A stretch of DNA of 63,504 bases, the filler included. It is 7 parts of 7 records of this genome, joined end to end, with 100 filler letters (N's around TTAATTAATTAA, not from the genome) between each part and the next. Parts side by side here need not be neighbours in the genome. Positions count along the whole stretch, not along the records: positions 1 to 12,962 come from SRR31147125_56400; 6 more parts are not named here. The stretch is one strand, 5' to 3'. Below, piece by piece: positions 1-63,504 of this stretch. A model generated the notes under the pieces. That model was given only the letters and a program-made list of their open reading frames with translations. It was not told the DNA's origin and did no database searches. The stretch's first letter is position 1, and each line of letters starts with the position of its first letter. The translations under genes and the position numbers were made by a program.

Positions 1-310
1 GAAAACTCGAAAACCTGTTAAACAGGGATAAAGGGGATGCAAGGGATCAAGTCAAAACAGTTTTTTTATGTTTAAGCTTTTGACCCAAAATCCGCCTTTA
101 TCTGTGTTTATCTGTGAAAAAAACCTGCCTCACGCCCGTTCACTTCGTTTCCTCAAGCCGCAAAGGCACTAAGAAAGATCCTCTTTGTGATGTTCGATGT
201 TACGAGTTCGCCTTTCGATGTAAAAATCATTCTCTTTGCGTTCTTTGCGTCTTCGCGTGAGGCAAAGGTTTGGGTTTTACATCCGCTTTTATCTGTGTCC
301 ATCTGCGGCC
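1..310. repeat. Composite intergenic repeat: 9-nt arm (22-48), 10-nt arms (91-118, 282-310), inverted pair 122-179 / 234-270
   Basis: acagggata-aaggggatg-caagggatc; tccgccttta-tctgtgttta-tctgtg; gcctcacgc...gcgtgaggc inverted; 1-40 resembles 6171-6210. Confidence 0.85.
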
Positions 311-1857
311 ATTATCAGCTCTTCACACCGCTTTCGATCAATCTTTCCACTGGCGCTTTTCGGAAGGCCCTCTACAAACACAACATCTTGAGGAACCTTA
401 TAACCTGGTAACTTCTGCGCACAAAAGGCTAAGACATCTTTTGTTTCAACTGGCGAAGAGGAAACCACAACAGCAATCAACCTGTTTTCAAGTAACGGAT
501 CAGGAATGCCAATCACGGCCACTTCGACGGCAAAACCCGAATCCAGAATGACGTCTTCGATTTCCTGCACGTTAATGCGGTGGCCACTGACTTTTAGTTG
601 GTTGTCCTTGCGACCGACAACGAAGAAATAGCCCTCATGGTCACGGTAGGCCAGATCCCCGGTATGATAGCCGTGCACACTTAGCGCTTTATCTGTTGCG
701 CGTTGATCACGCCAATACCCCTGCATGATATTTTCTCCGGAGGCGACGAGCTCTCCCACCTCCCCCTCAGGCATTTCCAGCCCATCAGCACCGATAACTT
801 TTAGAGTCACACCGGGAATCGCCTGGCCGATGGATTCTATCTTGTCCCTCAAGATCAAAGGCTCAACATAGGCCAACCGTGCTGAGGCTTCTGTCGCACC
901 GTACATGACGAACAGCTCCGTCTGTTCCGGCAGGACTTCCATCAACCGCAACTTGTTCGAAGATGCCATGTGTCCACCTGCTTGAGTGCAGTAACGCAGC
1001 GATGTCAATTCTGTACGAGACGCTTCCAGCGGAGATTGATGTAGTAAATGTGCATAAGTCGACGGCACACCGGAAAAGCCTGTCACCTTTTCGTCGATCA
1101 TCTGCTGAATAACAGTCGCGGGATAAGCAAACCTATTGTTGATCACGAGACGTCCACCAACAGCAATATGCGTGTTAAGCAGAGATTTCCCCATAACATA
1201 GAAAAACGGCTGAACAACCATCTGAATATCAGCATCCGTCAGTTTCAAATACTGGCAGATCGAGTTAACGTTGGTCACGATATTCCGATGGGAGAGCATC
1301 GCCCCCTTCGGTTTGCCTGTTGAGCCGGAGGTATAGATGATACTGCCGAGTTGGTCGGCATCTATACTGAGGTTCACATTCACATGACTGGTCTGCTGAT
1401 TAATCCACGCCCAGTCAAGGATGCTAACATTCTTCTTCAAATCAAGTTTCGGGTCTTTGACGATGACCGTCTGAATGCCAGACTTTTCAAGATCCACCTG
1501 CCGCAGCAGACGCTCATATTTCCGTTGGGTCAGAAGAACCGGACTCTCCAACTCTTCGAGAAGTTGCAAAATATCATCCGGCTTCAACTCGGTGTTGAGC
1601 GGCACGGCGACGGCTCCGGCTTTGAGCGCTCCGTAGTAGGCAACGACATACTCTAGGCTGTTTTCCAACAGCAGAACCACACGATCACCAAGAATGACTC
1701 CCTGCTCAATCAACCAGAACGCCAATTGGTTTGCCTGGGTATTGATGTCACGATACGTTGCACGAACGTCCTCGTGGACCAGAGCGACCTTGTCAGGGGA
1801 ACGCTCGGCGCTGTTCTCGAGAAAATGATGTATGAGTGTTGGTTGACCTGAAATCAT
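289..1857 (-). CDS. Acyl-CoA/acyl-ACP ligase (AMP-forming, ANL superfamily), exosortase-A EPS-locus type
   Basis: IIYTSGSTGKPKG P-loop, YGATE, TGD and LPKSASGKIDR motifs; next to an ACP. Confidence 0.9.
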   Translation of the reverse strand: MISGQPTLIHHFLENSAERSPDKVALVHEDVRATYRDINTQANQLAFWLIEQGVILGDRVVLLLENSLEYVVAYYGALKAGAVAVPLNTELKPDDILQLLEELESPVLLTQRKYERLLRQVDLEKSGIQTVIVKDPKLDLKKNVSILDWAWINQQTSHVNVNLSIDADQLGSIIYTSGSTGKPKGAMLSHRNIVTNVNSICQYLKLTDADIQMVVQPFFYVMGKSLLNTHIAVGGRLVINNRFAYPATVIQQMIDEKVTGFSGVPSTYAHLLHQSPLEASRTELTSLRYCTQAGGHMASSNKLRLMEVLPEQTELFVMYGATEASARLAYVEPLILRDKIESIGQAIPGVTLKVIGADGLEMPEGEVGELVASGENIMQGYWRDQRATDKALSVHGYHTGDLAYRDHEGYFFVVGRKDNQLKVSGHRINVQEIEDVILDSGFAVEVAVIGIPDPLLENRLIAVVVSSSPVETKDVLAFCAQKLPGYKVPQDVVFVEGLPKSASGKIDRKRCEELIMAADGHR

Positions 1858-1864
1858 AAAATCC

Positions 1865-2471
1865 GTTTCTCACAGAGACACAGGGACACAGAGTTAATCC
1901 AGAAAACCATTTATGCTGCGCGTGATACCATCAACCATCAACGCTTCGTTAAAATTGAGCAGATATCCAAGTTTGAAATTCATAAGAGCCAAATAGGTTA
2001 AAAGCTGTTTTTTGTGAGCGTTAGTTACCACTTCTACCGATTTCAATTCTATCAACACCTTGTTTTCAACGACTATATCAGCTCTAAAAGACTCATGGAA
2101 CTCAATGCCTTTATAGTGAAGAGGGATTGATACTTGCCGCTCAACACCCAGCCCAACAGTCTCCAGTTCATGAGAAAGCAATGTCTCATAAACACTTTCA
2201 AGCAGGCCTGGACCTATTTCTTTATGTAGCCTGATTGAACAGTCGACAATAACTGTACCAATCTCATTTTCAGTCATACCCCCTCCACCCCAAAAAACTG
2301 AGTCAACTCTCTCACGGTGTCACAAAGACACAGAGAAAACCTTGAAATTCAGAAGCCAGCCCAACTCCATTGTCACAGCCCTAAATAAATCAAAAGTTAA
2401 TTCCAAGCACATTAAGACCGCATATGAGTCTTTTTTGTTTTGCTCAGTGGCTCTGTATCTCCGTGAGAAAC
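1865..2471. mobile_element. Putative inverted-repeat-bounded element carrying the GxxExxY gene
   Basis: Arm 1865-1893 gtttctcacagagacacagggacacagag matches the reverse complement of 2443-2471 at 24/29 positions; a second left-type arm lies at 2308-2339; mobility is inferred. Confidence 0.6.
1894..2277 (-). CDS. GxxExxY protein (PD-(D/E)xK nuclease-like family)
   Basis: 127 aa; GPGLLESVY motif, FRADIVVE, IELKS, QLLTYL, GYLLNF. Confidence 0.95.
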   Translation of the reverse strand: MTENEIGTVIVDCSIRLHKEIGPGLLESVYETLLSHELETVGLGVERQVSIPLHYKGIEFHESFRADIVVENKVLIELKSVEVVTNAHKKQLLTYLALMNFKLGYLLNFNEALMVDGITRSINGFLD

Positions 2472-2489
2472 AAAGCCTTTGATTTATTC

Positions 2490-2747
2490 TTAAACAGCCA
2501 CCTGTCCGGTTTTACGCCCGATAAATGCGGTCACATTATCAACCGAATCAAGGTTTTCCGGTACCAGCTCATCATCTTCAACGGTGATCTCAAATTCCTG
2601 GCTGATAAACTCTATCAGCTCCAGGATACCGGTTGAATCAACAATCCCTTCATCAAGAAAGGAGGTGTTATTCTCCAGCCCTTCGTCATCGCCGAAAAGG
2701 TAATTATCGATGATAAATGTTCTGATTTTGTTTTGTACGTCTGACAT
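2490..2747 (-). CDS. Acyl carrier protein
   Basis: 85 aa, acidic; GIVDSTG phosphopantetheine-site motif; ENLDSV. Confidence 0.92.
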   Translation of the reverse strand: MSDVQNKIRTFIIDNYLFGDDEGLENNTSFLDEGIVDSTGILELIEFISQEFEITVEDDELVPENLDSVDNVTAFIGRKTGQVAV

Positions 2748-2787
2748 AGTTTTAATCTCCTGAATGAATTTCTTAAATCAAAAACGA

Positions 2788-2965
2788 TCTCTCACTGAAC
2801 CACAGGGGCCACGGAGAAAGCTTTATTGAAGGCTACACCTCAAAACAGATCGCTATTTTATCACTCCCATCAAAGAGCCTAAGATCCTTACGTTCGCCAG
2901 ATTTTACCGATACCACGTTTATGAATCTTGCCTTAACTTTGTGTCTCAGTGTCTCTGTGAGAAAC
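2788..2965. repeat. Gene-less inverted-arm element, 8-nt-period family
   Basis: tctctcactgaaccacaggggccacggagaaa (2788-2819) ... ctttgtgtctcagtgtctctgtgagaaac (2937-2965). Confidence 0.85.
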
Positions 2966-2975
2966 TCAGGATTTC

Positions 2976-3965
2976 TTATTTTATCTCCGGGACATCCCCA
3001 ACCAGCTGCGCGGACAGATGCAAATATCGAGTTGTGCTCCGCTTGGTGTCAATATCATCGTAAACCCGTTGCACCTGTTGCGGGGTTAGTTCAAGCACTT
3101 CAGCCACCTCTTCTGTCGTGTAGGCGTTATTCTTACCGTATAGGCAAAGATCCATCCGGTCATGCGGGAGGGAGAAGTAAAACTCATCCTGCCCTTGAGG
3201 CAAAGAATAGGTGTCTGTTGTCGGCGGACGGTTGCAAATTTCAGCTGGCACACCCAGATATTCAGCCAATTGATAGACTTGCGTCTTGTACAGATGAGCG
3301 ATCGGTTTAACATCGGCCGAGCCATCACCGAGTTTGACGAAGAACCCCTGATCGTACTCAAGGCGGTTGGGCGTCCCGGCAACAGCGTAATTCAGGCGGT
3401 CAGCGTGGTAATATTCAAGCATCTTGCGCGTTCTCTGTTTAAAGTTCGTTGCAGCCAGGATTTCAAGGTAGGCCTTAAGCGGCAGACGAACTTTTTGAAT
3501 TTCGCCATCAGGAGATTGAGCCACCACGGAAAACAGTGAAAACTCGTCACTATCAATAACATTGGGGATAACAATTTTTGATTTCCAGCCATCACCGTAC
3601 TCAGGGATGACGCTTTGCACAGCTTCATCATATCGACGATAGAAGCCGACCGCTTCGAGAATTCCCGATATATTTTCATGGACCGAATCAATCCCGAAAC
3701 AGTCTGAAACGCTGGTACTCAGTGATAAGGTTTCATCAGAAGAGTGTCGTTCCGGCATGTGCAGTCCAAACACTTTGCCGGGGCCAAAGGCTTTGACGCA
3801 AAGGCCACAGGTGACACTGCTGTCAATGCCCCCTGATAAACCCAGGACAATGCCCCTTCTCTTCACCTCTGTTCGCATGAGCGTGCGCAGGTTTTTACTG
3901 ATTTTCTCGACTTCTTGTTCTGCATCCAGAGTGAGGATGTCTTTTGAAAAAGCGGGTTTTGTCAT
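2976..3965 (-). CDS. nadE: NH3-dependent NAD+ synthetase-like protein (EPS-locus paralog)
   Basis: GLSGGIDSS PP-loop, NFKQRTR, GTPNRLE, GFFVKLGDG, PIAHLYKTQV; start MTKPAF follows a GGAG RBS. Confidence 0.85.
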   Translation of the reverse strand: MTKPAFSKDILTLDAEQEVEKISKNLRTLMRTEVKRRGIVLGLSGGIDSSVTCGLCVKAFGPGKVFGLHMPERHSSDETLSLSTSVSDCFGIDSVHENISGILEAVGFYRRYDEAVQSVIPEYGDGWKSKIVIPNVIDSDEFSLFSVVAQSPDGEIQKVRLPLKAYLEILAATNFKQRTRKMLEYYHADRLNYAVAGTPNRLEYDQGFFVKLGDGSADVKPIAHLYKTQVYQLAEYLGVPAEICNRPPTTDTYSLPQGQDEFYFSLPHDRMDLCLYGKNNAYTTEEVAEVLELTPQQVQRVYDDIDTKRSTTRYLHLSAQLVGDVPEIK

Positions 3966-4007
3966 TTCAATCTCCATATAAAAAATAGCAACCACAAAAA
4001 CTCAGAA

Positions 4008-4118
4008 ATCAAGGACTATTGGGATACATTGAATTTGATTTAAAACAAAACTTAAAGACTTAAAGATTTTGGTCTATAAACATTTCGTTTTATCCATTTC
4101 ATCCCCTGTATCCCTGAT
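4008..4118. repeat. Degenerate inverted-arm element, 9-nt-period (GGGAT/ATCCC) family
   Basis: atcaaggac-tattgggat-acattgaat ... atccatttc-atcccctgt-atccctgat. Confidence 0.7.
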
Positions 4119-4128
4119 TATTTAGCTG

Positions 4129-6115
4129 TCATAATTTTCTCACTAATCTATCCGGTACAACGGCTTCAATCTTATTCGGATCAAACTCATCAACATACTG
4201 CTGATGTAATAGCTGCGTCGACAAAATCCCCATCAAAGCCATATTCTGGACCTCATTCGCCGCAAACTTAGAACCTTTCCTGAATTTTTTAGCCAACAAA
4301 CCAACTTTTTTTGCATCAAAATAGCCAGCCTGCTTGATCGCTGATTCAGATAAACAGTCACCGACATAAGATCCATCGTCATCCGTCCAGAAGGACTCTC
4401 TTATCGGCGCACGATAAGGCTGCTTGGGACGGTTTCTGATCGAATCGGGAACCGCCCCCTTAAAAGCTTCCTTTAGAATATACTTTTCGTTGAGACCCTT
4501 GATTTTCCAATGTGGCGGTATTTTAGCCGCAAAATCGATCACGCGATAATCAAGGAACGGCAGACGCAGTTCAATCGAATTACCCATTCCGACTCGGTCT
4601 CCCTGGGATGACAAGAGGTAATTCGAAAGAAAGACGTCCATCTCCAAAAACTGAGCCTGTGCGAAGGGAGTTCTTTTCGCGAAGTCATCAGGCAATCTAC
4701 GCTCCATATCCTGATAAGGATCATATCCTGCGAGGTCAGCCTGTAGGTCTTTTTTGAAAAAACGTCGAATTTTTACCGGTATTCTTCCAGCGAACCTGAT
4801 GTGAAAAGAAAGGATCTGACAGATCGCCTTCGCTGACTGCAAAAAATTGTTTCAAAAACAATTTTGCCTTGCCTGCATCCTTGAAGATATAGGGATAAAG
4901 CCGCTCTACCAACAGCGGCTGCCAGGCTGACTCTGGCTGACGAGCCCAAAATCGCCTAAGCTTTGCTTCTTTATAGATGTTATAACCACCAAAAATCTCA
5001 TCAGCACCTTCACCGGTGAGAACAACTTTGAAATCGCTGGCACGCACAAGTTTAGATAGAGAATAGAGTGGGACTGGACCCGTCCGCAACAGAGGTTTTT
5101 CACAATGCCAGACAACCTTCGGTAAATGTTCTCGAATATGGGCATTGGTCACAGAAATTTCACTATGCCTGGTTCCCAGTGCCGCAACCATTTCCTTCTG
5201 GTACTCAGATTCATCAAAAGGGTTTTCCTGAAAACCGAGCGAAAATGTCCTGAGATCATTGTTGAAATGGTTCGCCACAAGGGACGTTGTGACTGACGAA
5301 TCAAGTCCACCACTTAAGTAGGCCCCCACTGGGACATCTGCTCGCAATCGCAATCTAACAGCATCTTTCAACAAGGCATGCAGCTCTTCTTTCGCTTCAT
5401 CCAAGGAGCCGGACCAATACTGACCTTTGTCGTAGGCCGGGATGGACCAGAATGGCTGCGGGCTCGGCGTGGTAATCGTTTGATTGAGAAGGAGATAATG
5501 TCCTGGAGGAACTTCCAAAATATTCTTAAAAGGTGTCTTGGGAGTGACCGTCGTCCAGAAAGTAAAGGTTTGCTTAAGGGCCTCTGAGTCGAGTGAACGA
5601 TCGATAGATCTATCAGCGAAAAGTGCTTTGACTTCTGACGCGAAACTGAACTGACCATGTTGCTGTGTGTAATACAGAGGACGGATACCAACCCGGTCAC
5701 GTGCCAGAAACAGTTCCCTCTTGTGTCGATCCCAAATCGCAATAGCAAACTGGCCATTAAGCATGGACAGACATTCTGGACCATATTCCTGATACATGGC
5801 CAGAACAACTTCAGTATCAGTTCCAGTGGTAAAACGATAGCCTTTTTTCTCTAGGTCAGTTTGAAGCTCGAGGTAATTGAAAACTTCACCGTTGTAGACA
5901 ATCCAAAGGTTCTCATCTGTCGAGCCAATGGGCTGAGAACCACACTCAAGGCCAAGTATGCTGAGGCGCGCGTGCCCCAGACAAACGTCTGCATCACAGT
6001 ATAAGCCTGACTCATCCGGCCCCCGGTGATGTAACATTGTCACCATCTTGGCGACTGTTGCCTCAGTGCCTTGATCGATTTTATTCAAATAAAATGTTCC
6101 AGCAATACCACACAT
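4129..6115 (-). CDS. asnB: Asparagine synthase (glutamine-hydrolysing)-family amidotransferase; frameshift near 4750
   Basis: MCGIAG N-terminus, HRGPDE, LSGGLDSS, LTGEGADE; C-terminal ELRLPFLD and RPKQPY continue in a shifted frame after a T6-C-A6 run. Confidence 0.9.
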
Positions 6116-6143
6116 TTAAAACAACCTTTTTAACCAAAAATGA

Positions 6144-6500
6144 TCTCTCACAGAGCCACAGAGGCCCGGAGAAAACCTGAAAAACTGTTGAACAGGAATA
6201 TAGGGGATCTTTTAAAAAGTTTATATTTACCTTATAACCAAAGCAACAAACCTGCTATCAGCCTTATCTCACGCCCGTTCGCTACGCTCACTTAAGACAC
6301 GAAGGCCCTGAGAAAGTCTTTTCGTTGATTCCAACCTAAAAGCCTCTAACTCTTTGATAGCGACTCAAAAATACTGATTTATAAAATCGAACTTTGACTC
6401 ATGGTTCTAAGCCTTATCCCCTAAATCCCCTCTATCCCTGTAAAAAAGATTTTGTTTTTCTTTTTGCCTTTGTCACGTTTCTGGCTGTGTTCCTGTGGCT
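6144..6500. repeat. Nested intergenic repeats: 8-nt arm 6144-6175, 9-nt arms 6191-6209 / 6416-6444, CCCGTTCGCT-box arm 6267-6316, arm 6478-6500
   Basis: tctctcacagagccacagaggcccggagaaaa; aacaggaatataggggatc; atcccctaa-atcccctct-atccctgta; cccgttcgctacgctcacttaagacacgaagg. Confidence 0.85.
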
Positions 6501-7398
6501 ATAAACCAAGCCCCTGTCTCATCGGCTGAAATTCAAAATCATCCAACAACCGCTCAAATCGACGCTTTGTTTTCCCAAGATTTAAATAGTGCCTGAATCG
6601 ACTTTTTGCGCTGGCACCTTCCATACGTGGTTGCTGGGGGTCAAACTCCCACGGATGAAGATAGAACACAAAAGGTTGTTGCTCTTTCTGATTGATAGTA
6701 TTCAGTCCCCAACGAGTCACAGCATATGGCAACAGACGAAAATAGCCCCCACCAGCAATCGGTAGATTTCTCTGCCCGATTTTCAATGTCGTAATCGGTA
6801 GTTCACGAATTGCATGCTGCTCCTCAGACTTGGCACTCTGCGCCTGCCATTCGTCATCATTTTTTACAGCATAACCGTCAAAGCGCGGCCAATCTGGAAT
6901 ACCGTAAAAATCGTGCTTCATCGGAAAGATACTCGAGTCATAGAGAAAACCGGCATCGACGAGTTCATCAAACGCCCAGGCCGTCTCTCTGGTAATCGAA
7001 TAACTCGGCGCGCGATAACCGATAACGGCCTCTCCTATCTGATCTTCGAGGAGCGCTTTCCCCCGCCTGATATCGTTACGGTAGGTCTCTCGATCCTGCA
7101 ATGCCACGCGCTGATGAAGATAACCATGACTGGCAATTTCATGACCTGAAGAATGAATCTTTTTAGCAATCTGAGGATAGCGATCAGCCACCCAACCGAG
7201 AATAAAAAAGGTCGCTTTGACACCCTTCTCATCCATCATCGCCAAGATTCCATCGGTGTTGTTTTCCACACGACATTCGCGGCTTCCCCAGGTACTCGGA
7301 GGCGACTGGTTTTCAAAGGCCGACACATGAAAATAATCTTCAACGTCGATTGTCATGTAATTGGTGATTTTATTCAAAATTGAACCTTTATTGTCCAC
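6499..7398 (-). CDS. XrtA-system polysaccharide deacetylase (with DUF3473 C-terminus); start uncertain
   Basis: TIDVEDYFH, ATFFILGWVA, HEIASHGY, GYRAPSYS, AGGGYFRL, FYLHPWEFDP. Confidence 0.92.
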   Translation of the reverse strand: MDNKGSILNKITNYMTIDVEDYFHVSAFENQSPPSTWGSRECRVENNTDGILAMMDEKGVKATFFILGWVADRYPQIAKKIHSSGHEIASHGYLHQRVALQDRETYRNDIRRGKALLEDQIGEAVIGYRAPSYSITRETAWAFDELVDAGFLYDSSIFPMKHDFYGIPDWPRFDGYAVKNDDEWQAQSAKSEEQHAIRELPITTLKIGQRNLPIAGGGYFRLLPYAVTRWGLNTINQKEQQPFVFYLHPWEFDPQQPRMEGASAKSRFRHYLNLGKTKRRFERLLDDFEFQPMRQGLGL

Positions 7399-7797
7399 GG
7401 AGCCACACGGAAAAGCACAGAAAAAAGCCTACATAAAACCTAAAAGAATTCTTACCACCCGTTCGCTTTGCTCACTCAAGACACGAAGACACCAGAAGAA
7501 TCATTTTGAGGGTTATAACCTTAAAGCCCGTTACGAACTTCCTCTGTATTCTCCTTAATCTCTCTATTAAGTTGCTTTTATCTGTAAAATCAAAATCTGC
7601 CTCACGCTCGTTCGCTGCACTCTCTCAAGACGCTAAGCACGCTAAAAAAACCTTTAAAACACGACAAGACATACAACCTTTATTATGGTTTCACTCCAAA
7701 AAGGTTGCCTTGGGTTAGACCTTTTTAGCGCCTTTGCGTGCTCTGCGTGAGGATGCTTTTGACCTTTATCCACTTTTATCAGATTTCAATCCTGACA
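7395..7797. repeat. Nested intergenic repeats: 10-nt arm 7395-7426, CCCGTTCGCT-box arms 7453-7500 and 7597-7650, partner arm 7722-7753
   Basis: ccacggagccacacggaaaagcacagaaaa; cccgttcgctttgctcactcaagacacgaag; cctcacgc...gcgtgagg inverted. Confidence 0.85.
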
Positions 7798-7802
7798 AAG
7801 CT

Positions 7803-8819
7803 TTAACTTTTATACCCCTGCGGGTTTTTGCTTTGCCAATTCCAGCTGTCACGCAACATCGCGTCCAGACCGAATTCAGCCTGCCATTGAAGCTCCTGCT
7901 TTGCCAGAGTTGGGTCGGCCCAGCACTCAGCAATGTCGCCGGGACGTCGTTCCACAATGCGATACGGCACGGATTTACCAGACGCTGTCTCAAACGCTTT
8001 AACGATATCGAGGACTGAATAACCGTTCCCGGTCCCGAGATTATAGGTCAGCACTCCTCTATCAATGAGCAGTCGATCCAGAGCTTTCAAATGCCCTTTA
8101 GCCAGGTCAACCACGTGGATATAGTCACGAACACCGGTACCATCCGGTGTTGGATAATCATTCCCAAAAACGGATAACTCTTTCAACTTCCCCACAGCCA
8201 CCTGACTGACATAAGGAACAAGATTGTTCGGGATTCCCTGAGGGTCTTCACCGATACTGCCTGACACATGCGCACCGGCTGGGTTAAAATAGCGCAGAAG
8301 TACAATGCCCCAATCTGGTGCAGAGAAGGAAAGATCGCGAAGCAATTCTTCTATCATTAGCTTACTGCGCCCGTATGGGTTAGTCGCCGATGTCGGAAAA
8401 TCCTCACGGATCGGAACGCTGGCCGGATCCCCATAAACAGTTGCTGAAGAGCTGAAAACCAGGTTAAAAACTCCAGCGTTTTTCATCGCCCGCAAAAGGA
8501 CGAGAGTGCCGTTTACGTTGTTATCGTAATAATCAAGGGGGATCTGTGTCGACTCACCAACAGCCTTGAGTCCGGCAAAGTGGATTACTGCATCGATGGA
8601 ATGGTCTGAAAAAATCTTGTCGAGGGAACTTTCATCACGAATATCTGCCTGATAAAAACAGAGAGGTTTCCCGGTGATTGTCTCAATTCGTTCCAGTGCA
8701 ATCCGGCTTGAGTTACTGAGATTATCAACGACGATGACATTGTAATCAGACTCCAGCAATTCAACGACGGTATGCGAGCCGATGTATCCTGCACCACCTG
8801 TCACCAGTATAGTTTTCAT
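7803..8819 (-). CDS. galE: UDP-glucose 4-epimerase
   Basis: [49 protein letters not shown]. Confidence 0.97.
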
Positions 8820-8847
8820 AAACACTCTTCCTGTAATATAACAATCG

Positions 8848-8986
8848 GCCTCGCACCCGTTCGTTCCACTCACTCAAGCACACAAAGCCACGAAGAAAAC
8901 ATTATTTCTTGTATTTAAAACCCTAATCTCCTGCTTTTGACCTGCTCTGTGTTCTCCGTGTACTCCGTGCGATGCAGGTTTTGACT
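8848..8986. repeat. Inverted-arm element with CCCGTTCG box
   Basis: gcctcgcacccgttcgttccactcactcaagcacacaaagccacgaag ... ctctgtgttctccgtgtactccgtgcgatgcaggttttgact. Confidence 0.85.
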
Positions 8987-8995
8987 ATTACGTAA

Positions 8996-10312
8996 CTATA
9001 AAGACCAGTAACGCAACCCAGCAGTCTCAACTTCCTCGCGCTTCATCACACTCTTAACATCAACAATGACACCACTGTTCAGACCGTTACTACACAGTTC
9101 TGCAAACGTGTCGATCGTCAAATGTGAGAATTCTTTATGTGAGACAGCATGGATGATCGCGTCAACAGTCCCAACATGATCAAACTCCGTCAGCTGCAAT
9201 CCGTACTCATGCATCGTTTCATCGGCATCTGCCAGAGGATCGTGAATCAAAACCTCAACACCGTAATCTTCCAACTCAGAGACGATGTCGACCACTTTTG
9301 TGTTACGGATATCGGGAACATCCTCTTTAAAGGTTAACCCCAGAATAAGAACACGTGATTTTTTGATGACTTTTCCAGACCTGATCATTTGCTTGACGGT
9401 GTTTTCGGCAACATATTTCCCCATACCGTCATTGATGCGACGTCCGGCGAGAATAACCTGGGGAAGGTAACCGATCTGTTCCGCTTTATGGGTCAGATAA
9501 TAGGGATCAACGCCGATACAGTGTCCCCCAACCAGACCTGGGGTAAATTTGAGGAAATTCCATTTGGTTCCGGCAGCAGCGAGGACATCCTGAGTCGGGA
9601 TATCAAGCTTGTTGAAAATCAGAGCGAGTTCGTTAATCAGGGCAATATTGAGATCTCTCTGCGTGTTTTCTATAACCTTGGCCGCTTCAGCAACTTTGAT
9701 ACTGGACGCCCGGTGAACGCCAGCCGTGACAACCAGCTCATAGACCGCTGAGACCGTCTCGAGAGTTTCAGCGTCCATGCCCGAAACGACTTTGACAATT
9801 TTGTCGACAGTATGAACCTTATCTCCCGGATTAATTCTCTCAGGAGAGTATCCTACTTTGAAATCAACACCGCATGTCAGACCTGACTCGCGCTCAAGAA
9901 TTGGAACACAAATATCTTCTGTCACCCCAGGATAAACAGTCGACTCATAAACGACAATACTCCCCTTTTTCAGGTTCTGGCCGATTGTGACGGACGCTTT
10001 CTCCATCGGTGTCAGGTCCGGATTATTGTTTTCATCAATCGGCGTTGGCACCGTGACAATCAAAAAGTCCGTTTCTTTCAAAGAGGATGGGTCTGTAGAA
10101 TAATTAATTTGCGTCGTTTTGAGCTCTTCGGATGTCAGTTCTCCCGTCGCATCAAATCCATTTTTCAACTCATCTATTTTCGCCGCATGAATATCAAATC
10201 CAACAACGTTAACTTGACGACCAAATGCCGCCGCTAGCGGTAAACCAACATAACCTAAACCGACAACACCAATGGTTGCTTGCATATTTATGATCTGATC
10301 AACTGTTACCAA
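8996..10312 (-). CDS. UDP-N-acetyl-hexosamine 6-dehydrogenase (TviB/WbpO-like)
   Basis: GLGYVGLP, ESTVYPG, SPERINPG, KVIENTQRD, GGHCIGVDP. Confidence 0.93.
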   Translation of the reverse strand: MVTVDQIINMQATIGVVGLGYVGLPLAAAFGRQVNVVGFDIHAAKIDELKNGFDATGELTSEELKTTQINYSTDPSSLKETDFLIVTVPTPIDENNNPDLTPMEKASVTIGQNLKKGSIVVYESTVYPGVTEDICVPILERESGLTCGVDFKVGYSPERINPGDKVHTVDKIVKVVSGMDAETLETVSAVYELVVTAGVHRASSIKVAEAAKVIENTQRDLNIALINELALIFNKLDIPTQDVLAAAGTKWNFLKFTPGLVGGHCIGVDPYYLTHKAEQIGYLPQVILAGRRINDGMGKYVAENTVKQMIRSGKVIKKSRVLILGLTFKEDVPDIRNTKVVDIVSELEDYGVEVLIHDPLADADETMHEYGLQLTEFDHVGTVDAIIHAVSHKEFSHLTIDTFAELCSNGLNSGVIVDVKSVMKREEVETAGLRYWSL

Positions 10313-10386
10313 AAGACTCTCCTATCAAAAGCTTTAAATTTTATTAATTTTAATTCAGCAAAGACAATTTACAAGTTTTTTAATAA

Positions 10387-11480
10387 TTATTTTTCAACAA
10401 GAACGGCTTGACGTAAGCGATCAATCTGAGCTGAAATTTTTTTCAATTGGTCCTCAAAACGGCCAAATTCATTTTGTTGCTGATTAATCAAATATTCAAG
10501 AATACTACCCTGACTTGACAAGCGTTCTAGAATCGCTTCTTTTTCAGAGCGGCTGGCGTTAAGTTTGGCGTAATTTTCCTCAATTCGAGCTAAGCGATCA
10601 TCGAGAGTCGGAGTACTTGAAATGCGTGGTGGAACCGTACCATGCGATTGGACAGGTGCGTCCTGAATGCGGGGGTCATCAAAAGACAATTCGTTCACGG
10701 CATCTTTGACGAGTTCGATATCAATTTCTTTCGATTCTTCAACAAATGCAGACAGCAACAGAAAATCGCAGATCAGATTGATCAGTCGAGGGATACCGCC
10801 ACTGAACTTATAGATCATGTCAAAAACACCTTCGAGAAAGGTGACACAATCACGGTTACCAACAGTTCCCAAGCGATGAAAAATATATTCTTCGAGCTCT
10901 TCACGATTCAAGGGATTTAAATGGCAACTGATATTGATGCGTTGTCTCAATTGTCTCAGAGACGGTTGAGCAATCATCTGTTTCAACTCAGGCTGGCCAA
11001 CAAGAATAATCTGCACAAGTTTAAAGTTATCCGCTTCCAGATTGGACAGAAGACGAATTTCCTCTAATGCTTCGGTCGAAAGATTTTGCGCCTCATCGAT
11101 AATGATGATCGGCTGCCGACCCGCCCCGTTCTCTGACAGCAAAAAATCATTCAGGTCAGTCAGCAGTTGGACTTTGTCTTTCCCTTCCGTCGTTAAACCG
11201 AAATCCTCATTAATCATGGCAACAAGTTGATGACCATCAACTCGCGTATTAAAGACCATCGCCAATGTCGTGTCTGAACTGATCTTGTTGATGATGTCCC
11301 GCAATAGAGTAGTTTTCCCCGAACCAACCTCACCGGTTAATAGCGTAAAACCGGCATGTTCCTGAACACCATACTGAAGGTAACTTAAGGCCTTCCTGTG
11401 CCCTTTACTCAAATAAAGAAACTGAGGGTTCGGCAATAAATCAAATGGCTTAGCGCTAAGCCCAAAAAGTCTGTGTACAT
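10387..11480 (-). CDS. XrtA/PEP-CTERM system-associated ExeA-type ATPase; frameshift just after the start
   Basis: GEVGSGKT Walker A, IIIDEAQ Walker B, LRQLRQRI; ATG at 11480 gives MYTDFFGLSAKPF if one T is restored. Confidence 0.88.
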
Positions 11481-11482
11481 TT

Positions 11483-12718
11483 TTAGAACCTGAGAGACGC
11501 ACCAAGCGTCACGATGTTATTGGTGTAATCATTCCCACTGACATCTGACTCATTGATTCGGTAGCGATAACCAAGAGAGGCAGTCAAACGACGATACACA
11601 TATGCAAAGGACACACCTGTGGTTACACGATCCACATCTTCGTTTCCAACGGCATCATCGTATTCAGCATGTTCAAACTCAGCATCGACAGCCAGCGTGA
11701 GATTGCCCGCTAAAGGTTTACTGAAGTCACAACGGATACCAACACCTTCATCCTCACGATCTTCGCGTACGTAATCAGAGTTGTTCCAGAAAAGCCCAAC
11801 CGATGCAACTGTCGACTCTTTCTGATAATTCAGCCCAAACAGCAATTCACGTGTTTTTGTTAAACCATCCTCGACGGACAAAGTGAAATCCTGACTGTAC
11901 AGTGCTGTTGCGTTCAAAGCCTCGCTGAGGCGATAACCGACTTCTGCCAGCCAGTTAGTGTTATCTGTTTCTTCCCCTGAATCATATTCGACATCAGAGT
12001 ATCCCCCTTCAAGGCTCAAACGTGTGCGTGCACCGAGGCGGGTGTTCAAGCCCAGGGTATAATCGATACGATCAAACTCGTCATCATCATCAGAGACCAA
12101 CGTTGAATACTCAGCACGCGCGAAAACATCACTGTTCTCAGAAAGCGTTTTAACCAGAGAAACACGCCCACGATGCTCTTCCGAGTCATTGCCAGCCGGT
12201 TCGGCGTAGTCAAACCGATCGTAATCATATCCAAAAACCAGTGCCAGGGTTGATGTCACTCGGAGGTCATACTCAGGCGTCACGACAAGATGGTATGCGG
12301 TGGTTCGGTCCGTGTCAGAAAACTCATTATCGTCGCGCGTATCAAGAGCCTCTCGTGAAATTGTCTCAGATACACGTAATGTAAAGGGGCGACCAGAAAA
12401 AAAGAGGACTGACGCGTCTGCCTGCTGCACGTCTTCAAACTCATCCAGATTGTCTTCATCATTCTCTTTATAGAAACGATAGCGCAATGAGTAGTCAGCA
12501 ACAGCTTCGACGGAACGACTGTCGTATGTCACTGAGATTCCAGGCTGAACGGTTGTAATCCAATCCTCTTCTTCATCGTTTTCAGACAGATTGATGTTGT
12601 CGTTATATTCTTCTTCCACGCTTAGATAAGGGTGGATTTCAAAGGCTGACCAGGCTGACAAAGGACACAAGAAAACTGCCAGAAAACCACTGAGAACTAT
12701 AAACTTAAATCGCATCAT
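11483..12718 (-). CDS. PEP-CTERM/EPS-associated outer-membrane beta-barrel protein
   Basis: Signal peptide, EEEYNDNI motif, alternating beta-strand pattern, C-terminal Phe (LGASLRF); lies between kinase and ATPase. Confidence 0.8.
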   Translation of the reverse strand: MMRFKFIVLSGFLAVFLCPLSAWSAFEIHPYLSVEEEYNDNINLSENDEEEDWITTVQPGISVTYDSRSVEAVADYSLRYRFYKENDEDNLDEFEDVQQADASVLFFSGRPFTLRVSETISREALDTRDDNEFSDTDRTTAYHLVVTPEYDLRVTSTLALVFGYDYDRFDYAEPAGNDSEEHRGRVSLVKTLSENSDVFARAEYSTLVSDDDDEFDRIDYTLGLNTRLGARTRLSLEGGYSDVEYDSGEETDNTNWLAEVGYRLSEALNATALYSQDFTLSVEDGLTKTRELLFGLNYQKESTVASVGLFWNNSDYVREDREDEGVGIRCDFSKPLAGNLTLAVDAEFEHAEYDDAVGNEDVDRVTTGVSFAYVYRRLTASLGYRYRINESDVSGNDYTNNIVTLGASLRF

Positions 12719-12765
12719 AATATCACCCAACTTGTTATCGTTAACCATTATAGAAAAAGCGATCA

Positions 12766-12962
12766 TTAATAATAGTAATCTTCCTTCTGGTTCATAAACA
12801 TCGTGGCATCGTTATAAACAACACCCAACAGGTTATGCTCCTTAAACTCTTCCAGAGTTTTTATGAGATCATCTTTTTTCGCGCGCCCTTCTCTAACGAC
12901 AAAAAGGCATGCATCAACGATTGTTGATAAAACAATGGCATCTGCAAAAGGTAGAGCTGGGG
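12766..12962 (-). CDS. Polysaccharide tyrosine autokinase (BY-kinase), C-terminal fragment
   Basis: Manual translation PALPFADAIVLSTIVDACLFVVREG...LLGVVYN...EDYYY-stop; terminal Tyr cluster. Confidence 0.8.
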
Positions 12963-13062
12963 NNNNNNNNNNNNNNNNNNNNNNNNNNNNNNNNNNNNNN
13001 NNNNNNTTAATTAATTAANNNNNNNNNNNNNNNNNNNNNNNNNNNNNNNNNNNNNNNNNNNN
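12963..13062. other. Artificial contig linker (N44-TTAATTAATTAA-N44); identical linkers at 28538-28637, 35712-35811, 44503-44602, 51425-51524, 57557-57656
   Basis: N runs around a 12-mer giving stops in all six frames; genes are truncated at the edges, and base composition and gene content change abruptly. Confidence 0.98.
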
Positions 13063-13068
13063 AAAAAT

Positions 13069-14277
13069 ATGTTCAAAAATTCATTTTTTATATGTTTTGT
13101 TTTTATTTGTTTGGCAACCGTTTTTGCACAATCAGAAACCATTATAATCGATTCTGATTTTCCCGGAGGAAATATAAAAGTAAATAATGTGTCAGGAGAT
13201 ACGATCTATCTTGTTCCGGATTTGAGAGATACAAAAGGGGAGTGGTTTTACTGGTGTTTTCGGGTAAAGAAGGCGCAGAACAGAACTATATATTTCCAAT
13301 TCGAGCAAAAAAATGTGTTCACCTTTTTCGGTCCTGCAGTCAGTAAAGATAATGGTTTAACCTGGACCTGGATGGGGGAGAATGCCGTCATAGATAATAA
13401 ATTTTCATTTTCCTTTTCGCCTGATGACTCGTGCGTCAGCTTTAGTATGGCCATGCCTTATACGCAAGAAAACCTGAAAAGATTTCTGGAAAAACTACTT
13501 GCAAATGATTATCTCAAACAAGAGCGGCTTTGTACAACCCGAAAAGGGCGAAATGTAGAAAAACTGGTTATCCGTCATCCTCACAAGAAACCGACGTATA
13601 AGGTTCTGCTTACAGCGCGGCATCATGCCTGTGAAATGATGGTCAATTATGTTCTCGAGGGACTTGTTGAGTCGCTGTTATTTGAAAAAGACCTGGAGTG
13701 GCTGAGAAATCATGTGGAGTTTTGGATTATCCCGTTCATGGACAAAGACGGCGTTGAAGATGGCGATCAGGGGAAAAACCGAATACCTCATGATCATAAC
13801 CGGGATTACAGTGGGGAAAGTATTTATGCCTCAACAGCAACCTTGCGTAAGAAAATCCCTGATTGGTCAGAAAATAAGCTTAAAATAGCCATGGATCTCC
13901 ATTGTCCATGGATTAAAGGCAACTATAATGAGGTCATTTACTTTGTTGGCATCAAGGATTCGGTGAATGCCAGGGAGCAACAAAGGTTCTGTTCCCTTTT
14001 GGAGAAAACAAACCAAAGTCAGTTAACATTTAAGGCAAGTGATTTTTTACCATACGGTACGGCCTGGAACACCGGTAAAAATTATAAACAGGGAACATCC
14101 TTCACAGGCTGGGCGGTAACATTAGATGGAATTTCTCTGGCCACAAGTCTGGAATTTCCTTATGCTAATATATATGGTGAAAAAGTGACAAAAAAGGAAG
14201 CGGAGAATTTCGGGACATCGTTAGCATACTCCATCAATGCTTACCTTGCAGATAACTTTGAATTGAAAAGACAATGA
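13069..14277 (+). CDS. Secreted M14 zinc carboxypeptidase
   Basis: Signal peptide; DFPGGN and WFYW N-domain; ARHHACE (HxxE), NRDY, DLHCP. Confidence 0.85.
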   Translation: MFKNSFFICFVFICLATVFAQSETIIIDSDFPGGNIKVNNVSGDTIYLVPDLRDTKGEWFYWCFRVKKAQNRTIYFQFEQKNVFTFFGPAVSKDNGLTWTWMGENAVIDNKFSFSFSPDDSCVSFSMAMPYTQENLKRFLEKLLANDYLKQERLCTTRKGRNVEKLVIRHPHKKPTYKVLLTARHHACEMMVNYVLEGLVESLLFEKDLEWLRNHVEFWIIPFMDKDGVEDGDQGKNRIPHDHNRDYSGESIYASTATLRKKIPDWSENKLKIAMDLHCPWIKGNYNEVIYFVGIKDSVNAREQQRFCSLLEKTNQSQLTFKASDFLPYGTAWNTGKNYKQGTSFTGWAVTLDGISLATSLEFPYANIYGEKVTKKEAENFGTSLAYSINAYLADNFELKRQ

Positions 14278-14379
14278 AGCCTTTTAAATATCGGACTCAC
14301 TGAACTATAAGTGCCATACATACAAATTAGCTTGTTTTTTACTAAATAACAGAACCTGAATCATTCAGGAGGTGAACTC

Positions 14380-14589
14380 GTGCACAAATCAAGAGTAAAG
14401 AGATGGTTTTTTTTAATTATGGCTATTGTCTCTGTTGGTTTTTCTATATATTATCTCAATCTTGTTTTGTTTGGCGAATCGACTACTGGAAGATTTTTCG
14501 TATTAGCATGTTGGATTATTAATGCTTTCAACTGGTCTCTAATGTTTATAAAATTTTTTAAATCCCCTGATGAAACCAGGGGATCATGA
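14380..14589 (+). CDS. Small two-helix membrane protein
   Basis: GGAGGTG RBS before GTG; two hydrophobic segments. Confidence 0.65.
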   Translation: MHKSRVKRWFFLIMAIVSVGFSIYYLNLVLFGESTTGRFFVLACWIINAFNWSLMFIKFFKSPDETRGS

Positions 14590-14650
14590 ATTAGTTTGAT
14601 ATGTTGTTTTGCATATTTCAGATTATTGATACCATGGAAAGGAAATCCAC

Positions 14651-15879
14651 ATGATATTGAAAACGGGAAAATGGCTTTTATTATGTTTTATATTTTTGAT
14701 ATTAACCAGTTGTACAAAGGACGGAGGAAAAAAGATAATTCTCCGGGCTATGAAATAGCCTGCTATTACTTTCCAAATTACCATCCAAATGATCCGCGAA
14801 ATCAGGCCTTAAAGGGAGAAGGCTGGAGTGAGTGGGAACTGGTGAAAAACGCCAGACCTCGATTTCCCGGTCATCAGCAGCCTCGTGTGCCTTTATGGGG
14901 CTATACAGATGAATCAGATCCGAATGAGATGGCCCGTAAAATCAAGACAGCGGCAGATTATGGTATCGATGCTTTTATTTTCGACTGGTATTATTACGAT
15001 GATGGTCTTTTTTTGCAGAACGCTATTGAAAAGGGCTTTTTCAATGCTTCCAACAATAACAGGATAAAATTTGCTCTCATGTGGGCGAACCATGACTGGA
15101 TTGATATTCAGCCTGTTACATATGAGGACAGAAAAAAAGGACCACGACTTTTGTATCCCGGTAAAATTTCTCTGAAAACCTGGGGGCAGATGACAGATTA
15201 CATTATCGAAACCTACTTTAAACATCCGTCCTACTGGAAAATAAATAATGCTCCCTATTTTTCCATCTATGATTTGAGCCGTTTTTTATCTATATTTGAC
15301 AGTGTCGAAGGTGCTAAACAAGGCATGTTAACATTTCGGGATAAAGTGAAAGCCGCCGGATTTGCTGATCTTCATCTGAATGCGGTCGTCTGGGGTAGAA
15401 CCATTCTCCCGTCAGAGGACCCGGTTGAAAATATTCACGACCTTGTGCAGGACCTTGGATTTGATTCTTTTACCTCCTATGTATGGATCCATCATGTTGG
15501 TCTATCCCAATTTCCACAAACACCTTATGATTATGTAATGGATAAATATTTTGAATACGCGGAAGAGGTGACAAACGAGGCAGAGATGCCCTATTTTCCT
15601 AATGTGACTATGGGATGGGATTCGAGCCCCCGTGCTTTTCAGGATGATCCTTTCGAAAATATTGGTTATCCGTTTATGGCCAGCATGAGTCAAAATACGC
15701 CGGATGCATTCAAGGGCGCATTAATCCAGATGAAAGAGTTTTTAGATAAACATCCTGAAAACAAAAATATCTTTAATATTAATTGTTGGAATGAATGGAC
15801 CGAGGGGAGCTATCTGGAACCGGATACAACCCATGGGCTGGCCTATCTGCAGGCCATCAAAGAAGTTTTTGCAAAATAA
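14651..15879 (+). CDS. GH99-like / WbsX-family glycoside hydrolase lipoprotein; frameshift near 14730
   Basis: YYFPNYHP, WSEWELV, FDWYYY, MWANHDW, GWDSSPR, NCWNEWTEG; ATG 14651 encodes a lipoprotein signal (LTSC) in another frame joined across an A run. Confidence 0.82.
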
Positions 15880-15996
15880 GTTGTTTAAAAACGCAACAAT
15901 AATAGAATAAAGGAAAATAGACAATAAACCGCACTACAACGTCATTGTAATAAATCAGGCTGGATCGGGAAAAGAAATTAACCACTGGAGAAGAGA

Positions 15997-18456
15997 ATGA
16001 AATTTAAAGTCTTTACTTTTCGTGTACTGGTTGTCCTTTTTATATTTTTATCTACAGGCTATGCGCAGATTAAATTAAATACGGATGGCTATTTTGAAGC
16101 GCCGGGATTCCGGTTTTTGGTTTATCAAAACGAGACACTTGGCATGCGCCTTGGGGGACTGGAAATGATCCTGCATGGCAGACGGGTTTTGGATGCAGGA
16201 AATGTTGTGTGCTGGTCGACAGAGGGTGAAAAGTATGGTTATTATACGGATAATGAAAAAATACGCGGTGACCAGATTATTGATAAAGAAACAGGGCATG
16301 TCCGTTTTACAGAAGAAATCAAACCGTTGGCTTTAAAATACAATCTTGTTGTCAATAGTGATGGCAAATCCATAGAAATACGAGTTGATCTTGACAGGCC
16401 TGTCAACTGGCAAAAAGTATCTGATATTGCTCTCAGAATTGAGATATACCCTGAGGATTACGATTATAAAACATATACCGGAGGTGGAATCAGTGATTAC
16501 TTTTATGAGCAGCATATGGGACGACGTGTGCTTATACCGGAAGCCACTGAAATACAAGTTGCTTCAGAGGATCCATTAAAGCATTTAACCTTTGAAGGTG
16601 AAAATGCCATCCTGAGTCTACGCGATGAGCGACGCGATTTTAACATCGGCGGTTATATGCTTTTTGCTTCTCTGAACAAAAAGTCTCGGGATAAATCATT
16701 TTCTCTTAAAATTACGCCAAAAATTGATCCGACCTGGAGAAAGGAACCAGTGCTGCAATTATCTCAGGTAGGATATACTCCTGACCAGAAGAAAATCGCT
16801 GTGCTGGAAATGGATCCAAGAGTGGCGGTGAAAAGTGATGTACAGCTTTATATCCTGGATGAAAATTCCGGATTAAAACTTGTTAAAGAGGGAAAACCAC
16901 AGAAATGGGGTGAGCTATTTTCAAATACGTGTTACACGTATGATTTTTCAGACATTAAAGCAAGCGGACAATATTTTCTAAAGTATGAAAATCAACAGGT
17001 AGGCCCGTTCAAGATATCCCCGGACGTTTTCAGGACAGCCTGGCAAACAACAATGGACATGTATTTTCCGACCCAAATGTGTCATGTCAAAGTACGTGAT
17101 TTTCTGAAAATCTGGCATGGAGCGTGTCATGTTGAAGATGCGTTGCAGGCACCGCCATCACAAATCGGTAAGGACGGTTATCGGCAGGGACCTGAGACAG
17201 AAACACGTTTTCAGGCTAACGAACATATTCCGGGTATAAACTGGGGCGGTTGGCATGATGCTGCTGATTTTGATATACCATCGGGTAGTAATTGTGAAAC
17301 GCTTCGCTGGATGGCCCTGGCACAGGAGGAATTTCAAACCAGCCGGGATGTCACAACCGTTTTACGTGATAAGCGCCTGGTGGAACTTTTTATGCCGGAT
17401 GGAAAAAATGACATGCTACAACAAATCGCTTTTGGTATGGAATGGTTGCTGTCAATGCTGCGGGAAATCGGCCATATACCGGCTGGTGTTATTGCCAATA
17501 ACGGTCCGGACTATGGAGCCAATGGTGATCCGACATCCATCACCGATGGTTTGTTTTTTGATCCAAAACTTGAAAAAAACGAGCGAAAAAACGGCTATTC
17601 CGGTAAATTTGATGACCGCTGGGTTTTTACCAACAGAAATACGGGCGGGCAATATCAGTTTGTGCAAATCGCTTCGCTCTGTTCACGGGTGTTTCGCAAT
17701 AACAACGACAAACTGGCATCAGAGTGTTTACAAGCAGCGGAAAAAGTGTGGACTTGTGAGCAAAGCCATGAGCCAAAGCAGTTTCAAGTGGCTTATCAGC
17801 CGCAAGAGGATAAATATCATTCACTGGAAATTGGTGCGGCAGCTGAGCTGTTTTTGACTACTGCTAAGGAGGAATACCGGCAAAAATTGGTGAATTATAT
17901 TCCGACTATTCAGGACATGCCAGTGAGTACTTTTAAACGGATAGGCTTTATTCTGGTGCGTGCTCACGAAAAAGTGAAAGATGTGGCCTTTTCAAATACT
18001 ATATTTGAGAAGGCAAAGGTTGTGAAAGAGCAGTTGAAAACCGAGTTGGAAAAAACGCCTTATAATGTCGAATTGGTTTTGGGTTGGGGCAGTAACTGGG
18101 AAATGCTCACATCGACGGCAAAGCTTTATTATTTTATTAAAGAGTACCCGGAACTGTTTGATCCGGAGATATTGTATTCGACTGTTCATTTTGTCCTGGG
18201 TTTTCATCCTGCGTCAAACCATTCGTTTGTATCCGGCATTGGGGCAAAATCCGCCACGGTTGTGTACGGATTTAACAGGTGGGATAAGAGTTATCAACCC
18301 GGGGGTGTTATATCCGGTGTATCATTAATAAAACCGGATATGGTCGAATACCGTGGGCGTGCCTGGGACTATTACCAGACAGAACATGTGATCGCAGGAA
18401 GTGCCGCTTATGTGTTTGATGTTCTTGCCGCTGATTTTTTGTTAAATAATAAATGA
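15997..18456 (+). CDS. Glycoside hydrolase family 9 protein with Ig-like domain
   Basis: Signal peptide; SQVGYTP Ig-like motif; GGWHDAAD; LGFHP...SFVSGIG; terminal QTEHVI. Confidence 0.8.
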   Translation: MKFKVFTFRVLVVLFIFLSTGYAQIKLNTDGYFEAPGFRFLVYQNETLGMRLGGLEMILHGRRVLDAGNVVCWSTEGEKYGYYTDNEKIRGDQIIDKETGHVRFTEEIKPLALKYNLVVNSDGKSIEIRVDLDRPVNWQKVSDIALRIEIYPEDYDYKTYTGGGISDYFYEQHMGRRVLIPEATEIQVASEDPLKHLTFEGENAILSLRDERRDFNIGGYMLFASLNKKSRDKSFSLKITPKIDPTWRKEPVLQLSQVGYTPDQKKIAVLEMDPRVAVKSDVQLYILDENSGLKLVKEGKPQKWGELFSNTCYTYDFSDIKASGQYFLKYENQQVGPFKISPDVFRTAWQTTMDMYFPTQMCHVKVRDFLKIWHGACHVEDALQAPPSQIGKDGYRQGPETETRFQANEHIPGINWGGWHDAADFDIPSGSNCETLRWMALAQEEFQTSRDVTTVLRDKRLVELFMPDGKNDMLQQIAFGMEWLLSMLREIGHIPAGVIANNGPDYGANGDPTSITDGLFFDPKLEKNERKNGYSGKFDDRWVFTNRNTGGQYQFVQIASLCSRVFRNNNDKLASECLQAAEKVWTCEQSHEPKQFQVAYQPQEDKYHSLEIGAAAELFLTTAKEEYRQKLVNYIPTIQDMPVSTFKRIGFILVRAHEKVKDVAFSNTIFEKAKVVKEQLKTELEKTPYNVELVLGWGSNWEMLTSTAKLYYFIKEYPELFDPEILYSTVHFVLGFHPASNHSFVSGIGAKSATVVYGFNRWDKSYQPGGVISGVSLIKPDMVEYRGRAWDYYQTEHVIAGSAAYVFDVLAADFLLNNK

Positions 18457-18510
18457 TGTTCAGGTGTAATACCTGGAATTGATGTTATGGAAAATTGATT
18501 CAGTTTATAA

Positions 18511-18545
18511 AAAAATGCCCCGGTACATAAAACCGGGGCATTTTT
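18511..18545. terminator. Bidirectional intrinsic terminator
   Basis: aaaaatgccccggt-acataaa-accggggcattttt between convergent genes. Confidence 0.9.
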
Positions 18546-18569
18546 ATTTAAATTATTTTTAAAAGAGAT

Positions 18570-18974
18570 CTAGTATTTTATTTTTAACTCTATTGTGCCA
18601 GCTTTACCTGTACCGTTTTTTTCAAATCCTTTGGTAATGATTTCTTTCCCTTTTTTATCAAAGGCATTGATATCAAGGTGTAATGTTTGCGCCGGTGCGT
18701 CATATGGTATTGTTTCCTCAATAAACCATTGGTTCTTTTCGCCTTCAACTGGTTTTAGATAGATGTTGGGATAATCGTAAGGATATTCTCTCACGGTCAG
18801 GTAAACCTCTTTGAGATCTTTGTGAGAACCTGTGAATTCAACAGTAGCAGTTACAGTTTTGCCCGATCCAACTGATTCTGGCTCAATCCAGGATTTGACG
18901 AATTTAGGTTGACCAGCAAAGGATAATTGTGTCATAACAAAGAGTGCAACAAGAACAAAGAGTGCTTTTTTCAT
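18570..18974 (-). CDS. Secreted hypothetical protein
   Basis: Signal peptide MKKALFVLVALFVMTQLSFA; GGAGG RBS. Confidence 0.8.
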   Translation of the reverse strand: MKKALFVLVALFVMTQLSFAGQPKFVKSWIEPESVGSGKTVTATVEFTGSHKDLKEVYLTVREYPYDYPNIYLKPVEGEKNQWFIEETIPYDAPAQTLHLDINAFDKKGKEIITKGFEKNGTGKAGTIELKIKY

Positions 18975-19027
18975 TTTACTTCCTCCAGAGTGATTAAAGA
19001 AAAAAAGAATTAACTTTTTGTTGGATT

Positions 19028-19082
19028 AATATACGATGTGAAAAAGCGAAAATCGACCGGATAATAAAAAAAGACGTCCGAA
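19028..19082 (-). promoter_or_regulatory. Candidate AraC-activated promoter with two direct half-sites 21 nt apart
   Basis: cgaccgga (19054-19061) and cgtccgaa (19075-19082); minus-strand TATATT at 19028-19033. Confidence 0.4.
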
Positions 19083-19091
19083 CCGCTAAAT

Positions 19092-20204
19092 TCAGACATT
19101 CCGGTATTCGGATGGTGTTTTCCCGGTCACTTTTTTAAATATCGCGTTTGCCGTTGATTTGGAATTAAACCCACATTCATAGGCTATGGATACAATAGTC
19201 ATGTGATTAAAGTCGGGGCTGGTCAGGCGACTTTTCATTTCCCGTACTCGATATTCATTGATAAACTGATAAAAATTCTTTTTTAAATTATTATTGATTA
19301 CCTGGGTCAGATAATGACGTGATATTTTTATTTGATTCGCAACATCCATGATGGTGAGCTCCGGATTTAGATAGGGCTTGTCATTATCCATATAGTGCTG
19401 CAAATTTCGGATATATTTTTCCGCCTGAGGTGTCGTCAGATTCGAGCTTTTATATTTTTTACTATTTGATTTGGTTTTCTCAGTGTCTGGCTCTTCCACT
19501 CCTGATTTATAAAAAACAGGTTGATTGATGCCAAAATAACTGACACTAAAGGCGAAAACAGTCAATCCAATTCGTAAAAAAAGACGGGGATCAAAAAGAT
19601 ATTCATCGATTTGATAGAAAAGGCCTATATATAAAAATCCGGAGATGGTTACAATGAGAATGGCCAGTATAAATTTTATCCAGTTTAAATTGATGTTTTG
19701 TGACTGATAGGAAAATTTGTCCTTTAATTCTTTTTGATGTTGATTTATCCGCTTTATAAGAACAAAACTATACAAGATGAAGCTGATAATAAAATAAATT
19801 CCATATATGTGTCGATAAATTTTTGCTGTAATTTCAAGATTTGAAGAGGTGAATATGGGATTGTTTATCAAAAACAAAAAGAGAACAACGAATAATAACA
19901 ATACCGGAATAAAGTGGTAAAGCTCTTTCTGGTTAAATCCGGGGTGATCTGTCATAAGAGATTTTACATATATATACATAAATGGCATATAGGTAAGCGG
20001 AAAGAGCAGGGATATGTTCATGATCCCTCTTTTGGGTATAGCCAAACTGCTTTCAACAATTAGAGACAAAGCCATTTCAAAAGCGATAAACAGGAGCCAG
20101 ACCAAAAGGATACGATCCGCAAGGAACCGATGTTTTTTGGTGGCAATAATAAAAGCGGCAAAAAAAGACTGAGATAATCCTATGTATAAAAAGGCTAGTT
20201 GCAT
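19092..20204 (-). CDS. Membrane-integral AraC-family transcriptional regulator
   Basis: About 7 N-terminal TM helices; YLNPELT...NFYQFINEYR...CGFNSKS AraC domain. Confidence 0.9.
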   Translation of the reverse strand: MQLAFLYIGLSQSFFAAFIIATKKHRFLADRILLVWLLFIAFEMALSLIVESSLAIPKRGIMNISLLFPLTYMPFMYIYVKSLMTDHPGFNQKELYHFIPVLLLFVVLFLFLINNPIFTSSNLEITAKIYRHIYGIYFIISFILYSFVLIKRINQHQKELKDKFSYQSQNINLNWIKFILAILIVTISGFLYIGLFYQIDEYLFDPRLFLRIGLTVFAFSVSYFGINQPVFYKSGVEEPDTEKTKSNSKKYKSSNLTTPQAEKYIRNLQHYMDNDKPYLNPELTIMDVANQIKISRHYLTQVINNNLKKNFYQFINEYRVREMKSRLTSPDFNHMTIVSIAYECGFNSKSTANAIFKKVTGKTPSEYRNV

Positions 20205-20431
20205 TGTGTTATTCTGGCTATTGAATATGTTAATTTGATGAATATATAAAACAAAAGTAATAATTCAAAAGTAATTTAAGGTTGCCCCTGTCTGTATATA
20301 AAGATAATCTATACCATTTTCTATCAGAAATTTTTTGCTATTACTTGTGCTTTTTATTTCGATAAATGTCGGCTATTTATTTGTTACTGGTAATAATGTT
20401 AATTAGTCCTTGTGTTTTAATAGGATTTTCT

Positions 20432-20483
20432 TATCTTTCTTATAAGAATATTTCTTACACGAAATATTCTTATAGGAAAGATA
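20432..20483. promoter_or_regulatory. Long inverted repeat, putative MarR operator of the abl operon
   Basis: Perfect 14-bp arms tataagaatatttc / gaaatattcttata around ttacac, extending to 23 bp with one mismatch; 35 nt upstream of marR. Confidence 0.7.
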
Positions 20484-20518
20484 TTAAAAAAAAGACATAT
20501 TATAAGGAATTTTAACAA

Positions 20519-21034
20519 GTGGATAATACAATTGATGCTCAGGATCCATTTTTTGAGAATTATGGTATTCGAATTTTGATTGCTATTCGTCGAATTATTC
20601 GTTCGGTGGATATTTACTCGCGTAAATTGAACAATGAACACAAAGTAACAGCACCTCAAATGCTCTGTTTGTACTCACTGGCTCAAAAAGGGTCAATGAT
20701 GTTGAGTGATCTTGCTAAACAGGTCAATTTAGGAGTTAGCACAGTGAATGGAATTGTTGATCGTTTAGAGGTAAAAGAATTGGCCAGACGACGTCGAAGC
20801 AACACAGATCGTCGTAAGGTTTTCGTTGAAATTACAGATAAAGGTATTGAATTGACACGATCAGCTCCTTTATTATTACAGGATAAATTATCAGAAGCTC
20901 TTCGTGTCCTACCCGAACTGGAACAGGCGGCCATAGCTCTGTCTCTGGAACGTATTGTTGAACTTATGGGTGCAGATCAATTAGATGCATCACCAAATTT
21001 AATACCGAATGCACATGTACAGGAATCAAAATAG
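20519..21034 (+). CDS. MarR-family regulator (EctR/CosR-like)
   Basis: AIRRIIRSVDIYSRKL, STVNGIVDRLE, DRRKVFV, LSLERIVELM. Confidence 0.9.
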   Translation: MDNTIDAQDPFFENYGIRILIAIRRIIRSVDIYSRKLNNEHKVTAPQMLCLYSLAQKGSMMLSDLAKQVNLGVSTVNGIVDRLEVKELARRRRSNTDRRKVFVEITDKGIELTRSAPLLLQDKLSEALRVLPELEQAAIALSLERIVELMGADQLDASPNLIPNAHVQESK

Positions 21035-21043
21035 GATAAAATT

Positions 21044-22357
21044 ATGACATTATCGGACTCTCAAGAGAGAATCTTTAATAATATTGAAAAAGATGGACCT
21101 ATTACACAATGGAAAAACTGGAGATGGCAGGTACGCAATTCTGTTAATGATGTAAAGACATTTGAAAAGCTGTTAGGTGTTGAACTGGGGGAAAAAGTAC
21201 GAAATGATTTTTTAAATACAGTTGAAAAATTCCCCATGTCAGTCACACCTTATTACTTATCCTTAATCGATACGGATAATATTCAAAATGATCCGGTTTT
21301 TATGCAATCCTTTCCATCACCATCAGAGCTCATTATATCAAAACATGATATGCTGGATCCATTACATGAAGATGAGGATAGTCCTGTGCCAGGTATAATT
21401 CACAGGTATCCTGATCGTGTTCTTTTTCTGGTTAGCAATACATGCGCCATGTACTGTCGCCATTGCACGCGTAAACGTCGTGTTGGTGACGTGGATTCGA
21501 TTCCACATCGTAATGAGATTAAAGAGGCTATTGACTATATTCGCCAAAATCCGAATGTCCGTGATGTGCTTTTAAGTGGTGGAGATCCGTTTTTATTATC
21601 TGATTCTTATTTGGAATGGATCCTGTCAGAATTACACAAAATTGAACATGTAGAAATTATTCGCATAGGCACACGCACACCTGTTGTATTGCCTTATCGA
21701 ATTACTGACAAACTTGTGGATATGCTAAAAAAATATCACCCACTATGGATTAATACACATTTTAATCATCCCAGGGAATTAACAAGGTCGTCGCGTACGG
21801 CTCTGGCAAAATTGGCTGATGCCGGAATACCATTGGGTAATCAATCTGTGCTTTTGGCGGGCGTAAATGATTGTCCACGCATTATGAGAGTTCTGTTGCA
21901 TAAACTGGTACAAAACAGAGTGAGACCTTATTATTTATACCAGTGTGATCTTTCAGAGGGACTTTCTCACTTTCGTACACCAGTTGGCAAAGGTATTGAG
22001 ATATTGGAAAGTTTGATTGGACATACCAGTGGATTCTGCATACCCACTTATGTTATTGATGCCCCAGGTGGGGGTGGAAAAATACCTGTCATGCCCAATT
22101 ATCTTATTTCCTGGTCGACCAACAAGGTGGTTTTACGGAATTATGAGGGTGTTATCACCACTTATAAAGAACCGGATTCGTATGAACCCATTTTTTGTGA
22201 TCGGGACTGTGAAAACTGTGAGTTACAATTAAATTTAGATGATGCTGACGAAAATAAAGCAATTGGAATTGGGAAATTACTATCTGATTATGATAGAACC
22301 ATTTCATTAATACCTGCAGAGAATGAGCGGTACAAAAGACGGGATGAAGATAGTTAA
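21044..22357 (+). CDS. ablA: Lysine 2,3-aminomutase (radical SAM/PLP)
   Basis: [33 protein letters not shown]-terminal CDRDCENC; ablB in the same operon. Confidence 0.93.
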
Positions 22358-22359
22358 AA

Positions 22360-23793
22360 ATGAATTGGATAGATTATTTAATTTTTGCAGTCTATATGAC
22401 TGGTGTTCTTTCTATTGGTGTATACCATTATCGTCGTAACAAGAGTAGAGAAGATTATTATATCGGTAATCGATCAATAAAAGCAAGCCATGTGGGTCTC
22501 TCTATTGTTGCGACAGATGTTGGTGGAGGATTTTCCATTGGGCTTGGAGGTGTGGGTTTTGCAATGGGCCTGGCAGGTACCTGGTTGTTGTTCACCGGCC
22601 TGGTGGGCGCATGGCTTTGTGCCGTATTTATTATTCCTCGTGTCAAAGCCATTGATGCTAAATGTGGCATGATGACTTTTCCTGACTTTTTACGCCATCG
22701 ATATGATGATAAGGTGGCTTTGGCAGCGGCTCTTATTTCCGGTATTGGATATTTGGGTTTTACCGGCGCGCAAATGTTGGCAGGTGCGAAACTCGCATCA
22801 GCAACTATTATACAGAATAATCCATTTGGAATGGAGCCGATTCAATTTTCTCTTATCGTGATTGCCGTTATTACGATTCTGTATACCGTTATTGGTGGGC
22901 TCAAAGCGGTTATTTATACAGATACAATCCAATGGATTATTTTGCTATGTGGATTGATACTTGTCACCATTCCAGTAACCCTTTATAAAATTGGCGGATT
23001 GACTCAATTGCAGTCAGCTTTACCTGTCACCCATTTTTCATTGACAAACATAAGCCCGATCACATTTATTAACTGGATGATAACCATTATACCCATTTGG
23101 TTGGTTGGCATGACCCTTTATCAGCGCATGTATGCCTGTAAAAACGAACGTGAGGCGAAAAAAGCGTGGTTTATTGCCGGTCTTTTTGAATATCCGGTTA
23201 TGGCGTTTACAGGTGTTTTTCTCGGTATGTGTGCGCGTGTTGTGTTTCCAGCGGCTGAAGCTGAAATGGCGCTTCCTTTATTGATCCGGGATGTTCTCCC
23301 CATTGGTATTACGGGTATTGTAATTGCTTCTTATTTTTCGGCGATTATGTCAACAGCGGATAGTTGCTTAATGGCTTCATCAGGTAATTTTGTAAACGAT
23401 GTCATTGAACGGCATTTAGTACCAGGTACAAAGAGGTCAATTAAATTATCCATGTGGGCAACTTTTGTTATTGGTTCCAGTGCTGTTTTAATAGCTGCTC
23501 AATTCAGTATGGTTTTGGATGTCATTTTATACGCTTACGCTTTTATGGTTTCCGGGCTTTTTATTCCAACACTGGGTGCTTTTTTCTGGAAAAGAGGAAG
23601 CGCCAATGGTGCATTAATCAGTATGATGGGAGGTGGCTGCTTGACATTGTTATTACAGTCCGGAGTCTTGCATTTGCCTGACAACGTTATGGCTACTGGG
23701 CTGGATTTTGGCTTTTATGGGATTGTTTTTTCAGCCCTTTTATACATAAGTGGATCATTAATCTGGCCTGATATGCAAAATAATGAGCAATAA
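22360..23793 (+). CDS. Sodium:solute symporter family transporter
   Basis: Polytopic membrane protein; [19 protein letters not shown]. Confidence 0.92.
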
Positions 23794-23827
23794 AATTTCA
23801 AAATATTCAAAAATATGATAGAATGAT

Positions 23828-24664
23828 ATGAATGATATAATTGAAAATATCCTTGGAGCAACCCTTCAACATGGAGTGTTGAATAATCGTATTTATTTAA
23901 TGGATTTGAATAAAACAAAACCGGAATTAATTTTACCAAAATTAGAGCAGTTGGCTGTGCAAAAAAAGTATACAAAGATATTTGCCAAAATTCCGATTAC
24001 AGCTGGTATGGCTTTTTTTAAACATGGTTTTCGGAAAGAAGCCTGTATTCCCGGTTTTTTCAGTGGATTAGAAAGCGCTCTTTTTGTTAGTCGATTCTTC
24101 AGCAAAGAGCGAGAGGAGTTACAGAATAAAGAGGAAGTGGAGCATATTCAATATCTGGCTCAAAATAAAAGGGATGCTGATAATGAAGTAAAACAGCCGG
24201 ATAATGATGTAAAAATACGTCTTTGTACAGAAAACGATGCAAAGATAATGAGTAAAATTTATAAAGAGGTATTTGCTACATATCCTTTTCCCATAGATAA
24301 TCCTGAGTATCTCATAGAGACCATGCGCTCTCATGTTGTTTATTATGGGATAGAGATAAATAATAATCTCGTGGCTCTTTCTTCTGCTGAAATTGATAAG
24401 CATAATAGAAATGTTGAAATGACTGATTTTGCCACGTTACCAGAGTGGCGCGGGCGTGGTTTTGCCTCTTTTTTACTCAACTATATGGAAATCGAAATGG
24501 CAAAACGCGGTATTTTAATGGCTTACACTATCGCACGAGCCATTTCTCATGGCATGAATTTGACGTTTGGTAAACTGAATTATAATTTTGCAGGGCGATT
24601 GATTAATAATACCAACATTTCAGGGAATATAGAAAGTATGAATATTTGGTATAAAGGATTGTAA
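23828..24664 (+). CDS. ablB: Beta-lysine N-epsilon-acetyltransferase (GNAT)
   Basis: NNRIYLM, YTKIFAK, YPFPI, EMTDFATLPEWRGRG, GRLINNTNISGNIESMNIWYK. Confidence 0.92.
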   Translation: MNDIIENILGATLQHGVLNNRIYLMDLNKTKPELILPKLEQLAVQKKYTKIFAKIPITAGMAFFKHGFRKEACIPGFFSGLESALFVSRFFSKEREELQNKEEVEHIQYLAQNKRDADNEVKQPDNDVKIRLCTENDAKIMSKIYKEVFATYPFPIDNPEYLIETMRSHVVYYGIEINNNLVALSSAEIDKHNRNVEMTDFATLPEWRGRGFASFLLNYMEIEMAKRGILMAYTIARAISHGMNLTFGKLNYNFAGRLINNTNISGNIESMNIWYKGL

Positions 24665-25026
24665 TGAAAATTTAGTGACCTTCATTTCCCCCCTAAATGA
24701 TATATTTTTAAAACGGAATGTCCGTAAAAATATTTGTTTTAATCCAGGAATAACCTCTTTTTATCTCCCAATGGACCGCAATGATTGGCCAATTCTTTGC
24801 ACTTTTTGAAACAAAATGATTATATTTACGTCTTTACATACCAGGGAAAGTAGGTCCTGAATTGAAAGTCAGGAATTAAATTTTACTGTTTTATTCTCAA
24901 AAAAGGAAAATGTGCGAGACAATTGAGGTGAATCCTTTTCAAGACCTGCCATCCAATAGAATACTTTACAAACCTTTATTTTCTAATTTACAATTCAAGT
25001 CAATATTACACCTGGAGGAATTCAGT

Positions 25027-28014
25027 ATGGATGTAAACCGATCAATCCTGTCAATTATTTTGTTGTTGCTTTTTGCCTGTAGCACCACACTTTTGGCTGC
25101 GTTTAAAAAGGGTGACACTTATCATGGTTTTAAACTGCTGGATAAACGCTTTGTCAAGGAAGTTAATGCTGAATGCCTGTATTTCGAACACATGAAAAGT
25201 GGAGCGCGGCTTCTCAAGATTGCTGCAGATGATGCCAACAAGACGTTTAGCATTGCCTTCAAGACCGTGACAGAGTCTGATTGTGGGACACCGCATATTA
25301 TGGAGCATTCTGTTTTGAATGGTTCCAAGCAGTTCCCGGTCAAGAGTCCGTTTGACGTTTTGGCCAAAGGATCGCTCAATACCTTTTTGAATGCCATGAC
25401 AGGAAAACATATGACGGTTTATCCTGTGGCCAGTATGAATGACAAGGATTACTTTAATTTAATGCATGTTTACCTGGATGCTACTCTTGCACCACTCATT
25501 TATGATGATGAGCGTATCTTCAATCAAGAGGGCTGGCATCATGAGTTGACCGATGCAGAGAGTCCTGTCGTCTACAAAGGCGTGGTATATAATGAAATGA
25601 AAGGCGCTTTTTCCAGTCCGACACGGGAATTGGATTACCAAATCTACAAAAATCTTTTCCCGGACACACCATATCGGTTTTCCTCTGGTGGCTATCCTGC
25701 GGCCATCCCCTCTTTGACTTTTGAAAAGTTCAAGAACTACCACCGCCGTTATTATCATCCGGCCAACAGTTACATTTTTCTTTATGGTGATGCAGATTTG
25801 AACAAGGAACTGGCATTTATTGATGCTGAATACTTGTCCGACTTTGAAAAAGACGATGTGCGTGCTTTTATTCCACTTCAGAAGCCCTTTAAAGCAATGA
25901 AACAGGTCACAGGATATTATCCCGTAACGGATGATGCGACCACAGAGGATCAAACCTATTTAACATTAAATTTTGTTATTGGTCAGAACACAGATTTGCC
26001 TTTGAGTATGGCATTGGATGTACTAAGGGATGTGTTAGTCAATCAGGAATCCGCGCCAATTCGCCTGGCATTGCAGGAGGCTGGCATAGGTAAGGAAGTC
26101 AGAGCCTATATGGATGATTTTAAACAAAATGTGTTTCAAGTTGTGGTACAAAATGCCAATCTGGGTGATAAAGATAAATTTCGAGAGATTGTTTTGAATA
26201 CCCTGCGTAAAACCGCTGAAAAGGGACTGGATAAGGAAGCTGTTGAGGGTACTCTGAATCGAATGGAATTTCGTTTGCGTGAAGGTGATGATGCGCAAAA
26301 GGGAATAACATATAATATGCGCGCTATTACAAGCTGGTTTTTCGCTGACGACCCGTTTCCCAGTCTAGAGTATGAAAAACCGTTAGCCAATGTAAAAAAA
26401 GCAGTTCAGGAAAATTATTTAGAATCTATTATCCTGTCCGAAATGGTGGAGAATCCCCACGCTCTTTTGCTTGTCCTTGAGCCAAAGCCGGGTCTTGAAA
26501 ATGAAAATTCGGAAAAAATTGCGGCAGAACTTGAAACTTTCAAAACCTCACTTGAGGCGGCAGATAAAAAAATGTTGATAAAGGAGACTCAGGAACTGCT
26601 TGCTTATCAAAAAAGGGAAGACACTCCGGAAGCCCTGGCCACGATTCCACTCTTGGATTTGAAAGATATCAATCCAAAAGCAGAATGGTATTCTGTCAGC
26701 GAAAAACAGGTTGCTGGGGTGCCTGTTTTACATCGTGATGATTTTACCAACAATGTGGTTTATGCCAGACTTTATTTTGATGCCCGCGTGCTGCCGGTTG
26801 AACTGGTTCCTTATGCCGCACTCCTGGCTGAGGTCATGGGCAGCCTGAATACAGATAATTATAATTATGGTGATTTGGACAAGGCGTTAAATATTCATAC
26901 AGGTGGATTTAACACCTATCTGAACAGTTACCTGGAGAATCGCGACGATAGCCATATGATTCCCAGGTTTGTCGTGTCCTCAAAGGCAATGAATAATAAA
27001 GTCGATAAATTATTTGAACTGGTTGGAGAAATCGTTAACCAGACCCGATATACAGACAAAGATCGGCTGAAAGCAGTTCTCACCCGTCATCAGTCCCGAC
27101 TGGATGGTCAGATCAAAAGAAATGGGTATGGGTACAGTCGTACACGGCTTCTTTCCTATTTTAGCAATCAGGGCATGTTCAACGAACAAACTGGTGGAGT
27201 GGAGTATTACTGGTTTATTACGGATCTGGCAACACATTTTGACGATAAAGCAGATGACATTATTAGCAATTTGAGCCAAACCGCTTCTTTATTATTTACT
27301 AAAGGAAATCTGTTCGCTGCCACAACATGTGGTAATGCAGATGTACCGGTCTATTCCACAGGTTTGGAGAAGTTTGTTCAATTACTGCCTGGTGGCAAAG
27401 TCACGTTGAATGATTGGGCTTTTGATCTGCAAAAGAAGAATGAAGGTATGTTGACAGCTTCAAAAGTACAGTACGTATTAAAAGGATATGATTTTAAAAA
27501 ACTGGGATACAAATGGGATGGGAAAATGCGCGTACTCAATCAGATTGTCAGCCGTGATTGGTTAACGAATCAGGTTCGGGTTATCGGCGGGGCCTATGGC
27601 GGATTTTGTTCGTTTTCATCCACAGGTATGGTGTATTTTGCGTCGTACCGTGATCCCAATCTGACGGAAACGCTGGATAATTTTAACGGCACCCCTGATT
27701 ATCTGAAAAAGTTTCAGGCAGATGACAAGACCATGACGCGTTTTATCATTGGTACAGTGGCACGTATGGATAGCCCTTTGACTCCCTCAGAAAAAGGGGA
27801 CGTGGCGTTTCGGCGTTATTTTGAAAAAACGAAAAAAGAGGATCTTCAACGTGAACGCAAGGCCGTGTTGGCTACGAGACCTGAGGATATCCGGTCTATG
27901 GAGAAACTGGTGTCTGATATCCTGAATCAGGATGCTTATTGTGTATATGGAAATGAAGAAAAGGTCGAATCTGAAAAAGCCTTGTTTAAAACAACTGTGA
28001 AATTGAGCAAATAA
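25027..28014 (+). CDS. M16C (presequence protease-like) metallopeptidase with signal peptide
   Basis: HIMEH inverted zinc motif, LNTFLNAMT, GVVYNEMKG, VRVIGGAYGG, SYRDPN; start at MDVNRS after GGAGG. Confidence 0.9.
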   Translation: MDVNRSILSIILLLLFACSTTLLAAFKKGDTYHGFKLLDKRFVKEVNAECLYFEHMKSGARLLKIAADDANKTFSIAFKTVTESDCGTPHIMEHSVLNGSKQFPVKSPFDVLAKGSLNTFLNAMTGKHMTVYPVASMNDKDYFNLMHVYLDATLAPLIYDDERIFNQEGWHHELTDAESPVVYKGVVYNEMKGAFSSPTRELDYQIYKNLFPDTPYRFSSGGYPAAIPSLTFEKFKNYHRRYYHPANSYIFLYGDADLNKELAFIDAEYLSDFEKDDVRAFIPLQKPFKAMKQVTGYYPVTDDATTEDQTYLTLNFVIGQNTDLPLSMALDVLRDVLVNQESAPIRLALQEAGIGKEVRAYMDDFKQNVFQVVVQNANLGDKDKFREIVLNTLRKTAEKGLDKEAVEGTLNRMEFRLREGDDAQKGITYNMRAITSWFFADDPFPSLEYEKPLANVKKAVQENYLESIILSEMVENPHALLLVLEPKPGLENENSEKIAAELETFKTSLEAADKKMLIKETQELLAYQKREDTPEALATIPLLDLKDINPKAEWYSVSEKQVAGVPVLHRDDFTNNVVYARLYFDARVLPVELVPYAALLAEVMGSLNTDNYNYGDLDKALNIHTGGFNTYLNSYLENRDDSHMIPRFVVSSKAMNNKVDKLFELVGEIVNQTRYTDKDRLKAVLTRHQSRLDGQIKRNGYGYSRTRLLSYFSNQGMFNEQTGGVEYYWFITDLATHFDDKADDIISNLSQTASLLFTKGNLFAATTCGNADVPVYSTGLEKFVQLLPGGKVTLNDWAFDLQKKNEGMLTASKVQYVLKGYDFKKLGYKWDGKMRVLNQIVSRDWLTNQVRVIGGAYGGFCSFSSTGMVYFASYRDPNLTETLDNFNGTPDYLKKFQADDKTMTRFIIGTVARMDSPLTPSEKGDVAFRRYFEKTKKEDLQRERKAVLATRPEDIRSMEKLVSDILNQDAYCVYGNEEKVESEKALFKTTVKLSK

Positions 28015-28078
28015 AAAAGATCTTAATAGTCTATAGTTATCAGCTAGCTGAAAGCATAGTACTTAGATAATGTTATTT

Positions 28079-28119
28079 AAAAAGGCGTAATAGATTTGGT
28101 TACTATTTACGCCTTTTTT
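28079..28119 (+). terminator. Intrinsic terminator
   Basis: aaaaaggcgtaatag...ctatttacgcctttttt. Confidence 0.8.
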
Positions 28120-28256
28120 GTTAAATTTAATTGACCTGACTGGCGTTTTGTACTAAAAGAATCGTTTTCAAGTGAAAAATATCAATTAATGTGATTCGGT
28201 AGGTAATGGATCAGTTTAAGTAAAATAAAGCGGTTGATGAAGAGGCAGGAGAAAAA

Positions 28257-28537
28257 ATGGACAAGATAAAATATATTTTTTGGAATTCCCAACAACGTCG
28301 TCTTCGAACAGGCTATCGGGTGATATTACAAATTGTTCTATCAATTCTATTAGGTCTATTAATTCGAATGGCGGTAAAAAGTACAGGGATACAGCTCAAA
28401 TTTGATATTAACACACCCTTGTGGGGCATTCTTATTATAGCTGGATTCAGACTCAGTGTACCGCTCTTTAGTGTCTGGTTTGCCGGCCGTTTCCTGGATC
28501 GCCGATTTTTTGCTGATTTTGGTTTTCATTTTAAAAA
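28257..28537 (+). CDS. CPBP/Abi-family membrane protease, N-terminal fragment
   Basis: RLRTGYR ... RFLDRRFFADFGF N-terminal pattern; cut by contig end. Confidence 0.6.
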
Positions 28538-28653
28538 NNNNNNNNNNNNNNNNNNNNNNNNNNNNNNNNNNNNNNNNNNNNTTAATTAATTAANNNNNNN
28601 NNNNNNNNNNNNNNNNNNNNNNNNNNNNNNNNNNNNNGGCTATAGTGGGTGAC

Positions 28654-29136
28654 ATGAACCATGATCTAACTACCCGAAGCCCGGAAGAGACCTACGACCT
28701 GGGGCGACGATTTGGGCAACAGATTCGGAGCGGCCTGACGATCAGACTCAATGGAGACCTGGGCAGCGGGAAAACCTGCTTCGTCCAGGGATTGGCGCGC
28801 GGCCTGGAGGTGCCTGAAGGCTATGACATCACCAGTCCGACTTATGCCCTGATCCATGAATATCCCGGCCGAGTCCCCTTCTACCACGTCGATCTCTACC
28901 GTCTCACAGGAAGCATGGATGCCGAAGCCGTCGGCCTCTGGGAACTGTTCGATGGAGAGGGCGTCGTTGCCGTGGAGTGGGAGGAGCGCCTTGATGAAAA
29001 CGACTGGCCCGAAACCGGACTGAGGATCGAAATGCGTATCGTGGACGATGAGACACGCCGGATCCGCCTAATTGGATATGGACTTGAAACGAACAATTTG
29101 ATAAAGGAGACGGTCGAAAATTGGAACCCGCGATGA
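28654..29136 (+). CDS. tsaE: tRNA threonylcarbamoyladenosine biosynthesis ATPase
   Basis: GDLGSGKT, TSPTYAL, HVDLYRL, VEW. Confidence 0.95.
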   Translation: MNHDLTTRSPEETYDLGRRFGQQIRSGLTIRLNGDLGSGKTCFVQGLARGLEVPEGYDITSPTYALIHEYPGRVPFYHVDLYRLTGSMDAEAVGLWELFDGEGVVAVEWEERLDENDWPETGLRIEMRIVDDETRRIRLIGYGLETNNLIKETVENWNPR

Positions 29137-29205
29137 GTTTCAGGCAACCGGCTCACCAAGGTCCTCAAACAACACAGCCTCCCAAGGCGCTTTAAAGGAA
29201 TATGT

Positions 29206-30426
29206 ATGGCGTTAGTCGTTCAGAAATACGGCGGCACTTCGGTGGCCGACATCGAACGCATCGAGAATGTGGCCCGTCGCGTGGCCAAGACCTACGACCA
29301 GGGCAACGAGGTGGTCGTGATTCTATCGGCCATGGCTGGTGTCACGGACAGCTTGATCGAACTGGCCCACAAAGCCGCCGAAGAGCCGGACAAGCGGGAG
29401 ATGGATGTCCTGCTGTCCACCGGCGAACAGACCACGGCGGCGCTGCTGGCCATGATGCTCAAAACCAAAGGCTATAAAGCGCAATCGATGTTGGGTCATC
29501 AGGCTGAAGTGGTCACCGATTCTGCCTATGGCAATGCGCGCATCCTGGAGATCGGCGCCGAGCAGCTGCACAAACTCGTCGCCAACCGCACCATCGTGGT
29601 GGTGGCCGGATTCCAAGGGTACGACATCAAAGGCAACATCACCACCCTCGGCAGGGGCGGTTCGGACACCTCGGCCGTTGCCATAGCAGCGGCGATCAAC
29701 GCGGATGTTTGTGAAATCTACACCGATGTAGACGGCATCTACACCGCCGATCCCAACATCTGCCCCAAAGCGCGCAAGATAAAATCGATCTCCTACGACG
29801 AGATGCTCAACATGGCCAGCCTTGGGGCCAAAGTGCTGCAGATCCGCTCGGTGGGATTCGCCAAAAAGTATAACATCCCCGTACATGTACGTTCATCTTT
29901 CAGAGAGGAGGAAGGCACCATGGTGGTCAATGAAGATTCGGGCATGGAACAACTGCTGGTTTCCGGCGTTTCGCACGACAAGAATCAGGCCCGCGTCACC
30001 ATCACGAAAGTACCCGACCAACCGGGCATAGCGGCAAAAATCTTCTCCCCTCTGTCCGAGGACGGCATCGTCGTCGATATGATCATCCAGAACACGCGCC
30101 AGGGCGGCAAAACCGATATGACCTTTACTGTTCCCAAAGGCGATTTCAAACGGACGATGGAGATCACGCAGAAAGTAGCCGCTGAAATCAATGCCGAAGA
30201 GGTAATGGGCGACACCGATATCGCCATGGTATCGGCCATCGGCGTCGGCATGAAAAACCACTCCGGTGTCGCCTCGGTCATGTTCAACACCCTCGCTCGG
30301 GAAGGTATCAACATCATCATGATCAGCACCTCTGAAATCCGAATTTCCTGCGTCATCGAAGAGAAGTATACCGAACTGGCGGTAAGAGTACTGCACTCCG
30401 CCTTCGGCCTGGACGACGAAGATTAG
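29206..30426 (+). CDS. lysC: Aspartate kinase
   Basis: [26 protein letters not shown], two ACT domains. Confidence 0.97.
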
Positions 30427-30434
30427 AACCTTCG

Positions 30435-30536
30435 ATGAAACTGCCCCAATTCAGCCCTGATCAACTGGTACTGGTGCTCCTGGTGGGATTGGCGATGGCT
30501 GGCCTTGCCCTGTGGCGATTTATCACACTTTACTGA
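30435..30536 (+). CDS. 33-aa single-pass membrane peptide (below ORF-track cutoff)
   Basis: [33 protein letters not shown]; starts 8 nt after the lysC stop. Confidence 0.55.
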
Positions 30537-31259
30537 CGCGCAGCAGCCTCATCAATCTCCTCACCAATCCGGTCGGCCGCCCCAACCGGATTATCCGCAT
30601 CCCGGATCGGACGCCCGATCACGATGTAATCGGCACCCTGCTCAACAGCCATGGCCGGCGTCACAACACGGCGCTGATCATCCTTTTTCCCCGCCCCCAA
30701 TTGGGCCGAATCCCTGGTGTCACCGCCAGAAAGTCCTCACCACAACGACCCTTTACGGCAGCAACCTCGAGCCCCGAACAGACCACACCGGCACAACCGG
30801 CCGATTTGGCCATGCCGGCCTTGAGCATCACCAAGCGCCGGGGATCGTCAATTATATCCGGTCGATACCCAACCCCTGCAGGTCCGATGACGAAACGCTG
30901 GTCAACACCGTCACGCCCAACACACCCACCTGACCCTGACTGCCCGTAACAGCAGCCTCCAGCATGCGAAGGCTTTCACCGCAGTGCACGGTGACCAGTT
31001 TCACCCCCAAAGCGGCTATCCGTGTCATGGCTCTTTCAACCGTCGTGGGGATATCGTGCAACTTCAAATCAAGAAAAACGGCTGCTCCGACACTATCGGT
31101 TACCCACTTCACCAGGGAGGGCCCTGCGCTGACAAATAGCTCCAAGCCTATTTTGAACATCCCCACATGCCCATCCAACTGTGAGACCAACGTCTTTGCC
31201 TGATCCGCCGAAGGCACATCCAGAGGAAAGACGATATAATCCTTACCCTTTTTTATCAT
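30530..31259 (-). CDS. pyrF: Orotidine-5'-phosphate decarboxylase; frameshift near 30860
   Basis: [18 protein letters not shown]; shifted frame continues [27 protein letters not shown] to the stop at 30530. Confidence 0.93.
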
Positions 31260-31539
31260 CTACTTTCTCCCCACACTGAAATTAACGCCCGCCCGCCTCC
31301 CCTTGTCCGGTATCACGAAAAACAACCTGGTCAGGGAAGCAGCCTGGTGACGTGAGAAGCCCCTCACGCACCAGGATAAAATGGCACGATGGGGAAAAGA
31401 AATTGAATTTTTACACAAAATTATGATATTTAGCAATTTAGTCGTTTTTCATCAAAACATTTCTTCAGCGTGTTGAAGAGGCCATCGCCCCCGACGACGG
31501 AACAGATGGATAGAAAATATCAGAGGATCTAACAAACAG

Positions 31540-32901
31540 ATGGCGGCATCTCAACGATACCATGTAGCCGCTGGAACTTTTCAGACCAGCGAACCCCACC
31601 CCCTGTTGCTACAGGCCTATCTCGGCACATGCGTAGGGCTGGCGATCTACTGTAAAAAGACCGGCATCGGTGGAATGATCCACCTCCTGCTGCCTGAACC
31701 CGTTTCCCAGGCCAGCCTGAACCAGCCCGAAAAATATGCATCCACGGGTGTTCCCATGTTTATCGAATCGCTCGTAGAAATGGGGGCCAATAGTCAAGAC
31801 CTGGTCGCTATCATTGCCGGAGGGGCACTGGTGGGGCCTGTCAGCAATCAGGACCTTGCCCTGGATATTGGCGGGCGGACAGCGGACAAAACCAGGGAAG
31901 TGCTTGAAAGCCATGGCATTGAGATCATACGGTCAGAAACCGGCGGCTTCTTCACCTGCTGTCTCAGCATCGACATGGAGAACGGCCACTGTACCATCGA
32001 ACCGGCCGGCCAGAACAAGCTGGTATGGGATGAAAAGGTGCAAATCCCCAGTGAGGATGAGATAAAAGCGGCCGCCAAAGACCTGCAGCCGATCCCCCAG
32101 GTCGCACTTAAAGTGCTTCGCCTGATCGACGAAGAGGACCAGGGCATTGAAAAAATCGCCGATGAAATCCGCAAAGACCAGGTGATCACCGCGCGAACGC
32201 TCAGCCTGGCCAACTCGGCCATGTTTACCAAGAGGAAAGAGATCGAATCGCTGGACCACGCCCTGGTCTTCCTGGGGCAGGAGCAGCTGGTCAAACTGAT
32301 CATCTCAGCGGCCGTACAGAGCTTCTTTGAACAGTCTTCCCAAGGCTATTCTCTCTGCAAGGGAGGACTCTACCACCATGCGGTCGGTTGCGCCCAGGTG
32401 GCCGAAGCGCTGGCCCGAAAAACCGGAAAGGTCTCTGCCCAGAAAGCGTATACGGCCGGATTGCTCCATGACATCGGCAAGGTCGTGCTGGACCAATACG
32501 TCGCCCCTGCCTATCCGCTCTTCTACCGCCGGGCCATGGAAGGCAACGAAAACGTTCTGGCTATTGAGAATAAAATCCTGGGTACCGATCACACCCAAGT
32601 CGGCCGTATGCTGGCCGAACAGTGGTCATTTCCCGAGTCGTTGATCCATACGGTTCGATACCACCATTTCCCTGGGAAAGAGAGCCCGCACACACTCCTC
32701 GCAACAGTCGTCTATCTTGCCGATCTACTCTTGTCACGGTTTCAGATCGGTCTTGAAATCGAACGCCTGGACACCGAGACACTCACCGCTCATATGGAAA
32801 CGCTGGACCTGGACACCGACAGTTTTGCCGGTCTGGTCGATATGATTCCGAGCGCGATTTTTCACGATACAGCCGAGGCCTCTTCAGCAGCCGACGAATA
32901 A
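31540..32901 (+). CDS. CheD-like deamidase fused to an HDOD domain
   Basis: LGTCVG, HLLLP, KYA, IGGR (CheD); PIPQVA, HAVG, AGLLHDIGK, HTQVG, YHH (HDOD). Confidence 0.85.
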   Translation: MAASQRYHVAAGTFQTSEPHPLLLQAYLGTCVGLAIYCKKTGIGGMIHLLLPEPVSQASLNQPEKYASTGVPMFIESLVEMGANSQDLVAIIAGGALVGPVSNQDLALDIGGRTADKTREVLESHGIEIIRSETGGFFTCCLSIDMENGHCTIEPAGQNKLVWDEKVQIPSEDEIKAAAKDLQPIPQVALKVLRLIDEEDQGIEKIADEIRKDQVITARTLSLANSAMFTKRKEIESLDHALVFLGQEQLVKLIISAAVQSFFEQSSQGYSLCKGGLYHHAVGCAQVAEALARKTGKVSAQKAYTAGLLHDIGKVVLDQYVAPAYPLFYRRAMEGNENVLAIENKILGTDHTQVGRMLAEQWSFPESLIHTVRYHHFPGKESPHTLLATVVYLADLLLSRFQIGLEIERLDTETLTAHMETLDLDTDSFAGLVDMIPSAIFHDTAEASSAADE

Positions 32902-32922
32902 GGGAGATGTCAGACAGCAACC

Positions 32923-34349
32923 ATGCCTATCAGTAACCAACAGCAGAATCTGCTTCGCCGTTTACCCAAGGTCGATCACCTGATCAACCTGGCCGGCAAT
33001 GAACTCTCCCTGCAAAAGATCCCTAAAAGCCTGCTGGTTAGAACTATCCGGGAGACATTGGAGCAACTGCGTCATCAAATTCTGGTAGAGCCCGACACCG
33101 TGGAAGACCAAAACTGTACACCCTCCGGTCTGCTCTCCATGATTGCCGGTAAAGCCGCCAGTGCCCAAGCGTTCAATCTGAAGCGCACCATCAACGCGAC
33201 AGGTGTTGTCGTCCACACCAACCTGGGCAGATCGCAACTGGCGCAAGAGGCCATCGACCACCTGGTCACCATCTCCGGCCGCTATTCCAACCTTGAATTC
33301 GACCTGAGCAAAGGCCGGCGGGGCTCACGCTACAGCGCCGTCGAAGAGATCTTGTGCGAACTGAGCGGCGCCGAAGCGGCACTGGTCGTCAACAACAACG
33401 CCGCAGCAGTCCTGCTCTGCCTCGATACTCTCGCCCACGGCAAAGAGGTCATCATCTCCCGGGGCGAGCTGGTCGAGATTGGCGGGTCTTTCCGAATCCC
33501 CGACGTAATGGCCAAAAGCGGCGCCATTCTCAAGGAGGTCGGCACCACAAACCGGACCCATCTGAAAGACTACCAGCAGGCCATCTCGGACGAAACCGGT
33601 TTGCTGCTCAAAGTCCATGCGAGCAACTACAGCATCGTGGGCTTTACTGCAGCGGTCCCTCTCGAGCAGATGGTTACGCTTGGAAAGCAGTTCAACCTGC
33701 CCGTCATGGAAGACTTGGGCAGCGGAAATTTCATCGACCTGGTTCGCTATGGCCTTGCCGCCGAACCTACTGTGCAAGCATCGGTAGCCGCCGGCATCGA
33801 CGTGGTGACCTTCAGCGGCGACAAACTACTGGGTGGCCCCAGGCCGGACTGATCGTCGGAAAGCGATCGATACTAGAGCGGATCAAAACCAACCCGCTGA
33901 CCCGCGCCCTGCGCATCGACAAAATGACCCTGGCCGCTCTGGAAGCGACCCTGCGACTCTACCGGGACGAACCCAGCGCTGTTTCTCAGATCCCGACCCT
34001 GAGGATGCTCCTGGCCAAGCAGCCCGAAATGGAGACGCGCGCACATCATCTCGAAAAGGCGCTGCGCGACATCGGGCAGGATCGATTGGAGATCACCCTG
34101 CTCGACCTGCCCTCCAAAGCCGGGGGCGGAGCCTTGCCCCTGTTGAAGCTGCCCAGCTGCTGCGTCGGCATCCGGATTGAGGGCATATCGGCCAACCGGA
34201 TCGAATCCGAACTGCGCAGCAACACGCCCCCGATCATCGGACGGATAGAGAACGAACTTCTCATCATGGATCCACGGACCATCCAGGATGACGAAATCGA
34301 GATCATAGTAGATGCATTTCAACAGATCATGTCAGACAACAAAGCGTAA
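32923..34349 (+). CDS. selA: L-seryl-tRNA(Sec) selenium transferase; frameshift near 33840
   Basis: INATGVVVHTNLGR, VNNNAAA, SRGELVEIGGSFRIP, SGDKLLGGP then QAGLIVG...ALRIDK in the other frame (one C missing). Confidence 0.95.
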
Positions 34350-34390
34350 ATGCATCGTGTCGACCCAGTAAAACCGCATGGAGAAACTTA

Positions 34391-35711
34391 ATGGCAGCTC
34401 AACCCACGGACGCACCCAACGAAGCCAATATCAATTCCCTTCTGCGCACCGGACCGGAAAGCACGCTGAACGCCCATACGCAAACGCCACACACGGCAGT
34501 CGATCCTCTACCTGACAGAGCGCCCCTCTTTCCACCTCCCGAACCTGCCCGGGAGTTCTTATCGGCGCTGACACCTTGGGACCGCTTTGCCACCATGGCC
34601 ATTCTGATCGATGATCCGGAACCCGAGGTCGACGACAATGCTCGGCATGCCGCCATCGAGGCGTGCCTGGCGTCGATGACGCAAAACAGTGAACTGGTGT
34701 GGGCCCGCTGGGACAAGGCGCTTTACGGCTGTGCCGTAAAAGGCAGCGAAGCCGAATCGGCACGCCCGTTGGCGAAGCAGATAGAGGTGGCGCTTGCAGA
34801 CAAAGATCTCGGTACCGTCTCCATCGGCCTATCCGAGTTCCCCCTCGACACATACGACCGCAAGAGTGCCCTGCTCAACGCCTGCAAGGCGCTGGACCAC
34901 GCCGCCTTTTTCGGTCCTGCCAGCACGGTCTGCTTCGATGCGGTCAGCCTGAACATCAGCGGCGACCACGCCTATCAGGCCGGACGGATGGAAGCGGCCA
35001 TCGCGGAGTACCACGCCGCCCTGCGCCTGGATCAAAATGACGTCAATGTCCACAACAGCCTGGGGGTCTGCCTGGCACAATCCGGCGACGTCGAAGGCGC
35101 CCGCGCCGCTTTTGAAACCTCGTTGACCCTCGATCCCAATGAAGCCATGGCCGCCTACAACCTCGGCGTTCTCAGTTTGCTGAAAAATGAAAACCGGGAC
35201 GCCATGCAGCATTTTAAAACCGCCTACGCCGCAGACGACCGTATTTTCGATATCCCCTTTCAAATCGGCAAACTGCTCACCGAAGAGGGGAAGTATAAAA
35301 AGGCACGACGCTACCTGGACGCCGCCCTGCTATTGGGCCAGACGTCTGCACCGGCCTACTACTGCCTGGGAAAATGCCTGAAGGCATTGGGGCAGGAGAA
35401 AGAGGCGATCGCCGCCTATAAGAAAGCGGTCAAGATCAACCCCAACGATGCCGCCGCCCTATCCGCCCTGGCGATCCTGTACGATGCCAAGGGCGAAAAC
35501 CCCGACATCTGTCTCACCTTCGGCCGCCAAAGCGTAACCCTCGCCCCTGAAAACGGGGAGTTCAGGATGCAGCTGGCCGAGCTGCTGCGGAAGTACAACC
35601 AGCTCGACGAAGCCTTGGAAGAATTTGAATCGGCAGCAGCACTGGGGCAAGAAGCCGGGCATCAAATCGCCGAAACCCGGGCCCAACTCGAGGACGAAGA
35701 AGAGAAGAAAA
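34391..35711 (+). CDS. TPR-repeat protein with N-terminal degenerate nucleotidyl-cyclase/GGDEF-like domain (truncated)
   Basis: VSIGLSEFP...ALDHAAFFG followed by multiple TPR repeats. Confidence 0.75.
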
Positions 35712-35811
35712 NNNNNNNNNNNNNNNNNNNNNNNNNNNNNNNNNNNNNNNNNNNNTTAATTAATTAANNNNNNNNNNNNNNNNNNNNNNNNNNNNNNNNN
35801 NNNNNNNNNNN

Positions 35812-37867
35812 TTTCCCGAAATTCAGCCCCTGACGATCCACAACCCTGTACCCTAAGATGGGGCGAAGGAAATATCATCGAGGATCCACTGTTTACAAAC
35901 GCAGCCCAAAATGATTTCACCCTGCAACCCGAATCTCCCTGCATCGATGCCGGCGATCCGGATTCCAGCTATTTTGATCTGGTGAATCCCGGTAATCCGG
36001 AAATTGCTTTGTGGCCCTCATCAGGCGGACGCCGGAATGATATGGGTAGCTATGGTGGCAATCTGCAAAAATGCAAAAAACTGGATGTAAAGCTGTCACA
36101 TTCACCGGAACATATTGATTTTGGTGACATGGGCTCGGAAACCACAAAAGAAATGACTCTTTATCTGACCAACAACACCACCGGTACCATTCACTTAAAA
36201 TCCATATCCATTTCCGATCCCCTTCATTTTGGTGTTTCTTATTTTCCACATGGTCAGACTCCAACGGGAATCCGAATGGTACTGGAATCCGGTGCCACGG
36301 ATAGTGTACGAATTACATTCACTCCGGATCTGGTACAGGATCCCTATTTCTGTGCCTTTTTTACCCTCAGGACCATCGAATGTGAGGATTATATCGTAAA
36401 AACCACGGGCGGTACCATCACAGGAACAATGGTGCAGGCAGGTGACGTGTCCGGTTTGTGGGAAAAAGAAAAAAGTCCCTATAACATCTTTGGTGAGATC
36501 TCCATTCCGTCATATGAATCCCTTGTCATTGAACCAGGTACCACCATCCGCTTTATGGGCGCCTACGGTTTAACCGTGGGTGAAAATGCCCGCTTGCATG
36601 CTGCTGGCACGGAGAGCGATTCCATTCGATTTCATACTCTGGATACGGTAACAGGCTGGCGCGGCATCACCATCCGGCAAAGTCAGGATGACGACACTCT
36701 CTCCTATTGTATTATTACAAATGCAAAGGATGGAGGTACAGAACAAGAGCCTGAGAATAGAAACGCTCTTAGAATCGAAAACTCATCCCCAACCATATCT
36801 CATTCAAGATTCATGAATAGCCATGCAAATTGGGGAGGTGCCATTTTTTGCCTTAATTCATCATTTACTCTGACTCACTGCTCCTTTCGAAAAAATGGAG
36901 CCAGGTGGGGTGGTGCTATTTACTGTTATTCTTCTACCTTAAAAATCGTAGAATGTAAATTCGAAGAAAACTCTGCACCATGTTGTGGCGCTATTCTTCT
37001 TAATAGAAGCCAATCTTCAATAATCTTGAATTCACTTTTCTATAAAAACATAGGAGGAGCGATAAGTGCCGTTAACTGGTCTTCTCTTACAATCATAAAC
37101 ACCATCATTGCAAAAAACAACTCAACTGTATTTGGAGGAGGTATTGATGCCTCATTTGACACTAATATTGTGGTCAAAAACTCTATCATCTGGGATAATC
37201 AAGCTCCCTATGGTGCAACATTTTCTATGAGTAATGGACCTAATATCAAGCTTGAATATTCTAATGTCGACACACTAAATCCAGACTGGCTTCACCGATA
37301 CGATGAAAAGAAAGATCTCATTCTTTGGGGAGAAGGCACTATTTGTCAAGATCCCCTATTCACCAATTCGGTTGACGGGGATTTTACATTAAAGAAAAAT
37401 TCACCCTGTATAGATAGCGGTGATCCGGATTCGCTCTTTTATGATTTTGAAGATCCCAACAAACCCGGTTATGCTCTCTGGCCTGCCTTAGGAACTATTC
37501 GAAACGATATGGGACTTTATGGCGGTCATATCCTGGATGATTCTTGTTCATTTGACGATAACGAAAACGATAATGATATTGAGCTGCCAGAATCCTTTGC
37601 ACTCATGCAAAATTATCCCAATCCTTTTCATCAGGAAACAATTATTAAATACAATATACGGCAGGAAAGCTCTGTTATTATAACCATCCATAATTTACTT
37701 GGGCAACGGATAAAAAAACTTGTTCATGATATTAAGGACGTCGGAATTTACCAGACCTGTTGGGATGGCAAAGACGAATTCGGAAATAACCTGTGTTCGG
37801 ACTCTATTTTTGTAAAATGAAAGCTCATAATTTTGAATGTATAAAAAAAATAATGCTGGTGCGGTAA
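35812..37867 (+). CDS. Secreted parallel beta-helix repeat protein with C-terminal FlgD/T9SS-like sorting domain; 5'-truncated, frameshift near 37800
   Basis: GGAI repeats; duplicated DPLF...SPCID.GDP...NDMG.YGG module; QNYPNPF...WDGKD; tail GLYFCKMKA...KKIMLVR in shifted frame. Confidence 0.8.
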
Positions 37868-38138
37868 GGTAGCCGGCATTACATTTCTTAATTGAGGATT
37901 TACGCAATGCCAATCAGGTGAGCACATGGGTCGCCATTATTAATTCTGTAAGGATACGATCCATTTGACCAAACATCTCCCGCATTAAGGATCTGTTCAG
38001 CTTTTACATTTTTTTTAAATTAATTATAGACTATTAAATGTTTTATTATTAATATCTGACAGGATGTTTTCAGTTAAAAAAATCAGTCTCAACAACTCGG
38101 ATTAAAAGTTCCAAATCCTTTAGAGATGGGAGGATTCC

Positions 38139-39704
38139 ATGAAACGTCACGAAATGCTGTCGAGAATAGAAAGTTCAACCTATTTATGGGATTTTATCAT
38201 TATTGGCGGTGGAGCAACCGGAGTGGGCACAGCCATTGAAGCGGCTTCACGCGGATATAAAACGCTGCTGCTGGAACAAAGTGATTTTGGCAAGGGTACC
38301 TCCAGCAGAAGCACAAAACTGGTTCACGGCGGCGTGCGTTATTTACAGCAGGGAAATGTGTCACTCGTATTGGAGGCTTTAAAGGAACGTGGCTATCTAC
38401 GTAAAAATGCACCTCATCTAGTCCATAACCTGCCCTTCATCGTTCCAAATTATGACTGGTGGGAAGGCCCTTTCTATGGCATCGGCCTGAAACTTTACGA
38501 CATGTTAGCAGGTAAACAGGGTTTTGGAGCGTCCAAACTGCTATCAAAAGAAAAGACCATAGAACATATCCCCACAATCGAAACAGAAGGTTTACTGGGT
38601 GGCGTTATCTATTATGACGGACAGTTTGATGACGCGCGTCTGGTCATAAACATGGCAGAAACGGCCGCGGAACAAGGCGGGACCTTGCTAAACTACATGA
38701 GGGTAACCAGACTGTTAAAATCCAATGATGTGGTCAATGGTGTGGTTGCCATAGATACGGAAACTGAAAAAGAATATGAACTCAAAGCAAAGGTTGTCAT
38801 TAATGCAACCGGCGTATTTGTCGATTCCATCCTCAAATTAGATGATCCGGCTACAAATCCCATAATCCGTCCAAGCCAGGGTGTGCATATTCTCCTGGAT
38901 AACTCTTTTCTGCCAGGAGATAGCGCTATTATGGTCCCACATACGGATGATGGACGTGTCTTATTTGCCGTTCCCTGGCATGATTGTGTCATCGTCGGCA
39001 CAACAGACACAGAGGTGGATAATGTGTCTCTGGAACCACGCCCCTTTGAAGAAGAACTGGATTTTCTCCTGACACACGCTGCCCGGTATTTGACCAAAGA
39101 TCCGGCACCATCAGATGTACTCAGTGCGTTCGCCGGATTACGCCCTCTGGTGAGCGCGGGAGATGCTAAAAACACAGCTGCCCTCTCACGGGATCATACA
39201 CTTTATATAACACGATCAGGTCTGGTCACCATCACCGGTGGTAAATGGACGACCTATAGAAAAATGGCCGAAGATACCATAGATCAGGCAGCCTCAGTGG
39301 CTTTGCTGGACGTACATCCATCCATAACAAAAGATTTGCAAATTCATGGTTATCATCAAAATGCGGACATATTTGATGAACTGAATATTTATGGATCTGA
39401 TGCACCCGCGATTCAGGATCTTTTAAGGGAAAATCCGGATTTGATCGAACGACTTCATCCCGATCTAAACACCTTTGCCGGTGAAGTGATATGGGCTGTG
39501 CGACATGAAATGGCACGAACTGTTGAAGATGTGCTGGCCCGCCGTACACGCGCTCTGCTGTTAAACGCCAAAGCCAGTATTGAAATGGCACCAAAAGTAG
39601 CCAAATTAATGGCAACTGAATTAAAACTCAAAAGGTCATGGGTAAAGGAACAGGTGAATTCCTATACGGAACTGGCAGGCGGTTATCTGTTAAACAATAA
39701 ATAA
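38139..39704 (+). CDS. glpD: FAD-dependent glycerol-3-phosphate dehydrogenase/oxidase
   Basis: IIGGGATG, GTSSRSTKLVHGGVRYL, YDGQFDD, GLRPL, GGKWTTYR. Confidence 0.92.
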   Translation: MKRHEMLSRIESSTYLWDFIIIGGGATGVGTAIEAASRGYKTLLLEQSDFGKGTSSRSTKLVHGGVRYLQQGNVSLVLEALKERGYLRKNAPHLVHNLPFIVPNYDWWEGPFYGIGLKLYDMLAGKQGFGASKLLSKEKTIEHIPTIETEGLLGGVIYYDGQFDDARLVINMAETAAEQGGTLLNYMRVTRLLKSNDVVNGVVAIDTETEKEYELKAKVVINATGVFVDSILKLDDPATNPIIRPSQGVHILLDNSFLPGDSAIMVPHTDDGRVLFAVPWHDCVIVGTTDTEVDNVSLEPRPFEEELDFLLTHAARYLTKDPAPSDVLSAFAGLRPLVSAGDAKNTAALSRDHTLYITRSGLVTITGGKWTTYRKMAEDTIDQAASVALLDVHPSITKDLQIHGYHQNADIFDELNIYGSDAPAIQDLLRENPDLIERLHPDLNTFAGEVIWAVRHEMARTVEDVLARRTRALLLNAKASIEMAPKVAKLMATELKLKRSWVKEQVNSYTELAGGYLLNNK

Positions 39705-39817
39705 ACTTACACTTGTATGAATAATATGGCAGCTTTAATTAAAGATATCAATTCCCAACGGTTTTCATTTCCTGAAGGCCTTAATGTGTATCTTTTCACC
39801 ATTAACTGGACAATTTC

Positions 39818-40909
39818 ATGATAAATTTTATCCGTGATTGGATAAACAAAACTTTTTCCGATCCACAGGTGATCATATTAGCAATCCTGCTTATTTTTGG
39901 ATTTCTTCTCATTTTTACATTGGGTTCTATGCTGGCACCTGTGTTTGCGAGCCTCGTCCTCGCATATTTGCTGGATGATATGGTTTCTCTTTTTCAGAAA
40001 ATAAAAATACCCAGAAGCATTTCTGTGCTTATCGTGTTCCTCTTTTTTATGGCCTGTTTGTTGTTTTTATTTATCGGCTTATTGCCAATGTTATCCAGGC
40101 AAATTGGCCAGCTATTTCAGGATTTGCCTACTATGATTGCGAACGGTCAGGAAAAAATCGTGCAACTGGCCAAACGTCATCCGGATATTTTCTCGCAACA
40201 ACAAATCAACCAGTTGCTCGGTGCTCTGAGCTCGGAACTATCAAGTCTGGGCCAGGGGATTGTTTCCTTTTCCGTGTCATCCGTTAAAAGTATAATATCC
40301 TTTATCATTTATTTGATACTCGTTCCCCTTCTTGTGTTCTTTTTTCTAAAGGATAAATTTAAAATATTACAATGGATCAAAAATATTCTTCCTAAAAACC
40401 GCGCTTTGGCTACAGAAGTGTGGCAAGAAGTGAATCAACAGATTTCAAATTATATCCGCGGCAAAGTCTGGGAAATCATTATCGTGTGGATCGCAAGTTA
40501 TATCACTTTTACCATACTGGGACTACGGTACTCGGTCCTTATCTCCCTGTTTGTCGGCCTGTCAGTACTTATCCCCTATATTGGCGCCACAGTCATGACT
40601 CTGCCAATCGCCTTAATCGCTTTTTTTCAATGGGGTTGGGGTTCTGACTTTGCTTATATATTGATCGCCTATGGCATTTTGCAGTTATTGGATGGTAATC
40701 TGTTATCACCACTGCTTCTTTCAGAAGTCGTTAATTTACATCCAATCGCGATTATTGTCGCGGTACTGGTGTTCGGAGGTTTATGGGGAATATGGGGATT
40801 GATTTTTGCCATTCCTTTGGCAACCCTGGTGCAGGCTGTTATCAATGCAATGCTCAGTAAACGAGATAATAAATCTGAAAATGAGATCACAGAGGGTACG
40901 CCTGCATAG
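39818..40909 (+). CDS. AI-2E family transporter (PerM-like)
   Basis: FSDPQ, FFFLKD, NYIRGK, IPYIGA, NLHP, GGLWG. Confidence 0.9.
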   Translation: MINFIRDWINKTFSDPQVIILAILLIFGFLLIFTLGSMLAPVFASLVLAYLLDDMVSLFQKIKIPRSISVLIVFLFFMACLLFLFIGLLPMLSRQIGQLFQDLPTMIANGQEKIVQLAKRHPDIFSQQQINQLLGALSSELSSLGQGIVSFSVSSVKSIISFIIYLILVPLLVFFFLKDKFKILQWIKNILPKNRALATEVWQEVNQQISNYIRGKVWEIIIVWIASYITFTILGLRYSVLISLFVGLSVLIPYIGATVMTLPIALIAFFQWGWGSDFAYILIAYGILQLLDGNLLSPLLLSEVVNLHPIAIIVAVLVFGGLWGIWGLIFAIPLATLVQAVINAMLSKRDNKSENEITEGTPA

Positions 40910-40921
40910 TTCTAACATTAT

Positions 40922-40957
40922 AAAAAAAGGCGGAGAACGTTTCGAATGATCTCCGCC
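40922..40957 (-). terminator. Intrinsic terminator
   Basis: A7-ggcggaga...tctccgcc between convergent genes. Confidence 0.7.
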
Positions 40958-41033
40958 ACAAGTAAATATCTCTATTTTTCCGACTCACCTTTAAAGAACG
41001 AAAACAGGATTCCATTTCATCCTCAAATCATGC

Positions 41034-41699
41034 TTACTCGCAGCAAGGCAAGGCTTTCACCATAATGTTTTTATAATAGACAACGCTTTTAGGATCATGT
41101 CCCTGCAAGCAAAAGGTACCACTGGATATTTTTCGTCCTGTCCCCTCATCACGTCCGACTTCTTCCGGTTCAGTATAATCAACAATAACCTTGTCATTAG
41201 TCTTGACGATAACGTGTTTGCCTTTGACAATAATGTGCTGGGTGAACCATTCGTTATCCTTTGCCGGCACTTCTTTTACATTAACAACATCATAAATGCT
41301 GCTGGTTCTCTTCCAGTCACTGTGGGAATTATTAACCTGGGTCTCATAACCTTTACTCGGCCAGCCATCCTGCTGAAATTCGGTATGAAAATAAATACCC
41401 GAGTTTGAACCCAGTTCTGTCATAACATCAGCCTTGAACTCAAAATTCTTAAAGTTGGCATTTTTTAAAGCGCCAACATAGTAGAGATGGCTACGCTTGC
41501 CATGAACAACGATTTTTCCGTCCTGTACGGAAAAAGTGCCCTCTGCTTCACTGGCTTTCCAGCCATCCAGGGTCTTGCCATCAAACAAACTAACCCATTC
41601 ACCGTCTTCACAGCAGGCTGTCGTCTTTTCTTCTTTACTGGACTGACACCCGGAAACAACAAAAGACGATATCAACAAGATCAGCGCGAATTTTTTCAA
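41034..41699 (-). CDS. DUF1080 (3-keto-disaccharide hydrolase family) lipoprotein
   Basis: SLFDGKTLDGW, NSGIYF, GYETQV, LQGHD; TTG start after GGAGG; VSGC lipobox. Confidence 0.88.
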   Translation of the reverse strand: MKKFALILLISSFVVSGCQSSKEEKTTACCEDGEWVSLFDGKTLDGWKASEAEGTFSVQDGKIVVHGKRSHLYYVGALKNANFKNFEFKADVMTELGSNSGIYFHTEFQQDGWPSKGYETQVNNSHSDWKRTSSIYDVVNVKEVPAKDNEWFTQHIIVKGKHVIVKTNDKVIVDYTEPEEVGRDEGTGRKISSGTFCLQGHDPKSVVYYKNIMVKALPCCE

Positions 41700-42109
41700 T
41701 GATTCTCCTCCTATTAAATGATTTCCGATCTTTATAAAATAATAAAAATTTTCCAAAAGATACGCAGTATTCAAGCAAAATTCAACTTTTATGTCACTAT
41801 TTTTTTACCTGTTGTTACATCGAAACACATAACGCAAAAAGTAATGTCCTGACCAGCAATAGCCATTCAACAAACAGGCTGCTCAATATGACACAAAAAT
41901 GATCTCGATAGATATTAAAGTATTTTAGAAATAAAAAAATATTCTGATTATTTTTTAATAGCAATATAACATTTTTTACATATATTTAGGCATCAGGAAA
42001 AAAATGTGTTACAATATTCCTTCATAACCGTATTGTTATAGAAATCCGTCTTTCTACACGGATGAAACAGGTAAAACATAACATTTTCAAAACAAAAGGA
42101 TTAAAAGAT

Positions 42110-42304
42110 ATGGTAAAATTTCTGCTCTGGTGTATCTTGTTTGTCTTGTGCTGGCCGTTGGCGTTATTTGCGCTTGTTCTGTATCCGATTATCTGGATAT
42201 TATTGCTTCCGTTCCGAATTTTAGGCATCGCAGTAGGTGGTATACTGGAACTTGTTTGGGCTGTGATCACACTACCGGCCCGTCTTATTCGCAAAGTGGC
42301 ATAA
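42110..42304 (+). CDS. Small hydrophobic membrane protein
   Basis: MVKFLLWCILFVLCWPLAL...LLLPFR...LPAR; AGGA RBS. Confidence 0.7.
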   Translation: MVKFLLWCILFVLCWPLALFALVLYPIIWILLLPFRILGIAVGGILELVWAVITLPARLIRKVA

Positions 42305-42490
42305 GAGAAAAGCTGTCTATGTATATAAGGAACCCAAAGCTCACCAATGAACAATGCTTTGAGTCCTTTTTAGTGCGACATTGATAGAAATCACTGAACG
42401 TATAAAAAATATCTGTTATTTTTCTTGTGACAAACAAATCAGTCTGCTATTTTGTATGTTGTCAATAAGAGTAACTTTCAGGAGGTTGTC

Positions 42491-43389
42491 ATGAAAGTAA
42501 TATTAACTCGTCGCACTTTTTTAAAAAATTCGGCACTTGTAGGCGGAGCTATTGCTGCCTCCAATCAATTCCATCCCCAAAACGTGTTCGCAAAAGCTCC
42601 ACTTCCTGATATAGCTATTGCCAAAGGTGACAACGCCCGTAAAGATGTACAAATGGCCCTTGAAACGCTGGGTGGAATGAAAACGTTTGTTCATAAAGGG
42701 GATCGGGTCGTTTTGTTGCCAAATCCCCAGGGACGACAACCTGGAACATACACAGATCCGGATGTGGTTGCCGAAACAATAAGAATGTGCCTCGAAGCAG
42801 GAGCCAAAGAAGTGGCTGTCTGTTCCGTTCATGGACCTGGAAGATGGCAGGCATCCGGTATCATAAAAGCCACCGAAACAGCCGGCGGTATCATGTTTTA
42901 CCCGCAATCTGATAAGGATTGGATAAATGTGGACATACCAAAAGGTAAAATCAAAAAAAGACTAAAATCATTCAAAAAGCAGTAGAAAACGATGTCCTGA
43001 TTAACATGCCCGTTGCAAAACAACACAACAGTACCCGGTTTACCTGCAATCTCAAAAATCTGATGGGTTTTAATGACAATAACGAATCCTTCCACAAAGG
43101 CGAGGAACATTTACAACAATGCATTGTGGACCTGGCGTCCATATTCAAACCAGACCTGTGCATTGTTGATGCCAATACCATTCTCCTGGAAAACGGACCC
43201 TTTGGACCGGGCGACACAAGCTCACCACAAACCGTTTATGCCGGCACAGACATGGTCGCAATGGATGCATTATGTTGTGATCTCATAAAACAAAATCCAA
43301 AAGAAGTGGGGCACATAGATGGAGCTCACAAACTCGGCCTGGGTGAAATAAATGTGAATACATTAAATATTAAAAATGTCAATGCATGA
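42491..43389 (+). CDS. Tat-exported DUF362 protein; frameshift near 42960
   Basis: TRRTFLK Tat motif, LGGM, T.PDVV, INMPVAKQH, LKNLMG, GPFGPG, DMVAMD. Confidence 0.85.
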
Positions 43390-43421
43390 TGCGATAATGG
43401 CTAATATCAAAGGCTTTACAA

Positions 43422-44345
43422 GTGACTAATTCATCAAAAAAAATGTTATTCACCTCATTGCTTCTGGTAGTAACCATATTATTTTCCTGCAGCACGAATC
43501 TCATTGCATCAGAGCCAAAACCACTGTTCAACTTCCTGCCCTCTGAAACAGAAATACTGCCATGGAAACAGAATGGCTCTCCGGCTCTTTATAACAAAAA
43601 CACACTGTATGAATACATCAATGGCGGTGCCGACATTTTTCTGGAATATGGTTTTAATCAAATTATCACTCAAAACTATCTTTATAAAGAGAAAGAGCTG
43701 GTTGTTGACATTTATGAAATGCAGGATCCGGAATCAGCGTTTGGCATTTATTCAATTCATCGGGATTATGATAAACCTGCGCTGAATGTAGGGGATGACG
43801 GAACCCGTTTTAAATATCAACTCGTCTTTTGGCAGGATAAATACTATATTGTTTTGATGGGGTACGAAACAGACGAGATGACTCAAAAGGCGTTGCTTGA
43901 CATGGCGCTTTTCGTTTCACAACGTATTGGCGTAAAATCTCAAACACCTCCGCTTTTAAACAAACTGCCCGGGCAGAACCAGGTACCGCGGAGTCAGGGT
44001 TATATAAAAGGTGTGCTTGGTCTGAATACCCGTCTTTTTCTCGATCAAAAGAACATACTTTTAATCGATGGAAAAAATATAAAGGCTGTGTTTGCTACAT
44101 ATAAATCAAATGAGGAGCAGGCACATCTGCTCCTCATCTCTTATCCTGATGACAACCAGGCTCGACAAAAGCATCAACTTTTGACAAACATCTTTACAAA
44201 AAAGTATCAAAAAAATGCCGCATCTGTTTTTATGGATAGCAAAAACCGATATTACCATACAGTTACCAAAGGCAAATATCTGTACATTTTATATAAAGCG
44301 AGTGATGTTCGTATGATAGATGTCATTAATCAACAAATTTACTAA
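43422..44345 (+). CDS. DUF6599-like exported protein
   Basis: LYEYINGGADIFLEYGF, DIYEM...AFGIYS. Confidence 0.7.
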   Translation: MTNSSKKMLFTSLLLVVTILFSCSTNLIASEPKPLFNFLPSETEILPWKQNGSPALYNKNTLYEYINGGADIFLEYGFNQIITQNYLYKEKELVVDIYEMQDPESAFGIYSIHRDYDKPALNVGDDGTRFKYQLVFWQDKYYIVLMGYETDEMTQKALLDMALFVSQRIGVKSQTPPLLNKLPGQNQVPRSQGYIKGVLGLNTRLFLDQKNILLIDGKNIKAVFATYKSNEEQAHLLLISYPDDNQARQKHQLLTNIFTKKYQKNAASVFMDSKNRYYHTVTKGKYLYILYKASDVRMIDVINQQIY

Positions 44346-44477
44346 AATCTGCATCCTGAGCACAAATAATAATCCTTTCAATTGTTAAAATTCCCTGTTA
44401 TAATGGTTATAGCACCTGGACGGTTAGTAAACGGACATTTAAACAATGAAGATATATCCCCCCTTTCCCCCTCCTGG

Positions 44478-44502
44478 ATTCCCGGTAAGAGCATCCGGGA
44501 AT
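44478..44502. repeat. REP-like palindrome at contig end
   Basis: attcccgg-taagagcat-ccgggaat. Confidence 0.5.
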
Positions 44503-44602
44503 NNNNNNNNNNNNNNNNNNNNNNNNNNNNNNNNNNNNNNNNNNNNTTAATTAATTAANNNNNNNNNNNNNNNNNNNNNNNNNNNNNNNNNNNNNNNNNN
44601 NN

Positions 44603-46295
44603 GGTTGTCTAAGGATGGGGAGTAGTTTATTAAACCCTTTCAACTACTATAGCATTACCTATTTTATCTAAAGATGTTTGATTGTTTACAATTACCTTAT
44701 AAGTAGTATTTATGGTTATCATCTTAATATCTAGCTCAAAAAAGTTTATTCGTTTATTAGTCTTTCTTAGATAACCTTCTTCTAACTTTTCGTCATAAAT
44801 ACCTGATTCTTTTGCTTTCTTAATAAATTCGTCAAGCCCTGAATTATGTTTTTCTATAGCTTCATCAGAAAGTTTTTCAACGGTAATAGCATCTATAAAA
44901 TCTTTGATATTCGATTTAAAAATATCAGGATTTTTTAGGTCAACGTGTTTCTTCGTTTTTAAATCTTCAATCTCTGCTTTTAGTTTGGTATTGGCTTTCT
45001 TTATTAATTCGTTACGTGCTTCAATTTCCTTTTCAGCTTTATCTAATTTCTCAAAACGTGCATCATAATTTTCTTTTGATAACCTACCATCAATATAAGC
45101 ATCTAATAAGCGTTCTTTTGCTGAATAATTAATAGATTCTGTAGGTTGCATTTTATCTTCTAACATTTGAATCTTTTCTAAAATATCTTTAGAATCTACT
45201 TTAAAATATTTAGTAGCATTATAGATAGCATTATTTAGTAAGTCAATATTAATAGCCGAAGCAGAACAAGACTTATCTTTTTTGATAAACCTGTTGTAAC
45301 ACTTATAATGATTTTGTACACCAGATTTATCTTTGTGCATATATAAATTAGAACCACAGTGTTTACATTTCAATTTATCCCTGAAAATATTTTCAAAGAT
45401 TTTAGCGTTTGGTTCTCTGGTTCTTGCACTGGCTAATTTTTCCTGAACCGCTGTAAAATCTTCATCTGAAATTATCCTTAGTTTTTCGTCGTGATATTCT
45501 ACATCACTATACACCCTATAACCTCTTAAAATAGTCTTATGCATCAAATCACGGACTATAATAGGTGTCCATAATAATTTAGAATCACTGTTATACTTTA
45601 TAACACCTGATTCAGTTAATGATTTATATTTTGTAGGTATTCTTTCTTCATTTAGATAATGCACAATCTTTTTAACGCTCCAATCTCGATGTAAATATTT
45701 ATCAAATATATCTTTTACTACAGCAGCTTCTTTTTCATCTATTACTAACAGTCCGTTTTCGGCTTTATAGCCATACTGTCTAATCTTGCTAGAACCTAAA
45801 CCACCTTTCCTAACTGAATTTTTTCTACCTGATAAAGTCCTAGATTTTAGTAGTGCCAGTTCATAAGAAGCAAATGAAATAAGCTGCTCTAATTGTAGTT
45901 GTTTTGCAGGGTCATCATTAATACTATCTAAGCCCTGCAAAATGATGTGCATATTAACCCCGTTATTTCGAAGCTCCTTTATTACCTGTAGCGATTCTAA
46001 AGAGCTTCTACCAACTCTGGAAATCTCCCAACCGTAAACCTGTTTAATATTGCTGGTTCTTAGAAAGGTTAGCATACTATCTAGTTCTACACGGCTAGAA
46101 CCAAATATTTTACCTGATAGCTTATCAGCGTAAACTTTTACTATCTTGTAACCATCAGCATTAGCCTTTTTTGTACATTCGTTAAGCTGTCTTTCGTAGT
46201 CCTGAGATTCAGAAGAAACACGTAGATAAAGTAAAGCCTGTTTCATAGTGGTAAATTTTATACCACAAATTTAGTAATAACATTTGAAAATGAGC
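44603..46295. mobile_element. End of an integrated AT-rich element (prophage, IME or ICE) with att junction near 46294
   Basis: LSR at the element edge; composition shift; host ORF decapitated at the junction. Confidence 0.7.
44630..46246 (-). CDS. Large serine recombinase (integrase)
   Basis: YLRVSS catalytic Ser, EISRVGR, YGY recombinase domain, CKHCG...YKC...SC zinc ribbon, coiled coil. Confidence 0.92.
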   Translation of the reverse strand: MKQALLYLRVSSESQDYERQLNECTKKANADGYKIVKVYADKLSGKIFGSSRVELDSMLTFLRTSNIKQVYGWEISRVGRSSLESLQVIKELRNNGVNMHIILQGLDSINDDPAKQLQLEQLISFASYELALLKSRTLSGRKNSVRKGGLGSSKIRQYGYKAENGLLVIDEKEAAVVKDIFDKYLHRDWSVKKIVHYLNEERIPTKYKSLTESGVIKYNSDSKLLWTPIIVRDLMHKTILRGYRVYSDVEYHDEKLRIISDEDFTAVQEKLASARTREPNAKIFENIFRDKLKCKHCGSNLYMHKDKSGVQNHYKCYNRFIKKDKSCSASAINIDLLNNAIYNATKYFKVDSKDILEKIQMLEDKMQPTESINYSAKERLLDAYIDGRLSKENYDARFEKLDKAEKEIEARNELIKKANTKLKAEIEDLKTKKHVDLKNPDIFKSNIKDFIDAITVEKLSDEAIEKHNSGLDEFIKKAKESGIYDEKLEEGYLRKTNKRINFFELDIKMITINTTYKVIVNNQTSLDKIGNAIVVERV

Positions 46296-46626
46296 TTATA
46301 TGCAATCGCCCTTAATCTATGGCGATTATTTGTATAACCTGCGTGGAAACGGTTCATTGAGCGTATACAAAGCAACTACCGGCGAATTAATGTATAAAAA
46401 AAGTTTGGGCTCTGTTGGTGGTTTTTCAGCCTCGGGAGTTGCTGCCAACGGATTGGTTTATTTTTGTGCCGAAAGGGGAGATGTGTTTGTTCTAAAAGCA
46501 GGTTCCGAGTTTGAGTTAGTTTCGCACAATAACATGGATGATATACTTATGGCATCGCCTGCTATTTCCGAAGATGTAATTTACTTCCGGGCACAAAAAT
46601 CGCTTATTGCAGTGGGAGTGAAATAG
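46294..46626 (+). pseudogene. 3' fragment of a PQQ-like/BamB beta-propeller gene interrupted by the element
   Basis: AYMQSPLIYGDYLY...FSASGVAANGLVYF...MASPAISEDVIYFRAQKSLIAVG is a C-terminal propeller tail; in-frame TGA immediately upstream. Confidence 0.75.
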
Positions 46627-46671
46627 TGGAATGAAAAAATTTAACCAATTACTTTGTAGCCACCCATCCAA

Positions 46672-48720
46672 TTAACACCGAGAAAAATAATTGCGTGGAT
46701 TTCCGGGATAATAATAACGAGGCGCGCTACTTCCACCCGAGTAGGCATTAACAGCCAGCATTGAGGCATAATGAACATCGAAAATATTTTGGATGCCGGC
46801 TTTAAATTCCAGTTGTAGTTTTCCTTTTGTTCCCCGGTATTTTATTTCGGCATTGGTAATTCCAAACGAATCGGAAAAATCAGAGTTGGCATCGTTAACG
46901 GGCATTTCACCGGTAAAACGGTACCAGGTGTTTATAGTAAAGTTTTTAGATGGTTTCAGAGTGGCCGATAATAAGCAGGTTTTTTTGGCGGTACCGGGTA
47001 AAAGGTTTCCCGAATAATCATTGTCCAAATCAATAAACTCATCGAAATGGTAATTAGAGATTGTAGCATTGCCACTTAAAGCGAGTTTCGGAAAACTTTC
47101 TCCGTTTAAAACGTGCCAGGTAAATTCAGCTTCCAGCCCTGGGTGCGTCGAACGTCCTGCGTTTAGTCCAATATAAGCATCGGCTCCGGTGCGGCGTGCT
47201 ACTAACAGGTCGTTTACATAAATTCTGAAATAGTTGGCAGAGAACTGGAGTTTATCTGCTATTCTGGTACGAAAACCTAACTCGAAATTCCATCCCGATT
47301 CCGGTTTAATATCTTTGTTTAATTCGCCATCGGGCATTAAGGTTTCTTCAAAAGTAGGTGTAGAAAAACCATGGCTTACATTGCCAAAAACAGAATAATT
47401 ATCAGAAAGTAAAGTGTTTATTCCAATGCGCGGCGAAATTACCGGTTTGTAATTATGATTTCCCGATTGATCGCCGTTTAGATTGAAGTTATCGGTGTAT
47501 TTAAAGCGGGTGAGATTTCCGTTTAATCCGGCAGAAATAAACAGTTTATCGCTGAAATTCGATTCAATTTGGACAAACAGATTTTCGTACTGGCGTTTTT
47601 CATTATTATCGGATAGCAGGCTGTTATCGTGGTTCGCAAAAGTGGCCCAGTCGTAACTTTCTCTGAACATTTCTACCCCACTGGTTAAAACAAAACGTGC
47701 ATTTTCTACTGTAACAACTTTTTGCATATAGGCACGCCACCCAAGATATTTCGATGATTCATCGAGTATGTTAAACGGACGAACTTCATCAAGCTCTTTA
47801 AAACTACCAAAAGCTGCCACCGAAATTTTTCCGTCTTTTAGTGTGAACCGGTTATACGAAATTCCGATTTGGGCAGCACTGTATTCTTCAAATCCTTTAA
47901 CACTATTCCAGTTTGCTGCTGCACTTTCAGGTGCTTCAAGAAATGTTTGCAAGTCGAGCGAACTGGGTATGTATCCTTTCATTTTTGTGGCTTTCAGAAG
48001 CACTTGTACATTCGATTTATCTGAAAAAGAATACATCGAGTTGAGCAAAATATTTTTACGGTCGGTATTGTTGTTGTCTCTGTATCCGTTGCTGTTTAAT
48101 ACCGAACCCAGTGTAAATAGTTTTAGTTGTTCTGTATCAACTCCGGCTGTAATTGTATTTTTTAAGGTGCCAAACGATGCTGCTGTTGTTTGGTTACGCA
48201 CAAAATCGCGAACAACCGTTTTGGGGTGAAAAAGTATAACGCCGGCCAGCCCTGCACCGTACAAACTCGACGAAGGGCCTTTTATTATTTCTACCCGCTT
48301 AATTCCGGTGTTTTCAAGGTCTTCGAGAGTTGTTTCCCCGTCGCCACTGGTTAATGGAATTTCACCAAAATAGGCCTTTATTTTATTGGTTGCATAAGGC
48401 GTTCTTGAGCCAATTCCACGAATTGTTAGCCGGTTGGTATTCAACGTTCCGTGGTGCATTAAAATGCCGGGAATATGATTTAAAGCTTCAACAGGAGTAA
48501 GTGCACTGCCTGTTTCAATAACCTCGGGTAAAATAAGATTAACAGGGGCAGGAGTATTAAAAATATTGTAAGGCGAACGGAAAGCGGTGACAGTAATCTC
48601 CTCTATTTCGTCGCTAATAACTGTAGTATCTTGCTTTGTTTCCGAATCCTGTGCACGAATTTCCGAAAAGCAGAGTACGCAAATTAATATAAGTAGCCCC
48701 CAAGGCAAAGTTGTCTTCAT
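46672..48720 (-). CDS. TonB-dependent receptor (3' end probably frameshifted)
   Basis: Signal peptide, EEITVTA TonB box, IRGIG, VEIIKGPSSSLYG plug, YYPGNPRNYF. Confidence 0.9.
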   Translation of the reverse strand: MKTTLPWGLLILICVLCFSEIRAQDSETKQDTTVISDEIEEITVTAFRSPYNIFNTPAPVNLILPEVIETGSALTPVEALNHIPGILMHHGTLNTNRLTIRGIGSRTPYATNKIKAYFGEIPLTSGDGETTLEDLENTGIKRVEIIKGPSSSLYGAGLAGVILFHPKTVVRDFVRNQTTAASFGTLKNTITAGVDTEQLKLFTLGSVLNSNGYRDNNNTDRKNILLNSMYSFSDKSNVQVLLKATKMKGYIPSSLDLQTFLEAPESAAANWNSVKGFEEYSAAQIGISYNRFTLKDGKISVAAFGSFKELDEVRPFNILDESSKYLGWRAYMQKVVTVENARFVLTSGVEMFRESYDWATFANHDNSLLSDNNEKRQYENLFVQIESNFSDKLFISAGLNGNLTRFKYTDNFNLNGDQSGNHNYKPVISPRIGINTLLSDNYSVFGNVSHGFSTPTFEETLMPDGELNKDIKPESGWNFELGFRTRIADKLQFSANYFRIYVNDLLVARRTGADAYIGLNAGRSTHPGLEAEFTWHVLNGESFPKLALSGNATISNYHFDEFIDLDNDYSGNLLPGTAKKTCLLSATLKPSKNFTINTWYRFTGEMPVNDANSDFSDSFGITNAEIKYRGTKGKLQLEFKAGIQNIFDVHYASMLAVNAYSGGSSAPRYYYPGNPRNYFSRC

Positions 48721-48783
48721 CAGGCTTGTTTATTGTTTCCTGATTAAAGTTACGTAAAAGCGGGAAAAAGGGGGCCTTTAATC

Positions 48784-49893
48784 CTAAATTGTGACTTTGT
48801 TTTGTTTGTTCAGGAATGTTTCGTCGTAAGTTGCACCCAATCCCGGAGTCTCGGGGATAGTTACTGTTCCGTTTTTACTATATTGAATACCACCAAGAAC
48901 AGGATCTTCTGTCATCATTAACGGGGTATCAAAATCGAAATATTCAATATTGGAACTGGCCAGTGCCAAATGCGCCGAAGCAGTAAAACCAAGTCGTGTT
49001 TCTAAAAATCCGCCAACCTGAATTTGCATATCTGCAGCTTCTGCCAATGTTATAATTTTTAGTGCTTTATATATTCCCGACGATTTGCTTAGTTTAATGT
49101 TTATTTGGTGGCAGGCTTTTAGTGCAATCAGACGTTTGGCATCGCGATGGTCGCAACAGGTTTCGTCGGCCATTATTGGAATGGGGCTGTTTTTGCAAAT
49201 TTCCGGTAGCTCCATAAAATCCCAACGCGGAATTGGTTCTTCGCAATGCTGAATGTTATAAGGAGCCAAAGCCTTTAGTATTTCAGGTGCTTCAGAAGCG
49301 CTCCAACCCTGGTTGGCATCGAGGCGCAGTGGAATTTCAGAACCAACGGCTTCTCGAATCAGGCGTATACTTTCTACATCTTGTTCCGGAGAGTGTCCCA
49401 GTTTTACTTTTATAATTTCAAAGCCATTATTTACAATCTTCAAAGCATCGGCAGCCATTTTTTCAGGATTAGTCAAGCTAATGGTGTAGTCTATCTGGAC
49501 TTTTTTGTCATTTGTCCCTCCCAGATATTGGTATAACGGAATTCCTTCATTTTGAGCCGCAATATCATACAGCGCCATATCGAAAGCACTTTTAATACTT
49601 GTGTTGGCATAAATTAACTTGTCCATTTCTGTATGACAACTTGCAATATCTAAAGGATTTTTATTTTTCAGAACCTTTGCAATATATTGCGCCACCACAA
49701 AACAGGTTTCCATACTTTCGCCGTTAATCGTCATAAACGGACTACATTCGCCATAGCCAATAATTCCCTGGTTAGTATGTATTACAACTACAACATTTTG
49801 GGCATATTCCATTGGCCCGAGAGAAATAACAAAGGGTTCTTTTAGTTTAATAGGAGACCGGTAAATGTCAACTTTAGTAATATAAAAGCTCAT
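48784..49893 (-). CDS. Dipeptide (L-Ala-D/L-Glu) epimerase, enolase superfamily
   Basis: GYGECSP, KVKLG, LDANQGW, EEP, MADE, DFDTP, PGLG. Confidence 0.88.
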   Translation of the reverse strand: MSFYITKVDIYRSPIKLKEPFVISLGPMEYAQNVVVVIHTNQGIIGYGECSPFMTINGESMETCFVVAQYIAKVLKNKNPLDIASCHTEMDKLIYANTSIKSAFDMALYDIAAQNEGIPLYQYLGGTNDKKVQIDYTISLTNPEKMAADALKIVNNGFEIIKVKLGHSPEQDVESIRLIREAVGSEIPLRLDANQGWSASEAPEILKALAPYNIQHCEEPIPRWDFMELPEICKNSPIPIMADETCCDHRDAKRLIALKACHQINIKLSKSSGIYKALKIITLAEAADMQIQVGGFLETRLGFTASAHLALASSNIEYFDFDTPLMMTEDPVLGGIQYSKNGTVTIPETPGLGATYDETFLNKQNKVTI

Positions 49894-50051
49894 GTTGAAT
49901 TGAAATTTTAATGCAAAGTGCTAAAAAAAATATTGAATTTGTATGATAAATGACAAATTTGTAAAATAAAAGCAAAAAGTTAAAAAATAGAACAGATTGA
50001 GAAAATTGGAGTCATTAAGAATATCAAATTTATGCTTTAACACTAATTGCC

Positions 50052-50906
50052 TTAAATGGCATTAACCGGACAAACAGCCTGGCAGTCGGAACAAAGAATA
50101 CACTCGGAATGCGTAATTTTTTTATTCTGTTTTACAAATTCCATTACATCAATTCCCATTGGACACACACTGGTACATCGGCCACATTGAATACATTCTT
50201 TACCGGTTGGTTTTATTTTTATCAGGCTGATTTTGGCAGGAGGTATCATAACCAGCGAAACCGGGCATAAATATTTGCAGAAGGCTCTTTTATCGTTTAG
50301 AATAAATGCCAGTGGAATTCCGAAAGCGTAGTAAACGATGTTTCCGGCAAACATCCAGATCATTTCTTTTTTACTGATGTAATCGCCCCAAACATCGTAA
50401 TTTAAAGCAAACATAAGGTAAACCGGAATTACTACTGAGATAAGCAGTGAAAGAAATCGGAGGTGTTTCAGGTTCTGAGGAACATCTTTAGCAGAACCTT
50501 TTGTCGGAAGCCAATCTAAAATGGCGGCAGTCCAACATGCCCAACCACAAAATCCTCTTCCCCAAATAAGCGGGCCAAATATTTTTGCAATGGCATAATG
50601 GATAAAACCTTTGCTGAATAATCCCACCAAAACAATTAATACCACGCCTTCCATCTGGAAATTTTCGTTGTTAACAATGGGAATAAAAAGTAACAGGCAG
50701 GGCATAACCATTAGAATTGCGATTTTTCTTCCAAGTAATTTTTTCTTTCCTTTTAAAAGATGCCGCACGGTCATTCCGGTTGTAATGGAAAAACCAATCC
50801 AGGGGAAAATAATCCAGAAACCCCACCAGCCAATTAAAGTGTATAATAAAATTGCTATGGCAAGTCCGATTAATAAGGGGAGAAAAAGGTGGAATTTTAG
50901 TTTCAT
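50052..50906 (-). CDS. Membrane 4Fe-4S-binding protein (NapH/MauN-like)
   Basis: GRGFCGWAC, FCKYLCP, CIQCGRCTSVCP, CILCSDCQAVCP. Confidence 0.88.
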   Translation of the reverse strand: MKLKFHLFLPLLIGLAIAILLYTLIGWWGFWIIFPWIGFSITTGMTVRHLLKGKKKLLGRKIAILMVMPCLLLFIPIVNNENFQMEGVVLIVLVGLFSKGFIHYAIAKIFGPLIWGRGFCGWACWTAAILDWLPTKGSAKDVPQNLKHLRFLSLLISVVIPVYLMFALNYDVWGDYISKKEMIWMFAGNIVYYAFGIPLAFILNDKRAFCKYLCPVSLVMIPPAKISLIKIKPTGKECIQCGRCTSVCPMGIDVMEFVKQNKKITHSECILCSDCQAVCPVNAI

Positions 50907-51012
50907 GGTGGGTATTATTTCGATAAGTATTGTTTTACTATACCAAATTAGTGAATTCAATATTTTGAAAGAATTTTTAAACCGTTTTTTGTCGAATTAA
51001 AATTTTTCGAAT

Positions 51013-51044
51013 AAAAAAAAGCCCATCAGAAAAATCTGACGGGC
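51013..51044 (-). terminator. Intrinsic terminator after ilvN
   Basis: A8-gcccatcaga-aaaa-tctgacgggc. Confidence 0.75.
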
Positions 51045-51072
51045 CTTGATATGATAATAGATTTTGTAATAA

Positions 51073-51424
51073 CTAATCTAAACTATTCAGGAAAGAATCG
51101 CGTTCTTTCAAGAATTCAGAAAGACGTTCGATAGGATCGCGGGTAAGTGCCACACGCCCCGAGCGAATAAACTGCATTACTTTAAACTGATTCAGTTCTT
51201 CAAATAAAGATTGCGTATCTTCTTTGTGTCCGGTTTTTTCTATTACAACATAGTCTTGTGTAATTTCAAGTATGCGGGCACCGGCTTTACGAACTATTTT
51301 TTCAATGGTATTACTTTCGTAAATGGGTTGAATAGGTACTTTGTATAAAGCAATTTTATGGTAAATCATTTCTTCGTTGGTGTGGAAAAATGCCTTTAAA
51401 ACATCAATTTGTTTTTCAATTTGA
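51073..51424 (-). CDS. ilvN: Acetolactate synthase small subunit, C-terminal part
   Basis: KQIDVLKAF, IALYKV, VIEKTG, FIRSGRVA. Confidence 0.85.
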
Positions 51425-51524
51425 NNNNNNNNNNNNNNNNNNNNNNNNNNNNNNNNNNNNNNNNNNNNTTAATTAATTAANNNNNNNNNNNNNNNNNNNN
51501 NNNNNNNNNNNNNNNNNNNNNNNN

Positions 51525-51913
51525 CCGAGGAACTCAGTGCCTACGAGGGCACCTACAACGATCCCTACAACATCGGCCAAGTAATCATCACTGCGGACGG
51601 GAGCGATCTGGAAATATCCCTGCCGGATCTCGACGCCTACGGCTACACGTACTCGAGTGAACTCATCCCCTACTCTCCAAATAATTTCGCCTTCATCATC
51701 GAGGGGTCCGGACAGTTGCTGACCTTCATCTTCGACCACTCCTCCCAGGAAGAGGCCGAATACATACGCATGCGGTTCTCCGTGTCCAGCAGAGTCCCCG
51801 ACACAACCTTCACCAAGTCGTCGGCTGCTTCTCGTGAGGAAATATCCCGCTCACTGGAAGCCGCCAAACGTAGTCCTCGCCCTGCCCTCCTTCCGAGCCT
51901 GTTGAAAAACTGA
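51525..51913 (+). CDS. C-terminal fragment of a probable beta-lactamase-family serine hydrolase
   Basis: Open from the contig edge: EELSAYEGTYNDPYNIG...YIRMR; family call from motif resemblance only. Confidence 0.45.
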
Positions 51914-51982
51914 ACTCCCATTCTCCTTGATATCCAGCCAACAACGAAGTACATGCTGAAGCAACCACCCAAGGAGTGAAAA

Positions 51983-52798
51983 ATGACCACATTCGTGAAA
52001 CTTCGTCTCTTACTTTCCGTCCTGCTTTTGTCTGCGTTGGTAGCCAACTGCGGCGACAAAGACGATGACGACGACAGCGACATGGATAGCGGGCCCGATA
52101 GCTCTACGGATGTGGACACGGATGCAGATGCTGATACCGATTCGGACGCGGATACTGATACTGATACTGACACCGGCACGGGAACAGACACGGGACCGGC
52201 GGATCCTTGTTCCCCCAACCCCTGCGACACTCCTCCGGACGCGGGATGTGCAGGAAACAACTACGAAACCTATCCCTCCATGGGAACATGCTCTGAGAGC
52301 GATGCCGGGGCTGCCCTTTGCGAGTACCCTGCCGATGCCTCAGTGGATTGCGGCGCCCAGTTCTGTTCGACTCCGCTATCGGGATGTGTGGACTGCCTGA
52401 TTCCAACAGACTGCACAGGTTGGCTTGAAACATGTGACTCCACCGGCTACTGCGTCTGCAATGACGACCCCAATGAACCCAACGACACTGCGGCTACCGC
52501 TTCCTCCACCCCCTCGGGTACCTTGACGGTTTGTTCCGGTAACGACGATTGGTGGGAAATCGGCCCAGTCGGTGGATGCAGCGCCGAGGTAGATGTGATC
52601 TTCACCCACGCCGACGGCAACCTGGACGCCGTCCTCTACCTGCCCAGCGCTCCATCTAATCCCATCGACACGGGAGACTCCACCACCGACAACGAGGACC
52701 TCTGGGGCCCCAACGGCCAAACCATGCTCCTTCACGTCTACGGAGTCTCCGGCGCCGCCAACAATTACACAATCTACGTAGGTTCCGGCGGCTGCTGA
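51983..52798 (+). CDS. Lipoprotein with (Asp-X)n linker, Cys-rich region and PPC-like domain
   Basis: VANC lipobox; DTDADADTD; DDPNEPND...DDWW...GNLDAVLY. Confidence 0.75.
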   Translation: MTTFVKLRLLLSVLLLSALVANCGDKDDDDDSDMDSGPDSSTDVDTDADADTDSDADTDTDTDTGTGTDTGPADPCSPNPCDTPPDAGCAGNNYETYPSMGTCSESDAGAALCEYPADASVDCGAQFCSTPLSGCVDCLIPTDCTGWLETCDSTGYCVCNDDPNEPNDTAATASSTPSGTLTVCSGNDDWWEIGPVGGCSAEVDVIFTHADGNLDAVLYLPSAPSNPIDTGDSTTDNEDLWGPNGQTMLLHVYGVSGAANNYTIYVGSGGC

Positions 52799-52993
52799 CC
52801 GACCCAACTGATCCAATCCAACTATTCACCTCTGGCTTTTTGCAGACCAGCCCAGAAGGGTTTGGTCAGGAAGCTGCTTTCGTTGAAGATGATCCGTTTA
52901 CCCCCTGTACGGATTACAGGACCTCAACCCCAACACCCAACGCTCCAAAATGCGAAAACTCGGTATCGACCCCAAGGCGTTCAGGTATCCTGT

Positions 52994-53539
52994 TCAGTAG
53001 TAGTCCCAGAGGCAAGCGGAGGCGTTGTCCCATTCTTGACCCAGGTCCACGCACTTCTGATGGGGTGGGCATTGCGAGCTGGTGCTGCATGCAACGAAAC
53101 AAAAACCAGGAGGCTGCAGGCTATCCTCCATGCAGTGATCGAAGAACATCCCGTTTCCCCAGTAGGAAAACAGCGGACAAGGGTCCGTCGGCGAACACGG
53201 GGGCACGCAGATTCCCATATCGCCTTCGTCGTAGCCGTACCAACCGGCCATGTATGCGTTGTAGCAAGGGCTGCCGTCGTCGCAGAGCTCTCCAGGCTTG
53301 TCGCAACTGCATGGCGCTGCCGAGTTCAGCGGGCAGGTGGAGTCAATATCCCCGTCGGCGTCTGTATCCGTATCCGTATCCGTATCCGTGTCACCGTCGC
53401 TGTCCCCATCGCCGTCACCGTCGCTATCACCGTCACCATCCGAGTCGCCGTCCGAACTCCCAAACCCGGGCAAACCCTGCGTCTGCCAGCAACCGACAGC
53501 TGCGAAACCAAAACAAATCACCAGCCAACACAATCTCAT
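52994..53539 (-). CDS. Cys-rich lipoprotein with (Asp-X)n linker
   Basis: AVGC lipobox; DGDSDGD...DTDTDTD; many Cys. Confidence 0.75.
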   Translation of the reverse strand: MRLCWLVICFGFAAVGCWQTQGLPGFGSSDGDSDGDGDSDGDGDGDSDGDTDTDTDTDTDADGDIDSTCPLNSAAPCSCDKPGELCDDGSPCYNAYMAGWYGYDEGDMGICVPPCSPTDPCPLFSYWGNGMFFDHCMEDSLQPPGFCFVACSTSSQCPPHQKCVDLGQEWDNASACLWDYY

Positions 53540-53687
53540 GAGACCCTCCTCTTTCATCCACAGAACGACAGAGTGTCATCGGCACGAAAAAGGGAAAACG
53601 TATCCTGCCCGGAACATCCCTCTGCATGTCTCCTATCTTACAACACAGCCAATTTTTAAATAATTTCAGTCTGATCCGTTTACCCCC

Positions 53688-53721
53688 TACCAGGTTCATG
53701 TACCAGGTTCATGTGACCAGG
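53688..53721. repeat. 13-nt tandem duplication
   Basis: taccaggttcatg x2 followed by partial tgaccagg. Confidence 0.6.
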
Positions 53722-53752
53722 CCAGGCCCAGAGACAAGCATATAGATTGCTC

Positions 53753-55363
53753 TCAAAACTCGGGGCAGAGCTTGATAACCATTAGATCTTCATCGGTCTC
53801 GGCCGCGCCGGTTACAGAGCTGCCATCTGAGAGGGAAACATCGTAACTTCCTTTAAAAGTGCCCCCCAAAACCAATCCGTCGTCCGGGGCCTTGCTCAAC
53901 GCTTTGGTTCTAAATATCGAAAAATCAAGTTCTTCCTCAAGTGAAGCCTGATATTCGAGTTCGCCGTTGTCGTTATAAACCAGTGATACTACCCCGTCCT
54001 TGTCCATTATTTTTGGGCCGGCCTCCCCAAGGCCGTATAGCACCGATCCTCGGAAAACCGCCGCCGCCGCGACTCTCCCGTTTGTGAGCGCAACAGGGTT
54101 CGAATAGTTCACAAAACAGTGTTCTGAGCCATAGCAGGTCGAGGCCACGGCATATACATAATCACCTTCAGATGTATAACGAACCACAAGACCGGCATCC
54201 CCGAATTCGTATCCGCCCATGGTTTCCTCGTAGTACGACACGAACGAATCCAGAATCGTACCCTCGTCCAATGTACAGAGTCCCAATGAAAAATTGCCTG
54301 AAAAAACCAGGGAGCCATCGTCCGAAACTACCGGCGACAAAGGATTTCCGGACAAACCATAGGATTCCGCCTGCCTGACCCACATGAGTGATCCGTCTTG
54401 ATTATACCGGGCGAAAAACAACATATACCGGTGACTTTCATTAAAAAATGACTCCGAATCAGCTGGTGGGAAGTCCAACCCCGATTGCTCGATCTCTGTC
54501 TCCCCAGGCAGACCCTCTCCCAGTACCAAACTAGAGGCCGAGGTCGTGCCCGACAGAGCGAAAGAGCCATCGGGGTAAGTCGCAACCTCCCTGGACAACC
54601 GTCCTTCGCGCAGGACGTAAGCCCACTGGGGACTCCCGTCCGAGCCCAGCCGGGCTATGAAGGGCACAGGACCGATGTGATGTGGATCGCTCGGTTGGAA
54701 GATGGCCAGGGAATTGGGTTCCCCAGCCCCCAAGGTAATCGTTGAATCTACAGCTCCCGAACGCAGCAACCCGGTCATAACGATGGAGCCGTCAGGGAAG
54801 ATGCCCAGGCCGGCCCCCTGGACTTTGGTGTTCCCCGTTGCTTTCCTTATCCAGACCAGCTCGCTGGAGCCGTCGTACCTGGCGATGAAGAGCCCTTTGT
54901 TCTCTCCTGAAGTCAACAACGTCTCCCCGGACTCCCCCTGAGCGAAAACCGCATCCCCAAAAAAGCTTCCGGTAACGACGAACCCGCCGGTTCCGTCCCC
55001 CTGCATGGCACCTATCTCGAATTCATCAGCGGTCGAAGTGAGGTAGAAATCGCTGACCACTTCCCCTTCCGTATCCAAACGGATTATCCGCCCCGTCGAG
55101 GTCGAGGCGACTACTGTCCCGTCATCATTGGCATGAATGCCCACCATCCAGTGCCCTCCTCCATCGCCCATAGGCGAGAAGTAGCAGGACTGAAACTCCT
55201 CATCGCAATACCCGGGCTCGGTATCTGTATCAGCATCCCCATCCACATCCGTATCCGCGTCCGCATCACCCTCACCTTCACCCACCGGATGGAAATTGGC
55301 AGCCTGTTGCTTCCAACAACCGCCAACCGCAACCGCTCCACAAAAAATGATGACTCGAAGCAT
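53753..55363 (-). CDS. Beta-propeller (SBBP-like) lipoprotein with (Asp-X)n linker
   Basis: VGGC lipobox; repeated FIARY.G..W / VVTGSF blades. Confidence 0.75.
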   Translation of the reverse strand: MLRVIIFCGAVAVGGCWKQQAANFHPVGEGEGDADADTDVDGDADTDTEPGYCDEEFQSCYFSPMGDGGGHWMVGIHANDDGTVVASTSTGRIIRLDTEGEVVSDFYLTSTADEFEIGAMQGDGTGGFVVTGSFFGDAVFAQGESGETLLTSGENKGLFIARYDGSSELVWIRKATGNTKVQGAGLGIFPDGSIVMTGLLRSGAVDSTITLGAGEPNSLAIFQPSDPHHIGPVPFIARLGSDGSPQWAYVLREGRLSREVATYPDGSFALSGTTSASSLVLGEGLPGETEIEQSGLDFPPADSESFFNESHRYMLFFARYNQDGSLMWVRQAESYGLSGNPLSPVVSDDGSLVFSGNFSLGLCTLDEGTILDSFVSYYEETMGGYEFGDAGLVVRYTSEGDYVYAVASTCYGSEHCFVNYSNPVALTNGRVAAAAVFRGSVLYGLGEAGPKIMDKDGVVSLVYNDNGELEYQASLEEELDFSIFRTKALSKAPDDGLVLGGTFKGSYDVSLSDGSSVTGAAETDEDLMVIKLCPEF

Positions 55364-55530
55364 GTCCTATCCCCCATAGACCTTCAGGCTGTTGGCGTCG
55401 CTTGTACTGCTCACACGTCGAAAGAATTAGCATCCACATGATTCTCAGGCAATGCATAGTAATCGTGGCCTCCTGACATGTGTATAAGTCACGCGATATT
55501 ATAAACAAAACCCCCATTCAGCAATCAGAG

Positions 55531-55609
55531 CTTTTCTGCCTATGAAGATCACGGACTGAAACCTGATCCGTGTTTGTCCGTGTTTGTCCGTGTTTGTCCG
55601 TAGGGAAAG
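55531..55609. repeat. 10-nt tandem array (tccgtgtttg x3.5) with degenerate inverted partner
   Basis: Array 55567-55601; upstream cctatgaagatcacggactgaaacctga. Confidence 0.8.
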
Positions 55610-55633
55610 GCCTTCAGGCGGGAGAGGATAGCC

Positions 55634-57556
55634 CTACTGTTTCAGATAGTTTTCGAAGGCTTCGAAGGTGCTTTTTCGGCCGAGGAAGTTCGTCATCATC
55701 TCCTCGGCGTCCACAGCTCCGCCGGCGCCTACTACGTACTTGCGGTAGTCGGCGGCCACCTTGGAATCCATGAGGCCTTCTTTCTCGAAGCGGGTGAACA
55801 GGTCCTTGGCCAGGTTCAATGACCACATGTAGGTGTAGTACATGGAGCTGTATCCCTCCAGATGTCCGAAGTTGGCGAACACGTGGGTGCCCTCTTCATA
55901 GGGATACGGGTTGAACTTGGCCTGGAGGTCCTTGAGGTTGGCGGTGAGGTTGATGCTCTTGGGATTGACCACGTGGAAGTTCAGGGACATGGCCGCGTAG
56001 AACATCTGACGCATGACGTGAACCCCCTTTCCGAACTCGTCTGCGGCGCGCATCTTCTTCACCAGCTCGGCGGAGATGGGCTCCTTGGTGTCCACATGCT
56101 TGGCGAATCTCGCGAGTACGCCGGGATCCCACGCCCACTCTTCCAGAAGCTGTGACGGAGCCTCAACGAAGTCCCACTCACACGCGATTCCCGAGAGGTT
56201 GGCCCACTTGTAGCCACCGCCCAGCAGGTGGTGCAAGAGGTGACCGAACTCGTGGAAGTAGGTGGTCACGTCCCCGTGCTCCATGAGGGCCGGCTTTCCG
56301 TCCACGGGTTTGGGGAAGTTGCACACCAACGAAGCGGCGGGCAGCTGCTCATCGGTGATGCCCGTAACGAGATTGAACATGGCTGCGTGTCCGTACTTGC
56401 CTTCCCTGGGGTGCATGTCCAGGTAGAAGCGTCCCTTGCTCTCGCCGCCCTCTTTGATATCGTACGCTACTACGTCCTCGTGCCAGAGCGCCGCGCCCTC
56501 CACCTTCGCGAACTCCACCTGGAACAGCTCCTGGTAAACCGCCAGGATTCCCTTCGTGACCTGAGTGTAGTCGAAGTACTTGCGCACCTCCTGGGAGTCC
56601 ACGCCGAACTTCTCGGATTGGATCTTCTTCACGTAGTAGAATCTATCCCACATACGCACTTTCTCGGCGTCAGGAGAGTCCTTCTTTTTGCGCTCGAGAA
56701 TCTCCTCGAGATCCTTGTCCATACGCGGACGGGCCAGACCGGCAACCTTGTCGACAAAATCGCTGATGGTCTTCACGTCCTTGGCCATCTTGTCTTCGGC
56801 GTTGTACTCGGCCCAGTTGGGATATCCCAGCAGGTTGGCGTATTCGTGACGGAGCTGGAGGATCTTCTTGAGGGTCTCCTCGTTTTCCGGATACGCCCGG
56901 GAGAGGAAAGCCTTGTACAGATCCCTGCGAACCCCCTCATTCTCCAGGTAGCTTTGCACCGGGAAAAAGTCCGGATAGTCCGTTGAGAGCTTGACCTTGC
57001 CGTTTTCCTGGACCGGGTGGGCCTTTACGAAATCCTCGGGCATGCCTTTCAGATCAGAGGGCTCCACTTCGATGAAGCGCTTGTCCTCACGTATGCGCCT
57101 GGAGAATTCCTGCCCCGTCTTGACCATCTGCTCGTTGAGATCCGCCAGTTTCTTGCGGGTCTTTTCGTCCTTATCCACACCGGAGCGGCGATAATCGCGC
57201 AGGTGGTGCTCCAATGAACGCTTCGCCGTAGCCTCCATGCCATCGGTCTTCAGACCGGACAGAGCGTCATACACATCCCGATCCAGGCTCAGATCCGTAA
57301 CGAACTTCATCACGTCTTGCTGGCACTTCTCGGCAGCTGTGCGAACAGGCTTGTCAGGGTGAACGTTGGCCATGAGCTCGGACAGCGGCAACACCTTGTC
57401 GACAGCCAGGCTGATATCGTTCATGGCGCCCAGGGTGTTCTCCACTGTGCGCTCGCCTTCCACCTTGACCATTGTGTCTCTCAAAGCCTTGGCCTCTTCG
57501 AGAGTTTTCGCGCAATGATCCTTCATCTGCGCCGGATCCGACGGGAACGCAGGCTC
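55634..57556 (-). CDS. M3 family (thimet oligopeptidase-like) zinc peptidase, 5'-truncated
   Basis: FYLDMHPREGKYGHAA, FHEFGH, DFVEAPSQLLE, YYTYMWS. Confidence 0.93.
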   Translation of the reverse strand, partial: EPAFPSDPAQMKDHCAKTLEEAKALRDTMVKVEGERTVENTLGAMNDISLAVDKVLPLSELMANVHPDKPVRTAAEKCQQDVMKFVTDLSLDRDVYDALSGLKTDGMEATAKRSLEHHLRDYRRSGVDKDEKTRKKLADLNEQMVKTGQEFSRRIREDKRFIEVEPSDLKGMPEDFVKAHPVQENGKVKLSTDYPDFFPVQSYLENEGVRRDLYKAFLSRAYPENEETLKKILQLRHEYANLLGYPNWAEYNAEDKMAKDVKTISDFVDKVAGLARPRMDKDLEEILERKKKDSPDAEKVRMWDRFYYVKKIQSEKFGVDSQEVRKYFDYTQVTKGILAVYQELFQVEFAKVEGAALWHEDVVAYDIKEGGESKGRFYLDMHPREGKYGHAAMFNLVTGITDEQLPAASLVCNFPKPVDGKPALMEHGDVTTYFHEFGHLLHHLLGGGYKWANLSGIACEWDFVEAPSQLLEEWAWDPGVLARFAKHVDTKEPISAELVKKMRAADEFGKGVHVMRQMFYAAMSLNFHVVNPKSINLTANLKDLQAKFNPYPYEEGTHVFANFGHLEGYSSMYYTYMWSLNLAKDLFTRFEKEGLMDSKVAADYRKYVVGAGGAVDAEEMMTNFLGRKSTFEAFENYLKQ

Positions 57557-57656
57557 NNNNNNNNNNNNNNNNNNNNNNNNNNNNNNNNNNNNNNNNNNNN
57601 TTAATTAATTAANNNNNNNNNNNNNNNNNNNNNNNNNNNNNNNNNNNNNNNNNNNN

Positions 57657-57723
57657 AGCCGACGACCAGCAGACAGTCCACAAGGTGCAGCAGCCGGGCC
57701 ATGATTGAACTCTGCTCCCGCAA
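57657..57723 (-). CDS. N-terminal fragment of the next EPS gene (possibly a priming sugar transferase)
   Basis: (L)REQSSIMARLLHLVDCLLVVG runs off the contig; identity from context only. Confidence 0.35.
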
Positions 57724-57782
57724 ATTAGTTGAGACCATTGATTAGAAAGTGATCATGTGATCACATGAGTGATTTAATCCTG

Positions 57783-58715
57783 TTAAGACTCCCGGACACA
57801 GGACCTCTGCCACCAGCGCTCATTCATGCTCATTCGCCGGGCCATACTTTGTGGCAACATCCGATGGAGTCTCCCTAATCGATATCCACAGAATTTCATC
57901 CCCATCCTTACCATAAAAACACCGATCATTCTATAACTACGGCGCTGCCACAGATAAGTAAGACCGGAGCGGATATAGTCAAGCCCTCTCCCACCTGCTC
58001 CTCCGTAGGTGTCAAGCAGCCACCGCTGATTGTGGTGAAACACTCCGATATCGAAATAGCGTTTGAATTCCTCATCCCACGAGTAGCTGTGCGAGTGGTA
58101 CACCTCCGCGTCCGCTGCATAGGAAATTTTTCCGCCGCGCTCAAGCAGCCGGCCCGCTGCAGTGCTGTCTTCCCCGAATATCAGATCTGACTCGAAATAA
58201 TCGATATCGGCGAGGCTGCTTTTCCGATACGCCGCGCACGAGTTGGATAAAAATACCGTCTCGAACCCGAGTTTCCCGCGATCCTCAAATGATTTCACCG
58301 CAGAACAGGGCGGGTAATTGAACGCCCGTAAGTGGGTAGCGATCTCGTCGGCATCGAACGACGGAAGTTGTCGACCGTAACTGGCTACAATATCAGGGTA
58401 TTCAATAATCGGAGCCACAAGTTTTTCGAGCATTGACGGGGATGCGGGAAGCACATCCTGGGTCAGGAAAACAAGAATGTCCCCGCAGGCCATCTTCGCT
58501 GCCGCACTCCGGGTAGAGCCGTGATCGAATGAATCCAGCTCGATGCGCTCAACCCGCGCTCCATATTGTTCTGCAACGTCAACCGTCCCGTCTTCCGAGG
58601 CGGAATCAATGACCAGAATTTCCTCGGCCATCATCTTCTGGATAGTGAGACCGGCGAGCAGTTCACGCAGCGAATCCTGACCGTTTCTAGTTGGTATGAT
58701 GACCGAGATTTTCAT
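57783..58715 (-). CDS. GT2 glycosyltransferase (rhamnosyltransferase-like)
   Basis: VIIPTRN, IDSASEDGT, FDHG, LTQD, YGRQLP, VYHSH. Confidence 0.9.
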   Translation of the reverse strand: MKISVIIPTRNGQDSLRELLAGLTIQKMMAEEILVIDSASEDGTVDVAEQYGARVERIELDSFDHGSTRSAAAKMACGDILVFLTQDVLPASPSMLEKLVAPIIEYPDIVASYGRQLPSFDADEIATHLRAFNYPPCSAVKSFEDRGKLGFETVFLSNSCAAYRKSSLADIDYFESDLIFGEDSTAAGRLLERGGKISYAADAEVYHSHSYSWDEEFKRYFDIGVFHHNQRWLLDTYGGAGGRGLDYIRSGLTYLWQRRSYRMIGVFMVRMGMKFCGYRLGRLHRMLPQSMARRMSMNERWWQRSCVRES

Positions 58716-58762
58716 CCGTTCTTCAGTTGTGCTGTACCGAGTAGTCCGTGACGCAGACCAGC

Positions 58763-59590
58763 TCAGATACGTAAAAGAGAAACCGCCAGATATTTACAGA
58801 CCGCCCAGACAAGATAGGGCGATCGATTCTTTGCGTTAAGCCCGATTTCATTCTTCGATGCCATCTTCCTGACGTCGTGGGGTATGGATGTGCGATCCCG
58901 CGCCCATCCCCGGGCATGAAAGGCTACGATTTCTGGGTCATAGGTCAGTTTCCAGCCGTGCCTGCGAAGTCTCAGCGACAGGTCGATGTCTTCCTTGTAC
59001 ATGAAAAAGCGCTCGTCGAAGGGCGTCGAACCGAGCTCGGATACCGTTTCCAGTGCCTTTTTCCGGCAGAGCATGAAGGCGCCGCAGATGGCGGGAACGT
59101 CCTGATCACGATCGTATTGCCCCCTGTCCTCCTGCCCCTGTCCACGATCGTACCAGCGTCCGTACCAGGTTCTGAAAATACCCGTCGAGTCAATCAGGCC
59201 GCTCGGACGTTGTTTTTCGAGATCATACCCTTTGAGTTTGCCCGTGAGTATCGCCGTATCCGGACGGTGCCGGAAAGATTCACGTGCTGTTGCAATACAG
59301 TCCCCGTCAAGAAAAGTATCGGGGTTCATGAACAGGATAAAATCGGTGTCAGGATCGACCTGTGTCAACCCGATATTGTTTGCGGCCGAGAATCCGATAT
59401 TATCCTGCAACACCAGCCTGAATCTCTCATCGTCACCATATGGTTCGAGGTAGGCGGTATCTGTCGAGCCGCTGTCCACAATGATGATTCTATCCGGAAC
59501 GATGGGCTGCCTGCACACCCTGTCGATGCACTCGGCGAGTATATCGCTGGAATTGTGAGTGACGATGACGACGTGGAGGATCGGATCCAT
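58763..59590 (-). CDS. GT2 glycosyltransferase
   Basis: VIVTHNS, DSGSTD, GFSAANN, MNPD, FDERFFMYKEDID. Confidence 0.9.
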   Translation of the reverse strand: MDPILHVVIVTHNSSDILAECIDRVCRQPIVPDRIIIVDSGSTDTAYLEPYGDDERFRLVLQDNIGFSAANNIGLTQVDPDTDFILFMNPDTFLDGDCIATARESFRHRPDTAILTGKLKGYDLEKQRPSGLIDSTGIFRTWYGRWYDRGQGQEDRGQYDRDQDVPAICGAFMLCRKKALETVSELGSTPFDERFFMYKEDIDLSLRLRRHGWKLTYDPEIVAFHARGWARDRTSIPHDVRKMASKNEIGLNAKNRSPYLVWAVCKYLAVSLLRI

Positions 59591-59605
59591 TCGACGTCTC
59601 CGGTT

Positions 59606-60670
59606 TCAGCAGAACAATGCGAGGTAGAAGCGAAAAAACCAGTTGCTCCTGCCCGATACGCGCCTTCGCGCCATGATAGAGCCGACGGCCTGGCGCTCAG
59701 ATTCGACGATACGGTCGGCAAAGGCCCGATCACTCAGACGACCGCTCCTCTCGCCATTATCTGAGTGTCTCCACATCTGAGGGATCCGGGGAACGGCGTC
59801 CCATAGTCCACCGACATAAGCGCCGAACTGTTTCTTTTTGATCACAAACAGCAGCCAGAAAAACTGGTAGACCAGAATCGCCGGCAGGAATCTGATCAGC
59901 AGCGGGATCGAGTAATTTTTACAGATGACGAAGATATTGTTCCGAGTTGACAGTCGAACCGTCAACCGGTTGATTTTCGATCCGCTGGTCGCGCTTCCCA
60001 CGTGGTACACGACGGCACGCGGGACATAACAGCACTCATAACCCGCACGAGCCGCACGCATATTCAGGTCGACATCCTCGAGGTAGGCAAAGAATCTCTC
60101 GTCGAACTGACCGATCGACTGGAAAAGAGACCGATGATAGAGTGCGGCGCCGCCGCATGCCCCGAAAACGCGTCGTTTCAGGTCATAATGCTCGCTGTCC
60201 GGTTCCATCGTTCCGAGACGGTAACCGACTCCGCCGCGCAATACCGCATCCCCCGCCCCATCCAGAGTGGTACGCTCGTGGAAAGAGACCATCTTCAACG
60301 CGAACATCAGGTAGTCCGGTTCTGAGATGGTCGTTTCGACCAGATTCTGGAGACAGTCTGGATCCATTTCGACGTCGTTGTTAAGCAGCAGAACCCAGTC
60401 ATTGGTGCCGACTGCGATCCCCCTGTTGACCGCGGCGCTGAACCCCGTATTCTCATGGAGTTCAATCAGGTGTACATCGGGGTATCGGGACGCAACAAAC
60501 TCTCCGGATCCGTCTCCAGACCCATTATCGACAACGATGACCTGGAAATGTGAATAGGTCTGTGACGCAAGGGAGGCCAGGCAGATCTCAAGCATATGCC
60601 TGCCGTTCCAGTTCGGGATTACGATATCGATTCCCGGTGTGTCGCCTGCGTCCATATTCCTGTCAATCAT
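59606..60670 (-). CDS. GT2 glycosyltransferase
   Basis: IPNWNG, DNGSGD, LLNND, FDERFFAYLEDVD. Confidence 0.9.
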   Translation of the reverse strand: MIDRNMDAGDTPGIDIVIPNWNGRHMLEICLASLASQTYSHFQVIVVDNGSGDGSGEFVASRYPDVHLIELHENTGFSAAVNRGIAVGTNDWVLLLNNDVEMDPDCLQNLVETTISEPDYLMFALKMVSFHERTTLDGAGDAVLRGGVGYRLGTMEPDSEHYDLKRRVFGACGGAALYHRSLFQSIGQFDERFFAYLEDVDLNMRAARAGYECCYVPRAVVYHVGSATSGSKINRLTVRLSTRNNIFVICKNYSIPLLIRFLPAILVYQFFWLLFVIKKKQFGAYVGGLWDAVPRIPQMWRHSDNGERSGRLSDRAFADRIVESERQAVGSIMARRRVSGRSNWFFRFYLALFC

Positions 60671-61633
60671 TCGCCGAGCGATGATCTGTATCCCCTATTC
60701 CGAAAACATCCTTGACGTAATACACCGGTTTCTTCTGCGTTTCGTGGTACGTGCGCGCCTGCAGCTCCGCGATAAGGCCGATGGATATGAACTGGATCCC
60801 GATAAAGATAAGGACGATCGCGAGCAGCAACAGCGGTCGGTCGGATAGCGGGATAGCAAAGAACTGCCGCTGAATGGTCATGATCAGCGCGATCAGGAAC
60901 CCGGCTGAACCCGATATGAAACCGAGCAGCCCGAATATCTGGATCGGCCGCGTCGCATAGCTGAGCAGGAATTTGACGGTGATGAGGTCGAGGACAACCT
61001 GATCGTTCTCGATATGCCGTATTTGGATGTGCCGAAGCGCCTGGGCCGGTGATTCACCTTGATTTCCGTAAAGGAGATCCCCATCCCGCTGGCAATGGCG
61101 GGAATGAACCGATGCATCTCACCGTAGAGGTGAATGTTCTTGATCACTTCCCGGCGAAACGCCTTGAGCGTGCAGCCATAGTCATGCAACGCCACGCCGG
61201 TGGTCCATGAGATGATCTTGTTGGCGATCATGGACGGAAGCTTGCGGTTAATAAACGCGTCCTGCCGGTCGTATCGCCAGCCGGTTACCACGTCGAACCC
61301 TTCATCGATCTTCTCGATCAGCTGCGGAATGTCGTGCGGGTCGTTCTGCAGGTCGGCGTCCATCGTGATGATGACATCGCCGGATGCGTAATCGAAGCCG
61401 GCGGACATCGCAGCGGTCTGCCCGAAGTTGCGGCGAAACTGAACGACTCCGATATGTTCGTCCCCTGCCTGGATCGACTTGAGAACCGAGAGCGTGGTAT
61501 CGGAGCTGCCGTCATCGACGAACAGGACTTCATAGTCATGGACCATACTCCCCATCACCTCGGTTATCTCGTCATAGAGAAGTGTGATGTTCTCCTCTTC
61601 ATTATACGTCGGGACGACCACTGATATTTTCAC
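60663..61633 (-). CDS. Polyprenol-phosphate glycosyltransferase (ArnC/DPM1-like GT2); frameshift near 61000
   Basis: [33 protein letters not shown] tail (VLDLITVKF...GLIAEL) in shifted frame. Confidence 0.88.
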
Positions 61634-61656
61634 AGACCCTCCTCAATACGGATCAT

Positions 61657-62610
61657 TTATTGGTATTGTTTTTTCGCCCACAGTTTATACAAAAAAAACA
61701 GGCCGCCGATCAAGGAATAGCAGATCGAGGCTGCCATAAAAAATAGCGCCAGGGTCCTGGACTGTATATCCCCCATTCCGACCTGGGTAAAGAAGTAGAC
61801 ATATCCGTAATCACGAACCCCGATGCCGTAAATGGAAATCGGCAGTGCCTCCATGAGCATGATTACCGGAACGAACGCACCAAAATAGTAAAGGGGAGTA
61901 TCCGTACCGAGGGCCTGTCCCATCAGGTAGACAACCACGATGGCCGAGAGTTGGAACATGAATGACAACGTCATCACCTTCCAGAGCAGCCCCGTGTTCC
62001 GTCTATACCTGCCGAACGATGCGAGGAGTTTATCGATCAGGCGGTTGAGAAAGCCGATTCGATTCAAGCGCAGCAGGGCTAAAATATTCCGGACCAGAAC
62101 CGGTTGCGCCAGAATCACGATGATCGAGAAAAATATAAGGACCAGAAGCGACGGGATGATCATGAAGCGAAACGATCCGAATACAACCGATACGACAAAA
62201 GAAGACAGAAAACTCAAAATCACCAGGGCGACGAATCCGGATAATCGGTCCCCAAACACCGACGCGGCGGACCTGGCCCCTTCCTTGCTCTGCTGCGCGA
62301 TATCGTAGATCCGGTATCCGTCTCCTCCGATATTCGAAGGAAGAAAAAGATTGCAGAATGTACCGCTCATATATGAGATGGTAAGCTCCCACAAGGACAG
62401 ATTCACCTCATCGGCCTTGAGGAATAGCTGCCATTTGCGTGCGCTGACCACCGTGTTGGAAAACAGCAGCACGCCAATCGGAACGAGATACCACGGGTTT
62501 ATCTGCAGGAAGAGATTCGTTATCTGATCGAGCGGTGTCTTGCGATAGATGAAGACAATCAGTGAGAGACTGATCGTCAGCTTCAGGAATATCAGGAAAC
62601 GCTTGTTCAT
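61657..62610 (-). CDS. Lysylphosphatidylglycerol-synthase TM-domain (flippase-like) protein
   Basis: NLFLPSNIGGD, DRLSG, LPISIYGIGVRD. Confidence 0.85.
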   Translation of the reverse strand: MNKRFLIFLKLTISLSLIVFIYRKTPLDQITNLFLQINPWYLVPIGVLLFSNTVVSARKWQLFLKADEVNLSLWELTISYMSGTFCNLFLPSNIGGDGYRIYDIAQQSKEGARSAASVFGDRLSGFVALVILSFLSSFVVSVVFGSFRFMIIPSLLVLIFFSIIVILAQPVLVRNILALLRLNRIGFLNRLIDKLLASFGRYRRNTGLLWKVMTLSFMFQLSAIVVVYLMGQALGTDTPLYYFGAFVPVIMLMEALPISIYGIGVRDYGYVYFFTQVGMGDIQSRTLALFFMAASICYSLIGGLFFLYKLWAKKQYQ

Positions 62611-62611
62611 A

Positions 62612-63341
62612 TCAGGCGCGTTCTCTGACGACCCTGGCCGGCACGCCCAAGCAGACTGAATACGGGGGAACGGAACGGCTGAAAACCGCCCCTGCCCCGG
62701 CCACACTTCCCTGACCGACGGTTACCCCTCCCAGAACACTGACACCGGCTCCAAGCCACACATTGTTCTCCACGTTCACGCCGCCATCGCTGGTTATCGG
62801 GCAGGTACGGATCAACGCGTCGCGATCACCGATATCGTAGTTGCCTCCACCAATGATCAGGCAGCGCTGCCCGATGACGCAATCATCACCGATACTCACC
62901 GTATTCCCGTTGGTAGACTGGACAATACTCTGTGAATTGATGCCGACGTTACTGCCGATCCGAATCTCCCCGTCCTTGCAGGACAGCATCACGTTGTTCG
63001 ACAAGATGGTCGAGTCCCCTATTGAAATAGCCTCGCCGGAACCACTGGTGCGACCATCAAGCACCGAATATTCGCTCACAATCACCGAATCACCGATCGC
63101 CATGTTCGACGGCTGCCGGACAACAACGCCGAAACCGAACACTGATCCCCTGCCGCAGCGTCCGAACATCCTCGGCCAGAATAGTTTTCAGCGCCATCCC
63201 GGGGGCACCCGGAATGAACGTGAACAACTGACAGAATTCATAGTACAGAAATGCAATGAACGAACTGCTGCCGACAATTACCTGTCGATAACGGGACAAC
63301 GCCGAACCTTTTCCGGTTACCGCTTCATGAGTTTTTTCCAT
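62612..63341 (-). CDS. Hexapeptide-repeat acyltransferase; frameshift near 63187
   Basis: Left-handed beta-helix repeats (IGD...VWLGAGVSVLGGVTVG...GVPAR); N-terminus MEKTHEAVTG...PGAPG in another frame. Confidence 0.85.
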
Positions 63342-63367
63342 AAAGATTCAATCACCCGTTGCCTGCA

Positions 63368-63504
63368 TCAGCTGAAAAAGCGATTGTGCCAGATGGCCAC
63401 ATTAATCAGCGCCCACAGGATATGGTTATGGTTCTGTTTCATCGAGCAATGTTCGTCTATCAGCGTATCGATATAGGGTGCATTCATCTGTTCCCGGATC
63501 ACCG
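63368..63504 (-). CDS. C-terminal fragment of an asparagine-synthase-family amidotransferase
   Basis: Manual translation YIDTLIDEHCSMKQNHNHILWALINVAIWHNRFFS-stop. Confidence 0.65.
   Translation of the reverse strand, partial: VIREQMNAPYIDTLIDEHCSMKQNHNHILWALINVAIWHNRFFS

Follow-up and report, generated by a model that had tools for sequence, protein, structure and literature searches.

Palindromic repeats in the gaps of an EPS operon resemble empty versions of a nuclease-carrying cassette

The palindromic repeats between the genes of an exopolysaccharide (EPS) operon, found in a stretch of DNA of 63,504 nucleotides (the window), probably belong, as members without a gene, to a family of small palindromic cassettes. 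A full cassette would have a GxxExxY (PD-(D/E)XK) nuclease gene of about 125 codons, flanked on one side by an arm of some three 7-nt units set 8–10 nt apart and on the other by the complementary arm. The remaining elements of the window would, judging by their look, be emptied or never-filled copies, and the arms may be assigned to four families, namely CACAGAG, GGGAT, CGCAAAG with a conserved 3' module, and TTATCTGTG. Paired triple repeats of this kind are already catalogued, without a function, in the related bacterium Geobacter metallireducens (Aklujkar et al. 2009).

Seven contigs, with N...TTAATTAATTAA...N linkers between them, make up the window. Only positions 1–12962 belong to the EPS (XrtA/PEP-CTERM) contig, and the six non-EPS contigs show a GC content of 0.37–0.57. 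In the spacers of 1–8995 the arms consist of about three degenerate 8–9-nt units and mostly form inverted pairs. The features are as follows (strand given where assigned):

19..50, B-type arm: GGGAT x3, period 9; 3' arm on the minus (sense) strand; first element of the contig, which therefore begins within a repeat
88..116, D-type arm: ATCCGCCTTTATCTGTGTTTATCTG, two 10-nt units; pairs with the B arm 19–50 in the sense-strand fold
126..177, C-type arm: conserved module, sense strand ...GAGGAAACGAAGTGAACGGGCGTGAGG
231..271, C-type partner arm: minus strand CGCGAAG ACGCAAAG AACGCAAAG; strict-pattern match 234–257
281..305, D-type arm, second copy: 88% identical to 90–114, so that a direct repeat flanks the C element
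1866..1893, A-type arm: CACAGAG ACACAGGG ACACAGAG; sense 3' arm, directly past the GxxExxY stop codon
1894..2277, minus strand, GxxExxY / PDDEXK_3 gene: 127 aa, TIGR04256 1e-38; D67, E77 and K79 intact
2308..2339, A-type arm: belongs to the gene-less element upstream of the GxxExxY gene
2340..2438, minus strand, loop: weak match to the GxxExxY C-terminal LGxLxNF motif (E 0.016), only a hint of possible decayed cargo
2439..2468, A-type partner arm: 77% complementary to 2310–2339
2788..2820, A-type arm: CACTGAA CCACAGGGG CCACGGAG
2933..2965, A-type arm: complement of 1865–1897 at 91%
4010..4030, degenerate B-type arm: one GGGAT unit
4089..4120, B-type arm: ATCC x3, period 9
6144..6177, A-type arm: outer arm of a mosaic spacer
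6189..6212, degenerate B-type arm
6266..6316, C-type arm: conserved module; motif AGCCTTATC recurs at 6258 and 6409
6412..6440, B-type arm: ATCCCC x3
6476..6498, degenerate A-type arm: adjoins the deacetylase stop codon
7395..7425, A/E-type arm: CACGGAG CCACACGGAA AAGCACAGAA
7450..7500, C-type arm with module
7599..7649, C-type arm with module
7722..7752, C-type partner arm: arms pair in the predicted fold
8848..8907, C-module arm, then A-like units CACACAAAG CCACGAAG
8940..8970, A-type arm: period 9, CTCTGTGTT CTCCGTGTA CTCCGTG; pairs with 8880–8900 in the fold

The arms are non-random and located in spacers. A periodicity scan that ignored arm family and required three units with a period of 8 or 9 and a self-match of at least 72% detected eight such segments in the 1,935 nt of spacers (21–47, 1870–1893, 2936–2959, 4046–4069, 4088–4114, 6148–6171, 6412–6438 and 8943–8969) versus one in the 10,831 nt that are coding; dinucleotide shuffles gave 0–0.05 segments per spacer, about 0.2 in all. 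The strict pattern CRCNRAR x3 has five matches in the window, all of them in 1–8995 and none in the remaining 50.5 kb; the reversed control gave none. A preliminary description, which had reported gene-less arms of three tandem units in each of these spacers, was confirmed in part. Triple-unit arms are present in the spacers it named, with periods of 8 and 9 nt. A 10-nt period exists only as two units (95–114, 286–305), and the arm 8943–8969, for which 10 nt had been given, has a measured period of 9. At 1894–2277 a GxxExxY gene lies between the same arms, and among the loops described as unique, 6274–6344 and 7458–7528 are 73% alike. The statement that spacers upstream of 10312 lack arms comes down to one 74-nt spacer, because the EPS contig stops at 12962; this spacer (10313–10386, between AAA22 and UGDH) is element-free in the window, but relatives carry elements there. 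Arm pairing within a single window spacer is weak: a crude inverted-repeat score exceeded shuffles (p ≤ 0.04) in three of eight spacers, the element-free one included.

The link to the nuclease comes from the arms, which match those bracketing GxxExxY (PDDEXK_3, TIGR04256) genes, the one at 1894–2277 included. The latter belongs to the sole cassette of the region that is still gene-bearing (full cassette 1866–2339). The nuclease looks active, as far as invariant D, E and K residues in 43 GxxExxY sequences and a model with a Cas4/Hjc-like fold (pLDDT 96) can suggest. Upstream and downstream flanks pair (p ≤ 0.05 versus shuffles) at 37 of 44 GxxExxY genes of an order-level set, in which family relatives and the gene of the window itself are counted, compared with 10/128 shifted control frames (900 nt). 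Across the phylum, four arm kinds bracket GxxExxY genes: flanking inverted repeats were present at all 28 usable loci of a phylum sample, with CACAGAG, CAGGAT/GGGAT, CGCAAAG and CACAGAT types represented. Around 29 order-wide loci chosen by PF13366 alone, strict arms number 41 in the 14.25 kb lying no more than 250 nt from the gene (2.88/kb), compared with 25 in the 66.7 kb farther out (0.38/kb); the reversed controls gave one match each. Furthermore, arm type tracks the GxxExxY protein tree, with 14 changes versus a shuffled mean of 24.9 and no value as low in 200 shuffles. For some arm families without a gene, the same genome has no copy that carries one; an example is G001, with CGCGAAG arms and only two GxxExxY genes, neither of them between such arms. 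GxxExxY proteins are not known to transpose or to home.

One orthologous junction, that between UGDH and the deacetylase, has copies that are intact, frameshifted or internally deleted. The cassette is intact there in six loci; one locus (L006) has a frameshifted GxxExxY gene between the arms and another (L012) an internal-deletion remnant of joined N- and C-terminal GxxExxY fragments (hmmsearch E 1e-4). The decayed cargo proposed in the preliminary description is thus supported in relatives. In the window its support is weak: the loops gave no GxxExxY remnant beyond the one weak match (E 0.016), with DNA-level comparison matching arms only. The cassette of this junction seems to have been inherited vertically for long, so many copies may be old relics rather than active movers. 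At fixed gene junctions, often directly past a stop codon, elements are gained, lost and replaced. Orthologous spacers are occupied by different arm families, and relatives differ in whether a given junction has an element and in which one it has, from which we conclude that the elements turn over. Among the hisD–hisB spacers of 29 family genomes, eight are 43 nt or shorter and six carry tandem-unit arms of 150–234 nt, five of the CACAGAG kind and one (L117) mainly of another unit type. In a relative that is 90–96% identical (run X1), 133 nt stand in place of 222 nt of spacer 2748–2975, and 95 nt in place of 7490–7811.

Elements accumulate in the extended PEP-CTERM/EPS locus of relatives. Three relatives have 19, 49 and 5 strict arms genome-wide (reversed-pattern controls 0, 0 and 1), of which 8, 12 and 4 are located within about 40–48 kb around the orthologous PEP-CTERM locus; these values were measured in the relatives with one strict pattern covering one arm superfamily only, and the extended locus takes in G001 3145615–3164000, a stretch without annotation. 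Between 12 and 15 of the 29 order-wide GxxExxY cassettes adjoin sugar-nucleotide, export or PEP-CTERM genes. The same arms are found elsewhere too, in hisD–hisB and next to transporter, ion-channel and ABC-F genes. The interpretation first offered, a targeted colonisation of a surface-polysaccharide operon, is therefore partly supported: it holds as enrichment in relatives, not as exclusive targeting. For guide-like loops no evidence was found.

That the arms are host regulatory RNA stems between cistrons, which set mRNA stability or processing and are kept for EPS gene dosage whatever their origin, is the best of the alternatives, though an unlikely one. Mismatches on the sense strand are biased (G.U 104 vs A.C 51; 40 pairs vs 7), the conserved module is in sense orientation in 19/19 cases, the elements are located between co-directional genes and the arms outlast a decayed cassette gene. 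The sense-strand RNA folding z of the seven element-bearing spacers is −2.7, −2.4, −0.2, −3.8, −2.9, 0.0 and −1.1, at or below −2.4 in four, compared with +0.6 for the element-free 10313–10386. However, the other three fold no better than shuffles, Rfam gave no match at E ≤ 1, terminator- or promoter-like sites are not in excess, and close relatives with different families or nothing at the same junction are unexpected for a tuned regulator. Inter-unit spacers are complementary at chance level (34% vs 35%), so a continuous RNA helix fits poorly. The G.U excess is not present in the sister cassette family PF05635 (30 vs 35). Long RNA stems, as proposed earlier, thus have moderate and mixed support. 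A transcription-linked mutation bias could also produce a G.U excess.

Rather improbable is a second alternative, that the arms are binding-site arrays for a nucleoid or global regulator (IHF/HU-like), as proposed for G. metallireducens. The paired tandem-repeat sites Gmet_I1xx–I4xx are called "putative global regulator / IHF-HU binding sites" there (Aklujkar et al. 2009, PMC2700814), an idea which the passages on these sites offer as a hypothesis without data. As described in those passages and the supplementary figure, the sites resemble the window arms in their 3–5 tandem 7–9-nt repeats on opposite strands, intergenic and multicopy, about 120–160 bp apart; class 2 sites have the same architecture of three TCTCCGTS[Y] on opposite strands at variable distance (Figure S4), a unit which is the complement of the CACGGAG/CACAGAG units (PMC2700814). 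Conserved units with free spacers and a spacing near one helical turn would also suit a protein. The Geobacter copies are near-identical in one genome, whereas the window arms are degenerate and of several families, and these main-text passages and the figure draw no link to GxxExxY or polysaccharide loci (PMC2700814). The pair I219A/B is 438 bp apart there, which would be the size of a gene-bearing cassette. Since unit sequences vary widely within one genome (CACGGAA, CACAGAG, CGCGAAG, GGGAT, TTATC...), one host protein cannot read all arms; in addition, arm type tracks the cassette's own protein.

Recombination points shuffling EPS genes between strains, as the preliminary description had suggested, are very improbable. 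Small accessory genes (GxxExxY, epimerase) come and go at arm-bearing junctions, and arms of different spacers can exceed within-spacer partners in likeness (91% for 1865–1897/2933–2965). However, the core order (barrel, ATPase, UGDH, deacetylase, AsnB, NAD synthase, ACP, ligase) is constant where present across 15 loci (13 with a second matched gene, two with the query gene only), and no core-gene inversion or transposition was seen among them. Chance low-complexity sequence or an assembly artefact is refuted by the near-zero shuffle and reversed-pattern controls and by the same arm families in long-read chromosomes, although the contig starts within an element and a short chimeric contig fuses 271 to 6265, from which it follows that the repeats disturb assembly.

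The cassettes share traits with several known elements. The Coxiella burnetii 23S rRNA intervening sequence (IVS) of about 430 nt has terminal inverted repeats whose pairing yields a stem of some 28 bp; the small ORF enclosed by it is often decaying, and the element is regarded as selfish (PMC4990558). Terminal inverted repeats around such an ORF are found here too, and the IVS ORF family PF05635 lies between tandem-unit inverted arms at 22/23 loci in this order. Unlike the IVS, the elements are located in mRNA operon spacers and the ORF is a PD-(D/E)XK nuclease; none of 163 loci showed 23S similarity, and all ten full-length 23S copies that matched, from four genomes, are uninterrupted (a fifth, G049, gave no match). 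REP/BIME elements, linked to RAYT transposases, are short imperfect palindromes forming intergenic mosaics in operons just past stop codons, and are thought to influence mRNA stability. Mosaics of short imperfect palindromes in post-stop operon spacers are common to both, but the arms here are 25–30 nt long with tandem units and loops of 50–200 nt between them, the associated gene is a nuclease instead of a RAYT, and arms adjoined Y1_Tnp (RAYT-like) genes at 0 of 6 loci examined. MITEs are small and non-coding with terminal inverted repeats, like these elements, at least one of which (L012) is an internally deleted derivative of a form with the gene and which vary in presence at orthologous sites. 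Unlike in MITEs, target-site duplications were looked for at the elements and not found, and the full form carries a gene that is no known transposase.

For the mechanism of the cassettes we infer either a strand-specific stem or protein-binding units. On each side the arm may function through three units defined by their sequence, to which the nuclease encoded by the cassette possibly binds; variable unit positions agree to 90% between arms of one element vs 53% between elements. On the transcribed strand, pairing of the two arms may give an interrupted stem about 25 bp long, comparable to those of 23S rRNA intervening sequences, and this stem could be a target for cleavage or could lend stability to adjacent cistrons. 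The sense-strand G.U bias and the sense orientation of the module given above also speak for strand-specific pairing. The cassettes would be selfish, spreading or persisting at operon junctions, and the gaps of the EPS operon are full of palindromic repeats that resemble their empty versions.

The seven blocks of the 63.5-kb window are joined by linkers of the form N...TTAATTAATTAA...N (12963-13062, 28538-28637, 35712-35811, 44503-44602, 51425-51524 and 57557-57656). Because GC content ranges from 0.37 to 0.57 among the blocks, the bin may mix organisms. The elements were found in the first block (1-12962), in which every gene lies on the minus strand and whose gene content is that of an XrtA/PEP-CTERM exopolysaccharide (EPS) locus. 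The closest public relatives are Desulfuromusa and Geopsychrobacteraceae MAGs (deacetylase identity 62-83%), and all genome-wide figures come from genomes of relatives.

Genes of the EPS contig
in 1-12962, minus strand, outer-membrane barrel (TIGR03016)
in 1-12962, minus strand, XrtA-associated ATPase (TIGR03015)
in 1-12962, minus strand, UDP-glucose dehydrogenase (UGDH)
in 1-12962, minus strand, epimerase
in 1-12962, minus strand, XrtA-system deacetylase (TIGR03006)
in 1-12962, minus strand, amidotransferase
in 1-12962, minus strand, NAD-synthase-like gene
in 1-12962, minus strand, acyl carrier protein (ACP)
1894-2277, minus strand, GxxExxY protein, 127 aa (TIGR04256, PF13366)
in 1-12962, minus strand, acyl-CoA ligase

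The XrtA-type amidotransferase (asparagine synthase, 4129-6115) is a single frame in relatives and is here divided into two overlapping frames (4129-4842 and 4736-6115); a close relative in the public run X1 has one base fewer at 4750, inside the split gene. Either a frameshift or an assembly error could be responsible. The contig begins within an element, and repeats disrupt the short-read assembly of EPS loci.

According to the preliminary description, the spacers of this operon hold gene-less elements with inverted arms of three degenerate tandem units. In a motif-blind scan, periodic segments of three units, with a period of 8 or 9, numbered 8 in 1,935 nt of spacer and 1 in 10,831 nt of coding sequence, and shuffled sequences gave about 0.2 in total. 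The elements are genuine and not random. Three CRCNRAR units separated by 1-3 nt, used as a strict pattern, matched five times in 1-8995 and nowhere in the remaining 50.5 kb, the reversed control having no match; early narrower patterns, with fixed spacing or limited to CACRRAG, had too few matches for use. The placement of periodic arms in spacers was borne out, but the arm at 8943-8969 (CTCTGTGTT CTCCGTGTA CTCCGTG) has a period of 9 instead of 10: a repeat of about 8-9 nt, whose core reads CTCCGTG on one strand and CACGGAG on the other, stands there three times in tandem. Triple repeats with the same core also occur at 1871-1893 and 2937-2959.

Inverted partner arms are present in most spacers. 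The pairs 2310-2339/2439-2468, 2788-2820/2933-2965 and 8880-8900/8940-8970 all lie in spacers, on opposite strands and at variable distance. Sense-strand folding clearly beats shuffles in four of the seven element spacers (z -2.4 to -3.8), but the arms are degenerate and the other three fold no better than shuffles (z -0.2, 0.0 and -1.1); the sole element-free spacer gave z +0.6. Not all of the enclosed loops are unique, some of them being repeated. That elements are missing upstream of 10312 is true of the single 74-nt spacer before the contig end, but relatives bear elements there. Direct repeats flank elements of the C type (CGCAAAG-like units) at 90-114/281-305 and, as AGCCTTATC, at 6258/6409; both are arm sequence themselves. 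On another contig, of 56% GC, a spacer contains a perfect threefold 10-nt repeat (GTTTGTCCGT, 55572-55601), which resembles the GTCTGTG/GTCCGTG arms flanking GxxExxY genes elsewhere (L149, L160).

The GxxExxY gene of the window is itself bracketed by A-type (CACAGAG-like) arms, one right behind its stop codon (1866-1893) and one upstream (2308-2339). The arrangement is a general one. From 61 genomes of the order, 29 loci were selected by the PF13366 profile alone. In addition, pairing of the 220 nt upstream with the 220 nt downstream of a gene was compared with shuffles at p<=0.05; in the order, this flank test covered family relatives and the window's own gene as well.

Association of arms with GxxExxY genes
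strict arms at most 250 nt from the gene (29 PF13366 loci): 41 in 14.25 kb, 2.88/kb, reversed control 1
strict arms farther from the gene (29 PF13366 loci): 25 in 66.7 kb, 0.38/kb, reversed control 1
flank test, order sample: 37/44
flank test, control frames displaced by 900 nt: 10/128
flank test, phylum sample: 28/28 usable loci, the gene being present in 24/81 genomes

Over whole related genomes, the density of strict arms is 0.001-0.013/kb. The arms of the phylum sample nearly always have three units, and all four unit kinds listed in the preliminary description recur among them (CACAGAG, CAGGAT/GGGAT, CGCAAAG and CACAGAT/TTATCTGTG). Arm types cluster strongly on a tree built from 43 GxxExxY proteins, with 14 changes vs 24.9 in shuffles and none of 200 shuffles as low, so that gene and arms descend together. 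This clustering shows co-inheritance and is no proof of recognition, labels being common to kin. In one locus (L008:15125-16710) the gene has tandem arrays on both sides in which a unit of about 125 nt recurs 4-5 times; this unit itself contains inverted TTATC.../GATAA... arms, so that whole hairpin elements have been amplified head to tail. The junction between ManC (GDP-mannose pyrophosphorylase) and phosphomannomutase (PMM) is a recurrent site of GxxExxY cassettes or arms in many genomes of the order (L035, L037, L044, L048, L053, L061 and L063).

GxxExxY genes are found in intervening sequences (IVSs) and EPS loci, as the NCBIfam description states. No transposase activity is known for the protein. 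All 43 sequences compared have the PD-(D/E)XK triad (D67, E77, K79) and the GxxExxY motif without variation. The structure model is confident (pLDDT 96) and weakly resembles Cas4, Hjc-type Holliday-junction resolvases and restriction-enzyme-like folds (best E 1.8e-3); a sequence search of the PDB gave no relative. The entry for the family in a superfamily survey gives its function as 'Unknown' (PMC3424549).

Genes of a second family, PF05635, show the same inverted-arm layout with other units in 22/23 loci. This family is the Avd-like '23S rRNA intervening sequence protein' (PMC10053308). Its genes (L073 and L075-L098) are enclosed by inverted arms whose tandem units number 3-8 and are of many kinds, among them GGGGCGAG, GTGACTG, GAGATGT, GAATTCAGAA and CGTTAAA, and often a few kb from GxxExxY genes (e.g. 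91-98 kb in genome G030 and 2.025-2.035 Mb in G040).

How the arms are built can be read from 39 pairs in which both arms fit the strict pattern. Variable purine positions agree in 90% between the arms of one element and in 53% between elements, the free fourth unit position in 49% vs 31% and the 1-3 nt between units in 34% vs 35%; an arm therefore consists of three copies of a unit common to both arms. Such an arm is no continuous complementary helix, and the pattern points to unit-by-unit recognition. Mismatches on the transcribed strand comprise 104 G.U vs 51 A.C (20 vs 8 at unit cores), with a G.U excess in 40 pairs and the opposite in 7. Furthermore, the module of C-type elements (CTTGAGTGAGC...GCGAACGGGCG) lies in sense direction in 19/19 cases. 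Both features favour pairing of one particular strand, as RNA or single-stranded DNA. A transcription-linked mutation bias could contribute to the G.U excess, and PF05635 cassettes lack the bias (30 vs 35). The module itself, about 26 nt with the sense strand CTTGAGTGAGC-NNN-GCGAACGGGCGTGAG, splits the 3' arm in elements of the C type (6266-6296, 7450-7480, 7599-7629 and 8848-8878 in the window; L001-L010 in relatives) and is conserved across the order far better than the arms. It has no Rfam match, and an 11-mer of it is genome-wide no commoner than its reversed control.

That the loops may be decayed cargo is a suggestion supported mainly by relatives. At the UGDH/deacetylase junction six of them have the GxxExxY gene intact and bracketed by CACNGAA arms; in L006 the gene at this junction is frameshifted, and in L012 its N-terminal 27 and C-terminal 19 codons are fused with the arms kept on both sides. 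At least in some cases, gene-less forms derive from gene-bearing ones. In the window, a profile search of six-frame translations found one weak match to the C-terminal GxxExxY motif (loop 2340-2438, E 0.016) but none in the other loops, and at the DNA level only the arms matched GxxExxY genes.

The elements also differ at corresponding sites. The NAD synthase/ACP junction carries A-type arms in the window, C-type arms in L001 and L010 and B-type (GGGAT) arms in L008. Among 29 hisD/hisB spacers measured in the family, a housekeeping junction, eight have only 13-43 nt and six, of 150-234 nt, contain tandem-unit arms (five of the CACAGAG kind), some with further elements nested inside; the first arm often begins one base past the stop codon. 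Some of the remaining spacers have GC-rich palindromes of a different kind, a family GTAGGGGCG...CGCCCCTAC being seen in L106, L108, L110, L119, L122 and L129. In the X1 contig, whose genes are 90-96% identical to those of the window, 222 nt of spacer 2748-2975 are swapped for 133 other letters and 7490-7811 for 95 letters; spacers 3996-4128 and 6116-6498 are kept. No consistent target-site duplication was seen at element ends. Filled and empty hisD/hisB sites are too diverged for alignment.

Colonisation of the EPS operon, as proposed earlier, is supported as enrichment in relatives. Relatives have 5-49 degenerate arm copies per genome by the strict pattern. The extended locus considered starts at the orthologous locus and reaches the PEP-CTERM-type histidine kinase/sigma-54 regulator, GT2, ManC and PMM; it makes up about 1% of each genome, with the gap partly unannotated, and contains 8/19 strict arms in G001 (about 42 kb), 12/49 in G003 (about 48 kb) and 4/5 in G002 (about 40 kb). 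Both GxxExxY genes of G001 lie inside it, and both of G004 on the contig bearing its EPS locus. Order-wide, 12/29 cassettes adjoin a sugar-nucleotide, export or EPS-operon gene, or 15/29 with the addition of two kinase/regulator junctions and an ABC-2 permease. However, the enrichment is not exclusive, as hisD/hisB and a second hot region of G003 with 15 strict arms demonstrate. In the latter (L017, G003:C2:938000-957999) arms occur among small ORFs without known function, a methyltransferase, a phosphorothioate-type restriction endonuclease and Fic; it looks like a defence-island rather than a polysaccharide setting.

The best reading is that the elements belong, as gene-less members, to a hairpin-cassette family whose full form carries the GxxExxY nuclease; they turn over at operon junctions and pile up in EPS loci. 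They may act as RNA stems, protein-binding arrays or purely selfish DNA, and the selfish cassette with strand-specific pairing is ranked first. Elements of this kind have been noticed before: class 2 of the Geobacter sites of Aklujkar et al. comprises 21 pairs in which TCTCCGTS[Y] is repeated three times in tandem, the two members of a pair lying on opposite strands and their distance varying (PMC2700814). The A-type elements have this architecture, and the CTCCGTG core agrees with supplementary Figure S4 of that paper; paired, opposite and intergenic are likewise the window pairs. Binding of IHF or HU was guessed in that account without data (PMC2700814). The closest functional analogue is the 23S IVS of Coxiella, in which a terminal stem of 28 bp encloses a PF05635 ORF in decay and which RNase III cuts (PMC4990558). 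Terminal inverted repeats that would form a stem of at least 20 bp around a small ORF are seen in the 37/44 and 28/28 GxxExxY loci and the 22/23 PF05635 loci; unlike the Coxiella IVS, the present elements are not in rRNA. Membership among 23S IVSs, whose insertion sites are helices 25 and 45 of 23S rRNA, was rejected, as a 23S region had no blastn match to 163 loci. Ten full-length 23S copies (G001, G003, G022 and G027) matched end to end (model 1-2925) with no IVS-sized insertion, nine of them over 2950-2957 nt and one over 2,410 nt; three more rRNA loci matched in pieces, and G049 gave no 23S match. Like MITEs, the elements have terminal inverted repeats on either side of a short core without coding sequence. 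MITEs derive from an autonomous element encoding its transposase; in L012 the GxxExxY gene, whose product has no known transposase activity, is internally deleted. A link to REP/BIME elements with RAYT was rejected, none of six PF01797 (Y1_Tnp) loci having strict arms; one unrelated 9-nt repeat was seen. Sites resembling intrinsic terminators, taken as a short GC-rich hairpin with a T run (10 sites vs 12.3 in shuffles), or sigma-70 promoters, taken as -35/-10 hexamers (19 vs 18.1), are no commoner than expected, and Rfam gave no hit at gathering score in the whole window or at E<=1 in 1-9100. On the sequence alone, CsrA-type GGA decoys, integron attC sites and promoters inside the C module were rejected: the motifs would be base-paired, an integrase-type layout is lacking (the gene is inside the hairpin, not beside it) and the -10-like part is not conserved. 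Searches of the literature outside subscription journals gave no paper linking GxxExxY or PF05635 genes to tandem-unit arms or to polysaccharide loci, and neither the decay series nor the polysaccharide-locus bias was found there.

A wider reading, rather unlikely to be right as a whole, takes the window as empty shells of phylum-wide 'gene-in-a-hairpin' cassettes, free-living relatives of 23S IVSs that would be self-acting, reservoired in EPS loci and transcript-cutting. A small nucleic-acid enzyme would sit between arms of tandem recognition units that co-evolve with it; this would be the GxxExxY nuclease or, for a sister class, a PF05635 protein of the Avd-like type. The protein would act on its own arms (DNA cruciform, single-stranded hairpin or RNA stem), spreading or keeping the cassette, and mobilise gene-less copies in trans; surface-polysaccharide operons would be the main reservoir, and the stems would divide the operon transcript into separately stable pieces.

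Paired tandem-repeat sites have stood in Geobacter annotations since 2009 without explanation, and among the 'hypothetical' genes dispersed over polysaccharide loci, those for GxxExxY and 23S-IVS proteins are common. Joining the three yields a testable hypothesis: a hairpin-cassette family that colonises operon junctions, surface-polysaccharide loci above all, and for which 23S IVSs would be one special landing site. Processing of the stems, if it occurs, would affect expression of EPS, O-antigen or capsule operons, and a nuclease acting on its own arms would make the cassettes a new kind of small mobile element.
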